A stretch of 64,000 bases of DNA from the NCBI RefSeq assembly GCF_006345805.1, contig NC_043015.1:53320001-53384000 (forward strand). The letters are read 5' to 3'. Under the pieces are notes generated by a model that worked only from the letters and a program-made list of their open reading frames with translations, ran no database searches and was not told the origin of the DNA. A program made the translations under genes and the position numbers. Origin of the DNA: Octopus sinensis (Eukaryota). This document shows, in pieces, positions 1 to 64,000 of the stretch; within the stretch, counting starts at the first letter, position 1, and every line of letters starts with the position of its first letter.

Positions 1-2332
1 CACCCTTTCTTTCTCTATCTCCATCTCTGCCTTTCTCTCTGCATTTTTCTCACCCTCTATCCATCTCTTACTCTCCTTCTCCTCCCCTATCCCCCTCCCA
101 CTCTCTCTACAATCACTATATCTTGTTATATTTTATCTATTTTTCTTACTTTATTATTTTATTTTATTTATTTTCATTTTATTTTCTTATTTGCCTTAAT
201 TCTTTCTTTCGTGTTATTAACTGATTTTATCGAGATTTTGAATATTTTTCTCTTTTTCCTTTCGTATTTCAAAAAAATTTTGTGTTCTTGTTTTTTTGTA
301 AGCTTTCTTTGTTTTATTCTTACATTTTATATTATATTAAACATTTGTTTGTATTTTTTATTTTCATTTTCAGTTAATCTTATTTTTAGGTGTTTTTTTA
401 ATATTTTAAACTATTCTTATTTTTTTATATATTTGTTCATTTTTAGTGACTTTTATTTCACTGCTTCAATTTTTAGTCATTTTTCGTAGTATTTTTTGTA
501 AGTTTTTTTGTTATTTCTTCTTACTATTTCTTTATTATTCTTTCTATTTGTTTTTAATTTTCTGGTTGCAATATTTTTTCGTTTATTCTTATATTCTTTA
601 AATGCATTATATCTATATATGTCTGTATTTTGTTTTTGTTTTTGGTTTATAATATTGTCTTTGCTGAGCGAGAAATAGAAATAATTTTATTTTACAATCG
701 CAACAATTCAAACTCTAACACGGTGGGAAAAAATATTTTAATTTAACTTGAAAATCATTTGCGCATCCATTTATTTTATCATTATAACTTTTTCCTCGAA
801 GAAGCTTTAGAAAATGATGACATTCTAATAATAGCCATGAAGCCTTGAGAATTCTAAACGAAGACTAAATGAAAAAGTTCATACTATTTCGTAAAAGATC
901 ATACTTTTCTAAAAGTTGGTTAATCTGCGCAACGGAAAGCAAAAATATTTCGATGTGAAATAACGTTTCGGACATACGAAAATCTTTTACATCCAAAAGT
1001 CAATATGTATTAGGAAAATGGTAATGCCGATTTTGTTTTTTATTTGTTTGTTTTTGTTGTTGCTTTTTTGTGCTTTCACTACAGCAATATAGAAATTCGA
1101 AGTTTACTGTTATTTGATCCTTGTTCCTATATCTGTGCTCATAAAATAAGCAAATTACAAAACTTGACATTACGATTTCAGTGCTAAGGTGCTCAACACT
1201 TGCCGAAAACCTTTTTTACTGATTCAGCATTCATATAAATGTTCTAAAATTTGAAGTATCAAGGACATGAGAAGGGATTTGCTCGTAGATTTTCTAAGAG
1301 CATTACAGGAGCTAATAAAATGAAATAAAGCTTCAGCATTTTAAATCGGAGCACAGAGACAACATTCATATTATCCGTAAATTACAATTTAGCGTCTTGA
1401 AAACGGAAGGAACATTGAATTCAATATTCAGATAAATACGTTTTTTAGAAATATTTCTTTTATTTCAATCGTTTCCAATGTTATTTGAATTAACATGAAA
1501 AGTAATTTTACCAAAGAGTTTTATAGGGTATTTTGTTTTTGTTTTTTTTTTAGCTGTTTTATTCCTCTATAATTTTTGCTTATTGTTTGTGAAATTTGTA
1601 TAAATTTGACTATTTTCAGATGTATGATGATGGAGCGCCAAGTAGACAAAAAAAAAACTCAGAATTTATCTGACAACGCAATTTATTGAAAATATAGTCA
1701 AAGATATGTTACATCTATAAAAATAAAGATCATCACGGTTAGAATGTTTGGCTCCTAAATTTAATCGTTCAGAGGCGAGCCAAGGGCTAAACAACAATAA
1801 GAGCATCGACAAAAACAAATGCATCGTATTTTACAGATTGTTAAGAGTTTAACACTTATTCTACAGCGTTTGACACCCATTACTAAAGATTTAATGTCAC
1901 ATTAAAGAACTAACTCCCTTTGTGATATAAATCTTTGCATTCCGCCATTGTTGTATATACCTTTGTTGTCAACCAGTGATATATGTATATGTGTATATAT
2001 ATATAGAGAGAGAGAGAAAAATACAGAGAGAGAGAGAGAATGAGAGGGAGAGAGAAATGTATGTATGTATGTATGTATGTATGTATGTATGTATGTATGT
2101 ATGTATGTACGTACGTATGTATGTATGTATGTATGTATGTATGTATGTATGTATATTGATATACATCTATAATATCAAATGTTCAGAAATGAATATTAGC
2201 TATCAGATGTAAAACGAATGTTTGTTAATCAATAAAAAAAAATACTTCAATTGAGCTTTTTTTTACATTGAATAAACACGTTTACAGGACTTTCAAAGTT
2301 TTGACCTCATTCAATATATATAATATATATAT

Positions 2333-2365
<33 letters not shown>

Positions 2366-2569
2366 TATAAATATATATGTACCAAACAAAACTCGTATAA
2401 AGATGGAAAGATTCTAAATTATATCTATGTACGCACGTATTTATGTGTACAGATATCTGTCTATCTATCTACCTATCTGTCTGTCTGTCTACCTATCTGT
2501 CTCTATCTATCTATCCATCTCTCTGTCTACCTACCCATCTATCTGTCTGTCTGTATGTCCTGTCTATTT

Positions 2570-2984
2570 CTTTTACTCTTTTACTTGTTTCAGTTATTTG
2601 ACTGTGGCCATGCTGGAGCACCGCCTTTTTAGTCGAGCAAATCGACCCCAGGACTTATTCTTTGTAAGCCTAGTACTTATTCTATCGGTCTCTTTTGCCG
2701 AACCGCTAAGTTACGGGGACGTAAACACGACAGCAACAGTTGTCAAGCGATCTTGGAGGGAGCAAACACAGGCACACAAACATATACACACACACATACA
2801 TATATATATATACATATATGCAACGGGCTTCTTCCAGTTTCCGTCTACCAAATCCACTCACAGTGCTTTGGTCGGCCAGAGGCTATAGTAGAAGACACTT
2901 GCCCAAGGTGTCACGCAGTGGGACTAAACCTGGAACCATGTGGATCGTAAGCAAACTACTTACTATACAGCCACTCCTACGCCT
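2570..2984 (-). mobile_element. tRNA-derived SINE family B (CORE-like, internal microsatellite)
   Basis: Head GGCGTAGGAGTGGCTG, CCTTGGGCAAGTGTCTTCTAC, tail GAAACAAGTAAAAGAG; multiple copies in the window. Confidence 0.85.
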
Positions 2985-3580
2985 ATAAATTCTATCTACC
3001 TACCATATCTTATATATCTTTCTGTTTACCAATGTATATACATATAAAAACTGCATATACACACAGCAGTACACGTTTATACACACACACACACACACTC
3101 ATATATATACATATATATGTATATATTTATGAATCAATACTTGTTACAAATATACGTACCGGACCACATAATCTCATATGGAGTTATACACACAAACACT
3201 TACACACACACGTACACACACACACACATATATATATGCACATGCATGCATATAATATATATATATACATCTTTTACACGTACATAAACACACACGTATT
3301 CATATATACACATATATATAATGGTGATCCACTGGTGCTCTGATCGAAGCCTTGTGCTTCTTAACACACACTCTAGATGAGATATCTGTCTTTATTGCCG
3401 TTGGGACTGGTTTGAGAGAAATTTGGCTGATATTTCCGACAGAGAAACGTTGACTTGATATTTTAGCTGCTAGACTCATGATCCAATGATATTAATACAT
3501 CCGGGAACTCTCCCCTTCCTTCCAGCTGTCACGTACTGGATGTCTCGTTGAGAGGGCAGGGCCAAAAAGGGGGGCTATAT

Positions 3581-3634
<54 letters not shown>

Positions 3635-4524
3635 AGAATTTACAAAAAACCAAAGACGAAGACAGGTGTGTAAACAAGAAACAGATGTATTATTTTAACG
3701 CTCGGGAAGTGAGAACTCTTTTACATTTCGTACCTACGCTCTTCGACAGAAAGGTACACAGAAATAAACACGGAGAGAAATTAGAAAAATTTTAGTGGCT
3801 AGCGATCTATTATATATATATATATATATATATATTATACGAGCATAAAAGCTGCCCTCTGTGGAGGGGTCTTCATTAGGCTTTAAGCCCAATAATGACA
3901 CTTCATGCATTGAGTAGAAATAAAATTAAACTTGACAAATATTTTTCAAGCAATGAACAATTTTCGTGAAAACAATGATATAATATGTAGACTTGGAAAT
4001 TATTGCAAAGCTTCATGATAAATTTCTTTTTCTTCCTATTCAGGTGTCAGTTCATTTTTTCTGTGTACCCCCCTCTCTCTCTCTTTGTTTCTGTTGATTG
4101 TTTTCAACCATCACCATCACCTTTACCACCACCGTCGCCACCACAACTTCCATACACACACCATACAGAATTCTGATGCCACCATCATCAACACCTTCGA
4201 CTTCGTCGCCTTCCCCTCCACCACCATCACACTGTCTTTGTCATCCCTTACTATCACCGTCAAGCTTTACTGCCCCAGCTACCACCATCATCACCGTCGC
4301 CTCCGGCTCTATTACAACTACAGCTCATACTATTACTGTCACCCCATTACCATCTCAACTGTCAATCTACAACTGTCCTCACCGTCTCTATACCTACTAT
4401 TATTCTCACCCCAGCAAGAGGAGTAGAAGTGTCATTAAATAGTGAGAGAGGAGGTCAAAGTGTGACACACTGACACACAGAAATACGTTTCGGCAATTAC
4501 TATATACACATATATATATATATA

Positions 4525-4631
4525 TCACCGTGATCACCGTGACCGACCAGGCTACCAGATGTTGTCACAATGCGCTTCGCATTGTTTTAGCCTTCAAATA
4601 ACGCCGCCCGGCTGGCTAAGCGAGCAGGCCA
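4525..4631. repeat. Short dispersed repeat, inverted copy at ~60150-60246
   Basis: GTGACCGACCAGGCTA..CATTGTTTTAGCC is the reverse complement of 60155-60246; (TA)n-associated. Confidence 0.65.
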
Positions 4632-4663
<32 letters not shown>

Positions 4664-4797
4664 TTATATATATAATAACAATTTAGGAATGGCCTGAACA
4701 GGCCATTCGTCCACCAGAAAGAGCAGCCATAACTCCAACCGCCAAGTAGTGTAATTCGGAAATAAGGTGAAAATTTAAAAACATTTACCCTAATTCA

Positions 4798-4898
4798 TCT
4801 TTTATACGATGCATCGTTTCGGTGTCTTTAATGATAGACCAGCTTAATTAAATTAAATTAAGCTAGTCTACCATAGGTCACACTTCATCAGTAAAAGA
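4798..4898 (-). ncRNA. Type I hammerhead ribozyme
   Basis: Reverse complement of the 5750-5850 motif. Confidence 0.88.
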
Positions 4899-5268
4899 AA
4901 CCTGGGGAGAGACGGATATACACGAGGCTACTGTATCAATGCCTCGGAATATCTGTCTTAAAATTTTCAAGACCAACGCATTCGCGCCAAACTTATCGGC
5001 AGCAATATAACTGCGATTCAATCTCAGAATTAGTCAGAAAATTATCAATTAATCAATTTAGGGTAGCAAAAAATTCAGTAAAAATTTGTCGCTACCAGCG
5101 GCCTAATGGAAAGAGAAAATAGTCAAAGACTAAATATGTATAAATATAACAATTTAGGAATGGCCTGAACAGGCCATTCGTCCACCAGAAAGAGCAGCCA
5201 TAACTCCAACCGCCAAGTAGTGTAATTCGGAAATAAGGTGAAAATTTAAAAACATTTACCCTAATTCA

Positions 5269-5368
5269 TCTTTTATACGATGCATCGTTTCGGTGTCTTT
5301 AATGATAGACCAGCTTAATTAATTAAATTAAGCTAGTCTACCATAGGTCACACTTCATCAGTAAAAGA
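5269..5368 (-). ncRNA. Type I hammerhead ribozyme
   Basis: Second tandem copy, reverse complement of the 5750-5850 motif. Confidence 0.88.
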
Positions 5369-5749
5369 AACCTGGAGAGACGGATATACACGAGGCTACT
5401 GTATCAATGCCTCGGGAATATCTGTCTTAAAATTTTCGGTTGGAGTTATGGCTGCTCTTTCTGGTGGACGAATGGCCTGTTCAGGCCATTCCTAAATTGT
5501 TATATTTAACATTTTAGTCTTTGACTATTTTCTCTTTTCCATTAGGCGCTGGTAGCGACAATTTTTACTGAATTTTTTGCTACCCTAAATTGATTAATTG
5601 ATAATTTTCTGACTAATTCTGAGATTGAATCGGCAGTTTATATTTGCTGCCGATAAGTTTGGCGCGAATGCGTTGGTCTTGAAAATTTTAAGACAGTATT
5701 TCCCGAGGCATTGATACAGTAGCCTCGTGTATATCCGTCTCTCCAGGTT

Positions 5750-5850
5750 TCTTTTACTGATGAAGTGTGACCTATGGTAGACTAGCTTAATTTAATTTAA
5801 TTAAGCTGGTCTATCATTAAAGACACCGAAACGATGCATCGTATAAAAGA
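5750..5850 (+). ncRNA. Type I hammerhead ribozyme
   Basis: Stem I TCTTTTA(5750-56)/TAAAAGA(5844-50); CTGATGA 5757-63; stem II GTGT/ACAC extended by a long hairpin; GAAAC 5828-32; palindromic stem III ACGATGCATCGT; GUA cleavage triplet 5841-43. Confidence 0.9.
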
Positions 5851-6231
5851 TGAATTAGGGTAATGTTTTTAAATTTTCACCTTATTTCCGAATTACACTA
5901 CTTGGCGGTTGGAGTTATGGCTGCTCTTTCTGGTGGACGAATGGCCTGTTCAGGCCATTCCTAAATTGTTATATTTATACATATTTAGTCTTTGACTATT
6001 TTCTTTTTCCATTAGGCCGCTGGTAGCGACAAATTTTTACTGAATTTTTTGCTACCCTAAATTGATTAATATATATATATATATATATATATTACGGAGA
6101 TGTACTTGCAATGCAAGTGACCTGATCTGAGCTCGTGTGCTGGAACGAAGACAATTGCAGCGTGGAAGGTGTTTATAAGCCATTTAAGAAGCACACAAAA
6201 TCCCTTAGATTCACTTCAACATTTAAATTGA

Positions 6232-6282
6232 TTTAGCAAAATATTTTCGTCGCTTTGAGATCGCGACCTGTTCGCTGACAAA
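6232..6282 (-). ncRNA. Variant minimal hammerhead-like motif (G3-C8 swapped core)
   Basis: Minus strand reads TTTGTCA-GCGAACA-G-GTCGC gatctcaaa GCGAC-GAAAATATTT-TGCTAAA; island 6092-6295 lies between (TA)n tracts. Confidence 0.45.
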
Positions 6283-6360
6283 ATTCCGTGCTGTTATATA
6301 TATATGTATATATATATATATATATTATATTATATATTATATATATATATATATATATAA

Positions 6361-6899
6361 TGTAGGAGAAAAATATTTTTTCTAAAAAAAAATTTCTTTT
6401 TTCGAAAAAAATTTTATCAATGGCCAGCATATTAAAAAATACCTTTAAAGCATATATATATATAAACAATTCATAAATAAGGGCAAACGAAAAAATTTCA
6501 AATGCCAAATATGCCGAAAAATTGGACATATTGTCCATTAACCATATAATTTTTTCAAATACGCACGCTACTCGAAAAAAGGCCGACAGAAATTTCTAAA
6601 AAATTTCTAAAAAATTAATCTTTGCTTCTTCCATGGGTATGAGTAAGTATCTCATTTATTTATTTTGCCACATGTATCACTGACGAAGGGAGGGCTGTTT
6701 ATGAGCTAACCCTGAAATCGATTCGATATGGTAATAATGGAATTTTTTAGAAATTTCTGTCGACCTTTTTTCGAGTAGCGTGCGTATTGTGAAAAAATTA
6801 TATGGTTAATGGACAATATGTCCAATTTTTCGGCATATTTGGCATTTGAAATTTTTTCGTTTGCCCTTATTTATGAATTGTTTATATATATATATGCTT
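6361..6899. mobile_element. Inverted-repeat HHR element (second family)
   Basis: ~158 bp near-perfect inverted arms 6448-6605 / 6741-6899, with an HHR in the spacer. Confidence 0.75.
6675..6733 (+). ncRNA. Type I hammerhead ribozyme
   Basis: TATCA-CTGACGA-AGGG...CCCT-GAAATCG att CGAT-A-TGGTA; AUA cleavage triplet. Confidence 0.8.
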
Positions 6900-7355
6900 G
6901 CGACTATCTAGATACTTAAAACAATGCTACTTTATTATACTGACATGTAAGGGACAGCTGTGGTAGTAGATATTGGGAGAGAACAATGTAGGGTTTTGCC
7001 TTTTCGTCTTAAAAGAGAGTATTATGAACTGGTGCGTCGGCAAGGCACTCAGGTACGTTATGATCAATGTATTTAAGCAACCATGACGAGTATTTATTCA
7101 AAGATTTCACTGAATTTGACATGGTTAAATACGGGTTTACGATACTCTCTTACTAATGAACGACATGAAACAAAGGAAGAAAAATGATGGAGGCGGTGAT
7201 GAAAGACAAAAGAGTCATTTAGAATTTTAAATGTACGCTAGTATATAACGTATGCACACGCATGCGCGTACCCTCATGCGTGTGTGTGTGTAAACGTGTG
7301 CATGAGATTGTGTGGTCGGGTACGTGTATTTGTTACACATACTGATTCATACATA

Positions 7356-7394
<39 letters not shown>

Positions 7395-7564
7395 TGTGTG
7401 TGGTGTGTGTGTGTGTGTGTATGTGTGTGTTGTGTGTGAGTATAAATGTGTACTGTTGTGAGTATATGCAGGTTTATATGTATATACATTAGTAGAAAGA
7501 TGTATATGATATGGTAGTGAGATAGATAGATAGATAGATAGACAGACAGACAAAGATCACTGCT

Positions 7565-7601
<37 letters not shown>

Positions 7602-7726
7602 GTACATATACACACGCACATATATGCGTTTTTGAAAGTTAAACACAAAATCAAAAGAAGGAAGGTCAATGTCCATGACCCATATACTTACACACCCCAC
7701 ACATAGATATGTAATACCTCGATCAC

Positions 7727-7785
<59 letters not shown>

Positions 7786-8185
7786 CACATACGAAGGCGT
7801 CGAGAAAGAGTTATTGGGTGAAAAGAGTGGGCTGTACATCTGTGTAGAGGTGTATTGCCAGTAAATATATTAAACTGATCAAAGAGAGAATATGAAGAGG
7901 AAAAAACACTGATTTTTATATGACCTAGTTTCACCACTCTTCTGAATACTCCTTATATTTCTTGCATCTTTCCGCTACCCACCCACGCCTACCACTTCTT
8001 ACACTGTAATGAAATAATTGGTTAATTAGAGAAGATAGACAACAAATTTGCATTTAGAAAGCCGTGACATGAAAGGGGGTTTCGTTTTTTACTTTCTCCT
8101 GAGTTTATTTTATAATTTTGTAGTGATTTTATCGTGTTTAATATTATTATTATCATTATTATTACTATTATTATTATTATTATTA

Positions 8186-8279
<94 letters not shown>

Positions 8280-9612
8280 TAATTTGTAAGTTGTTCCCTC
8301 GGTTCACTCGCCGAAACGAAAAAGAGCGTTTTGTCACAACCTTATATGTCTTGCCAAACAGGCCGATGTGTTCTTTCCCTTTGTAGTTGCAAATATATCG
8401 TTTTGCCTGAAAAATAACAGCCATTTTTTCTTTATTTTGTTTATCCATTTTGTTTATTTATTCATTTATTTTCATTGCTTTCTGTTGTTTTTTCTCTCGT
8501 TGTTGTTGTTGTTGTTGTTGTTATTTCCTGGGAAAGCAACATTTATCATTTAAGGTTCCTATTCAAATCTTATAAATCAAAAAGATCGTTCGAGTTACAT
8601 TCAATAAGGTTGACAAGTGAATGTAACTTCAAAATAATAACGCGGATAAAGGAAATAGCGGTCATAATAACAGACAAGGAATTTGTTGAATAAATAAAAG
8701 TAATACTTATAGTAGGTATAGACTGAATGACACGAAAACTAAAATGTATAAGATGCTAGCAACATGTTGAGAGAGACTGATGTCTTTGTCCAAGGATAAT
8801 GTCCGCGAAAATGAATTTATTAAGAAAAAAAAATATTGGCTGTTTGTATTTTCTTGGGGGTTAATCATCGTCTGCTTATCGATTCAAGAAACGATGTCTT
8901 GTTATGGTGGACATTACTAAGAATCTGTAGTCAGCTCTTTAATATTCTCTGCATTAAATAAGTTAACAATGACTAGAGAATGACTTGTCTGACATATATT
9001 TTCCTTCTCTATACAAGGGCAACGCTATTTTTTCTTTCTTCAGCAACACGTGTATATACTCCCGGCCATTAAATTACTATTATTGATTGCCGCAATCACT
9101 TCTACGACAAGTATATTGGAGTCTATGCTTCACTGATAGGGTTTTAGAGAATAAGAAGGAAACATACTCAAACTTGTCTTCCATATTTACTGACATAACA
9201 ACAACAACAGCAATAATAATAATAGTGATAATGATGATGATATTGATGGTGGTGGTGGTGGCGGCGGCGGCGGCGGCGGCGGTGGTAGGTGATGGTGGTG
9301 GTGACGGTGACAACGACGACGACGGTGACAACGACGACGACGACGGCGTCGACAACAACAAAAATAATATTTTCTTATTTTGGCATAAGGCCAGCAAATA
9401 TGGAGGGTTGAGAACTTCTGTAACATCAACCCCAGTTGTCAACTGGTACATATTTTATCAACTCCGAAACGATGAAAGGCAAAGTTGACAGCTGTAAAGA
9501 CTGTGCCTCTAATAATTAGTGCATTGGGAACTGTAAGCAAAAATATTCCTTTCTACTCTAGGCACAAGGCCCGAAATTTGGGGGCAGGGGGCCAGTCGAT
9601 TAGGTCGACCCC

Positions 9613-9910
9613 AGCCTTATGAGTGGATCTGGTACACAGAAACTGAAAGAAGCTCGTCGTATACATGTGTATATATATATGTGTGTGTGTATATGTTTGG
9701 GTGTCTGTACCTGCTCCCCATCCAACATCGCTTGACACCCGACGCTGTTGTGTTTACGTCCCCGTAACTTAGCGGTTCGGCAAAACAGACCGATAGAATA
9801 AGTACTAGGCTTACAAAGAATAAGTCCTGGCGTCGATTTGCTCGACTAAAAAGGCGGTGCTCCAGTATGGCCACAGTCAAATGAGTGAAACAAATGAAAA
9901 GAGTAAAAAA
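9613..9910 (+). mobile_element. SINE family B, 5'-truncated
   Basis: Matches the reverse complement of 2570-2880. Confidence 0.85.
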
Positions 9911-10464
9911 ATGAGTAAGAGAATTTAAGGAAATTTCCTAATCTTCTGTTTAAGAATGTTGACGCGCTAATACTCCGATTCGAAACTGTTGAATACAAGT
10001 GTAACATCTCAGTTACGTGCACATATACACATACTCATGGAAAAATGGATTTAACGTTATAAGTCAACGAGCCGACATGTAGCATATACGTTATCGCTCT
10101 AGCAGCATGATACAATAGCTAAGAATCTCTCAAATCAAACCTGTCTGCGTTTTAAAAGAAATGAGGTATATATGGGGCAATACCGTTAGGGATAGACATT
10201 TTCTAAAAGACAGGATTTTCCACGGTTAGGATATTTCGGCACCTAAGTCTACACATGCAAGGCAGAGCGGAAAGTAAACAACGATAACGTTTAGATTCAT
10301 GAAATTAGTTTCTGAAGAGAGCGAAAATATCTACCGACGTTTTACACCTCGGAAATGACGCGTTTGTGTATAAAAATGATAAACAGATCAGATATGCATG
10401 TGTGTGTGTGTGTGTGTGTGTGTCTGTGTCTGTGTGTCTGTTGTGTGTGTGCAGTGGGTATACA

Positions 10465-10511
<47 letters not shown>

Positions 10512-10599
10512 GCGTCTATATATTCATATATATGTGTGTATAAGTATGTATGTATATGTTATATATATATATAATATATATATATATATATAATACATA

Positions 10600-10711
<112 letters not shown>

Positions 10712-10876
10712 TGTGTGTGAGCGTCCAATAACACTATACTTGTTCCAACGTCCTCACGTTTTCTCTGTTCGTGTTTGGATTAACTATATATATATATATA
10801 TATGTATATGTATATATGTATTTAACTGTATATATGCCTATATATGTATAAGTGTGTGTGTGTGTGTGTGTGGTGT

Positions 10877-10907
<31 letters not shown>

Positions 10908-11368
10908 TGTGTGTAAACGGAGATCATGAAACCCAAGAATTTAAGCAAAGAAAAGTATCAAGAACGGAAAAGTAAAGTTAGTGTATGTAAGCAAATATAT
11001 TAGTTGCGGTTAAGAGACTTGTTATTTACATGACAGTATGTTTATGATTGCCTGTACTTTAAATTAGATAGGAAATGTTTATCTGCAATACGGAGACAGC
11101 TATCTCAACACCTTCGTCGATTGCCTCATAGGATTTCACTCACAAACTTCACCAGTGTAAATAAGCCACACGAACTAATGTCTAACTTAGTAAATATATA
11201 TTATTTTTTATAACTGTGCGTGCTTGTGCCTTTCTGTCTGCCAGCTTACGATCACACTCAGAAAGATACAGGTGCGTATATATATATATATATTAATGGT
11301 AATGGTATGACAACAATTATGTAAATAGAGGAATTTATCTGTAATATAATATGTGACAATTATTTGTA

Positions 11369-11441
11369 TGCCAGAATAAGACTCTGAGTTTCGGATGTCG
11401 GGACGAAAATCTGCTCCGCCATCTCGTCAGTTATCAAGGCA
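11369..11441 (-). ncRNA. Type I hammerhead ribozyme
   Basis: Minus strand reads TGCCTTGATAA-CTGACGA-GATGGCGG...CCGACATCC-GAAACTCAGAGTC-TTATTCTGGCA. Confidence 0.82.
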
Positions 11442-11454
11442 CACATTTTTTGAT

Positions 11455-11526
11455 TGCCTTGATAACTGACGAGATGCCGCAGAAGATTTCCTCCCCGACA
11501 TCCGAAACTCGAGTCTTATTATGGCA
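11455..11526 (+). ncRNA. Type I hammerhead ribozyme
   Basis: TGCCttGATAA-CTGACGA-GATG...CATC-c-GAAACTCGAGTC-TTATTatGGCA; palindromic stem III; GUC triplet. Confidence 0.82.
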
Positions 11527-11567
11527 ACCGAATAATTGTCACATATTATATAATATATATATACATA

Positions 11568-11632
<65 letters not shown>

Positions 11633-11651
11633 ATGTATGTATATAGATAGT

Positions 11652-11719
<68 letters not shown>

Positions 11720-11881
11720 GGTAATGTCGAACAACGAAAGTAACTTCTCATCACCGCGCTGGTGGATAAAATTACTTTATTTGTGTATTATGTTTACCAT
11801 TGGTTTCATGTAAAGGAATATATTTTCATATCTTAATTTATCAAACCGATCACATGGAGGAATGGTGTTCGTTTCCATTTT

Positions 11882-11923
<42 letters not shown>

Positions 11924-12559
11924 AATACATTTACATATTTATATATATGTATGTTTTTATTTGTGGAATTGTTTAGGGGTTGAAAAAGTACTATGCTGTC
12001 ATAACGAATTGTATTACAAATACCGGTTTTAAAAATAAACAAAACATTTTTTGAAACCGGTATAGTAACGAAGTAGATTTATCTTTTATCTTTGACTTGC
12101 CTCAGTCATTAGACTGTAGCCATGCTAGAGCACTATTTAAAGTGTTTAGTCGAACAAATCGACTGCGGTACTTAGTTTTTTATCCCTGGTACTTAATCTA
12201 TCAGTCGCTTTTGCTGAACCTCTAAACTATGAACGGACAGTGATGAAAACAAACCAACACCAGCTCTAACCTCCTTTGTTGGTTATCTTATTTTACCGAG
12301 CCGAAAAGAGAAAAAGCAAAGTTGACATCAGTCAGATTTGAACTCAGATTCCAGAAAGCTTTTAAGTCACCGCCAAGCGTTTTGTCCTACATCCTAACGT
12401 CTCTCCCTATTTGCTGCTTTATAGTTTAGGTTAAAGCTTGCTTAAAATGAACATATTAATAGGCGTAAGGAGGAAAATAAAAATGAAGACCGTAGAAAGG
12501 GTTGTCACTTGTTATTTTTGACAGTATCGTCGCCGTCTTCAGCTCATCCTCGCTTCTGA

Positions 12560-12880
12560 GTATTTCTTTCTTCGTTTGTCCTTCCTTATTTATGTCGGCC
12601 CCTCCGATTGCTGGCAAGGCCGATGGTATGCAAAGGCCTTGGCAGGGTTTGGCAGGTCTTTTGTCGTAGCTGTTTATTTTCTTCATTTCTTCGACCATGC
12701 TTTCCAAAATGTTCTATGCCCATCGTAATGATATGACCCCATGTCGCTCCTACGATTTAGGGTCGGTGTGCGTGCTAATCGTCGTCCGTTTCAGTTGATC
12801 ATTGTAGCGTTGCATAAGGCAACCATTTATTCACTTGCCGGTTCTGCGTTCTCCGTAGAGGACTTGATGTTACAGTCTGG
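12560..12880 (-). mobile_element. RTE (BovB-like) LINE 3' remnant
   Basis: Degenerate translation HQVLYGERRTGK..QRYNDQLKR..DPKS matches the RTE C-terminal pattern. Confidence 0.5.
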
Positions 12881-13169
12881 TGCTGGAGAAACAATAAGAT
12901 CAGCTAACGACAGCTGTTGGAAATGGAAGATATGTTAATATTAAAATATTTAATTCACGGAGCATTTAAAAAGGTTAACAATAAATACAAATGCTGTAAA
13001 GAAATTAGAAGAATTTTAGTCACGTTAATGTTCATAATAATATCCTTTGTTTCAACGAATAAGGGAAACAACTGCGACAGGTTTAGACAAAACAAACCTT
13101 TCCTTGATTTTGCCGACATATGTCTGAATCTACTCTTACTTACATGCGATAGGTGCCTCCCGTATCCTG

Positions 13170-13885
13170 CCATTTTCTTCGTTCACTATTCCTGAGAAGA
13201 TTGCGCAGCTACTTTCTCCGCAGAGTTCTATCAGAGGCAACTGTCATGACACTTTGCTGCTAGATACCTAAGTGTGACCATTTGAGACAGGATATTAACT
13301 AAGCATCTCGCCTATTCTATCCTTAAGTCTCCGGCCGGTTGTTTCGCCTTGAGGAATCCGTCTTGTAATTCTTTCCCACAGCATTCTCATTCCATGTCCG
13401 TTGTACCGGAACTGTGACCTCTCAGTGCAGAGAGGTAGCGGCTCGACTTGGGGAGACTTACTCTTTTACTTGTTTCAGTCATTTGACTGCGGCCATGCTG
13501 GAGCACCGCCTTTAGTCGAGCAAATCGACACCAGGACTTATTCTTTGTAAGCCTAGTACTTATTCTATCGGTCTCTTTTGCTGAATCACTAAGTTATGGG
13601 GACGTAAACACTCCAGCATCGGTTGTCAAGCGATGGGACAAACACAGACACATAAACATATATACACACACACACACACATATACATATATACGACGGGA
13701 TTCTTTTCAGTTTCCGTCTACCAAATCCACTGACAAAGCTTTGGTCGGTTCGAGGCTATAGTAGAAGACACTTGCCCAAGTTGTTTATAATTACTGTGTC
13801 TAGTAAACAATACTCCACGAAGCCTTCGCAGAGACTCCATTTCAGCCGCCCATATCCGCGTTCGTACTCTTTCGGTCATTAACTT
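13170..13885 (-). mobile_element. RTE/Expander-like LINE 3' remnant interrupted by a SINE (13458-13780)
   Basis: LMTERVRTRIWAAEMESLRR (13880-13820) continues as QVEPLPLCTERSQFRYNGH after the SINE. Confidence 0.65.
13458..13780 (-). mobile_element. SINE family B
   Basis: High identity to 2570-2907. Confidence 0.85.
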
Positions 13886-14193
13886 ATCAAAATAAGTGAG
13901 TTGCTAACGATAAAATTTTATGAGACTAAAAATCAGAGGTCAGTTTCAACATTGGCGTAGGAAGGAAACATGTTTAGAAATTAACAGCTTTTATTGTTTT
14001 TATCGTCTTTTTTGACAGTTCAATGTTCGAGAAAATAAATAGTCGAAATATAATGAAGTCGTCTCAATAGGTTATAGATATATAAATAGCGAATATCAAA
14101 GACACTGATAAAAGAATAAAACGATAGATATTTATTTTGTAAATAAAGCTTATATATGGAGGAGAGAGATAGAAGCTTTGGGTGTGTATAGAG

Positions 14194-14486
14194 CAGTGAT
14201 TCTCAATCTGTTTTTTCTTGTGGACTTTTTTGACTTGTTTTTTACTTCACAAGGTTCTATAGCCATTCCATGTTTTACAAAAATCCTATTGCATTTTTTA
14301 TATATTTAAATATTATAGAAAATTGTTTTAAAAATGTTAATATATTTTGTGAATTGTACAATTATCGCCGATTTATTGCAGGTGAATTTTTATCAACAAA
14401 ATCTGTGAACCCTCAAGGGACATATGAACCTCACAAGAGTCATATATACCCCTAAGGGCCATGGGGATTCCGGTTGAGAACCACTT
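14194..14486. mobile_element. hAT-type MITE
   Basis: TIRs CAGTGATTCTCAA / TTGAGAACCACTT; degenerate 8 bp TSD GTATAGAG / GTGTAGAA. Confidence 0.7.
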
Positions 14487-15397
14487 GTGTAGAAGAATTG
14501 TGAAGGGTAACTCACTGTTATGTTACTTGGTTTATCAAGCGCGAGCTAACACCGTAACCGTCAATCGCAAGCGAGCGTGAGTTGATAACTTGTACAACAG
14601 TTTCGCTATTTGTATTAGAAATAACCGTATTTCTGAATAGACATAGATGTCTACCCAGCCGTTCCACTCTTCAGGTAGTGGAACATAGAGAATGTGAGAG
14701 TTGGGGTGAGAGAGACAGAGGTATACCATCACTGAAGTGGTACTCATTTTCAATTGAGTAAAGTAGAACAACGTGAATTGATATGATTCGCTTAAGGACA
14801 AAGATACAATGCACCGCCTGGTCCCTGAATCGAAATAAATTCCTTAAGGTCGTGAACTAAACACGCTAACCACGAAGCTACGCTCCTCACAACCAAGGAC
14901 GACAAAAGGAAACGTAGATTTGTGAGGAGATCGATTTATGAAGAAACAGCATTGAGACGGAATATTATAATACAGTTAGGTTTAGTTTTGTTTTTAAATT
15001 TTTACCACGGTTTCAGTTCTCTACTTTCCCCAATCAACAACCATCAAACATTTATAATTTGTAGAAATTTGATGGCGGATAATTAGCAAAACTATTGATA
15101 TAAATTTCTCGTTTCTCTGCCAAATCTTTCGCTCTTTACACTCTAATTATCATTCAGAGATGCATAACAATAAATTTTATGTTAGACATTAATAAGCCAG
15201 AAGAAAAGAACTTTAATAGGGTCTTTGCCATTTCATTTTCTCAAATTAACTTCCGCAAATCTTCCAGGCATTGCCCCAGCGTGGCCACGTTCCCACGACT
15301 GAAACAAGTAAAATACAAAAGTTAATCTTTTTCGGTTATTTTAACTGAATTATTCTGATTTCCAGGTGGTAATTCATCGGTGATTTATCACTTGCAG

Positions 15398-15458
15398 GAC
15401 TGGTCATTCTACCAATGTACAACATAGCGAGTTTGTTATTGCTGACGATGAAGACAAG
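15398..15458 (+). CDS. Candidate isolated exon resembling part of a fibrinogen C-terminal (FReD) domain
   Basis: Acceptor tttatcacttgcag|G, donor AAG|gtaagc; reads (W)TGHSTNVQHSEFVIADDEDK, with spacing like FReD W-x-G-x9-F-x-I-x-D-E-x-D-K. Confidence 0.3.
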
Positions 15459-15889
15459 GTAAGCGCTGATGGAGTTGGTGTATGACCGAGGATATTCCGG
15501 CTTTCTCTATTACGTGTACGGAGAAGGCGGAGAGCTGACGGAATCGTTAGCACGCCAGGCAAAATGCTTAGAGGCTTTTTGTCCGTCTTTACGATCTGAG
15601 TTCAAACGCTACCGAAGTCGACTCATTTCTTTCGTTGTTCGTAAAAAGAGTTTAAATTCCATGTTTTCGTATTTCGGTTTTTCATGTTGTTTACGTTTTA
15701 TGATGTCCCGTTCCCATATATGCATATGTATATACATTTATATGTGAGATGTACATATATGTATGTATATATTTATATGTATGTATGTATATATTTATAT
15801 ATGTATGTATATATTTATATTATATAATTGAACGCCACGCATCCATTTCCAAGTTTATTATATAATATATATTATAATATATTATTTAT

Positions 15890-16487
15890 ATCATTAATTA
15901 AAATCTTAGGGTAGCAAGAATATTTATTGAAAAAATTCTTAGCTACCAGTGGTATCTCTTATGTGTTTGAACGTACACTGTATTCTTCTCTGAATAATAT
16001 ATAGTCTATTGACTAAATTTTTTTCCTTCTCGCTGGACCACTGGTAGCTAAGAATTTTTTCAGTAAATATTCTTGCTATCCTAAGATTTTAATTAATGAT
16101 AAAATATTTTTTGCTAATTTTGGAAAAAACCCGGCAATTTATTTATTTACTGCTGGTAAGTTCCGCATTTGCGCGGTGGATTCGAAAAATTAGAGCGTAT
16201 AGATACGTGGCGGGTTATTTATCGCTCCGTATCTATATGTTCAGTCCTGGCAACCTACTGAAGAAGCAGCGCCAGATATAGATTGAAATTATTTTGTTTC
16301 AATCTGTATTTAAGTCTGCAGAAACCATGCATGGTCTAGGATAATAAGGTAAAGGTTTTTTTTAAATCACTTTCGGAATTACAACAATTAGTGGCTTGGA
16401 GTTTAACTGTTCTTCCTAGTGAGTCAGACATCCTATTTTTTGGGGGTATCTCTTATGTTTTGAATGTACACAGTATCTTCTCTGAAG

Positions 16488-16492
<5 letters not shown>
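15890..16492. mobile_element. HHR repeat element, diverged member of the 4675-6070 family (~494 bp unit plus short inverted arm)
   Basis: Inverted arm 15890-15953 vs 16037-16100; direct repeat GGTATCTCTTATG at 15951 and 16445; shares GGTAGC...GCTA-C and AGTCT-TTGACTA blocks with the family. Confidence 0.8.
16254..16340 (+). ncRNA. Type I hammerhead ribozyme
   Basis: CCTA-CTGAAGA-aGCAG...long hairpin...CTGCa-GAAACCATGCATGGTC-TAGG; palindromic stem III; GUC triplet. Confidence 0.85.
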
Positions 16493-16554
<62 letters not shown>

Positions 16555-17273
16555 TATATATTGTGGTGATTTTTGTAGCCACCACGCTTGACAATTGGTG
16601 TTGATGTATTTGCGTCCCCAAAAGAGGCCGATAGGATAAGCAGCAGGCTTAAAAAATAAGCACTGCGCTCGATTCATTCGGATAAAATTGTTCAGTCATT
16701 AGAATACTCCCATGTTAGGGGCACAGTTCTAAAAGTGTGACCCACAGCATACGAGAATCAAGAGTCTCTCAGTAGATCAACCTCCTAAATACTGCAGCAA
16801 CATCTAACGAAAAAACCCCATAGCCCTCACACGCAAGCGATTATGAATTGGCAGCAAGTACCATGCTTTTAATAACTGTTTCAGCGGCCTGAGTAATTAC
16901 GAGTTGACACAGACGCGTTCTTGGGGTTTCCTTCCTTGATTCCTGAAATCTCGAGAGCAAAATGGTGGCGGTGCTCCTTTTCATTTGTGTAGATTGGAGT
17001 AACGCTACATGAAGTGACCTGCTTAAGTGCAAAACAATTCGAACCCACAGCTACACAACCGCGTGTTCAGTTCCCTGACTCCTAGGTGATACATCTTCAT
17101 ACTACCATCTAAAGATGCACAAAGGTCAAAGCTGAGTGTCCTAAATGGAACAGAATGGGATTCCATTTACCAAATATCTGAATGATCAAAGCTAACAGGG
17201 GGCGGACATCAAAAATGATTACAACTACTGCCACTGCAGATACTACGATTTCTACTACTAGTACTACTACTAC

Positions 17274-17305
<32 letters not shown>

Positions 17306-18039
17306 TTATTACTAATACTAATACTAATACTAATACTACTGCTACTACTACAACTACCACTACCACTACTACTAGCCCCTTCACTACCACGACGACCATG
17401 TCTACCGCCATCACTGCCACTACTACTACTACTTCTTCTTTCACTACTACTATCACTACTACTACTGCTACTGATGCTGATGCTACTACTGCTAAAGATT
17501 GTAAGACCATTCAGGCCGAAGTGCTTTTCTATGTATTTATGTGCGTGTACCCTGTCGTGCGTGTGTGTATGCAAATGCACGTGTATGCATCTGTACGTAT
17601 GCGTTTGTGTGTGATTGCGCACGCGCGTGCTAGGCCACCACCTTACAGCTCATAAAACAATATGGTGTTATCTGGGAAGGTCAGTACAGCAAGATGGAAG
17701 CTCTTTCAGGTGAATGGAGTCACTGAACCGAGACTGATTTTCCGGTTCATTTATTTCAGTTCCCAACTCTTAACACATCTGGGAAAAGAAAAAAAAGGAA
17801 GGGGCACAAAAGTAACAAAATTCTATTTCCTTCCCCCCTCCGTCCCCTTGACTCACAAAACTATATCAGAACACGAAGAAATGAGGGAACATCTACTGGG
17901 TCGATTGATTTGCTGGTGGTTAGGGTTTTGCGTACACGGTCGTAAGATTGTGATTTCAATTCCTGGACTAAGTAGCTATAATGAAATTCGTTTATAGCTG
18001 TCCTCAAGGGCGAGCCCCCTGAGAGAGAGAGAGGAGGTA

Positions 18040-18082
<43 letters not shown>

Positions 18083-19548
18083 TGTGTTGTTCTAGCGCTT
18101 CTTCCTTGCTATCCTCCGAGGCAACACCTTTTTCCATTTTTTATGCTGGTGCCATGAGAAATGTCATTTAATGATTTTTATCAAAGAGTTCAAGCAATGA
18201 TTGAATGCTGAGCGGATTGGAAGAACAGGAAGATAAATGTGTTGAGTTCTAGAACCGAGTATTTAATCCATAGTCCGCCAATCCACTCATCATTTAATTA
18301 TTAATTGAACCCTTTGAAAAAACCATTGAATGACCTTTCTCATGGCACAAGCAGACAAAATGGAAAAGGCGTTGCCCCAGAGGATAGCGAGGAAGATACG
18401 CTACAACAGCCACTCTCATTCACAGGGATCGCACTTTCAGACAACTATAAACAATTTCCAGCAACAGCTAATTAATTAATTTTGAGACCGACCGGCATGC
18501 CGTTCAGTGGGGATGGGCTGTTGTAATCTCAGTCGCTTATATGCATGGAAATCGAGTGAAACCGCCTGTCTTATGACTTCTACGGCTCACGAAAGACATA
18601 CCGTATATCGAATTTTTCAAACTAAAATTGATAACCAAAATGATAAGTCGACTTATATAGAAAGACGGTTTTGGAGAATCCAAAAATTCTATGGGAAATG
18701 CAACAGGATTCGCAAAGACAGTGACAATGTTTGAATGTTTTCACTACGTGTTTACTTTATATCCTATCTCGACTTGAATGCCAGAAAATACGTTGTCTGA
18801 GAAAGTAAAATACATTGGAAAAATTATGACGTGATGGTTACGGATTGTAGAACTTTGAACATAGGTCATAGCACTACTCAAACGTAGTTGACCTGTTGCT
18901 CAAGAATATAGAAACGTTTGACCATTCATAGAATGTAACAATAACGAAAAAAAGAATGAAGAGGAAGGGAAAATAATATGATAAGGCTGAGTGTCATTTT
19001 GGTAAAATCAGATTTGTGGAATGGAATATGATGTTGGAATAAGAATTGTGTGTGTGTGTGTTTTGTTTGTGTGTATGTGTGTATGTGTGTGTGTGTGGAT
19101 GTGTGTGTGTGTGTGGATGTGCATATGTGTGTGTTTGTGTGTGTGTATGAGTGTGCGTGGATGTGTGTGTGTGTAGATGTGTAGATGTGTGTGGGTGTTG
19201 TGTATGTGTCTGCGTGTGTAAGTGTGTGGGTGTCTGTGTGTGGGTGTTGTGTATGTGTCTGTGTGTGCGAGTGTGTGTGTGCGTTTGTGTGTCTGTGTGT
19301 GTGTTTGTGTGCGTGTGAGTCTGTGTGCGTGTGAGTCTGTGTGGATGTGTGTCTGTATGTCTGTGTTGTGTATGTGTGTTTGTGTGTGTGTTGTGTGTGT
19401 TGTGTGTGTGGATGTGTTTATGGATGTATGTGTGTATTTACTTTACCACTTGTAATTTCTTTTTCTCTTTATATACAAACCCTTGAACGTCTATTAATCA
19501 GACACGGTGTGTGTGTGTGTGTTCGTGCGATTAAGATACAGGACTTAA

Positions 19549-19870
19549 GGCGCGTGGCTTAGTGGTTAGGGTGTTCGACTCATGATCGCAAGGTCGTGAG
19601 TTCGATTCACAAGTTGATGTTGTGTCCTTAAGCAAGACATTTTATTTCACCTTCTTCCAGATCACCCAGCTGGTAAAAGTACCTCTGTTTCAAAGGTTCT
19701 CAGCTTTGACACATTCTATGTTACGCTCAATATTCCTGGGAATTACATTGAAGGTAAGCGTGTCTTTGGAGTACTCAGCCGCTTGCGGATTGATTTCACG
19801 AGCAGACTGTCATGTTGATTGGATTAACTGAAACACAGTCATCGTTGTAAGCGACGGAGTGGCGGGTTTT
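19549..19870 (+). mobile_element. tRNA-derived SINE family C
   Basis: GGCGCGTGGCTTAGTGGTTAGGG (A box)...GAGTTCGATTC (B box)...TGTCCTTAAGCAAGAC; related copies at 14560-14890(-), 25705-25960(+), 27925-28170(-), 46250-46720(-). Confidence 0.75.
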
Positions 19871-20025
19871 TTATAAGATATAGTATTATACGTATGTATG
19901 TATGCATGTATGTATAAGTGTGTGTGTTCGTGTGTGTGTGTGTGTGTGTGTATAAATATATATAAACTCATTCATAGGTATGTATATGAATAATGTATAC
20001 ATATGTGTTTAATGCATATGCATTG

Positions 20026-20057
<32 letters not shown>

Positions 20058-20061
20058 TATA

Positions 20062-20115
<54 letters not shown>

Positions 20116-20388
20116 ATATACTGTATATCCTTCCGTACATATGTATACATATATTTATATGATATATATGTTATAAATAGATAAATACTTATATAAGCAT
20201 GTATAGGAATATGCGTATGTGTATATATATATATATACTTATGTACATATGAATATTATTTGAATATATATATATATGTGTGTGTGCCTGTGTGCGTGTG
20301 CGCTTGAGTCTGCGTGCAGTTGTTTGTCGTGTGTGTAACATATCTATGTACTTCTGTATATATATATATGTATATATTATATTATATA

Positions 20389-20419
<31 letters not shown>

Positions 20420-21095
20420 CTATATATATATATAATATATATATGTATGTATGTAGGTATGTAGGTATGTATAAATACTATACATATGTGTAGACATGGT
20501 ATATGCTTGCGCATGTGTGCGCGTGTGCATGCAACTGACTTTGTGAGTGTATGTGTGTGTGCATACAGTTAAGGTGTATGGGGAGTTAGGGATCGAACGG
20601 TTAAATGTCTGCTATAGAAAATCAATGAATTCATTCATTTATCGATATATATGGTAATGCGTTGATACGTGAGTGTGCATATATATATGAAATAGTGGCT
20701 GATTAGGCTCTCTTAATATATTGGTGGAGCGTGCTGGCTCTGATATTGGCTGCCGCTTGCAAGAAACGAAAGTAAATTCTCTTTGGTGAAAGGTAAGATA
20801 AAAAGCCATTGGACTGAGCGAAAAGTGTGTGTGTGTGTGTGTGACTTTATAGACAGCAGACACATATACACACATAAACACGCATATGTATACATAGGCA
20901 CACACATATTGCATACATATAGACATTTACACACATAAATGTATATGAAATAAGACACATTATATATATATTATATTATATATAATATATAATATATATA
21001 CATACATTCATACTACATACATACATACATACACACCATACATACATACAATATATAACAAATGTATATATATATTATAATATATATATATATAG

Positions 21096-21135
<40 letters not shown>

Positions 21136-21376
21136 TATTATGTATATGTATATTTGCATACATGTACGTATACTATATATAAAGGTACAAACATGTATAA
21201 TATAATGTATTATATATAAATGAATATATATTCATATATATAGAGGTCATATCTGCATATACACAAACATATATAAATATATATATTATATATACAAATT
21301 GTATATATATGTATATGCATATATGTATATATATATAATATATAATATATATATATATAATATTATATATATATAT

Positions 21377-21420
<44 letters not shown>

Positions 21421-21610
21421 GAGAGAGAGAGAGAGAGAGTAAGAGATTGTGCTGTTACACGATATTGTTCATACACACATACATATATATATCAGTGTGT
21501 ATGGATACCTACATATACATGTTATGCGTATGTGAATGTCTTTAGACATATATATACATGCATGCACATACACACATATATGTACGAATATCGATAGACA
21601 GATAGATAGG

Positions 21611-21656
<46 letters not shown>

Positions 21657-21731
21657 TGCCAACGTGAGTTAATGCCTTACGCTCGCTGTTATTATTGTTA
21701 TGGTTGTTGTGTTAGTTATTAAAATAATATA

Positions 21732-21945
21732 TGGCGGTGAGCTTGCAAAATGGTTAGAACGCTGGGCGAAATGCTTAGCGCTATATGTCGCTACGTTCTG
21801 AGTTCAAATTCTGTCGAGATCGACTTTGTCGTTCATCCCTTCGGGGTTGATAAATTAAGTACTGTCAATTAGGGGGCGGGGCGATGTGATTGATTGTCCC
21901 GCTCCCTGCTAAAATCCAGGCCTTGTGCCTATAGTAGAAAGGGTT
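21732..21945 (+). mobile_element. tRNA-derived SINE family A (~210 bp)
   Basis: GGCGGTGAGCT head, B-box GAGTTCAAATTC, core TCATCCCTTCGGGGTTGATAAATTAAGTAC, tail GGCCTTGTGCCT. Confidence 0.8.
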
Positions 21946-21974
21946 ATTAAAACAAAATACGTATGCTATTGCTA

Positions 21975-23282
21975 TAATCTTTTCTACTTTAGGCGCAAGG
22001 GCTAGATCTACCCCAGTACATAACCAGTACTTAAGTTATCTACCCCGAAAAGATGAAAGGCAAAGTCGAGCCCGGCGGAATTTGAACTCTGAACATAAAG
22101 ACAGATTATATACCACTAAGCATACCTATTTCTTTATTACCCACAAGGAGCTAAACACAGAGGGGACAAACAAGGACAGACATAGGTATTAAGTCGATTA
22201 CATCGACCGCCTTACAATATATATATATTCTTTTCTTCTTTAGGCACAAGACCCGAAATTTGGGGGGAGGGGCCAGTCGATTAGATCGACTTCAGTACAC
22301 AACTGGTACTTTATTTATCGACCCCGAAAGGATGAAAAGCAAAGTCGACCTCAGTCGAATTTGAAATCAGAACATAAAGACAGACGAAATACCTATTTCT
22401 ATTTCTTTACTCCTCACAAGGGACTAAACACAGAGAGGAAAAACAAGGACAGACAAACGGATTAAGTCGATTATATCGACCCCAGTGCTTAACTGGTACT
22501 TAATTTATCGACCCCGAAAGGATGAAAGGCAAAGTCGACCTCGGCGGAATTTGAACTCACAACGTAACGCAGACGAAATACCGCTAAGCATTTCGCCCGG
22601 TGTGCTAACGTTTCTGCCAGCTCGCCGCCTTACAATATATATATATTCTTTTCTTCTTTAGGCACAAGACCCGAAATTTGGGGGGAGGGGCCAGTCGATT
22701 AGATCGACTTCAGTACACAACTGGTACTTTATTTATCGACCCCGAAAGGATGAAAAGCAAAGTCGACCTCAGTCGAATTTGAAATCAGAACATAAAGACA
22801 GACGAAATACCTATTTCTATTTCTTTACCTCCTCACAAGGACTAAACACAGAGAGGAAAAACAAGACAGACAAACGGATTAAGTCGATTATATCGACCCC
22901 AGTGCTTAACTGTACTTAATTTATCGACCCGAAAAGATGAAAGGCAAAGTCGACCTCGGCGGAATTGGAACTCAGAACGTAGCAACAGACGAATACCACT
23001 AAGCATATCGCCTGGCGTGCTAATGTTTCTGCCAGCTCGCCGCCTTATTATATATATATATAGTATTCTTTTCTACTCTAGGCACAAGGCCCGAAATTTT
23101 CGGGGAGGGGGCCAGTCGATTAGATCGACTCCAGTACACAAGTGGTACTTTATTTATCGACCCCGAAAGGATGAAAGGGAAAGTCGACCTCGGCGGAATT
23201 TGAACTCAGAACGTAACGACAGACGAAATACCACTAAGCATTTCGTCCGGCGTGCTAATGTTTCTGCCAGTTTGCCGCCTTA
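21975..23282 (-). mobile_element. Tandem cluster of ~6 family A SINEs, including a 418 bp duplication
   Basis: Repeated GACCCCGAAAGGATGAAAGGCAAAGTCGACC; GCCTTACAATATATATATATTC at 22209 and 22627. Confidence 0.85.
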
Positions 23283-24009
23283 ATGTTGTTACTATAATGA
23301 CAAGGGAATTAATCTGGTCCGTCATTACGCAAGTTCTGTATTGTAGTTAGTGCTATTGCTATATGTAATACAGAGCTGGTATAACTTTTAATTATTGTTG
23401 TTGTGCCATTGGTTGTTTTGACCGGGATATTGTTTCATAACTATTTATATACGTTTGTATTCATTTCATCACTATTCACGTTTCTATTCCCAATATCACC
23501 CAGGGATTAAGTCCATTGATATACCAAGACCGTAGCTTTGTCTTAACAACTGGTCCGAGTTGTTCGGTTCAATTAGTTCAATCCTCTGAAACCATTTCAT
23601 TTTGACAATTGACGTCATCATTGCTATTTTGTCACCGATTTCACTTATCTCTCGGCAGCCATGTTGGTGCATCGCCTTCTAAGATTTTACCGCATTATAT
23701 TACGCAATCTTCTTAAGTATTTTTAGATCTGACAAATATATTATTGAACTCTTATAGGACGGAAGATGCAGAGGACTTTGATGCAAAAGGACATTACCCG
23801 AATGTGGCTAATCCTTGCAATGTGTTAGTGCAGTAAATGTTAGTGAAGAACTTTTGTTTGTTTTTTGTAATTGTCATTTGGCTGATTTCCTTTGCTTTTG
23901 AAAAACGATCGTTTGAGGCCATTTAAATTGCCACTAGTACATCCTCCAACAACCACAGAGGTGACTGTTTTGAAACGTAAATAAACAAAGATATTTCAAA
24001 AAAGAAAAC

Positions 24010-24161
<152 letters not shown>

Positions 24162-24167
24162 TAATAA

Positions 24168-24501
24168 TTGTTGAGAGGAATTCTTTGGAGTTTGGATAAT
24201 TCACCTCTGGAAACATCGGTGTTTCATTCAACATCCTTAAACAAGCCTTATTCAGGGACCTTTTGAGTGGGATGGGCTACTCAACCCTGTAGAAAATTTT
24301 AACTGAGCTCCACCTGCAAGGTCATGCGCTATTTGTATTGATATGAGATCATCATGTCGCGCACATATGGTTGTGATGCATGTGCCTGGTGTACCCTTAT
24401 CAGACAGGCAGTCATGATAGGTATACTGGGCTTCGTATATTTGTACCCCGGTGTCACTTTGATGATACTCACGGCTCTTTCATTTAGTAATGATAAAAAT
24501 C

Positions 24502-24552
<51 letters not shown>

Positions 24553-25071
24553 ATATGCAGTACCAGGCAGTGGCTCTCGAAGCTTCTGATCTTATTGGAA
24601 GTCTTATCATGTACATTATTTCGTATTGGTATAAAAGATGGGTTACAGCAAATATTCTGCTTAATACCACAGATTTCCTTGTCAGTTGCTTCACCTTAAC
24701 CCTTAGTGGCTGGTGATACGTGCATCTCTGATCTCGAGCAGAAATAGTGGGGAAGCATCATAGCCGTGTTTTGAGAGAATATTTTGGGATTTGAATGGAA
24801 ACATGCGCGTTTCATTCAAATCCTTAAACAAACCTTATTGAGAGACTTTTTGAGCGACATGGGCTAATCAACCCTGAAGAAAATTCTAACTGGGCTCCAA
24901 CTACAAAGTCATGCGCTATTTGTATTGATATGAGATCATCATGTCTTGCACATATGGTTGTGATGCATGTGCCTGATGTACCCTTATCAGACGAGTAGTC
25001 ATGATGAGTATACTGGGCCTCGTATATTCTGCCCAAGTGTCGCTTTGATGGCATGCACTGCTCTCTCACTC
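24168..25071 (+). mobile_element. Two copies of the (AAT)n-associated repeat
   Basis: Homologous to 39494-40051. Confidence 0.75.
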
Positions 25072-26080
25072 AATAATAATAATAATAATAATAATAATAT
25101 TAATAATAATAATAATAATAACAACAACAACAACAACAATGATAATGATAATAATAATAATAATGATAAATTATAATAATTATTTAGCAATAATGATTAA
25201 TTAATAATTATTTCGCAATACACACATACATATCGGACAGTTTCAAAAAGGTGGTATATCGGTTTGTGATAAACAAAATAGGGACTCTTAAAAGAAGCAC
25301 ATTTCGGGAATTAGCTGCGTTCGAGTAATCTCCTTTTGCACCAAAGTCGTCAGTTCTTTCGTCCTATAATAGTTCGATAATTTGTCAGATAAAAATACTG
25401 AAGAAGATTGTGTGATCTAATGGGGTAAAACCTTTGGTGGCGATGCACCAGCATGGCCGCCGAGAAATAAGTGAAACCGGTGACAAAATAATAAGGACGA
25501 CGTCAATTTTTTATATTAAATGGTTTCAGGAAACTAAATCTGCCGGGGAAATTAGAAAGAAAAAGAGACCGTGGAACATTGGGTTACTCTAAAAACGAAT
25601 AAGAATCTGGAAGTGGCCCCTGAAGAGACGCCTATCTACCTGGCGCATACAGACTGCAGGGTTATCTGAAATGATAATCGGGACTTTAATGGAACTATAA
25701 GTGAAGGAGCGGAGTTTAGTAGTAAGGGTCGTAAGATTATGGTTTCGGTCTCGAACTGAGCAATGCCTTTTGTCCTTGAGCAAAACACCTAATTTTCTGT
25801 TGCTTCAGTCCACCCAACCGTAAGCGAGTTCCAGCAATAGCTGGGGAGTTAACACTTCGACGAACACGCGTCTCATTCAGGTGTATGTTGTAATTTCAGT
25901 CACTTAAACGCTATAGAAACCGGTTTAAACTGCGACCTTATGAGTTTACTTCTTACTTCTAATAATAGCGGTTCTGTCGCATTTTTACATACCATGCTAT
26001 GTTGTTTTCTCTGCTCTAATGCTGTGTTCGCATCCAATCAGTCCTCTTCCCCCTCTTTTCTTGGTACATACCAGAACATA

Positions 26081-26142
<62 letters not shown>

Positions 26143-26147
26143 GCTAA

Positions 26148-26360
26148 GACGGTGAGCTAGCAGAATCGTTAGCACACTGGACAAAATGCTCAGTGGTATT
26201 TCGTCTGCCGTTACGTTCTGAGTTCACATTTCACTGAGGTCAACTTTGCCTTTCATCCATTCGGGGTCAATAAATTAAGAACCAGTCAGGTACTGGGGCC
26301 GATGTAATCGACTTGCCCTTCCCTACAAATTCCAGGCCTTGTGCCTTTAATAGAAAGTAT
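26148..26360 (+). mobile_element. SINE family A
   Basis: Full head, core and tail, inside (TTA)n. Confidence 0.8.
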
Positions 26361-26401
26361 TATTATTATTATTATTGTTGTTGTTGTTGTTGTTGTTGTT
26401 G

Positions 26402-26836
26402 TTTTGCCTTTGCACAGCTTCTAACGCTGGAGATGTACTACGGTGTTAGCTGTTCACTTCCAGTGAACTAAGGTAACACCTCTTATTTTTCGAGCACCTT
26501 CCGAAGTATTCTAGCGGTTCCAAGCAGTGCTGTTTCCTGCAAGTGCTCCACCCTTATTGCAACCCTTATTTGTTCCACGTACTTCTCGAGATTTTTGCTC
26601 ACTGTTCCCAGGGCTCCGACAATTATTGGTACTACTACCACCATTTTCATCGACCACAACTGGTTAACCTCCCAAGTTAACCTGTCATGTCTCTCGGCTT
26701 TTCTTTCTTCCTTATCGTATACCTTATTGCCAGCTGGGCATGCTATGTCTATGATCCAGCATAGTTTGTTTTCTTTCTCAATTAAGACTATGTCTGGCTT
26801 CCTATTCTCAATCTCATGGTCGCACTGAATCATAAA

Positions 26837-26840
<4 letters not shown>
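26402..26840 (-). mobile_element. 3' fragment of a second RLE-type LINE subfamily
   Basis: ORF 26483-26833 has RKPDIVL, IIDIACP, VVPIIVGALG, ALLGTARILRKVL; flanked by (TTA)n/(TTG)n. Confidence 0.85.
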
Positions 26841-26898
<58 letters not shown>

Positions 26899-28247
26899 TG
26901 AATGTCTACCTTGTAACAGAGCTAGACAATGTGGTCAATTTTGTTATTAATATTTTCCTTTATATTTTACGGTCAAAGTTATACATATACCGCCCCCAAA
27001 GGAAATTAGATTGCATAAACCCGAAATATGATTAAAACAAAATAACATATAACAAAATAAAAGAGAAAATAAATATATTGAATACACGAAAAAAAATTTT
27101 CTGAAAATGAAAACAATAAATATTTCGAGAGGAAAAAGTCAGCATAAGTGTTGTAACCAATAACCAAGTGTTTTGGCTTAAATTTATGGTTTTGTGCCTT
27201 TGTAAAGGCGTCAGGGCACCGGACAAAGTGCATTGGTATATTTACTATTTATTCTCAGTTCAAATGCCGCTAAATTAAGCTTTAATTCACATTCTTCAGG
27301 GCTTGATAAAATAAAGAAATGAAGGGAAATAAAATGAAGAGAAATAACCCAGAATTCGCGATACACAGATATTGTTTTGAGCTGAGTGGGGGTGCTAGAT
27401 TCCCTTGTTCGAAAATATAAGGATACAGATCGTGTCGTATAGCCAGAGACGATATCTCCTGGGGCTAAATTACAGCAACATTAGTCCTAAACCAGGACTG
27501 CCATGTTATGTTGGCAAATGATCTTTACTACAAAATACTGTTGCTGAATATCTCACGTTGTGAGATTTTAAAATAGTAATTTTCTAAAATAAAGAAAGAA
27601 GTCAAATTCTGGAATTGATTTACCCGTCTAAGGTCTCGCCCCCAAAATCTTTACGCTTCTGGTTGAGTTAGAAAAAGCCATTATTGCTGGTTGTATGATA
27701 TATAAATTGTGATATCAACGAAGGGCTATATGATTTGGTGGGAGTTCAAATCCCACCAAAGTTAACGTTTGACTTACATCATTTCAATATTCATAAAAAT
27801 GAAATACCAGTTAAAACCTAGGGCTTGAAGCTGATCGAATCTTATTTCAAGAATCTCTAGGCTTGTGTCTACGTTTAAAAAAATGTTATTATTGCATGTT
27901 ATGAGTTAAAGTCTAAGTAGTGTCTCAAATCCTCGGATTCTTAGGTCCAGTTCTCCGGTCTCCATGGAATACATAATTGACCAATTTCCCCCCACCCCCC
28001 GAAAGGGACGTTCGTCCGTCACAGAGTTCCACATTTACAGCTGAGTGAACCGGAGCAATGTGAAATGAATTATTGTGCTCAAGAATGCAATGCACAGCCT
28101 GGTCCGAGTAACGAAACTTCGATCTTGCGATCATGAGTACAACAGCCTAACCAGGTGACCGTGTGCCTTCGCTGCCGTATCAACGTAGAGTTATTTAATT
28201 ACGTTCTGAGTTCAAATCCTGTTAAGGTTAATTTTATTGTTTTATTC

Positions 28248-28630
28248 TTTTCTTTTACTTGTTTCGGTTATTTGCTTCTGACCATGCTGAAGCACCGCAT
28301 TGAAGGCGGTTAGTCGAACAAATCGACTTCAGGACTAATGTTTAAAGCCTAGTACTTATTCTAGGTTACGGGACGGAAACACACCAACGCCGGTTGTCAA
28401 GCGGTGATGGGGGACAAACATAGACACAAAGACACACGCACACACACACGCACACACACACACAGGTATATACCTGTATACATATACAGCGGATTTCTTT
28501 CATTTTCTGTCTACCAAATCCACTCACAAGACTTTGGTTGGCCGGAGGTTATAGTAGAAGAGAAGACAGTTCCCCAAGGACGGAACCCAGAACCATGTGG
28601 TTGGGAAGCAAGCTTCTTACCACACAGTCG
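28248..28630 (-). mobile_element. SINE family B nested in a family A SINE
   Basis: Family B sequence with family A head (28200) and tail (28655-28755) on either side. Confidence 0.75.
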
Positions 28631-29003
28631 TCTTTCATTCTTTCCAGATTAATAAAATAAATGAACTAATCAAAAATTGGGGTCGATTTAATTGACTAAT
28701 TCGATCCCTGACACCCAAACCACAAATTTCTGGCCTTGTGCCTATGACAGAAACATTATTATTCTTAATTATAAGATGGCTGAAGAGTAGAATCGGTAGA
28801 GCGTTATATAGTTACGTTGTGAGTTCAAATCCTGTCGAATCTACATTGCCTTTCATCTTCCAAAGATCGATAATATAAGTACAAGTTATACACTGTGATC
28901 GATTTAATCGACTGAATCATCATCATTGTCCAGCCACCACCCTTGCACCACCACATTGTCGCACACATATTCAAACACACACACACATATATTTGTGCGT
29001 CTG

Positions 29004-29042
<39 letters not shown>

Positions 29043-29487
29043 ACATATATGTACTTGCATATATGTGTGTGTGCGTGAAAATATATATCTACACACATAT
29101 GCTCATACACGTATATGCATACATGAATGTATGTATGTACGTATATATATTGATATATATCTTTATATATATGTATATATATATTATATGATATATGTAT
29201 ATATGTATAATAGATATAAAATATATATATACACACATACATATACACACATATATATATTTATGTATGTACGTATGTATATAGATGTCTCCACCCCTTC
29301 ACGAAACTTAACTTGTGACTACACTTCTTTCCTCCTCCCTCAACACTTTTTCAACTTTTCCCCGTTTTTCTACTTCTTTTCCTTTTCTATTTATTTCCTG
29401 TGTTTATGTTCTTTCTTTTCTTCTTTTTTGTTTTGCCTCACCTCTATGCGTCTCTCTCTCTCTCTCTTTTCTCAATCTGCTCCACCT

Positions 29488-29519
<32 letters not shown>

Positions 29520-29945
29520 TTCCTTCCATTTCTAACGTCCATAGTCTTCACTAACTCAAACCCCCACTCCAGCCACGCCCAACCACCTCTACTACTACTT
29601 TGCCAAAGTCACCACACTGCCCCCTTAACTAACCAACACCACCCCTCCTCCCCCCTCACGTCAAACTGCCAGTAATTACAAAAGCCTTTGATGTAGGTAA
29701 CCATTATTAGTGATCTGCGTTTTAGGTAAAAACGTAAGAGGTGGGGGCCATGTGTGGCGGGGGAAGGTTTCGAATCGTATGACTGAGTGATCAAATACCT
29801 TCTGATGTCCACACACCCCTCCAAATACACCTTTCTGCATCTCTCTCTCTCTCTCTCTCTCTCGTTCTTTTCTGTCTACCTCTCGTTCTATATCACGCTC
29901 ATTGTCCTTTCCTCTCTCTCCCATTCCTTCCCTCCGGTTCCCTAT

Positions 29946-29977
<32 letters not shown>

Positions 29978-30027
29978 GTATGCGTGTATGTAAGCGTATA
30001 TATATATACATATACATATACATATAC

Positions 30028-30072
<45 letters not shown>

Positions 30073-30799
30073 GTATGTGTATATATATATATACACATAT
30101 ATATATGTATCTTGCGGTAACTATCTATCTATCTATCTATATCTATATATATATATATATATATATATAATTATGTGTGTGTGTGTGTGTGCATACGCAC
30201 GTATATATGTGTACACATATATTTGTTTGCACGTGTCCGTGCGTCTGCGCGTGTGTCTGTGTCTGTGTGTTTATGTGTGTGCGTGTGTGTGTGTGTGTGT
30301 GTCCTATCTCACTTGGTGTCCAGATGTAAGATAAACTTTATCTGCAAAAACTCACAAACCCACCTACCCTGCTAAAATACCCACACACGACACACCTCTA
30401 TGACACCACACCCACCAACATCAGACACACCACACACTTATATTCGCGCGCACTTCCCACCGCCTTCTAATTAGCATGGCCCCACCTCCCACTCTTAATC
30501 TCCCTCCTATTCTTATCCTCACACTCCTCTCTACTCTTGCTACCCCTCAAACTATTAGTCTTCCTCGTATATACCTTCTCTCCTTCCTCCTTCTTTCACT
30601 CCTGCTCCTTTTCACCCTCTTCCTCCACTACACCAGGAGATCGATTTTACCAATACAATATCACGAGAGCCAAAAAAAACACAACAACAAAACAAAATAA
30701 GCAAGTCTTTTAATTCCCATCTCTACACCATCGCAGTTCCACTTCACCCCCCCCCCACGCCTAACCCCGCCCTTAATGTCACCCCCACTCACACCCCCA

Positions 30800-30938
30800 T
30801 CGAAATTACCATCACGAGTAACGCCATCACCACCACCACCACCACCACCACAATCATTACTACCATGTACAACGACGCCATTACTGTTGCTCCTCCTCCT
30901 CCCCCTCCTCCTACTACTACTACTACTACTACTACTAC

Positions 30939-30975
<37 letters not shown>

Positions 30976-31442
30976 GCGACTACCTTCATTGGCAACATCG
31001 TCATCGCCGTCGGCGTCGTCGTCATCGTCGTCGTTGTCGTAAAGATGATGGCACCGTCGCCATCATCAGCAGTAAAAGCAGAAGCAACAGCAACACTATC
31101 ATCGTCATCGTGGTCGTCATCACCGTCGACATTATCGTGTCCTCATCGTCATCACCGCGACAATCGTCATACCATCGTCGTTGTCGTTGTCGCCATCACC
31201 ATCATCAGTGTCGCCGTCGTCATCATCATCGTCATCATCATTCCCCATCATCATCATCAGCAGCATCATCATCATCACCATCATCGTCGTCGTCGTCCTC
31301 ATCATTCACCATCATCATCATCATCAGCATCAGCATCATCGTCATCATCATCATCACCATCATCGTCGTCGTCGGCATCATCATTCACCATCATCATCAT
31401 CATCGTCATCATCATCGTCATCATCATCATCGTCATCATCAT
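30800..31442. repeat. Compound trinucleotide low-complexity tract (CAT/CGT/CTA/AAT)
   Basis: Direct reading. Confidence 0.9.
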
Positions 31443-31542
31443 NNNNNNNNNNNNNNNNNNNNNNNNNNNNNNNNNNNNNNNNNNNNNNNNNNNNNNNNNN
31501 NNNNNNNNNNNNNNNNNNNNNNNNNNNNNNNNNNNNNNNNNN
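31443..31542. other. Assembly gap (100 N)
   Basis: Run of N. Confidence 1.
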
Positions 31543-32217
31543 ATATATATATATATATATACATGCACACATGGACATATAAACTATGAAGAATTAAAAG
31601 CAAAAGAAAAAGCGGGAATAGTATCAGCAAGCGGAGCAGCTGTGAGTTAATCTAGAAAATCTACCTACAACGATCAATGCTAGGTGCGTCCTTATCGTCT
31701 TATATTATAACAGATAACACCAAACGCTCTGTCACACCTTCACACGCCCCTCACCCACAAACACACGCACACAGTCCCTCTTTCTTCCCTTCCGTCTGTA
31801 CTTCTCTCTTTCTTTTCTCTTTATCCCTATTTTCTCCCACTCGCCCTGTCTCTCCCTCTCCTCCTGTCTCAGCTTCTCTTCACAATTTTAGCGAAGAAAG
31901 ACCAACATTGCATAATTATCTGTTAACAATTCCTTTTTATTCCGTTGAATTGCCTAGTAATTACCCGTTATTGCTACTCACATTCACATCAAATAACAAA
32001 ATATCCGAAGAAAGACACAAACAAAACATAGATTTGCACTTAAATTTATATAAAAGTTGAGTTTTATTTATTCATTTAGCTTTCTCTTCCATTACAATTT
32101 TATGTTAGCGTTTTTTTCTATTTTCATGTATTTTCATTCGGTTTTCTTGACTTTTCTTCTTTATTATTCTCGTGTCTTTAACATAAAATTGTTTGTATTA
32201 CAGTTCAGTATTTTTCC

Positions 32218-32299
<82 letters not shown>

Positions 32300-32410
32300 T
32301 CATGTTATCCGTATACGTATATACTTAAGGATATATGTCTGCATACATATATATGTATGTGTGTGTACATATATATATGTATATATTTCTCTCTCTCTTT
32401 ATATATATAT

Positions 32411-32458
<48 letters not shown>

Positions 32459-32642
32459 TATATACACTCACGCATTTGTGTATGTACATTATGAATGTGT
32501 GTGTAAGTATATGCATATGCATAATATGAACGCATGTATTGTATATATTTCTATGTATTTGTCCATATATTTATATATATATATATATATGTATATACAT
32601 ACATATGTATGTATATGTATATACCTACACACATACATACAT

Positions 32643-32700
<58 letters not shown>

Positions 32701-33898
32701 GAAGAGAAGGAGAAAGAGAGAGAGTGACGTGTATGTGTGAATTTTATTTTTTTCTTTCGGTTTTATCCTTGAGTAACTTTTAATAAATGGACACAAGTAA
32801 AATGGATCAGATTTTGTGCAAGTGTGAAGAAATAAAGCGCGAAATAAGAAAATAACAAAGCTCGAAACAAAACAAAGAACCAGATGCATAAACACAAACA
32901 ATACACAAATATAAAATATATAAACAAAATTTTAAAAAATCATAAAATAGAATAAAATACATTCTTGACTATATAAACAAAGAAACCAACACATGTGACC
33001 ACCACCTCTCATACCAGTGTTGTGAATGCTACTGCGACTGCTTACAATAACAATACTACTGATAAGAAGAATTGTTAAAAACACACGGAAATTCGTACAA
33101 AATAATTCCAAAGAAAAGAAAAGGGAAAATTTTTAAAGGAAAAACGAGAAGAAAAAATTCAATAAAATTAAATATCAAATAAAATCAAAGGAAAAATAAC
33201 TTAAATAAAAAATAAAAAAGGCAACAGTCGTATTGTCGATAAGCTGTCTTGAAAAGTGAGAAGTGAGATTACGTGTCACGCCTTAAGCTTCTTAGCTTGA
33301 GATTGGTGAAAATTATAGGTATTATTCTCAAATTAGAAGCAATCGTTTTACGATGTGCAATTTACATATCAAAATTTCTCGTCGTCTTGTGGCTAAGATA
33401 CTTAGAGTAACGACGAAAAAAAAATTTAAATTAAAACTGTACTGTAGAGATTCTGGAATTATCTGTTTCATTAATACAGAGAAAAGCAATAATAATAAAA
33501 TAAAACGAAATGACATACATGTACAAATATTAAGCAAAAAAACATAGACATTTAAATAAATGATCTTTGCTATTCAGCTACGAGAAATATATATACAGAG
33601 GCATTCATAGATACACGTCGATACACAACGATAGTTTAAAATGTACGTCCACCATCTTTACATTAAATAATAAAGGAAGAAAGAAAGATAATAGGAAAAC
33701 TGAAGATCTGAAGAATTTATTTACATCGATATGTTAGAGTAAAATGGCTTAGTAACATTTCATTTGAGACTAAAAGACTAAAATTCCTGCTCTAGGCAAC
33801 TTGTGTGTGGATACGTATCAGTATGTATGTGTAAGTTACATGCATATACATACATACATACATACATATATATATATGTACGCATATATAAAATATAT

Positions 33899-33954
<56 letters not shown>

Positions 33955-34324
33955 GTATATAATATAATATTTGTGTGTGAATGCACGTGGCGCATTGGTT
34001 AGAACGTCGGGTTCTTTACACTGATATATATATATACATACACTAATATATGAAGTTGAAAGTACGCAATATATTATTCTCTTTTTGTCTCAGAGTAATG
34101 CCTTATTTTTCAATTATTAACACCATTCATCGATGTCTCTGCCTATGTCGGTCTTAAATCATTAATATTTATAAGTATTATCATTATAATATTGATGTTG
34201 TACCTAGGCGCATAGACTCATATATGTTGAGGGAAGGTTAAACACTTAATCTTAGTATTTGATTATTTTTCATGTTTTATTGACCCCGTTTAGCATTTAT
34301 CATTACTGTAATTACATTGAATTC

Positions 34325-35420
34325 TGGCGAGCTGGCAGAATCGTTAACGCGTCGGACAAATTTCTTAGCAGCATCTCTCCCAGACCTTGCCTTTCTGTGT
34401 TCAAATTCCACCAAGATCAGCTTCGTCTTTCATTCATTCGTCGTCGATAAATTAAGTATATGTCATGCACTGATCTAAATAAATCGACTGGTCCTCTTTT
34501 ACTCCACCAAAAAAAAAAAAGGAAAATTACTGGTCTCCACCCAATATTTTAAACCAAAGCTGGTGAGCTGGCAGAATCAAAAGAAATCCTTTAGACAATG
34601 TCTTCTAGCTCATTACGTTTTCAAATCAACTTCCGTCGAAGTCGACTTTGATTTTTATATTTTCGGGGTCGACATATCTAAATACCACTCATGTATATAG
34701 GTCGCTCTAATCTGCTCGCATTAAAATTGCTGGTTTTGTTCCGAAATTTGCAGCAAATATTGGAATTGTATTGATTTTTAAGTAGAAAAAATATTAGAAA
34801 TTGTTAAATGAGAGAACCATAGATTATATAAATTTCACCTCGGTGGTACTTGAAATCAGAAAGCACAGAGAGGGGTTTACTTCGATACAATCAACAACAG
34901 TATTTGACCGATATTTCCATCGATGTAAAAGGCAAGCTTGACCGTGGCAGAATTAAGCTTAAAGCATGGAGAGGGTGGAGAAATATCAGTAAGCATTCTG
35001 GTCGCCATTTTAACAATTCTGCCAATCTAACAACCCAAATGGATTAGAATGTTTTGAGTACTTAAAGGCGGCGAACTTGCAGAACCATTAGCATTTCGGG
35101 CAAAATCCTTTTTACGTTGAGTTTAAAGTCCACCGAGTTGACTCCTTTCACTATTCCGGGTTCGATAAAGCAAATAAAAACTGAGCACCGTAAGCACCCT
35201 AAGCCTCGAAATTGCAGGTCTCTTTCTAAACTTCATAACCAATATGCTAGGTACTTGACTGGAACTTTATTTTATCACCCCCACCCACAAGAACCTAGAG
35301 GAAAAGTTGTGCTGGTCTCTGCGACATTTGAACTCAGACCGTAAAGAGCTTGAAAAAAATAGGTACCGCAATGCATATATTGTTTTCTGAAACAGTAGCG
35401 ATTCTTCCATGTGGTTGCCT
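34325..35420. mobile_element. Cluster of old, diverged family A SINEs in both orientations
   Basis: Several degenerate GAGCTGGCAGAATC heads and GTCGATAAA cores. Confidence 0.6.
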
Positions 35421-35558
35421 TAAGAATGAAGTGTTTCCAGTTTGGGTACGAATTCAGCTGAGTTGAGGGACGGGATTTAGTCGATACTCGCAACTAGAGC
35501 GCTTAACTGGTTGTTTATTTATGAACTACTGACGGACGAGACGCAAAAGTCCTAATAC

Positions 35559-35593
<35 letters not shown>

Positions 35594-36204
35594 TCTCTCC
35601 GCTTTTTATATGCTCCTCTCTCCCCCTCTCTCTCTAGCAGTAAAATGCAGGATATTCTAAAGACAACAATTAGATCATGTCTGTGTTCGCATGCCACTAA
35701 AACCGACACTGGAATCAAGAAACGGTCGTTCGGTACAAACTACCAACCAGGTGTACTAAACGCTGCGAAATTTATTGAGGTAGATAGATGCACGTTCAGC
35801 CTTCCATAAAACAGTGCACTTCAATACAGAAGACCTGACCAGACTCAGGAATGTTAAGAAAATATCTATCATCAATGAGATGAGTAATGTAACACTGATC
35901 TGTTATCAATATTGTCTTTGTTAGCCATCTAAAAGACTCTATGAATATTAATACTTTTTTCGACCAATCAAATTCTTTGAATAGGTTCAACAAATGAGAA
36001 TCAGAAAATGAAGCCGATATCGAAAGAGTTAATGAAAGAGAACAAAGATATGGAAGAATGAAGAAGGGCAAGAATAATTTTTATACGATCCATACAGAGA
36101 TAAATACGAAATAAAATTGTAATAGATAAAAAAGAGAAAAATTATATCAATATTACTACTACTACTACTACTATACTACTACTACTACTACTACTACTAC
36201 TACA

Positions 36205-36238
<34 letters not shown>

Positions 36239-36263
36239 GTGTTTTGTCGATCTTATCATAAAG

Positions 36264-36305
<42 letters not shown>

Positions 36306-36339
36306 TTAATAATAATAATAATTATAATAATAATAATAC

Positions 36340-36766
36340 TTTCTATTATAGGCACAAGGCCTGAAATCTTTGGTGAAAAGGAAAAGTCGATTACATCGAT
36401 CCCAGTACGCAAATGGTATTTATTTCATCGAGCCCGAAGGAAAGAAAGGCAAAAATCGATCTAGGTGGAAATTTGAACCCAGAACGAAATACTGCCAAGC
36501 ATTTCGCCGCCTTAATAATAATAACAATTATAATAATAATAATAACAATGGTTTCAAATTTTGCCACAAGAGTAGCCATTTGTGGGGGAGGGTATAAATC
36601 GATTCCATCGATCCGCAGTGTTTCACTGATAATTAATTTATCGATCACGAAAGGGTGAAAGGCAAAGTGCACCTCGGCGGAATTTGATCTCAGAACGTAA
36701 CGCCAGACAAAATACCGCTAATGATTTCGCCTGGCGTGCTAACGATTTTGCCAGATCGCTGCCTTA
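36340..36766 (-). mobile_element. Two family A SINEs in (AAT)n
   Basis: AGGCACAAGGCC tail; CCTCGGCGGAATTTGA core. Confidence 0.75.
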
Positions 36767-36769
36767 GCA

Positions 36770-38600
<1,831 letters not shown>

Positions 38601-38607
38601 TTAATAT

Positions 38608-38893
38608 GACGAAAATTATATGAGAATGATCCCTGGCTTACCATCCCTGCAAGAAGTGCAAAAGATTGTCTTAACTGGTACATCACACGTATTGAGAAGA
38701 GCATTGTCGATGTGAGAACTGTTGCTGCTCATGTATTTTAATTTAACTTTAAAAAAAAAATAAAAAAAATGAACGAACTACTGAGTTTGGTTTAATGGAC
38801 TACCAACGTATACTATGAGTTTCTTTGCCCTAGGAGTCGGGAAGACACTCGGCAAGAAATGGAAGTAAATTTGAAAGAAGGAAAAACAAAAAA
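38608..38893 (+). mobile_element. 3' fragment of the same Dong-like LINE
   Basis: Nearly identical to 44113-44386; embedded in (AAT)n. Confidence 0.9.
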
Positions 38894-38927
<34 letters not shown>

Positions 38928-38994
38928 TATTAATAATGATAATAATAATGATAATAATAAAAAAAAAAAAAATAATAATAATAATAATAATAAT

Positions 38995-39200
38995 CCTTTC
39001 TTCTTAAGGCACAAGGCCTGGAATTTATAGGGAGTGGGATAGTCGATTGCATGGACTCCAGTACTTGACCGGTAATTAATTTATCGACCCCGAAAAGTTG
39101 AAAAGCAAAGTCGACTTCAGCGGAATTTGAACTCAGATAGGCAAAATGCCGCTAAGCATGTTGCTCGGCTTGCTAACAATTCTACCAGCTCACCGCCTTA
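38995..39200 (-). mobile_element. SINE family A
   Basis: Full-length reverse complement copy. Confidence 0.8.
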
Positions 39201-39392
39201 ATAATGATAATAATAATAATAATAATAAAATATAATGATAATAATTATAATTATAATATGCATGTGCCGGTGTACCTTTATCAGACGGGTAGTCATGATG
39301 GGTATATTGGGCTTCGTATATTTTACCCCAGTGTCACTTTGATGGCATGAACTGCTCTCTCACTCAATAATAATAATAATAATAATAATAAT

Positions 39393-39438
<46 letters not shown>

Positions 39439-39446
39439 TAATAATC

Positions 39447-39493
<47 letters not shown>

Positions 39494-39494
<1 letters not shown>

Positions 39495-40051
39495 TGCCCT
39501 GGTGCAGTACCAGTCAGTCAGTGGCTCTCATGGCTTCCGAACTTAACTGACTGGAAGTGTTACGTACACTGTTTTGTCTTGGTATAAAACATGGGCTACA
39601 TCAAATATTCTGCTTAATACCACATATTTGCTTGTCAGTTGTTTAAACTTAACTAGTTGAGCATGTCCCTTTGAGGCTGACGATATGTGCATCTCTGGTC
39701 ATGAGCAGAAGTAGTGAGGGCGCATCATAGACATGTGTTGAAAGGAATTCTTTGGGATTTGGATAAATCACCATTGGAAACATGGGTGTTTCGTTCAACA
39801 TCCTTAAAGAACGCCTATTCAGTGATCTTTTGAGCGGGATGGGCTACCCAACCTGAAGAAAATTCTAACTGGGCTCCACCTGCAAGGGCATGTGCTGTTT
39901 ATCTTGATATGAGATCACCATGTTGCGCACATAAGGTTGTGATGCATATGCCTGGTGTAACCTAATCAGACGGGTAGTGATGGTGGGTATATTGGGCTTT
40001 GTGTATTTTTACCCCTTTGTTACTTTGATGGCATGCACTGCTATTCACTCA
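39494..40051 (+). mobile_element. ~555 bp non-coding (AAT)n-associated repeat, apparently full length
   Basis: Copies at 24168-24490, 24555-25071, 39259-39366 and 40085-40360; they end at or near CTCTCTCACTC-(AAT)n. Confidence 0.75.
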
Positions 40052-41129
40052 ATAATAATAATAAATACTCTGTTATATGTAAATACCTGGCAGTGGCTCT
40101 CATGATTTCTGATCTTAACTGGTCGGAAGTGTTTCCATGAATGTGTTGTGTTCCTGTAAAAAGTGGGCTATTCGATCTGGAGAACATTCTAACTGAGACC
40201 CACCTGCAAGATCAATGCACTGTTTATCTTGATGTCAGGTCAACATGGTCGGGCTGCATGCCCTTAGAGTACATTTATCAGACGGGTGCTAGGGATAGGT
40301 ATATTCAGCTTCGTATATTTGTATCCACTGTCACTTTGATGGCGTGTACTACTCTTTAACTCTATAATAATATTAACAACACCACCAACAACAGTAATAA
40401 TAACAATAATAATAATAATAATAATAATAATATAAATACGATATGTTGATGCATAATATATAGAAAGCAAAATTAAAAATGAATTATATATTTATATACA
40501 TTTGCATGTGTGTGCATATATATATATATACATGTATGTAGGGTTGCGTATGTGTGGGTGTGTTTTATGCATTTACGTGTATATGAATACGTATGCATGT
40601 AAACATATTCGCTCACGTATATATATATATATACAGATACGCGCATACACAAATACATATATATATATGTATAGACACATACATATAAGTATACACACAA
40701 TTACGTATACACACACGCATACATACACACACTCTTATGCATATATACACTGAAGTACAAAAAAGAAAAATATTGAGTTAGAGGAACAAAAATATCACTG
40801 CACAACCACCAACTATATAATATACAATTGAAACTATCGACGCATGTAAAAAAAACAAACTAAAAAACAATATACGACAATAAAGTACAAAGTATAAATT
40901 TTCATCTACATCGAAAAAGTTTATTAATAACATCGAGGTCTTATTAATTTACTAATTTTGTATTACAAGTGAGATATTTGAAAAAGTCTCTTAATAATTT
41001 GTAAAACATCTTTGTGTGTTACCCATGAAGTAAGAAGATGGGAAAATATGGAAAATGTACAATATTTTCATGTGACAATGATCAATATTGCTGACTAAAT
41101 GGATATAGATTCTGAAATCTATCTATCTG

Positions 41130-41249
<120 letters not shown>

Positions 41250-44200
41250 CGCTTGAAGTTGTAAGACATACAAGTATGAATGATAGAGAACCACTTCATA
41301 AACTCTCAAATACAAACCAAATAAAAAACAAATCCAAAATTGGCAACTATGTAACAAATGAAATAATACGAGAATTAAAACCTGATTTTACTGAGTTAAA
41401 TGAAATTATTTACGCTTCTGCTAGGGCAATTGAAACCAGCTGTATGCTCCCGAAAAAACAAAGAAAACAAAACCTGGGAAGAAATCAACCTGGAGAAGTA
41501 AAATTAATTGAAAAAGAGTTTGAATTTATGAGAGGGGAAATATCAATATTAAATGAACTAATATGTGGAAATGATGTAAGATCGAGAAGGAAGAAAGATG
41601 AAGAGAAAATTTGGATCCTCACCAAGAGAAGAACTGATATCAATAAAAGAACGCTGAAACAAAAAGTCCAAGCAAAAGCCCAAAGAATACGAAGATTTGA
41701 GAGAGAGAGAAACAAGTTTTACAAGCAAAATAAGCTGTTCACATCCAATGCCAAAAAATTCTACAGAGAATAGGTAAGGAGAAAGTAACCGTTAAAGACC
41801 CCCTCCCATGGAAGAAGTTCAAAACTTTTGGAAAAGGATTTGGAGTGACAAGAAGACGTACAACATAAATGCAGACTGGATTATACAAACTGAAGGATCC
41901 TACCAAAATTTACAACAACAAGCATGGGAAGACATCACAATATCAGACCTAAGAAAGGCACTCACGAAGGCCCATAATGGAAATCCCCCGGTAAGATAGG
42001 GTGCCGAATTTCTGGCTCGCATCGCTCCCGTGCGCACACGGTAAGCTAGTTCAGCTGCTCAATGGAATTATGAGAGACCCAAAGAAAACACCTGAATGGT
42101 TAGCAAGTGGCATTACTTACTACTCCCAAAGAATAACGAAACCAACCTTCCAAAAAACTATCGGCTATAACCTGTCTATCCACCACGTATAAAATCCTAA
42201 CATCTATCCTGGCGGAGAAAACATATGCATTCATGGAGAAGAACGATATTTTCCCCATTGAACAAAAGGGTGCCGCCGAGGCTCTTACGGATGCAAAGAT
42301 CAACTGCTAATCAATCGTATGATCCTTGAGACTGTCACAAGCGCAAGCGCAGAAATCTCAGCACCGCATGGATTGACTATAAAAAGGCCTTCGACAGTAT
42401 ACCGCATCCATGGATCTTGAGATCGCTGGACATCTTCAAAATTTCCCCTGTGATTTCAAACTTCCTGAAGCACAATATGTCGTTGTGGAATACGAATCTC
42501 CAATTATACCACTCTAATGGAGTACTTGCCTCAGAAAATATAAACATCAACTGTGGAATTTTTCAAGGTGACTCACTTTCACCTTTAATTTCTGCATAGC
42601 CCTAATACCCCTTACAAGTGAATTAAACAGAACAAGGTATGGGTATAAAATTGCCAATAAAAAAATAAGCCATCTATTTTATATGGATGACTTAAAACTT
42701 TATGGTAAAGACAATAATGAACTTGAGGCCTATTGCGCACCGTGAAATCATTCAGCGATGACATCGGGATGGAGTTTGGACTTGAGAAGTGTGCCAAGGC
42801 CACTTTCCAGAAAGGGAAAGTGAAGACCACAAATCAGTCGTGTTAGATGTTGACACAGTCATAAGAGAGCTTGAGCAAGAACAAAACAACAATATTTAGG
42901 GATAATAAATGAAGGCTCTGGTATTCAGCATGCAAGCATGAAAGAGAAAATCAGGAAGGAAGTTATAGGAGAGTTCGTGCAGTCCTGAAATCTGAACTAA
43001 ATGCACGTAACAAGGTGTTAGCTATAAATCCCTAGCGTTCCATGTAACTTATAGCTACAATGTGTTGAACTGGAATATGAGTGAAGTAAAGAATATAGAT
43101 AGAAAAATACGCAAGCTGCTGAGTTGTAATAGGATGCACCACCCAAAGGCAGACGTAGATCGCCTTTACCTTCCCAGAGCCAAGGAGGTCGGCCTGATCC
43201 AATTTGAACTAGCTTACAAAACAACCACAATTGGACTGGCCAAATATCTCGAATATCGAATGACTGGATGCTAAAGCTCGTGGAAAATCACGAGAGACGA
43301 AAGAGGCTTCATTCTATCATCAGGAAAGCAAAAAATTTGCTATTGATCTCGTGCAGGATACCCAAACTGAACAACCCGAGGGAAGTACGGCAACTATTGT
43401 TGCAAAGAGGTGAAAATGATGGCAATGAAAAAAGCGCACGAGCAATTGGCTGATAGGTGGGAGGAGAAACCTCTGCACGGCAAATATGTGACCCGCAGCA
43501 AACAAGCTGATGTTGACCAGAAGCAAACCATCAGTGGCTGCGGAGCTCAGGCTAAAAGCAGAGAGCGAAGGTTCATCCAGGCTGCTCAAGACCAAAGCCT
43601 ATCAACCCGAACTACCTGGCCAATGTGATGAAAAATGGAGCAGACACAAAATGCCGATTCTGCAACGACATGACTGAAAAAGTGGACCACCTAATCTCTG
43701 GATGTAAAGTCTTAGCACCAGTGGGTATAAATTAAGACATGACAGAGTTGGCCAATATCTCCACTGGCTAATAAGTCGGCATTACAATATCAAAACTGCC
43801 GACAAGTGGTATAATCACCACCCTGAGGCTGTAACTGAAGGAGAAAATGTAACCATTCTGTGGGACTTTCCAGTACATACAGACCGAACCATCAAGGCCA
43901 ATAAACCACAGATATTTTGTGAAAGACCAAAACAATAAAGTTTGCTTATTGATCGACATGAGCATCCCCTGTGATCATAATACCTCAGCGAAAGAGTTTG
44001 ACAAGCTCAGAAAATATAAAGACCTACTCATTGAAATTGAGAAAATGTGGCATCTCAAGGCGGTTACAATACCAGTGATCGTAGGAGCACTAGGAATGAT
44101 CAAGAAGGGAACCGAAAATTATATGAGAATGATCCCTGGCTTACCATCCCTGCAAGAAGTGCAAAAGATTGTCTTAACTGGTACATCACACGTATTGAGA

Positions 44201-44386
44201 AGAGCATTGTCGATGTGAGAACTGTTGCTGCTCATGCATTTTAATTAACTTAAAAAAAAAAAAAAATGAACGAACTACTGAGTTTGGTTTAATGGCCTAC
44301 CAATATACACTATGAGTTTCTTTGCCCTAGGAGTCGGGAAGACACTCGGCAAGAAATGGAAGAAAATTTGAAAGAAAAAAAAAAAG
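41250..44386 (+). mobile_element. R4/Dong-type non-LTR retrotransposon (RT + CCHC + RLE endonuclease), 5'-truncated and frameshifted
   Basis: Split-frame motifs AWIDYKKAFDSIPH, GIFQGDSLSPL, HLFYMDDLKLY, CRFC..HLISGC, RHDRV, LIDMSIPCD, KYKDL..IPVIVGALG; 3' end abuts (TAA)n. Confidence 0.9.
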
Positions 44387-44419
44387 TAATAATAATAATA
44401 ATAATAATAATAATATAAT

Positions 44420-44975
44420 ATTCTTTCGGACTTCGCAGTATGTACAGATCGGACCATCAAGGCAAATAAGCCAGATATTGTTGTGAAAGACTAAAGCAGT
44501 GAAAACTGTTTATTTATTAACATGAGCATACCCTGTGACCATAATATCTCGGAAAAAAGAATTTGATATGCTCAGAAAATATAAAGATCTGCTAATCGAA
44601 ATCGAAAAGATGTGGCATCCCCAGATTGTTACAACACCAGGGAACAAAAAGGGAGCTGAAAATTATTTAGGAATGATCCCCAGCTTCCCATTGATGCAGG
44701 AAGTGCAAAAGATTATCTTAGCTGGTACATCACACGTATTGAGAAGAACATTGTCGCTGCAGATTTTTTTTCCTTTTTCCCCTTTATTTTATTTGTTTAC
44801 TTTACTATTTTTTCATTTTTCTCTTTGTTTTCCCCCTTTTCTATGCCACATGACTCTGTAAATGAACAATCTGGTGTGCGTGTTTTAATGGCCTACCAAT
44901 GTATAGAGTACGTTTCTCTGCCCTAGGTGTCGGGAAGGCACTCGGTCAGAAATGGAAACAGAATTGAAAGAAGAT
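44420..44975 (+). mobile_element. Older Dong-like LINE 3' fragment (RLE domain + 3' UTR)
   Basis: KPDIVVKD, KYKDLLIEIEKMW, EVQKIILAGTSHVLRR; followed by (AAC)n/(AAT)n. Confidence 0.85.
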
Positions 44976-44991
44976 GCTAACAACAACACAA

Positions 44992-45022
<31 letters not shown>

Positions 45023-45676
45023 AGCAACAACAACACAACAACAACAACAACAACAATAATAATAATAACATATACAAATTACTCCCTGCAGTTCCCCTTA
45101 TTCCTGCTTAAGCTCCACCTAAAGAGCACGAAGCTAGTTCAGCGCACATAAGCGATTCCTTCCTTGCGCATCTCTTTCTCTATATTTATCAATTCCACTA
45201 CAACAAATTGAAAACATTTAAAACCAGATTCTACGTCAATACCGTTTCCTGTCGCCCTATCTCTGCTGAATATAAATCAGATATTTTTTTTGTTTTCTTT
45301 CTTCATAATTACCAGTTTGTGTGTCAGCACATGAAAATTTCCATACACCACCTCCAGATAATACATAGCTACGGTGATCACAGTGATTATCCAATGGACT
45401 ATACCATAACTGGCCTTCATTGTCGTTGATGCTTTAAGCTCGACCAATTTTTTAAATCCCTCGTAGAGTAACTTCTACATATTTATTTATTCAGTTTGTT
45501 TTTTTAGTTTTTCGTTAATAAAACACTTTCAATGTAAAACTATCAATTTAAATCAACATTTATTTCCTGATTTGGTAACCTTAAAGTATTCTTCAACAGT
45601 TCTTTCCAGTTTGCAATTTTTCCTTCCTAGTTTAATTTACTTCTCTTCTCTTTTCTTTCTTTCTTTCTTTTTCTTG

Positions 45677-45747
<71 letters not shown>

Positions 45748-45812
45748 TCATGCATCCTGTTCTTGTTTCCATTCTTCATCAACGGCTTCGATCTTTCTTT
45801 TTCTTTTTCTGT

Positions 45813-45859
<47 letters not shown>

Positions 45860-46249
45860 ATGATATATCATTTATATTGTATATATTCTTTCATTCTGTC
45901 TTCATACTTTCTTGTTTCCTCCTTGTACAAAACAGATCGTTTTCCTATGCTGCTAATATGCCATATCGTCCTCCACTAATATCTGAAGCCCACCACCATA
46001 TGTTATACCAGTTTCATCAACATATACGAACAATTACTCAGGAGCCAGCGTAAGGGATTCTCTTAATCATGCAGCAAACTAGATACAGCGCTCTTGATCT
46101 AACACATTTTCTTTAAAATCCTGCCCCACCATAAAAAAACAGAAACAAAAACAAACTACAAAAAGCGTCAAATTAGGGAGCAACCATAGTTGTGGATATA
46201 CAGAATAGCTGGAATCTTAACTATGATTGGAATTTGAGTTGATTCGGTG

Positions 46250-46720
46250 TTAAATAGCTTGTACTCTGTCGGTTACGACGACGAGCCTTCCAGCTGATAG
46301 GATCAACGGAATACTCCGTTCGTGTAATTAACGTCCAAGTGGATGAGTTCTTCACAGACACGTATACCTTTAAAGTAGTTCTCATTTAGATTCAGCGGAA
46401 TACATAGAATGTAACAAGGCTGGCCTTTTGAATTACAGATACAGCAGCCTGCTCGTGAAATGAACATGGAAGTGGCCGAGTACTCCACAGGCACGTGTAC
46501 CCTTAACGTAGTCCTCAGGGAGATTCAGCGTGACACAGAGTGTGACAAGTATGGCCCTTTGAATTACAGGTACAACACATTTTTGCCAGCTGAGTTGATT
46601 CCGGAGCAATGTGAAGTAACGAGTCTTGCTGAAGGACTCAATGCGCTGCAGAGGATCGATCACACGATCTTATGATCGTGAGCCGAATAACCCTAAACAC
46701 TGAGCCACGCGCCTTCACCG
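46250..46720 (-). mobile_element. SINE family C with internal duplication
   Basis: 46310-46445 repeats 46445-46575; tRNA-like head at 46660-46715. Confidence 0.7.
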
Positions 46721-47934
46721 GTGGTAAATAACAACAGGGACCAAAGCAACAACAATAACAGCAGATTTTATGTAGATAAGGCTGATATGAAAACAGTTCT
46801 TACAAGATCATTCAACTATCCAAAAATACTAAACAAATACCCCTCCCCTCATACCGTATTGTCATAAAGCTAAAGAACATCAGAAAATGACGAAAAGAAA
46901 TGATTATGCCAGGCATTTAATTGATTATATCTATGATTGTTAGGGGTTCATATAACGTTGATTAATTGCAACAGATATTTTTCATTTAAATTCGATATCT
47001 TATATAATCCAGCTAAGCTTGATCCACGAGATTCCCTGTTAAATAGAAGCTGAGACGCCCCTTCATGTACTCGTATACTGGGAACACCTAAGCTAAAAGA
47101 GATTTTAATTAAAAAACAGAGCCTATCAGTTCGCAATGCTTGTCACTCTCGAAGTCCCTCTTGTTGACAGCAAAATCAAACGTTCTACTGGATCCCTCTC
47201 GCAATAGCATCAACATCTGCAATGATGGGTTTGGTAATAATATCAAATAATGCGAGCAGCTGCAAAACTACAAGAGATGATGAAAAATTAGACAATAAAG
47301 CATGCAATTTTACATTGATCCAAACCACTACCACTTAGCGAATGCCTACAACCTATTTTCAATAGGAACCAACAAGAATATATGAGTGTTATTCGACGAC
47401 AAAATCATCTCTAAGTGAAATGCAGAGTAATAGAGCCAGGCACAATTACATAGCCAATACCGTTTAGCGTCATCCACTTTGAAAATACCGGAACAAGAAT
47501 TTTATACGTTATAACTTTCCACAGTGCATCGCCATATTGCAATTTTTGTTTTCGTAAAGGCTCACCCGCTCGTACTTCTAAAAGTGGTAAACACTTTAAC
47601 GATCTGGAAAGACATAAATAACATCGAAATAGACTTCATAAAGTTCGGGTTACGCTACGTTTGTTTGTTTACGTGTTACAAAACTCACACAAATGATATG
47701 AGAAATAATTTTTGCAGTATTCTACGAGAGTTTTGAACATGTTTCCAAAGGTAGAATAACTATGACATATTTCCTGCAATTAAATGTTTATAAGATGTAA
47801 TGAATCAGTTGGATATTTATATGTACAAACATACAGCAGAACAACGCCCGAAGACAAATTTTCAATCATAAATGTAAACACTAAGTAGGTTACAAAAGGT
47901 GCACGCATGAAAAGGCACGCGCGCGCAATTGCTG

Positions 47935-47965
<31 letters not shown>

Positions 47966-48014
47966 CTTACACGCGCACACATATTGAAATAAACATGTGG
48001 ATATATATTATATA

Positions 48015-48054
<40 letters not shown>

Positions 48055-48151
48055 CTATGAATACACATACATATATATATGTACATAGTGTAATGCATAC
48101 ACATATATATATATATATGTGTGTGTATGTATGCATGTATGTATGTATGTG

Positions 48152-48192
<41 letters not shown>

Positions 48193-48277
48193 ATGTATGC
48201 ATGTATGTATGTATGTGTAAATATATATATATATATGTATACATATATATATATATATATATATAATATATATATAT

Positions 48278-48313
<36 letters not shown>

Positions 48314-48903
48314 GTGTGTGTGTGTTGGTGTGTGTGTGTGTTGGTGTGTGTGTAGCTATTCATAGATAGATAGATAAACACTCATACAATATATATACTA
48401 AACCCCGCGTAATTATACTCAAATACACGAATACAGATTTGCATTTATCTATGTATAAATATATATATATGTATACACATACATAAATACATACACACAC
48501 ACAAAAATGCACACGCAAATGCAAACGCACACACATAGACACCACATATATACGAATGTGAATGTATGTATATGTACGTATGTATGTATATGTAGGTATG
48601 TATGTATGTAAGTATGTATGCGTGTATATATATGTATATATGTGCGTGTGCGTGTGTGTGTGTGTATGATCCACAGAGATATGTCACGTTAACCTATAGA
48701 GGAGCGTGTATTATTAGGTATTATGTTGAAATTTTAATCATTAAATTTCTTTTGCGATGTAATTTGATGCGACATATTCATTCCATCTTCGCTTTCAGTA
48801 ACTAACCTTCTTTCTCTTCTATATTCACATAAAAACGTGTGTTCAAGCATATGTGCGTGCGTTCTGTGTCTTTGCGTCTGTAGGTGCGTGCTTGTGTGAT
48901 ATG

Positions 48904-48965
<62 letters not shown>

Positions 48966-49506
48966 TTATACATACATATACATACACACGAAAATGCACA
49001 CATGTAAGTCGAAACAATTTGCTGGCCTTTTTGGGTTTTTATATAATTGTTAATGTTATATGATATTATTTTATATAATATCCATAATATATTATGTAAT
49101 ATTGTAATATTATAATATAATAAATAATTGGATTGTTAATAGTACCTCTCTACTTAATTTATATTTGTAATTGCATTACACCCATATTTATATGGTATTC
49201 TACTGACCTACCAGTGAACTAGATGTTTAATATACCGGCTTGAAGGAACACTTTTCCTCAGTTTGTTACTATACATACATACATACACACTCACACACAC
49301 ATACACACACACTCACACACGCATATACATATATACAAGGGTATGAATAAAATACATGATAATAAGATTTGAGTACGGCACATGCTTCGATCCGTTCTGG
49401 GTTTCTTCGGGTACATAAATAATAAAAATAAAAATAATAAATAATAATTATAAAGTCTTACTGGAGATTCGCTTTTCTGTATCGCTTAATGTCCGTCAAC
49501 TTTGGG

Positions 49507-49573
<67 letters not shown>

Positions 49574-49619
49574 TGTATGTATGTATGTATGTATGTATGT
49601 ATGTATAAACATAAATAAC

Positions 49620-49833
49620 GGCGGCGAGCTGGCAGAATTATTAGCACGCCGGGCGAAATTCTTAGCGGTATTCGTCTGCCGTTAAGTTCTGAGTTCAAAT
49701 CCCACCGAGGTCGACTTTGCCTTCATCCTTTCGGAGTCGGTAAATTAAGTAGCAGTTGCGTACTGGGGTCGATCCAATCGACTGCCACCCCCGCTCAAAA
49801 ATTTTCAGGCCTTGTGCCTAGAGTGGAAAAGAA
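49620..49833 (+). mobile_element. SINE family A
   Basis: GGCGGCGAGCTGGCAGAA...GGCCTTGTGCCTAGAG. Confidence 0.85.
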
Positions 49834-49986
49834 CTTTGGGATATATATATATATATATATATATATCAACAATCAAGGAACGGCCATAATAGGCCATTCA
49901 CCCACTAGAAATAACAGCCAAGCTTCAACCGCAAATAAAAGTCAATTCCGTAAACAGGAGAAAATTTAAAAACATTTACCCTGTAA

Positions 49987-50091
49987 TTTCTTATACGGTT
50001 CACCGTTTCATCTGCTGTTTAATGGTAAACTAACCTGATTAAATTAAATCAAGCCAATCTTCCATAGGCCCTCAGATTCTTCAGTAAGAAA
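49987..50091 (-). ncRNA. Type I hammerhead ribozyme
   Basis: Reverse complement of 50679-50783. Confidence 0.9.
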
Positions 50092-50678
50092 TAGCCACAA
50101 GTCGGAACAGATATTTTCACGAGGCATTTCCGACCCTGCCAAGGTAATATCTGACCTAAAATTTTCAAATCATCGCACTCGCGCCAAATTTATCGGCAGC
50201 AAATAAATATAAGCCGTCGATTCCATTACGGAATTAACCAGAAAATTCATAATTAATCAATATAGGGTGGCAAAAAAAATTACAGGGTAATTTACAGGGT
50301 AAATGTTTTTAAAATTTTCTCCTGTTTACGGAATTGACTTTTATTTGCGGTTGAAGCTTTGGCTGTTATTTCTAGTGGGTGAATGGCCTATTATGGCCGT
50401 TCCTTGATTGTTGATGTTGAACTTAAAAATGGTCTATGACTATTTAATTTTTTCCCACTAGGCCGCTGGTGGCAAAAGAATTCTACAGAATTTTTTTTGC
50501 CACCCTATATTGATTAATTATGAATTTTCTGGTTAATTCCGTAATGGAATCGACGGCTTATATTTATTTGCTGCCGATAAATTTGGCGCGAGTGCGATGA
50601 TTTGAAAATTTTAGGTCAGATATTACCTTGGCAGGGTCGGAAATGCCTCGTGAAAATATCTGTTCCGACTTGTGGCTA

Positions 50679-50783
50679 TTTCTTACTGAAGAATCTGAGG
50701 GCCTATGGAAGATTGGCTTGATTTAATTTAATCAGGTTAGTTTACCATTAAACAGCAGATGAAACGGTGAACCGTATAAGAAA
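50679..50783 (+). ncRNA. Type I hammerhead ribozyme
   Basis: TTTCTTA-CTGAAGA-ATCTG...CAGAT-GAAACGG tgaa CCGTA-TAAGAAA. Confidence 0.92.
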
Positions 50784-51171
50784 TTACAGGGTAAATGTTT
50801 TTTAAAATTTTCTCCTGTTTACGGAATTGACTTTTATTTGCGGTTGAAGCTTTGGCTGTTATTTCTAGTGGGTGAATGGCCTATTATGGCCGTTCCTTGA
50901 TTGTTGATGTTGAACTTAAAAATGGTCTATGACTATTTAATTTTTTCCCACTAGGCCGCTGGTGGCAAAAGAATTCTACAGAATTTTTTTTGCCACCCTA
51001 TATTGATTAATTATGAATTTTCTGGTTAATTCCGTAATGGAATCGACGGCTTATATTTATTTGCTGCCGATAAATTTGGCGCGAGTGCGATGATTTGAAA
51101 ATTTTAGGTCAGATATTACCTTGGCAGGGTCGGAAATGCCTCGTGAAAATATCTGTTCCGACTTGTGGCTA

Positions 51172-51276
51172 TTTCTTACTGAAGAATCTGAGGGCCTATG
51201 GAAGATTGGCTTGATTTAATTTAATCAGGTTAGTTTACCATTAAACAGCAGATGAAACGGTGAACCGTATAAGAAA
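51172..51276 (+). ncRNA. Type I hammerhead ribozyme
   Basis: Tandem copy of 50679-50783. Confidence 0.92.
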
Positions 51277-51510
51277 TTACAGGGTAAATGTTTTTTAAAT
51301 TTCTCTGTTTACGGAATTGACTTTTATTTGCGGTTGAAGCTTGGCTGTTATTTCTAGTGGGTGTGAATGGCCTATTATGGCCGTTCCTTGATTGTTGATG
51401 TTGAACTTAAAAATGGTCTATGACTATTTAATTTTTTCCCACTAGGCCGCTGGTGGCAAAAGAATTCTACAGAATTTTTTTTGCCACCTATATTGATTAT
51501 TATATATATA

Positions 51511-51549
<39 letters not shown>

Positions 51550-51562
51550 GTATATATGTAAC

Positions 51563-51793
51563 GGCGGTGAGCTGGCAGAATCGTTACCGCTCAGGACAAA
51601 GTGCTTGGCGGTATTTCGTCTGCTGTTACGTTACGTTCTGAATTCAAATTACACCGAAGTCGAATATGCCTCTCATCCTTTCGAGGGCAATTAAATAATT
51701 ACCAATTACGCACAGGGGTCGATTTAATCGACTTAATCCCTTTGTCTGTCCTCAATCGTCCCCTCTATGTTTAGCCCCCTGTGAGCAATAAAG

Positions 51794-51797
<4 letters not shown>
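51563..51797 (+). mobile_element. SINE family A (alternative tail)
   Basis: Same head and core; tail TTTGTCTGTCC..TTTAGCCCC as seen in the 22130-22460 copies. Confidence 0.8.
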
Positions 51798-51848
<51 letters not shown>

Positions 51849-53257
51849 ACATTGCGAATATAGACATACAATGCAATGCAACTGAATATGAATTTATGTC
51901 ATATTTGTGTGTTTGTTTGTGTTTATGCGTTTGTATGTTTAAATGTATAGATTTATAGCAAGATAGATAAAGATATACATATTATACATCAGCAATCATA
52001 GATATTTACACACAAACAAACACACACACATACATATAAATATCTGTATCTACATATAAATGTACACAAACGCTGTTACGTGCAATAGGTAATACTCAAA
52101 TTATACACATTGTACATATGTATATGTGTATCACATATATACATACATACATGTATACATATATATATGTATATATATATATATATAACAATATATGTCA
52201 CAACAAATTAAGCTTGTTATGCCATGTGGGCATTCATTCACAAAGCTTTGGTGGGCCCTAGTCTAAAGTAGAGGACAGTTAACCAGGGTGACATGCAGGG
52301 GGAATGAACCCGGAACTATGTGGTTGAGAAGCAAGGCCACACCTATTTTCTACATAATATTTGGACGGATTAGATGTTTGAATGTAACTTTAAGCAATAA
52401 CAACACCGTAAAATGCACAGATTTCATTTGCTATTGTTACCGACATAGTACTAAATTCTTAAGCTTTCTTGTCAAAAGTAATCATGTATAACCATTTCAT
52501 TCTTTTTAGAAATCATCAATATGACTTAACTTGAAGTATATTAATTAAGCCTGCTATGAAGCGAAATATTTTAAATTGATCGAAAATCATTAAATCAAAT
52601 TTATCACATAAAATATATGTCCTTGGACAGATCAACATGCAGAAGAATGGAAAACCTGTGTAAACAAAGCATTTTCATTTGATTGAGTCGCCACATGGGT
52701 GCCTACGATTTTAACTAGTACGTAGCGTGGTGAATGCAAGAATTAGTAGCGAGTCCAAAGATCTATCTACGTTCTGTGGTAGAACCACGTCCAGTTTAAT
52801 GTCAATCATTGTCCAATCAGAAACGATAGAATATATAACTTAACTATTGAAATCGATTTAATCAATATCTGCCCACGCTCCCGGAAGTCGTAGCATTGTG
52901 TATAAATTAGATAAAAAAGAGTCTCGTTCGATATGTCGCTTTTATGAAACCATTCATGACATTACCTACAACATAGGATTCAAGACTTTATTTTTCATCT
53001 GTTAAATTGCATAGTCAAATGTATTGAACTTTTATAAAACCTCGACATAGTTCACCTGTTGATATGTTGTCAAAAATCTTTACTTCTTTACACACATACA
53101 TACTGATAGAACATGCGTATATATGTATATACCTACATAAGTATGTGGTACTCTATGGATAACTATTTAACAAATCTCTCTCTCTCTCTCCCTCTCTGCA
53201 TATACGTAAACAGACATACATGTACACACATAGAAATATACATACACATAGAAATAT

Positions 53258-53310
<53 letters not shown>

Positions 53311-53489
53311 CATACATACATACATATATATATACATATATATACTTATATATATGTATGTATGTTTGTATGTATGTGTATACATACACACATCGTGTAT
53401 ATACATATATGCATATGTATATGTATACTGCACACACATACATACATATGTATACATACACAAGTCATGCCTCTTTCTCTCTCTCTAGC

Positions 53490-53542
<53 letters not shown>

Positions 53543-53559
53543 AACAGACACACACACAC

Positions 53560-53611
<52 letters not shown>

Positions 53612-54259
53612 CACACATACATATACATGTTTGTATGTAGTTATATATTAAATTATTTAAATCATAAATTATATGAATTATAAATCTTATGTAACTGGCA
53701 AAGCGTTCGCCCGGTAAGAGAAAGATACGTGCTTAGAATTTCATTATGATAATATGTTCTTTGTTAGTAAATATGCTTCTTATTTTTTACTTCTGAAATA
53801 CATACAAAAGCAGAAAAACTTCTAAGTTTAGGAGAATATTCTTCGCGGTAGATTAACCGAAGAACCGGTCCTAAAATATGTCCTAATTGTAAGTTCTGTC
53901 ACTGATTAGTAAAAAGAGAAAGAAAAGTCGTCCTGTCAACAGTTACAATGCTTCTACCAGATCAAACTCACAGCAAGAACAATCGATAAACTCCTTCAAT
54001 AGACATATGATCATGGCAGATCAAACCTTCATACGTAATCCTCTTGTATTGCCTGATTACGTCAACACGAGTTAAATAACTTTCACAATTCCGAATGGGT
54101 TCCAGATGGAAGGACTAAACGCCACGTAAACAGTAAACGCCAACTAAATACCATAAATTATATGTATACAAAAAAAACACACGCAATTCTTGTTGTATTT
54201 CCAATGCCGATACCCAACAGAATATGGGGATCGCAGAGCGAAAAATTTTACAGCCATAA

Positions 54260-55355
54260 TTATCCCATTTTAACTTTTTCATACGCGGCTTATGGGAGAT
54301 TTCATGTCCAAATGTATAGTTTCTTTTGGAATATGTTGCACAAGCGTTTTTCAACCAAGTTTATCGTAATCTTAGATTTCCACAACGGTCGCTAGTACGT
54401 TCTAGAGAAATTGTAATACACGTGTATATCTATGTATGCAAATATATACATATATGGTTGTGCGTGTCTTGCTATGGACCAAGTTGTATCACATTTAATT
54501 TTATATTCCTTAAATCGCCATACAAAACCAGCCAAATATGTTGAAGGCCTCTTGTTGAATTTCTTGAAGCTGGCGACATGGTTGCGATAACGATTCTTGA
54601 ATGAATCAGTCGTTGACCCAGTATTTAGGTACGGTCCTCCATTTGTCCGTTTGTGTGTACGGTGCATTTATATGCAACATTTGTATTGATACACAGGTTC
54701 ATCAAAGGGCATTTTGATTTTTCTCTGTATTAGATTTAGTTATATGTATGGCAGTTCTGACTTCATTTTCTGACGCTGTTGCCCTGATGGCTATATCACT
54801 ATCATTGCTACCATCACGATGTGGCCACAGCATTCTGGTTTATTTCTCCTTTCTTGGTATTTTTTGTGTATATATTTGTTGTTTTTTTTCTGTTTGTAGA
54901 CTGGAAGTGGTTCATACTTCATATGTAATACTTCCAGGAGGTAGGTTTTTGAACAATTGGTTCGTTTCACTATTATCAATGCAGTGAATATGCTGCTCTA
55001 AATTAATAGAGTGAACGTATGATATTTACGTTGACCAATTCTTTTTACCTGTATTTTCCATCGGAGTTTGCTTACTATCATGTTGTTTTGGGGTTTAATG
55101 AGTATTATTAATGGCGGAATTGGCAGAGTTACGAATACCCGTGTGTTGCAGATACTGGATTTCCTTTCGGTATACAGCCTTAGCTAAAGCAGTGTTGTAA
55201 TATGGTGCATGTGATTTTAAAAAAATTTTATTAACAGATAACTTAGATATGCTTATTGAAATATTCTTAACGAATCCCCGCAGTATTGAGGGTGGCTGGC
55301 TACATTTATATGCGTAATACTGTCATTTGTTTTATGAAACGATTCAAATAATCCA
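54260..55355 (-). mobile_element. Penelope-like element remnant (RT thumb, Cys linker, GIY-YIG endonuclease)
   Basis: Broken frames: FHKTNDSITHINVASHP / SISKLS..APYYNTAL (thumb); KCPLMNLCINTNVAYKCTV; GSTTDSFKNRYRNHVASFK..STYLAGFVW..WSI; EISHKPR. Confidence 0.75.
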
Positions 55356-56109
55356 GCATGTGTATGCATATATGAGTGTGTGTGTGTGTGTGTGTGTGTT
55401 GTGTGTATGCATATATATATAATATACACTCCTATATAATTGCATGTTTGTATACGTATACACATCACTCGTTCTCTCGCTTCCCCTCTCTCTCTGTACA
55501 CACACACACACACACATATATATACATACACACACAGACACACACACACACACACATATATACATTCACACACACACACACACACATACATATATATACA
55601 TATATATACATGTGTCTATATATATAGGTAGACATTTATACACGTAATTATTTTGGTTTGGTTATGTTCCATTGTAAACTAAACAACGCTTATACTTTTA
55701 ATTAAAGTTTGAATTTCATTAAGTTGATCGAGTTTGTATAAACACAGAATAACAAATTCGCTCAAATGTCGTTTCTAGTTGTGCAATAGATATTTACGGA
55801 AACTCGTCAGTTATTTAAACTGCATTATTCGAATATTTGAAGTTTTAAGTTCACTATAACCAGATTTGCATATGTTGGGTTCAATGTGGTTCCCATTATT
55901 GTTTTAATTATTTGTCTAAAATTGTAGACTTTAAAACCAAATACATTGCAATTTTAAAATGGCGTAATTTTTATCCAGTCATTCAGTTAAAATCTGATGC
56001 GATTCTTTGAACTATAATTTCATAACCTCCAGTCATAAAGATGTTCAAATACAGTAGAAAATGAAATTTACAATGACGCACGTGTATTCCTGTTCATTTT
56101 ATCTCTATA

Positions 56110-57617
56110 TTGGATTGGCAAGAAAGTAATTTCGCTATTTAGTGTGAAATAAAAGGTTTTGTTTTTCATACAATAAACATTAGGAATAAAGATTATTTGC
56201 CAACATAACATGGCAGTCCTGGTTTAGGACGAATGTTGCTGTAATTTAGCCCCAGGAGACATCGTCTCCATGTAGCTATACGACACAATCTGTGTCCTTA
56301 TATTTTCGTGTCGTATAGCCAGTCCTAAACCAGGACTGCCATGTTATGTTGGAAAATAGTGTTTACTCCAAATTAATGTTACTGAATATCTCGTTGTGAG
56401 ATTTACAAATAATAATTTTCCAAAGAATATTAATCAATTATATATTTTCCATTTTGTTCGATGACTTTTGCTGTTTTCTGGGAACTTCATGATTCCGCGT
56501 TCATACAACGTCTGGTCCTTATCAGCCAAACACTGAAGCAAGTGCCATTTCAGGTCATCATCATTATTGAAAGTTTTACCATTCAAAATGTTTGCAAACT
56601 ACGAAATAATTGGTTATCTGATGGTGCAAGATCAGGGCTATATGTTGGATATTACATCACTTCTAAATGCAGTTCCAATAATTTTTCACGAGTTAGCAAA
56701 GATGTGTGTGGTCTAGCGTTGTCATGGTGGAACAAGATTCCATTACAATTTGCGAATTTTGGCCGTTTTTCTTTTATTCTCCTCAATAGTTTCATTGGTT
56801 GTTGACAGTAAACATCTGAATTGATCGCTTAGTTTCTTGGAAGTAGCTCAAAATACACATCACCCGTGCAATCCCACCAAATTGACAGCATGACCTTTTT
56901 TTCATGCAATTGAGCTTTCGATATGGTTTGTGCTGGTTTAGTACGCTTGGAGCATGGCCATTTTCGATTGATTTTACTGTAGACAATCCATTTTCAATCA
57001 CCAGTGGTGATTCATTAAAAAAAATGTCGATTTCATTGCGTTTGAGAAATATAGATTTGTTGTGTTAAGTGAATCTCTTTCAATTTATGTGGAAACCAAA
57101 TATCAAGCTTCTTAACCAGTCCAAGACATTTCAACTGATTTTCAATTGTTGTGTGTAATACATCTAACCTCCCTGCAATCTCTGGTACAGATATATGACA
57201 ATCTGATTCAATAATGTTTTGATTCGGTCATCATCACCTTCAGTAGGTCGACCAGAACGTTGGTCATCTTTGAGTGAAAAATCTGAACAGAATATTTTAA
57301 AAACATTTCTAACATGTACCTTCTGTTAAGCAATCAACTCCTTAGAATTCACTTATCAGTCTGCGAGTTTCAGCAGGTTGCTTGCCTTTTTGCAAAAAAA
57401 TGCAGTACATGGCGAAAAACGTTCGTTTTTGCACTCCATGTTAAAATTGACACTGAAGTAACTGCCGCTAACAGATTCACACGCAATTTGCTTCTAAAGT
57501 AAGCTAAGAGTAACGACTATCAAATGTCAAAAGGAAAATAACCATAACATTGTCGAAAGTCATTCAAAAGAATCGTAACACTGCCAAAAAAATAAAATTA
57601 CTTGCTTTCAAACTCAA
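56110..57617 (-). mobile_element. Decayed mariner (Tc1/mariner) DNA transposon
   Basis: Minus-strand KVMLSIWWD..YFELL, HHDNARPHTS, YSPDLAPSD; degenerate TIRs TTGGATTGGCAAGAAAGTAAT / ATTACTTGCTTTCAAACTCAA with TA flanks. Confidence 0.85.
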
Positions 57618-57788
57618 TATATTATCCTAGGAATTTTGATTTTGTCGCTTAAACAAGAAGTCTCCAAACACCGGAATACATAACAGTAATGCGCCGTTTA
57701 TTGTTTTGTACAAGGACACAGAGTAATAATGAATCTTAAAATTCTATATCTATGATATTGACTGTCCCAGTCTTCACACGCGCGCACG

Positions 57789-57829
<41 letters not shown>

Positions 57830-58409
57830 AAGTTCGTATATATTCGTCGGTATCAGCGCCAAGCAGTGTTAAGGCATGAGCGAAATTTAGGTTAGCTAAA
57901 ATAAGTTTGTTATATGTTTCTGCTTTTAAAGGCAAATACACTGCAATTTCCACGGTGAAAAGAATACTCTTTATTGGCATAAAGGTATAAAGATACCACA
58001 TCTGTCTAGTGCTGCCCCCCGTCGGATTCCCATACGTGTTTCTGGCTCTTTAGTCGTTATCAATGGGAAATATACTAAGGAGAGTTAACTCTGGACAGAC
58101 TTTTGACTAAAGCACAGTCAACAACATTAACTGGTTTGTGCCATTATATGCAATACACGCTTTTGTGTTTTATTATGTACCTAATTGGTCTGCTGAAAAT
58201 TTATCCTGTCAAATACTGTTCCTTGGTGTAAAGAAAAGGTTAGGGCCTGATGGTCTCATAACAAAGGCTTTCTTTAAAAGCGACAGTGAAAATTTCCATG
58301 TTTAGCCTAAAAATACTTTTTCCTTAGTTTTTAAATACACGATCAAAAATATTATATAGACCTGTGCTGTATCTTGGAACGACCATTTTGCTTTTAAATA
58401 TAAAAAATG

Positions 58410-58434
58410 TTCTTCTTCTTCTTCTTCTTCTTCT

Positions 58435-58471
<37 letters not shown>

Positions 58472-58486
58472 TCCACCTCCACCACA

Positions 58487-58536
<50 letters not shown>

Positions 58537-58553
58537 CACCACCACCACCACCA

Positions 58554-58586
<33 letters not shown>

Positions 58587-58587
58587 T

Positions 58588-58649
<62 letters not shown>

Positions 58650-58650
58650 T
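58410..58650. repeat. (CTT)n/(CTA)n/(CCA)n microsatellite
   Basis: Direct reading. Confidence 0.95.
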
Positions 58651-59386
58651 TGCCGGCAGTCGGTGACATAGCACCGGAATGTCCCGGAACCTAGCCGGTA
58701 GGAGTTGTGCCACCGGCTGGGGAAGAGACACTGTTGGGGGAATTGTGCCGCCAACGGTAGAATTGACTACTTCGAACCCGGAGGAAGAGGAACTATTGGT
58801 CTTCTACAGAAGCGGAGAGGTAGAAGAGGTGGTGGAAAAGTACCATAAGGGAGTACCTTTAACCTTCACACAGGATCCTGAATGGCCTCCGCATAAAGCT
58901 GTGGAGGTCATAACGTTGTCTGTGAGGTATAGACTGCAGGGACTCAATGACAAATACCGGTTGTGGCCGGGCGACGCTGGCTTGGATCCTGCCTTGGTCT
59001 TGAATGAGGCGTGGGGAATGATGGAATATACGGGCACAAGCGATGTTGATAGGAATAGTGACAAGATGTTGAAAAGCCTCAGTGTTATAATGTTTATTGT
59101 ATGTTTAATATTTATTGCATGTTATTGTGTTTAAGAGGCTTAACGCCCCAATTCTTATATGGACTATTAGTCCAAAGATTGTAAAACTGAAGAGGTTCAT
59201 TACTACCTTTTGTCTTTTTCTGTGAAAAAAAAACGAAGAGAATAATGTTTTAGCGAAGCAAAATATCGGCGGGCGTTTTTTGTCTTCTTCCATTAATATC
59301 ATCTTTTTTATCATTCAAATCATCAATGTCTTTGTCCAGCCCGCAAACTACACTTTATCATGCCTTTATGGCAAAATTTTGAAATA

Positions 59387-59913
<527 letters not shown>

Positions 59914-60972
59914 ACCGCAATGGAAGTAAGAGAGACAATTAATTTCTGAAAGTTACTTCACAAAGAGTTACCACCCTTCTTTACGTAATCCAGGCACAAA
60001 TGTTTTCTGCCCCCAGGGGGCCCTTTACTTATGTGAAGAATTTTAAGAGTCTACAACCATCGCTGGAGCATAAGTAATGTATGTTCCCAGGTTGGAGAAG
60101 ATCAGTTGAAAAATACGGCCATTATAATATTTTACACACATAGACAAGCAGAACGGGGTGGCGTCATTTGATGGCTAAAACAATGCGAGGTGCATTGTGA
60201 CCAGCGATGTGTAGCAACATCTGATAGCCTGGTTGGTCACAGTGATATATATATAAACATACATACATGCATACATACATATGTATGTATATTAGTTTTC
60301 CTTTAACATCGAAGCCATATAATGTATGTAGATGTATATACTTATGTATAAACTATTTAAATATATTTACTTTAATTCATCGGACCCCATGGTATACCTG
60401 CTATTAATTTCTTTCTACGAAATACAGTTCTGACTCAGGTTTAAATGTTGTCTACACATTTGAGTCAGCTGAATATATATGCAGCAAAATATATGCAGAT
60501 ATGCAACAAAATATATGTAAATATGAAGCGAAAGATATGCAGATATGCAGCGAAAGATATGCAGATATGCAACGGAACATACTCTACAGAATATCAATAT
60601 TTAACAGTATAGCTGTGATGCACTTTAATAAATGCATATAAAGTTCCTATACAGTGTCAAGATGCCAAATTGCCATGGAAATGTACATGATATGATTGTG
60701 AATATAATAAATTGCTTTAGCTAGCAATAACATCAGCAGCAGCAGCAATACTGGTTGTAGTAATGGAGGTAGTAGTAGTAGTAACAGTAGTAGTGGTAGT
60801 AGTAGTATTAGTAGTAGTAGTAGTAGTAGTAGTAGTAGACATGACTGGGTGATAAGCCATATTGTCTTTCTGTGGAACAATAGACAATAATTAATATTAA
60901 AAATCTGCGACTTGGATATTATAAACCGGATCTCCCTCTCTCTCTCTCTTGATACCCCTTTCCCTCTCACAG

Positions 60973-61009
<37 letters not shown>

Positions 61010-61305
61010 GCACACACGCACACATCAGACACACACACACACACACACACACCACACACACACACACAATGCACACACGCACACATCAAACACACACACA
61101 CACATACACACACTCTCTCTCTCTCGTTCTCTACCATTTGATCTCTATTTTTCTTTCTCTGCCTGTGCTTCCTTCTTTAGGTCGGTCTTTCTGTCTAAAT
61201 TTCTTGCTCTTTATCTATCTATCTATCTATCTAACTAAATATCCATCTGGTTTCTTAACTAGGTAATTATGTGTACATACACATATATGTACATATGTAT
61301 GTGCC

Positions 61306-61339
<34 letters not shown>

Positions 61340-61639
61340 ATATATACAAAAACATACAAATATATATACACATATAGTTATATATGTATATATATATATA
61401 TATATATATAAATACAAAAACATACAAATATACATACATGAAAATATATATAAATATATACCTTCATAATGTGTGTGTATATATATATATGTGTGTCAGT
61501 GTGTGTATATAGATATAGATATTACATACACACCACACAGACAGACCAACACACACGCATATATATTTATATATGTATGCATACATACATACGTACACAT
61601 ATATATGAGAGCATGAGAGTCTCCCAAAATATTTCTTGT

Positions 61640-61865
61640 CTTGCCAGAGCCACGGCAATTTTGGAACGTTTGCGTCTCGCAACCGCCTGACAACCCATGT
61701 TGGTGTGTTTACGTTCCCGTAACGTAGTAGCATGGCAAAAGTGAGGGATAGACAGGTACCGGGCTTAAAACGCTAAGTACTGGGCTCGATTCATTCCCCA
61801 AAAAGAATCTTGAAGGCGGTGCACCATTTGATTGCAGTCTAATGAATGAAACATTGTAAAAGATA
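61640..61865 (+). mobile_element. SINE family B, diverged 3' half
   Basis: GGTGTGTTTACGTTCCCGTAAC...GGCGGTGCACCA...GAAAC. Confidence 0.6.
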
Positions 61866-62030
61866 ATAGACTTATGTATGTATGTATGTATGTATATATG
61901 TATGCATGCATGTACCTATGTATGTATGTATGTATATATGTATGTATGCATGCATATGTGTGTGTGCGTCTGATCGTCTGTCTATCTATCTATAATACAT
62001 ACGTACATATATGCATAATATATCTATCTA

Positions 62031-62110
<80 letters not shown>

Positions 62111-62114
<4 letters not shown>

Positions 62115-62370
62115 TCGTTGCTATAATGTGAAGCTATTGTATGTCCAAATTTGGCCAAATGCGTCTTTTGCAATATTTATTTTTGCTTGAAATAGCTGGT
62201 TCGTTTTGGTTAAACTATCGTATCTCCATCTGATTCAGATGCTAAGATATCAAAAATTCTCAACGTGTAGTACAAGGGTTTTGCTATGGAATGGTTAAAC
62301 TATTTTTGCGTTTTCTGAACAAGCGACGTTTTCGAATTACGACGCTTTTGCATAATAGCAACGATATATA
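62111..62370. mobile_element. MITE-like element in (TA)n
   Basis: Terminal inverted repeat TATATCGTTGCTAT / ATAGCAACGATATA. Confidence 0.5.
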
Positions 62371-62395
62371 GATTCGTCCATACATACATCTCTCT

Positions 62396-62477
<82 letters not shown>

Positions 62478-62989
62478 GATGTATATATATATTTAAATTT
62501 ATGTCTATGTATATATCTATATATATATATATGCGTGCATGTATGCCTGTGTATATGTGTATATGTTATCGCTTTGTGGTATTCTTTTTACACAAAGAGA
62601 GAAATAAAGACAGCGATGGCTGTGATGTGTGATTTTTAATAAGAAATAACAAACAGCAACTTTACATCTAGAAAAATGTAAATACAAGCATTGTGAATGA
62701 AAGCATAGAATTAAATGGACCGAAAACCACATCAAGTATAACGTTGTGACTGGTGATGCAAGCTAACAGTTGTTTTATGCAGAAAACAAGATTTTTAGAC
62801 ATTAGAATTGCATAGCATAGGCCCAGGTATTGCTGTGTGGTTAACAACCTTGCTCTGCAACAACTTAGTTCCCGGTTCAATCCTGCCTTATGACAACTTA
62901 GGTATATATCTGCCACCATTGCTCCCAGGTCGACCAACACCAACTATGTGATATTTGGTAACCAGAAATTACGTTGAACTGTACCGTAC

Positions 62990-63076
<87 letters not shown>

Positions 63077-63206
63077 CTTGAACGAAATAAATGATGAGAA
63101 TGAAAATTTATTTGTATGTTAAAAAATGTTGAAAAATTTCTCTTAAAAACATTACAGCACAAATAAATTGATTATAAGTTGTGAAGCTCAAAAAGAATTA
63201 AGAAAA

Positions 63207-63310
63207 AAACCTACATATGTTTCTGTGCTATTTCCTAGTTAGTTATAAATTCTAATTATTTGGTTAAATTTTAAATTCTAACTATATGGGGTTGGACTTC
63301 TTCAGGGTTT
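63207..63310 (-). ncRNA. Type I hammerhead ribozyme in a solo island (~63075-63440) between microsatellites
   Basis: Minus strand reads AAACC-CTGAAGA-aGT...TAGTTA..TAACTA...ACa-GAAACATATGTA-GGTTT; palindromic stem III; GUA triplet; stem II weak. Confidence 0.7.
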
Positions 63311-64000
63311 GTATGAGCTTGTAAGGCTTAGGTTATCATTTCTGATAGAAGTAACTTTGCATTATATGATAGAGATTAGCCCGTGGAATTTCTCGTATTA
63401 CATAATCCCTAATGAGGATATAACTCCCTCGCATTGTCTATATATATGTGTATGTGTGTGTATGTGCGCGCGCGCGTGCTTGCTGCTTTGTGTTTGTTTG
63501 TTCCATCATTTGATAATGAGTGTTATTTTGTTTACATCCTTTATCTAACAAACTATGTAAAAGATAAAATTTGGAAAGGTATCCTAACATTTATTGAATA
63601 ATTACGTCAGAGAAAAGGCGCCTGTAAGCCCGAACCCTATTATACGGCCTGTGACGGTTTTCTTAAAGGAAAACAAATAGATAGAGTGGGAAAAAGAGTC
63701 AGGATTTCGGTACTGCACTAAATTAATCATTAAAATCGACTGATGAGCTGTTTTTTGCGGTATGTGTCTTGTGGAAGTATGGCGTTAAAAACTCAATGAA
63801 TATTTGTGGGAGACGGAAGTTTGTCCCTGGCTAGCGTAAGTGCTAGATGTATTTCGAACGATGAACAATGCCGAGTTAGAATAAATGCAAAGGAGTCGGT
63901 TGTTCTAGAGGGCCTGAAGGGTAAATCGGTGCTTTTATTGTGGATGGGAAAATAATTTTGAATTTCAACATTAAGTACACTCTATGTATTTCTGCGTTGC

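Follow-up and report, generated by a model that had tools for sequence, protein, structure and literature searches.

Two divergent arms with two fixed outer ends in a young hammerhead-bearing repeat of Octopus sinensis, probably written by Penelope-type double priming

Anatomy of the insertion and its predicted ribozyme

The window analysed here, a 64,000-nt stretch of Octopus sinensis DNA, contains an insertion built of two head-to-head arms of a 493-nt repeat unit and flanked on both sides by (AT)n tracts (Table 1). Within the window, the tandem array at 50292-51503 amounts to 2.5 copies that are 98% alike. Unit position 1 was set at the base directly after GUA (50777). Unit-to-unit identity is 96.7-100%, with small indels making up most of the differences, and the inverted arm matches the unit at 100% over positions 206-493 and at 97.7% over positions 1-132. 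No open reading frame of 220 aa or more was found in the insertion (49865-51503). Overall, these data confirmed the observation made in a sequence-only reading of the same DNA and supported its interpretation in part. Specifically, ribozyme-sense strands do diverge from a central junction; the insertion is young, in that its three ribozyme copies share a variant whose exact 29-mer is present just four times in the genome, three of these being here; and more than two units were copied, from a template continuous across more than two units. The right-hand end, previously placed at 51499, lies at about 51501-51503.

The arms meet at a junction where five nucleotides, AAATT (50277-50281), belong to both, and the start of the direct arm is for this reason given as unit 5-10, that is, 4-9 nt past the predicted cut. 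A templated duplication of unit 8-18 follows (50280-50290 and 50292-50302). The array had been read as starting near 50281, about 8 nt past the ribozyme site, with a short duplicated word. Indeed, TACAGGGTAA begins at 50281, which is unit position 9 and 8 nt past the predicted cut, and repeats at 50293; the duplicated word measures 10-11 nt, and only the arm start needed the refinement given above. A start just past the predicted cut was seen for the direct arm and not for the inverted arm, which begins at unit 206, far from that point. The outer end of the left arm is a fixed site A (unit 130-132), whose final AT is common to the target, and that of the right arm a fixed site B (unit ~235-238). 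Two very abundant SINE-like repeats, ~73-75% related, lie beyond the (AT)n tracts at 49617-49830 and 51560-51790, and AACTTTGGGATATATAT, found at 49498 and 49832, is the likely target duplication of the left one.

Table 1. Features of the two-armed insertion (positions within the window)
Feature	Position	Strand	Basis or detail
(AT)n target tract, left	49841..49864	.	sequence and repeat search
Left (inverted) arm, 417 nt	49865..50281	-	unit 206-493, then 1-132
Hammerhead copy 1, type I; predicted cut between 49994/49993	49986..50092	-	alignment position and fold
Head-to-head junction	50277..50302	.	AAATT overlap, then templated duplication
Right (direct) arm, ~2.47 units	50277..51503	+	unit 5-10 to 493, full unit, then 1-238
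Hammerhead copy 2, type I; predicted cut after 50776	50678..50784	+	sequence, fold, comparison of copies
Site A element, internal copy	50874..50908	+	hairpin, CCTTGATTG motif (unit 119-127), end point unit 130-132
Site B element, internal copy	50961..51014	+	hairpin, CCTATATTG motif (unit 221-229), end point unit ~235-238
Hammerhead copy 3, type I; predicted cut after 51269	51171..51277	+	alignment position
(AT)n target tract, right	51504..51557	.	sequence and repeat search

Each unit carries the parts of a type I hammerhead in order: stem I (ATTTCTTA/TAAGAAAT), CUGAAGA, a long stem II, GAAA, stem III (CGG-UGAA-CCG) and GUA. Complete motifs occur twice in succession in the direct arm and once in the inverted arm. 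Stem II is unusually long, with 68 nt separating the halves of the core, and an Rfam scan of the window at gathering scores returned no matches. When the unit was opened at the predicted cut, its fold formed all three hammerhead stems (z = -6.0); the 131-nt hammerhead region by itself gave z = -3.8, with a minimum-energy fold that lacks the hammerhead closure of stems I and III. Compensating paired changes were seen in stems I, II and III among the fetched copies. At this locus the loop is a non-palindromic TGAA on a 4-bp stem, and the family majority has TGCA; a palindromic loop 3 and dimer folding of hammerheads are described in passages of PMC4209133.

By its structure the element is a non-LTR retrozyme with predicted ribozyme activity. 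It consists of tandem non-coding units that each hold a type I hammerhead, and it forms a dispersed multi-copy family of dimers to multimers that encodes no protein of its own. No RT/GIY-YIG reading frame lies in the insertion or extends the arms at 139 loci, which sets it apart from an autonomous Penelope-like element (PLE). Plant-type LTR retrozymes are defined by a type III hammerhead in LTRs, PBS/PPT and a 4-bp target-site duplication (TSD), whereas here the hammerhead is type I, the units are tandem and no 4-bp TSD is readable. Searching four sequencing runs guessed to be RNA with two units gave 47-66 short contigs in three runs and 2 in the fourth; such assembled contigs show no strand, ends or circles, and tandem-repeat contigs do not separate circular RNA from read-through transcript. 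Window position 6680 (+) holds another hammerhead-like motif, whose stem II is short and which has no relation to the retrozyme unit, and similar motifs, some of them in inverted pairs, occur in L059, L066, L150 and L185.

Fixed outer ends across two families

Matches to the unit numbered 260 and were confined to 39 of the 972 candidate regions scored; exact ends occur genome-wide 447 times at unit 132 (A) and 782 times at unit 238 (B). We fetched 139 loci, 39 by unit match, 60 anchored on A and 40 anchored on B. The B-anchored loci have no exact A match nearby, and anchored loci were taken in coordinate order on C1 and C2. Ends were tallied by hand from arm maps together with a reading of short second arms. 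Among the 113 two-armed loci with both ends readable, 112 paired A with B, one was A+A and none was B+B, the remainder of the 139 being single-armed (23) or not assignable (3). The A+A exception in the 493-nt family is L123 (G000:C2:~131.00 Mb). The A+B pairing was found in all 28 loci of the set that was not picked by its ends; loci anchored on A had B as their free end in 50 of 51 cases, those anchored on B had A in 34 of 34, and either end may lie on the left side of an insertion. Since the 260 matches fall in so few regions and the two-armed layout recurs at more than 100 loci, the structure of the locus is not due to chance. Across the family it is the outer ends that stay fixed, at unit ~132 and ~238, and not the central junction.

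A misassembly, with collapsed or chimeric long reads yielding the inverted repeat, has a negligible chance of explaining these data. Contigs from four DNA-like sequencing runs at the locus are all short and none crosses the whole insertion, and inter-unit indel noise suggests imperfect polishing. Against this stand the two different fixed arm ends, the locus-specific junctions and the locus-private variants common to both arms in more than 100 loci of two families. At L031:3452-6451 and L074:1252-6992 the entire two-armed insertion is doubled with the same junction, either by local duplication or as an assembly artefact. At L032, from 5825 onward, the arm is interrupted at a TA by a DNA-transposon-like terminal repeat, which we take to resemble that of Tc1/mariner, and the second arm is out of view.

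For finer comparisons we used 96 clean pairs, after setting aside the duplicate copy in L031 and ten adjacent arm pairs of which one arm was complex or cut off; the complex pairs were later classed by hand in the 139-locus tally. In the clean pairs 94 of 96 A ends and all 96 B ends have ATATAT no more than 14 nt away (190/192), and the median (AT)n run is 22-23 nt on each side. An AT-rich/(TA)n target with no readable target-site duplication, and an inverted 5'-truncated copy with a tail at one end only, as seen in 112 of the 113 readable two-armed loci, are both what is expected of Penelope-mobilised DNA. Being symmetric, the (AT)n tracts offer no basis for a choice of A over B, and we infer that the asymmetry stems from the RNA-protein complex or from the order of events.

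The tail between A and B measures 106 nt. A hairpin followed by CCUNNAUUG precedes each of the two start sites, and the distance from CCUNNAUUG to the end point differs by a few nucleotides between A and B. In both families the word CCTNNATTG occurs exactly twice per unit, a short way upstream of each end and in the sense orientation alone; this motif, like CCUNNAUUG, was noticed post hoc. As a candidate end motif, TTGATT-N4-AT was exact in the first family and failed in the second, leaving the hairpin and CCTNNATTG instead.

The second family is represented at window 4677-6070 by a two-armed A+B insertion with a 473-nt unit, 72-76% identical to the 493-nt unit, and it ends at sites homologous to A and B. 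Genome-wide it has at least 136 exact A ends and at least 117 exact B ends. Its fetched loci comprise 11 A+B insertions, one with a truncated arm and five single-armed; by coordinates, 29 were A+B, none A+A and one B+B among the first 100 matches listed for each kind of end. The B+B exception is at G000:C5:61685327-61686536. A stretch at L245:11-305 that matches unit 2-113 and 169-238 at 72-76% probably represents a third related family.

Inner ends, template and a proposed mechanism

The sequence-only reading had a cDNA stopping at the 5' end generated by the hammerhead. In its general form, this explanation has a single cDNA reach the ribozyme-made RNA end, which would then set the inversion junction. 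Arm starts at -4 to +12 of the predicted cut number 16 of 192 against 3.4% expected, a 2.4-fold excess (p=0.001) for an interval picked after inspection of the data; it is the fullest of 29 bins, the runner-up holding 13 starts. The direct arm at our locus falls there, and in L107 and L111 both arms begin at unit 5-6. However, 176 of 192 arm starts lie elsewhere, as do 82 of 96 loci (14 have a start near the predicted cut). First ribozyme sites gave 8 stops and 144 passes and later sites 6 and 135 (14 and 279 in total), so that arms read through the site in ~95% of encounters. Moreover, the inverted arm at our locus starts at 206, and passages of PMC11167929 report PLE insertion in vitro that does not need hammerhead cleavage. 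Plotted across copies, breakpoints thus show a minor excess at the site and no family rule. As a general rule the explanation already fails, and we regard it as very unlikely. More than 90% of arm starts are unrelated to the ribozyme, which accounts for at most about half to two-thirds of the near-site junctions. The excess suggests that some templates begin at the predicted cut, and the direct arm at our locus may have started from such a 5' end, with a chance slightly better than even on the excess alone. We propose that the ribozyme-made 5' end is a stop for only a few percent of arms.

The two arms of a locus carry one haplotype. They differ at 100 of 19,171 sites (0.52%) within loci, against 2.8% between loci, in the 77 of 96 pairs kept after omission of arms longer than 3.3 kb and of pairs with fewer than 60 common sites; at our locus the difference is 0 of 353 sites. 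Arm lengths are correlated (rho 0.46, or 0.36 without the symmetric loci). Both arms reach the same inner position in 18 of 96 pairs (permutation mean 2.4), and among 72 end-anchored loci the B arm is longer than the A arm by 106 +/- 15 nt in 17, where permutation gives a mean of 2.5. At the junctions, overlaps of 1-7 nt, read from BLAST ends and therefore including chance extension, occur in 52 of 96 pairs and insertions in 27, several of them templated from nearby, a pattern that we take to be microhomology-mediated end joining. In L078:2100-2193 and L110:5306-5377 the junction fill is ~70-90 nt of reiterated AAAAATTT from unit 23-35, which suggests repeated slippage during end joining.

A shared haplotype and symmetric junctions, many of which lie on short palindromes, could also arise by fold-back. 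Here a target-primed arm would prime itself at a palindrome, the second arm would be a DNA copy of the first, and an endonuclease would resolve the product at the other fixed site, which would explain the one-of-each ends as well. The scheme resembles the self-priming model in passages of PMC3846280 and, for the tail, the 'EN-mediated resolution' described in passages of PMC8557442. However, fold-back requires the shorter arm to lie inside the longer one. Arm pairs are not nested in 34 of 96 cases, which therefore cannot be fold-back copies, and the nested share (62 pairs) is close to random pairing (67.5 +/- 3.9), the non-nested share being no lower than random. In addition, reverse transcription starts at both tail boundaries on RNA in vitro, as passages of PMC11167929 report. 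Fold-back may apply to the symmetric fifth of events; as an account of the family we consider it quite unlikely.

Several features bear on the template. In the end-anchored loci 49 of 144 arms exceed one unit, and arms reach at least 17 units (L049). Read-through of the ribozyme site is equal at first and later sites, L159 and L167 carry 19-25 fixed locus-wide private differences, in L050 and L067 variants alternate strictly with a two-unit period across five to six units, as a dimeric template would produce, and in 16 of the 18 symmetric loci both arms are shorter than one unit. The long arms, equal read-through, private variants, alternation and short symmetric arms together favour a circular template. 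However, a non-majority base common to at least two units was seen in 19 of the 34 loci that have three or more full units (from a list of 21 loci, less two end artefacts), which speaks against a pure monomer rolling circle for all arrays. In both arms of L052, L053 and L055 the variant unit adjoins the junction, an arrangement in keeping with a linear multi-unit transcript or with inter-arm conversion at a later time. Both circular and linear multi-unit templates are likely in use.

The same shared variants, together with blocks of adjacent units in L041 and L044 and the whole-insertion duplicates in L031 and L074, would also be in keeping with satellite-like growth, where single units insert and arrays expand in place by unequal crossover or slippage, as suggested in the Discussion of bioRxiv 10.64898/2026.07.22.740005. 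Such growth leaves the fixed one-of-each ends unexplained, and it sits poorly with hundreds of dispersed young two-armed loci with precise ends, with arms that are often both multi-unit and length-correlated, and with 2.5 + 0.85 units at our locus that hold no inter-arm substitution. We judge it highly improbable.

Our preferred reading, which we hold to be probable, is that this young non-coding 493-nt hammerhead insertion had its two arms written by a Penelope-type enzyme that primed from both ends of one DNA cut. A dimeric RT/GIY-YIG enzyme would bind the two hairpin-CCUNNAUUG copies on the RNA and cut both strands of a symmetric (AT)n target, whose two free 3' ends would each prime one cDNA, one per element. 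Both cDNAs would extend toward the RNA 5' side over a template unbroken across the ribozyme site, which may be a monomer or dimer circle in some events and an uncleaved multi-unit transcript in others, and would then be joined by microhomology-mediated end joining. In about a fifth of events both cDNAs would stop at one template point, as expected with two enzymes on one RNA. The Penelope-type integration proposed earlier is thus upheld by its footprint; the 5' inversion, however, is better read as a second, separately primed arm than as a flipped 5' piece.

Some data speak against double priming in this form. No autonomous element with the ends of the 493-nt unit was found among the 139 loci and 50 Neptune-type loci; passages of PMC11167929 report that the choice of start site did not differ between strands in vitro, which by itself does not predict one-of-each pairing; L123 and the B+B locus of the second family are homotypic; and the units that share a non-majority base are not predicted by a single monomer circle. 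On the best reading, the known one-sided PLE tail is here a near-obligate rule. Tentatively, and with more doubt than confidence, we extend this to Penelope integration at large as obligately asymmetric double priming, where one dimer would serve one RNA held by its two hairpin-CCUNNAUUG copies, one for each end of the DNA cut, and the two RTs would travel in convoy, lap after lap, round a small ribozyme-made RNA circle, with their products joined afterwards. If true, such convoy priming would account together for retrozyme arrays and for the inverted copy and one-sided tail of PLEs.

Relation to Penelope-like elements and other known systems

No PLE sequence extends an arm at any of the 139 retrozyme loci, and no pLTR matching the 493-nt unit was found in 50 loci of one Neptune-type group. 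Pfam searches of nine nearby open reading frames gave domains in three, all generic RT/endonuclease. Other PLE-like RT fragments near retrozymes fall into two groups (L160:4735-6300 (-), L164:3222-4709 (+), L140 and L146), presumably Naiad-like and Poseidon-like by motif. A young autonomous PLE family at L149:4317-6308 (-) and L240-L247, with copies 98-100% identical and frames up to 784 aa, is assigned as Neptune-type by its CX4CxxC motif, which passages of PMC8557442 tie to Neptune/Nematis. This family has a (TA)n target and a ~40-nt tail at one end only, and tail and no-tail ends pair in all three loci where both are visible. Its hammerhead core looks degenerate, and its pLTR and hammerhead are unlike the 493-nt unit.

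Animal non-LTR retrozymes are non-coding tandem units with one type I hammerhead each (Cervera and de la Pena 2020, PMC7229834, in passages). The element described here shares with them low GC, dispersed dimers to multimers and a proposed use of PLE enzymes (passages of PMC7229834; Li, Clavereau and Pollet 2026, bioRxiv 10.64898/2026.07.22.740005). Its unit is 493 nt, against ~300 bp, or 350-390 in mussel, in the same passages of PMC7229834, and its predicted hammerhead has an unusually long stem II and scores below the Rfam gathering level. Divergent arms with a pair of fixed ends are not described in passages of these two sources, where 'inverted' is absent from PMC7229834 and appears once in the preprint, and 'tail' is absent from the preprint. 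More broadly, fixed ends of the one-of-each kind were not described for retrozymes in any paper found, with most subscription papers and supplements outside the scope of the search.

Endonuclease-bearing PLEs carry an inverted truncated copy, often a one-end tail, and a (TA)n bias (passages of PMC8557442 and PMC3846280). Our insertions resemble them in their head-to-head inverted arms, variable inner truncation, one-end tail, microsatellite target and a hammerhead upstream of the end points, and differ in having no ORF, a tail of 106 nt, arms of at least 17 units and pairing in 112 of 113 loci. The non-nested arms argue against the self-priming model, as given in passages of PMC3846280, in at least a third of events. 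The nearest biochemical parallel is Poseidon PAc (Frangieh et al. 2024, PMC11167929, in passages), which cuts both strands in AT-rich DNA in vitro and extends them, starts reverse transcription at two internal sites that bound the tail and lie downstream of the hammerhead, dispenses with ribozyme cleavage and is a predicted dimer. Here, too, two internal starts downstream of the hammerhead would bound the tail, as read from insertion ends. Single-event pairing, inverted arms, non-autonomous RNAs and multi-unit copying are not treated in the passages of PMC11167929.

The origin of PLE inverted copies and one-sided tails and the copying of retrozymes into DNA are stated to be open in passages of PMC8557442, PMC11167929 and bioRxiv 10.64898/2026.07.22.740005. 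With hundreds of insertions, a family this short and young makes these questions of mechanism countable. The counts imply that each event uses both start sites once and draws on a single template lineage, that fold-back is not required and that ribozyme cleavage plays a minor part, the junction at the cut site being a minor effect. They also point to two short RNA elements as targets for mutation in an existing in vitro PLE assay.

In L1 twin priming, two target ends prime two cDNAs and microhomology joining yields a 5' inversion; the first primer sits on the poly(A) end, while the second happens to anneal immediately 5' of the cDNA made from the first. In contrast, retrozyme insertions lack poly(A), both of their start points are internal and fixed, and their arms cover overlapping template sequence. 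Set against these systems, the retrozyme class, the PLE link and the one-sided tail are already in print, and what is added here is the near-obligate pairing, the coupling of the stops, a start element present twice per unit and the exclusion of fold-back for a third of events.
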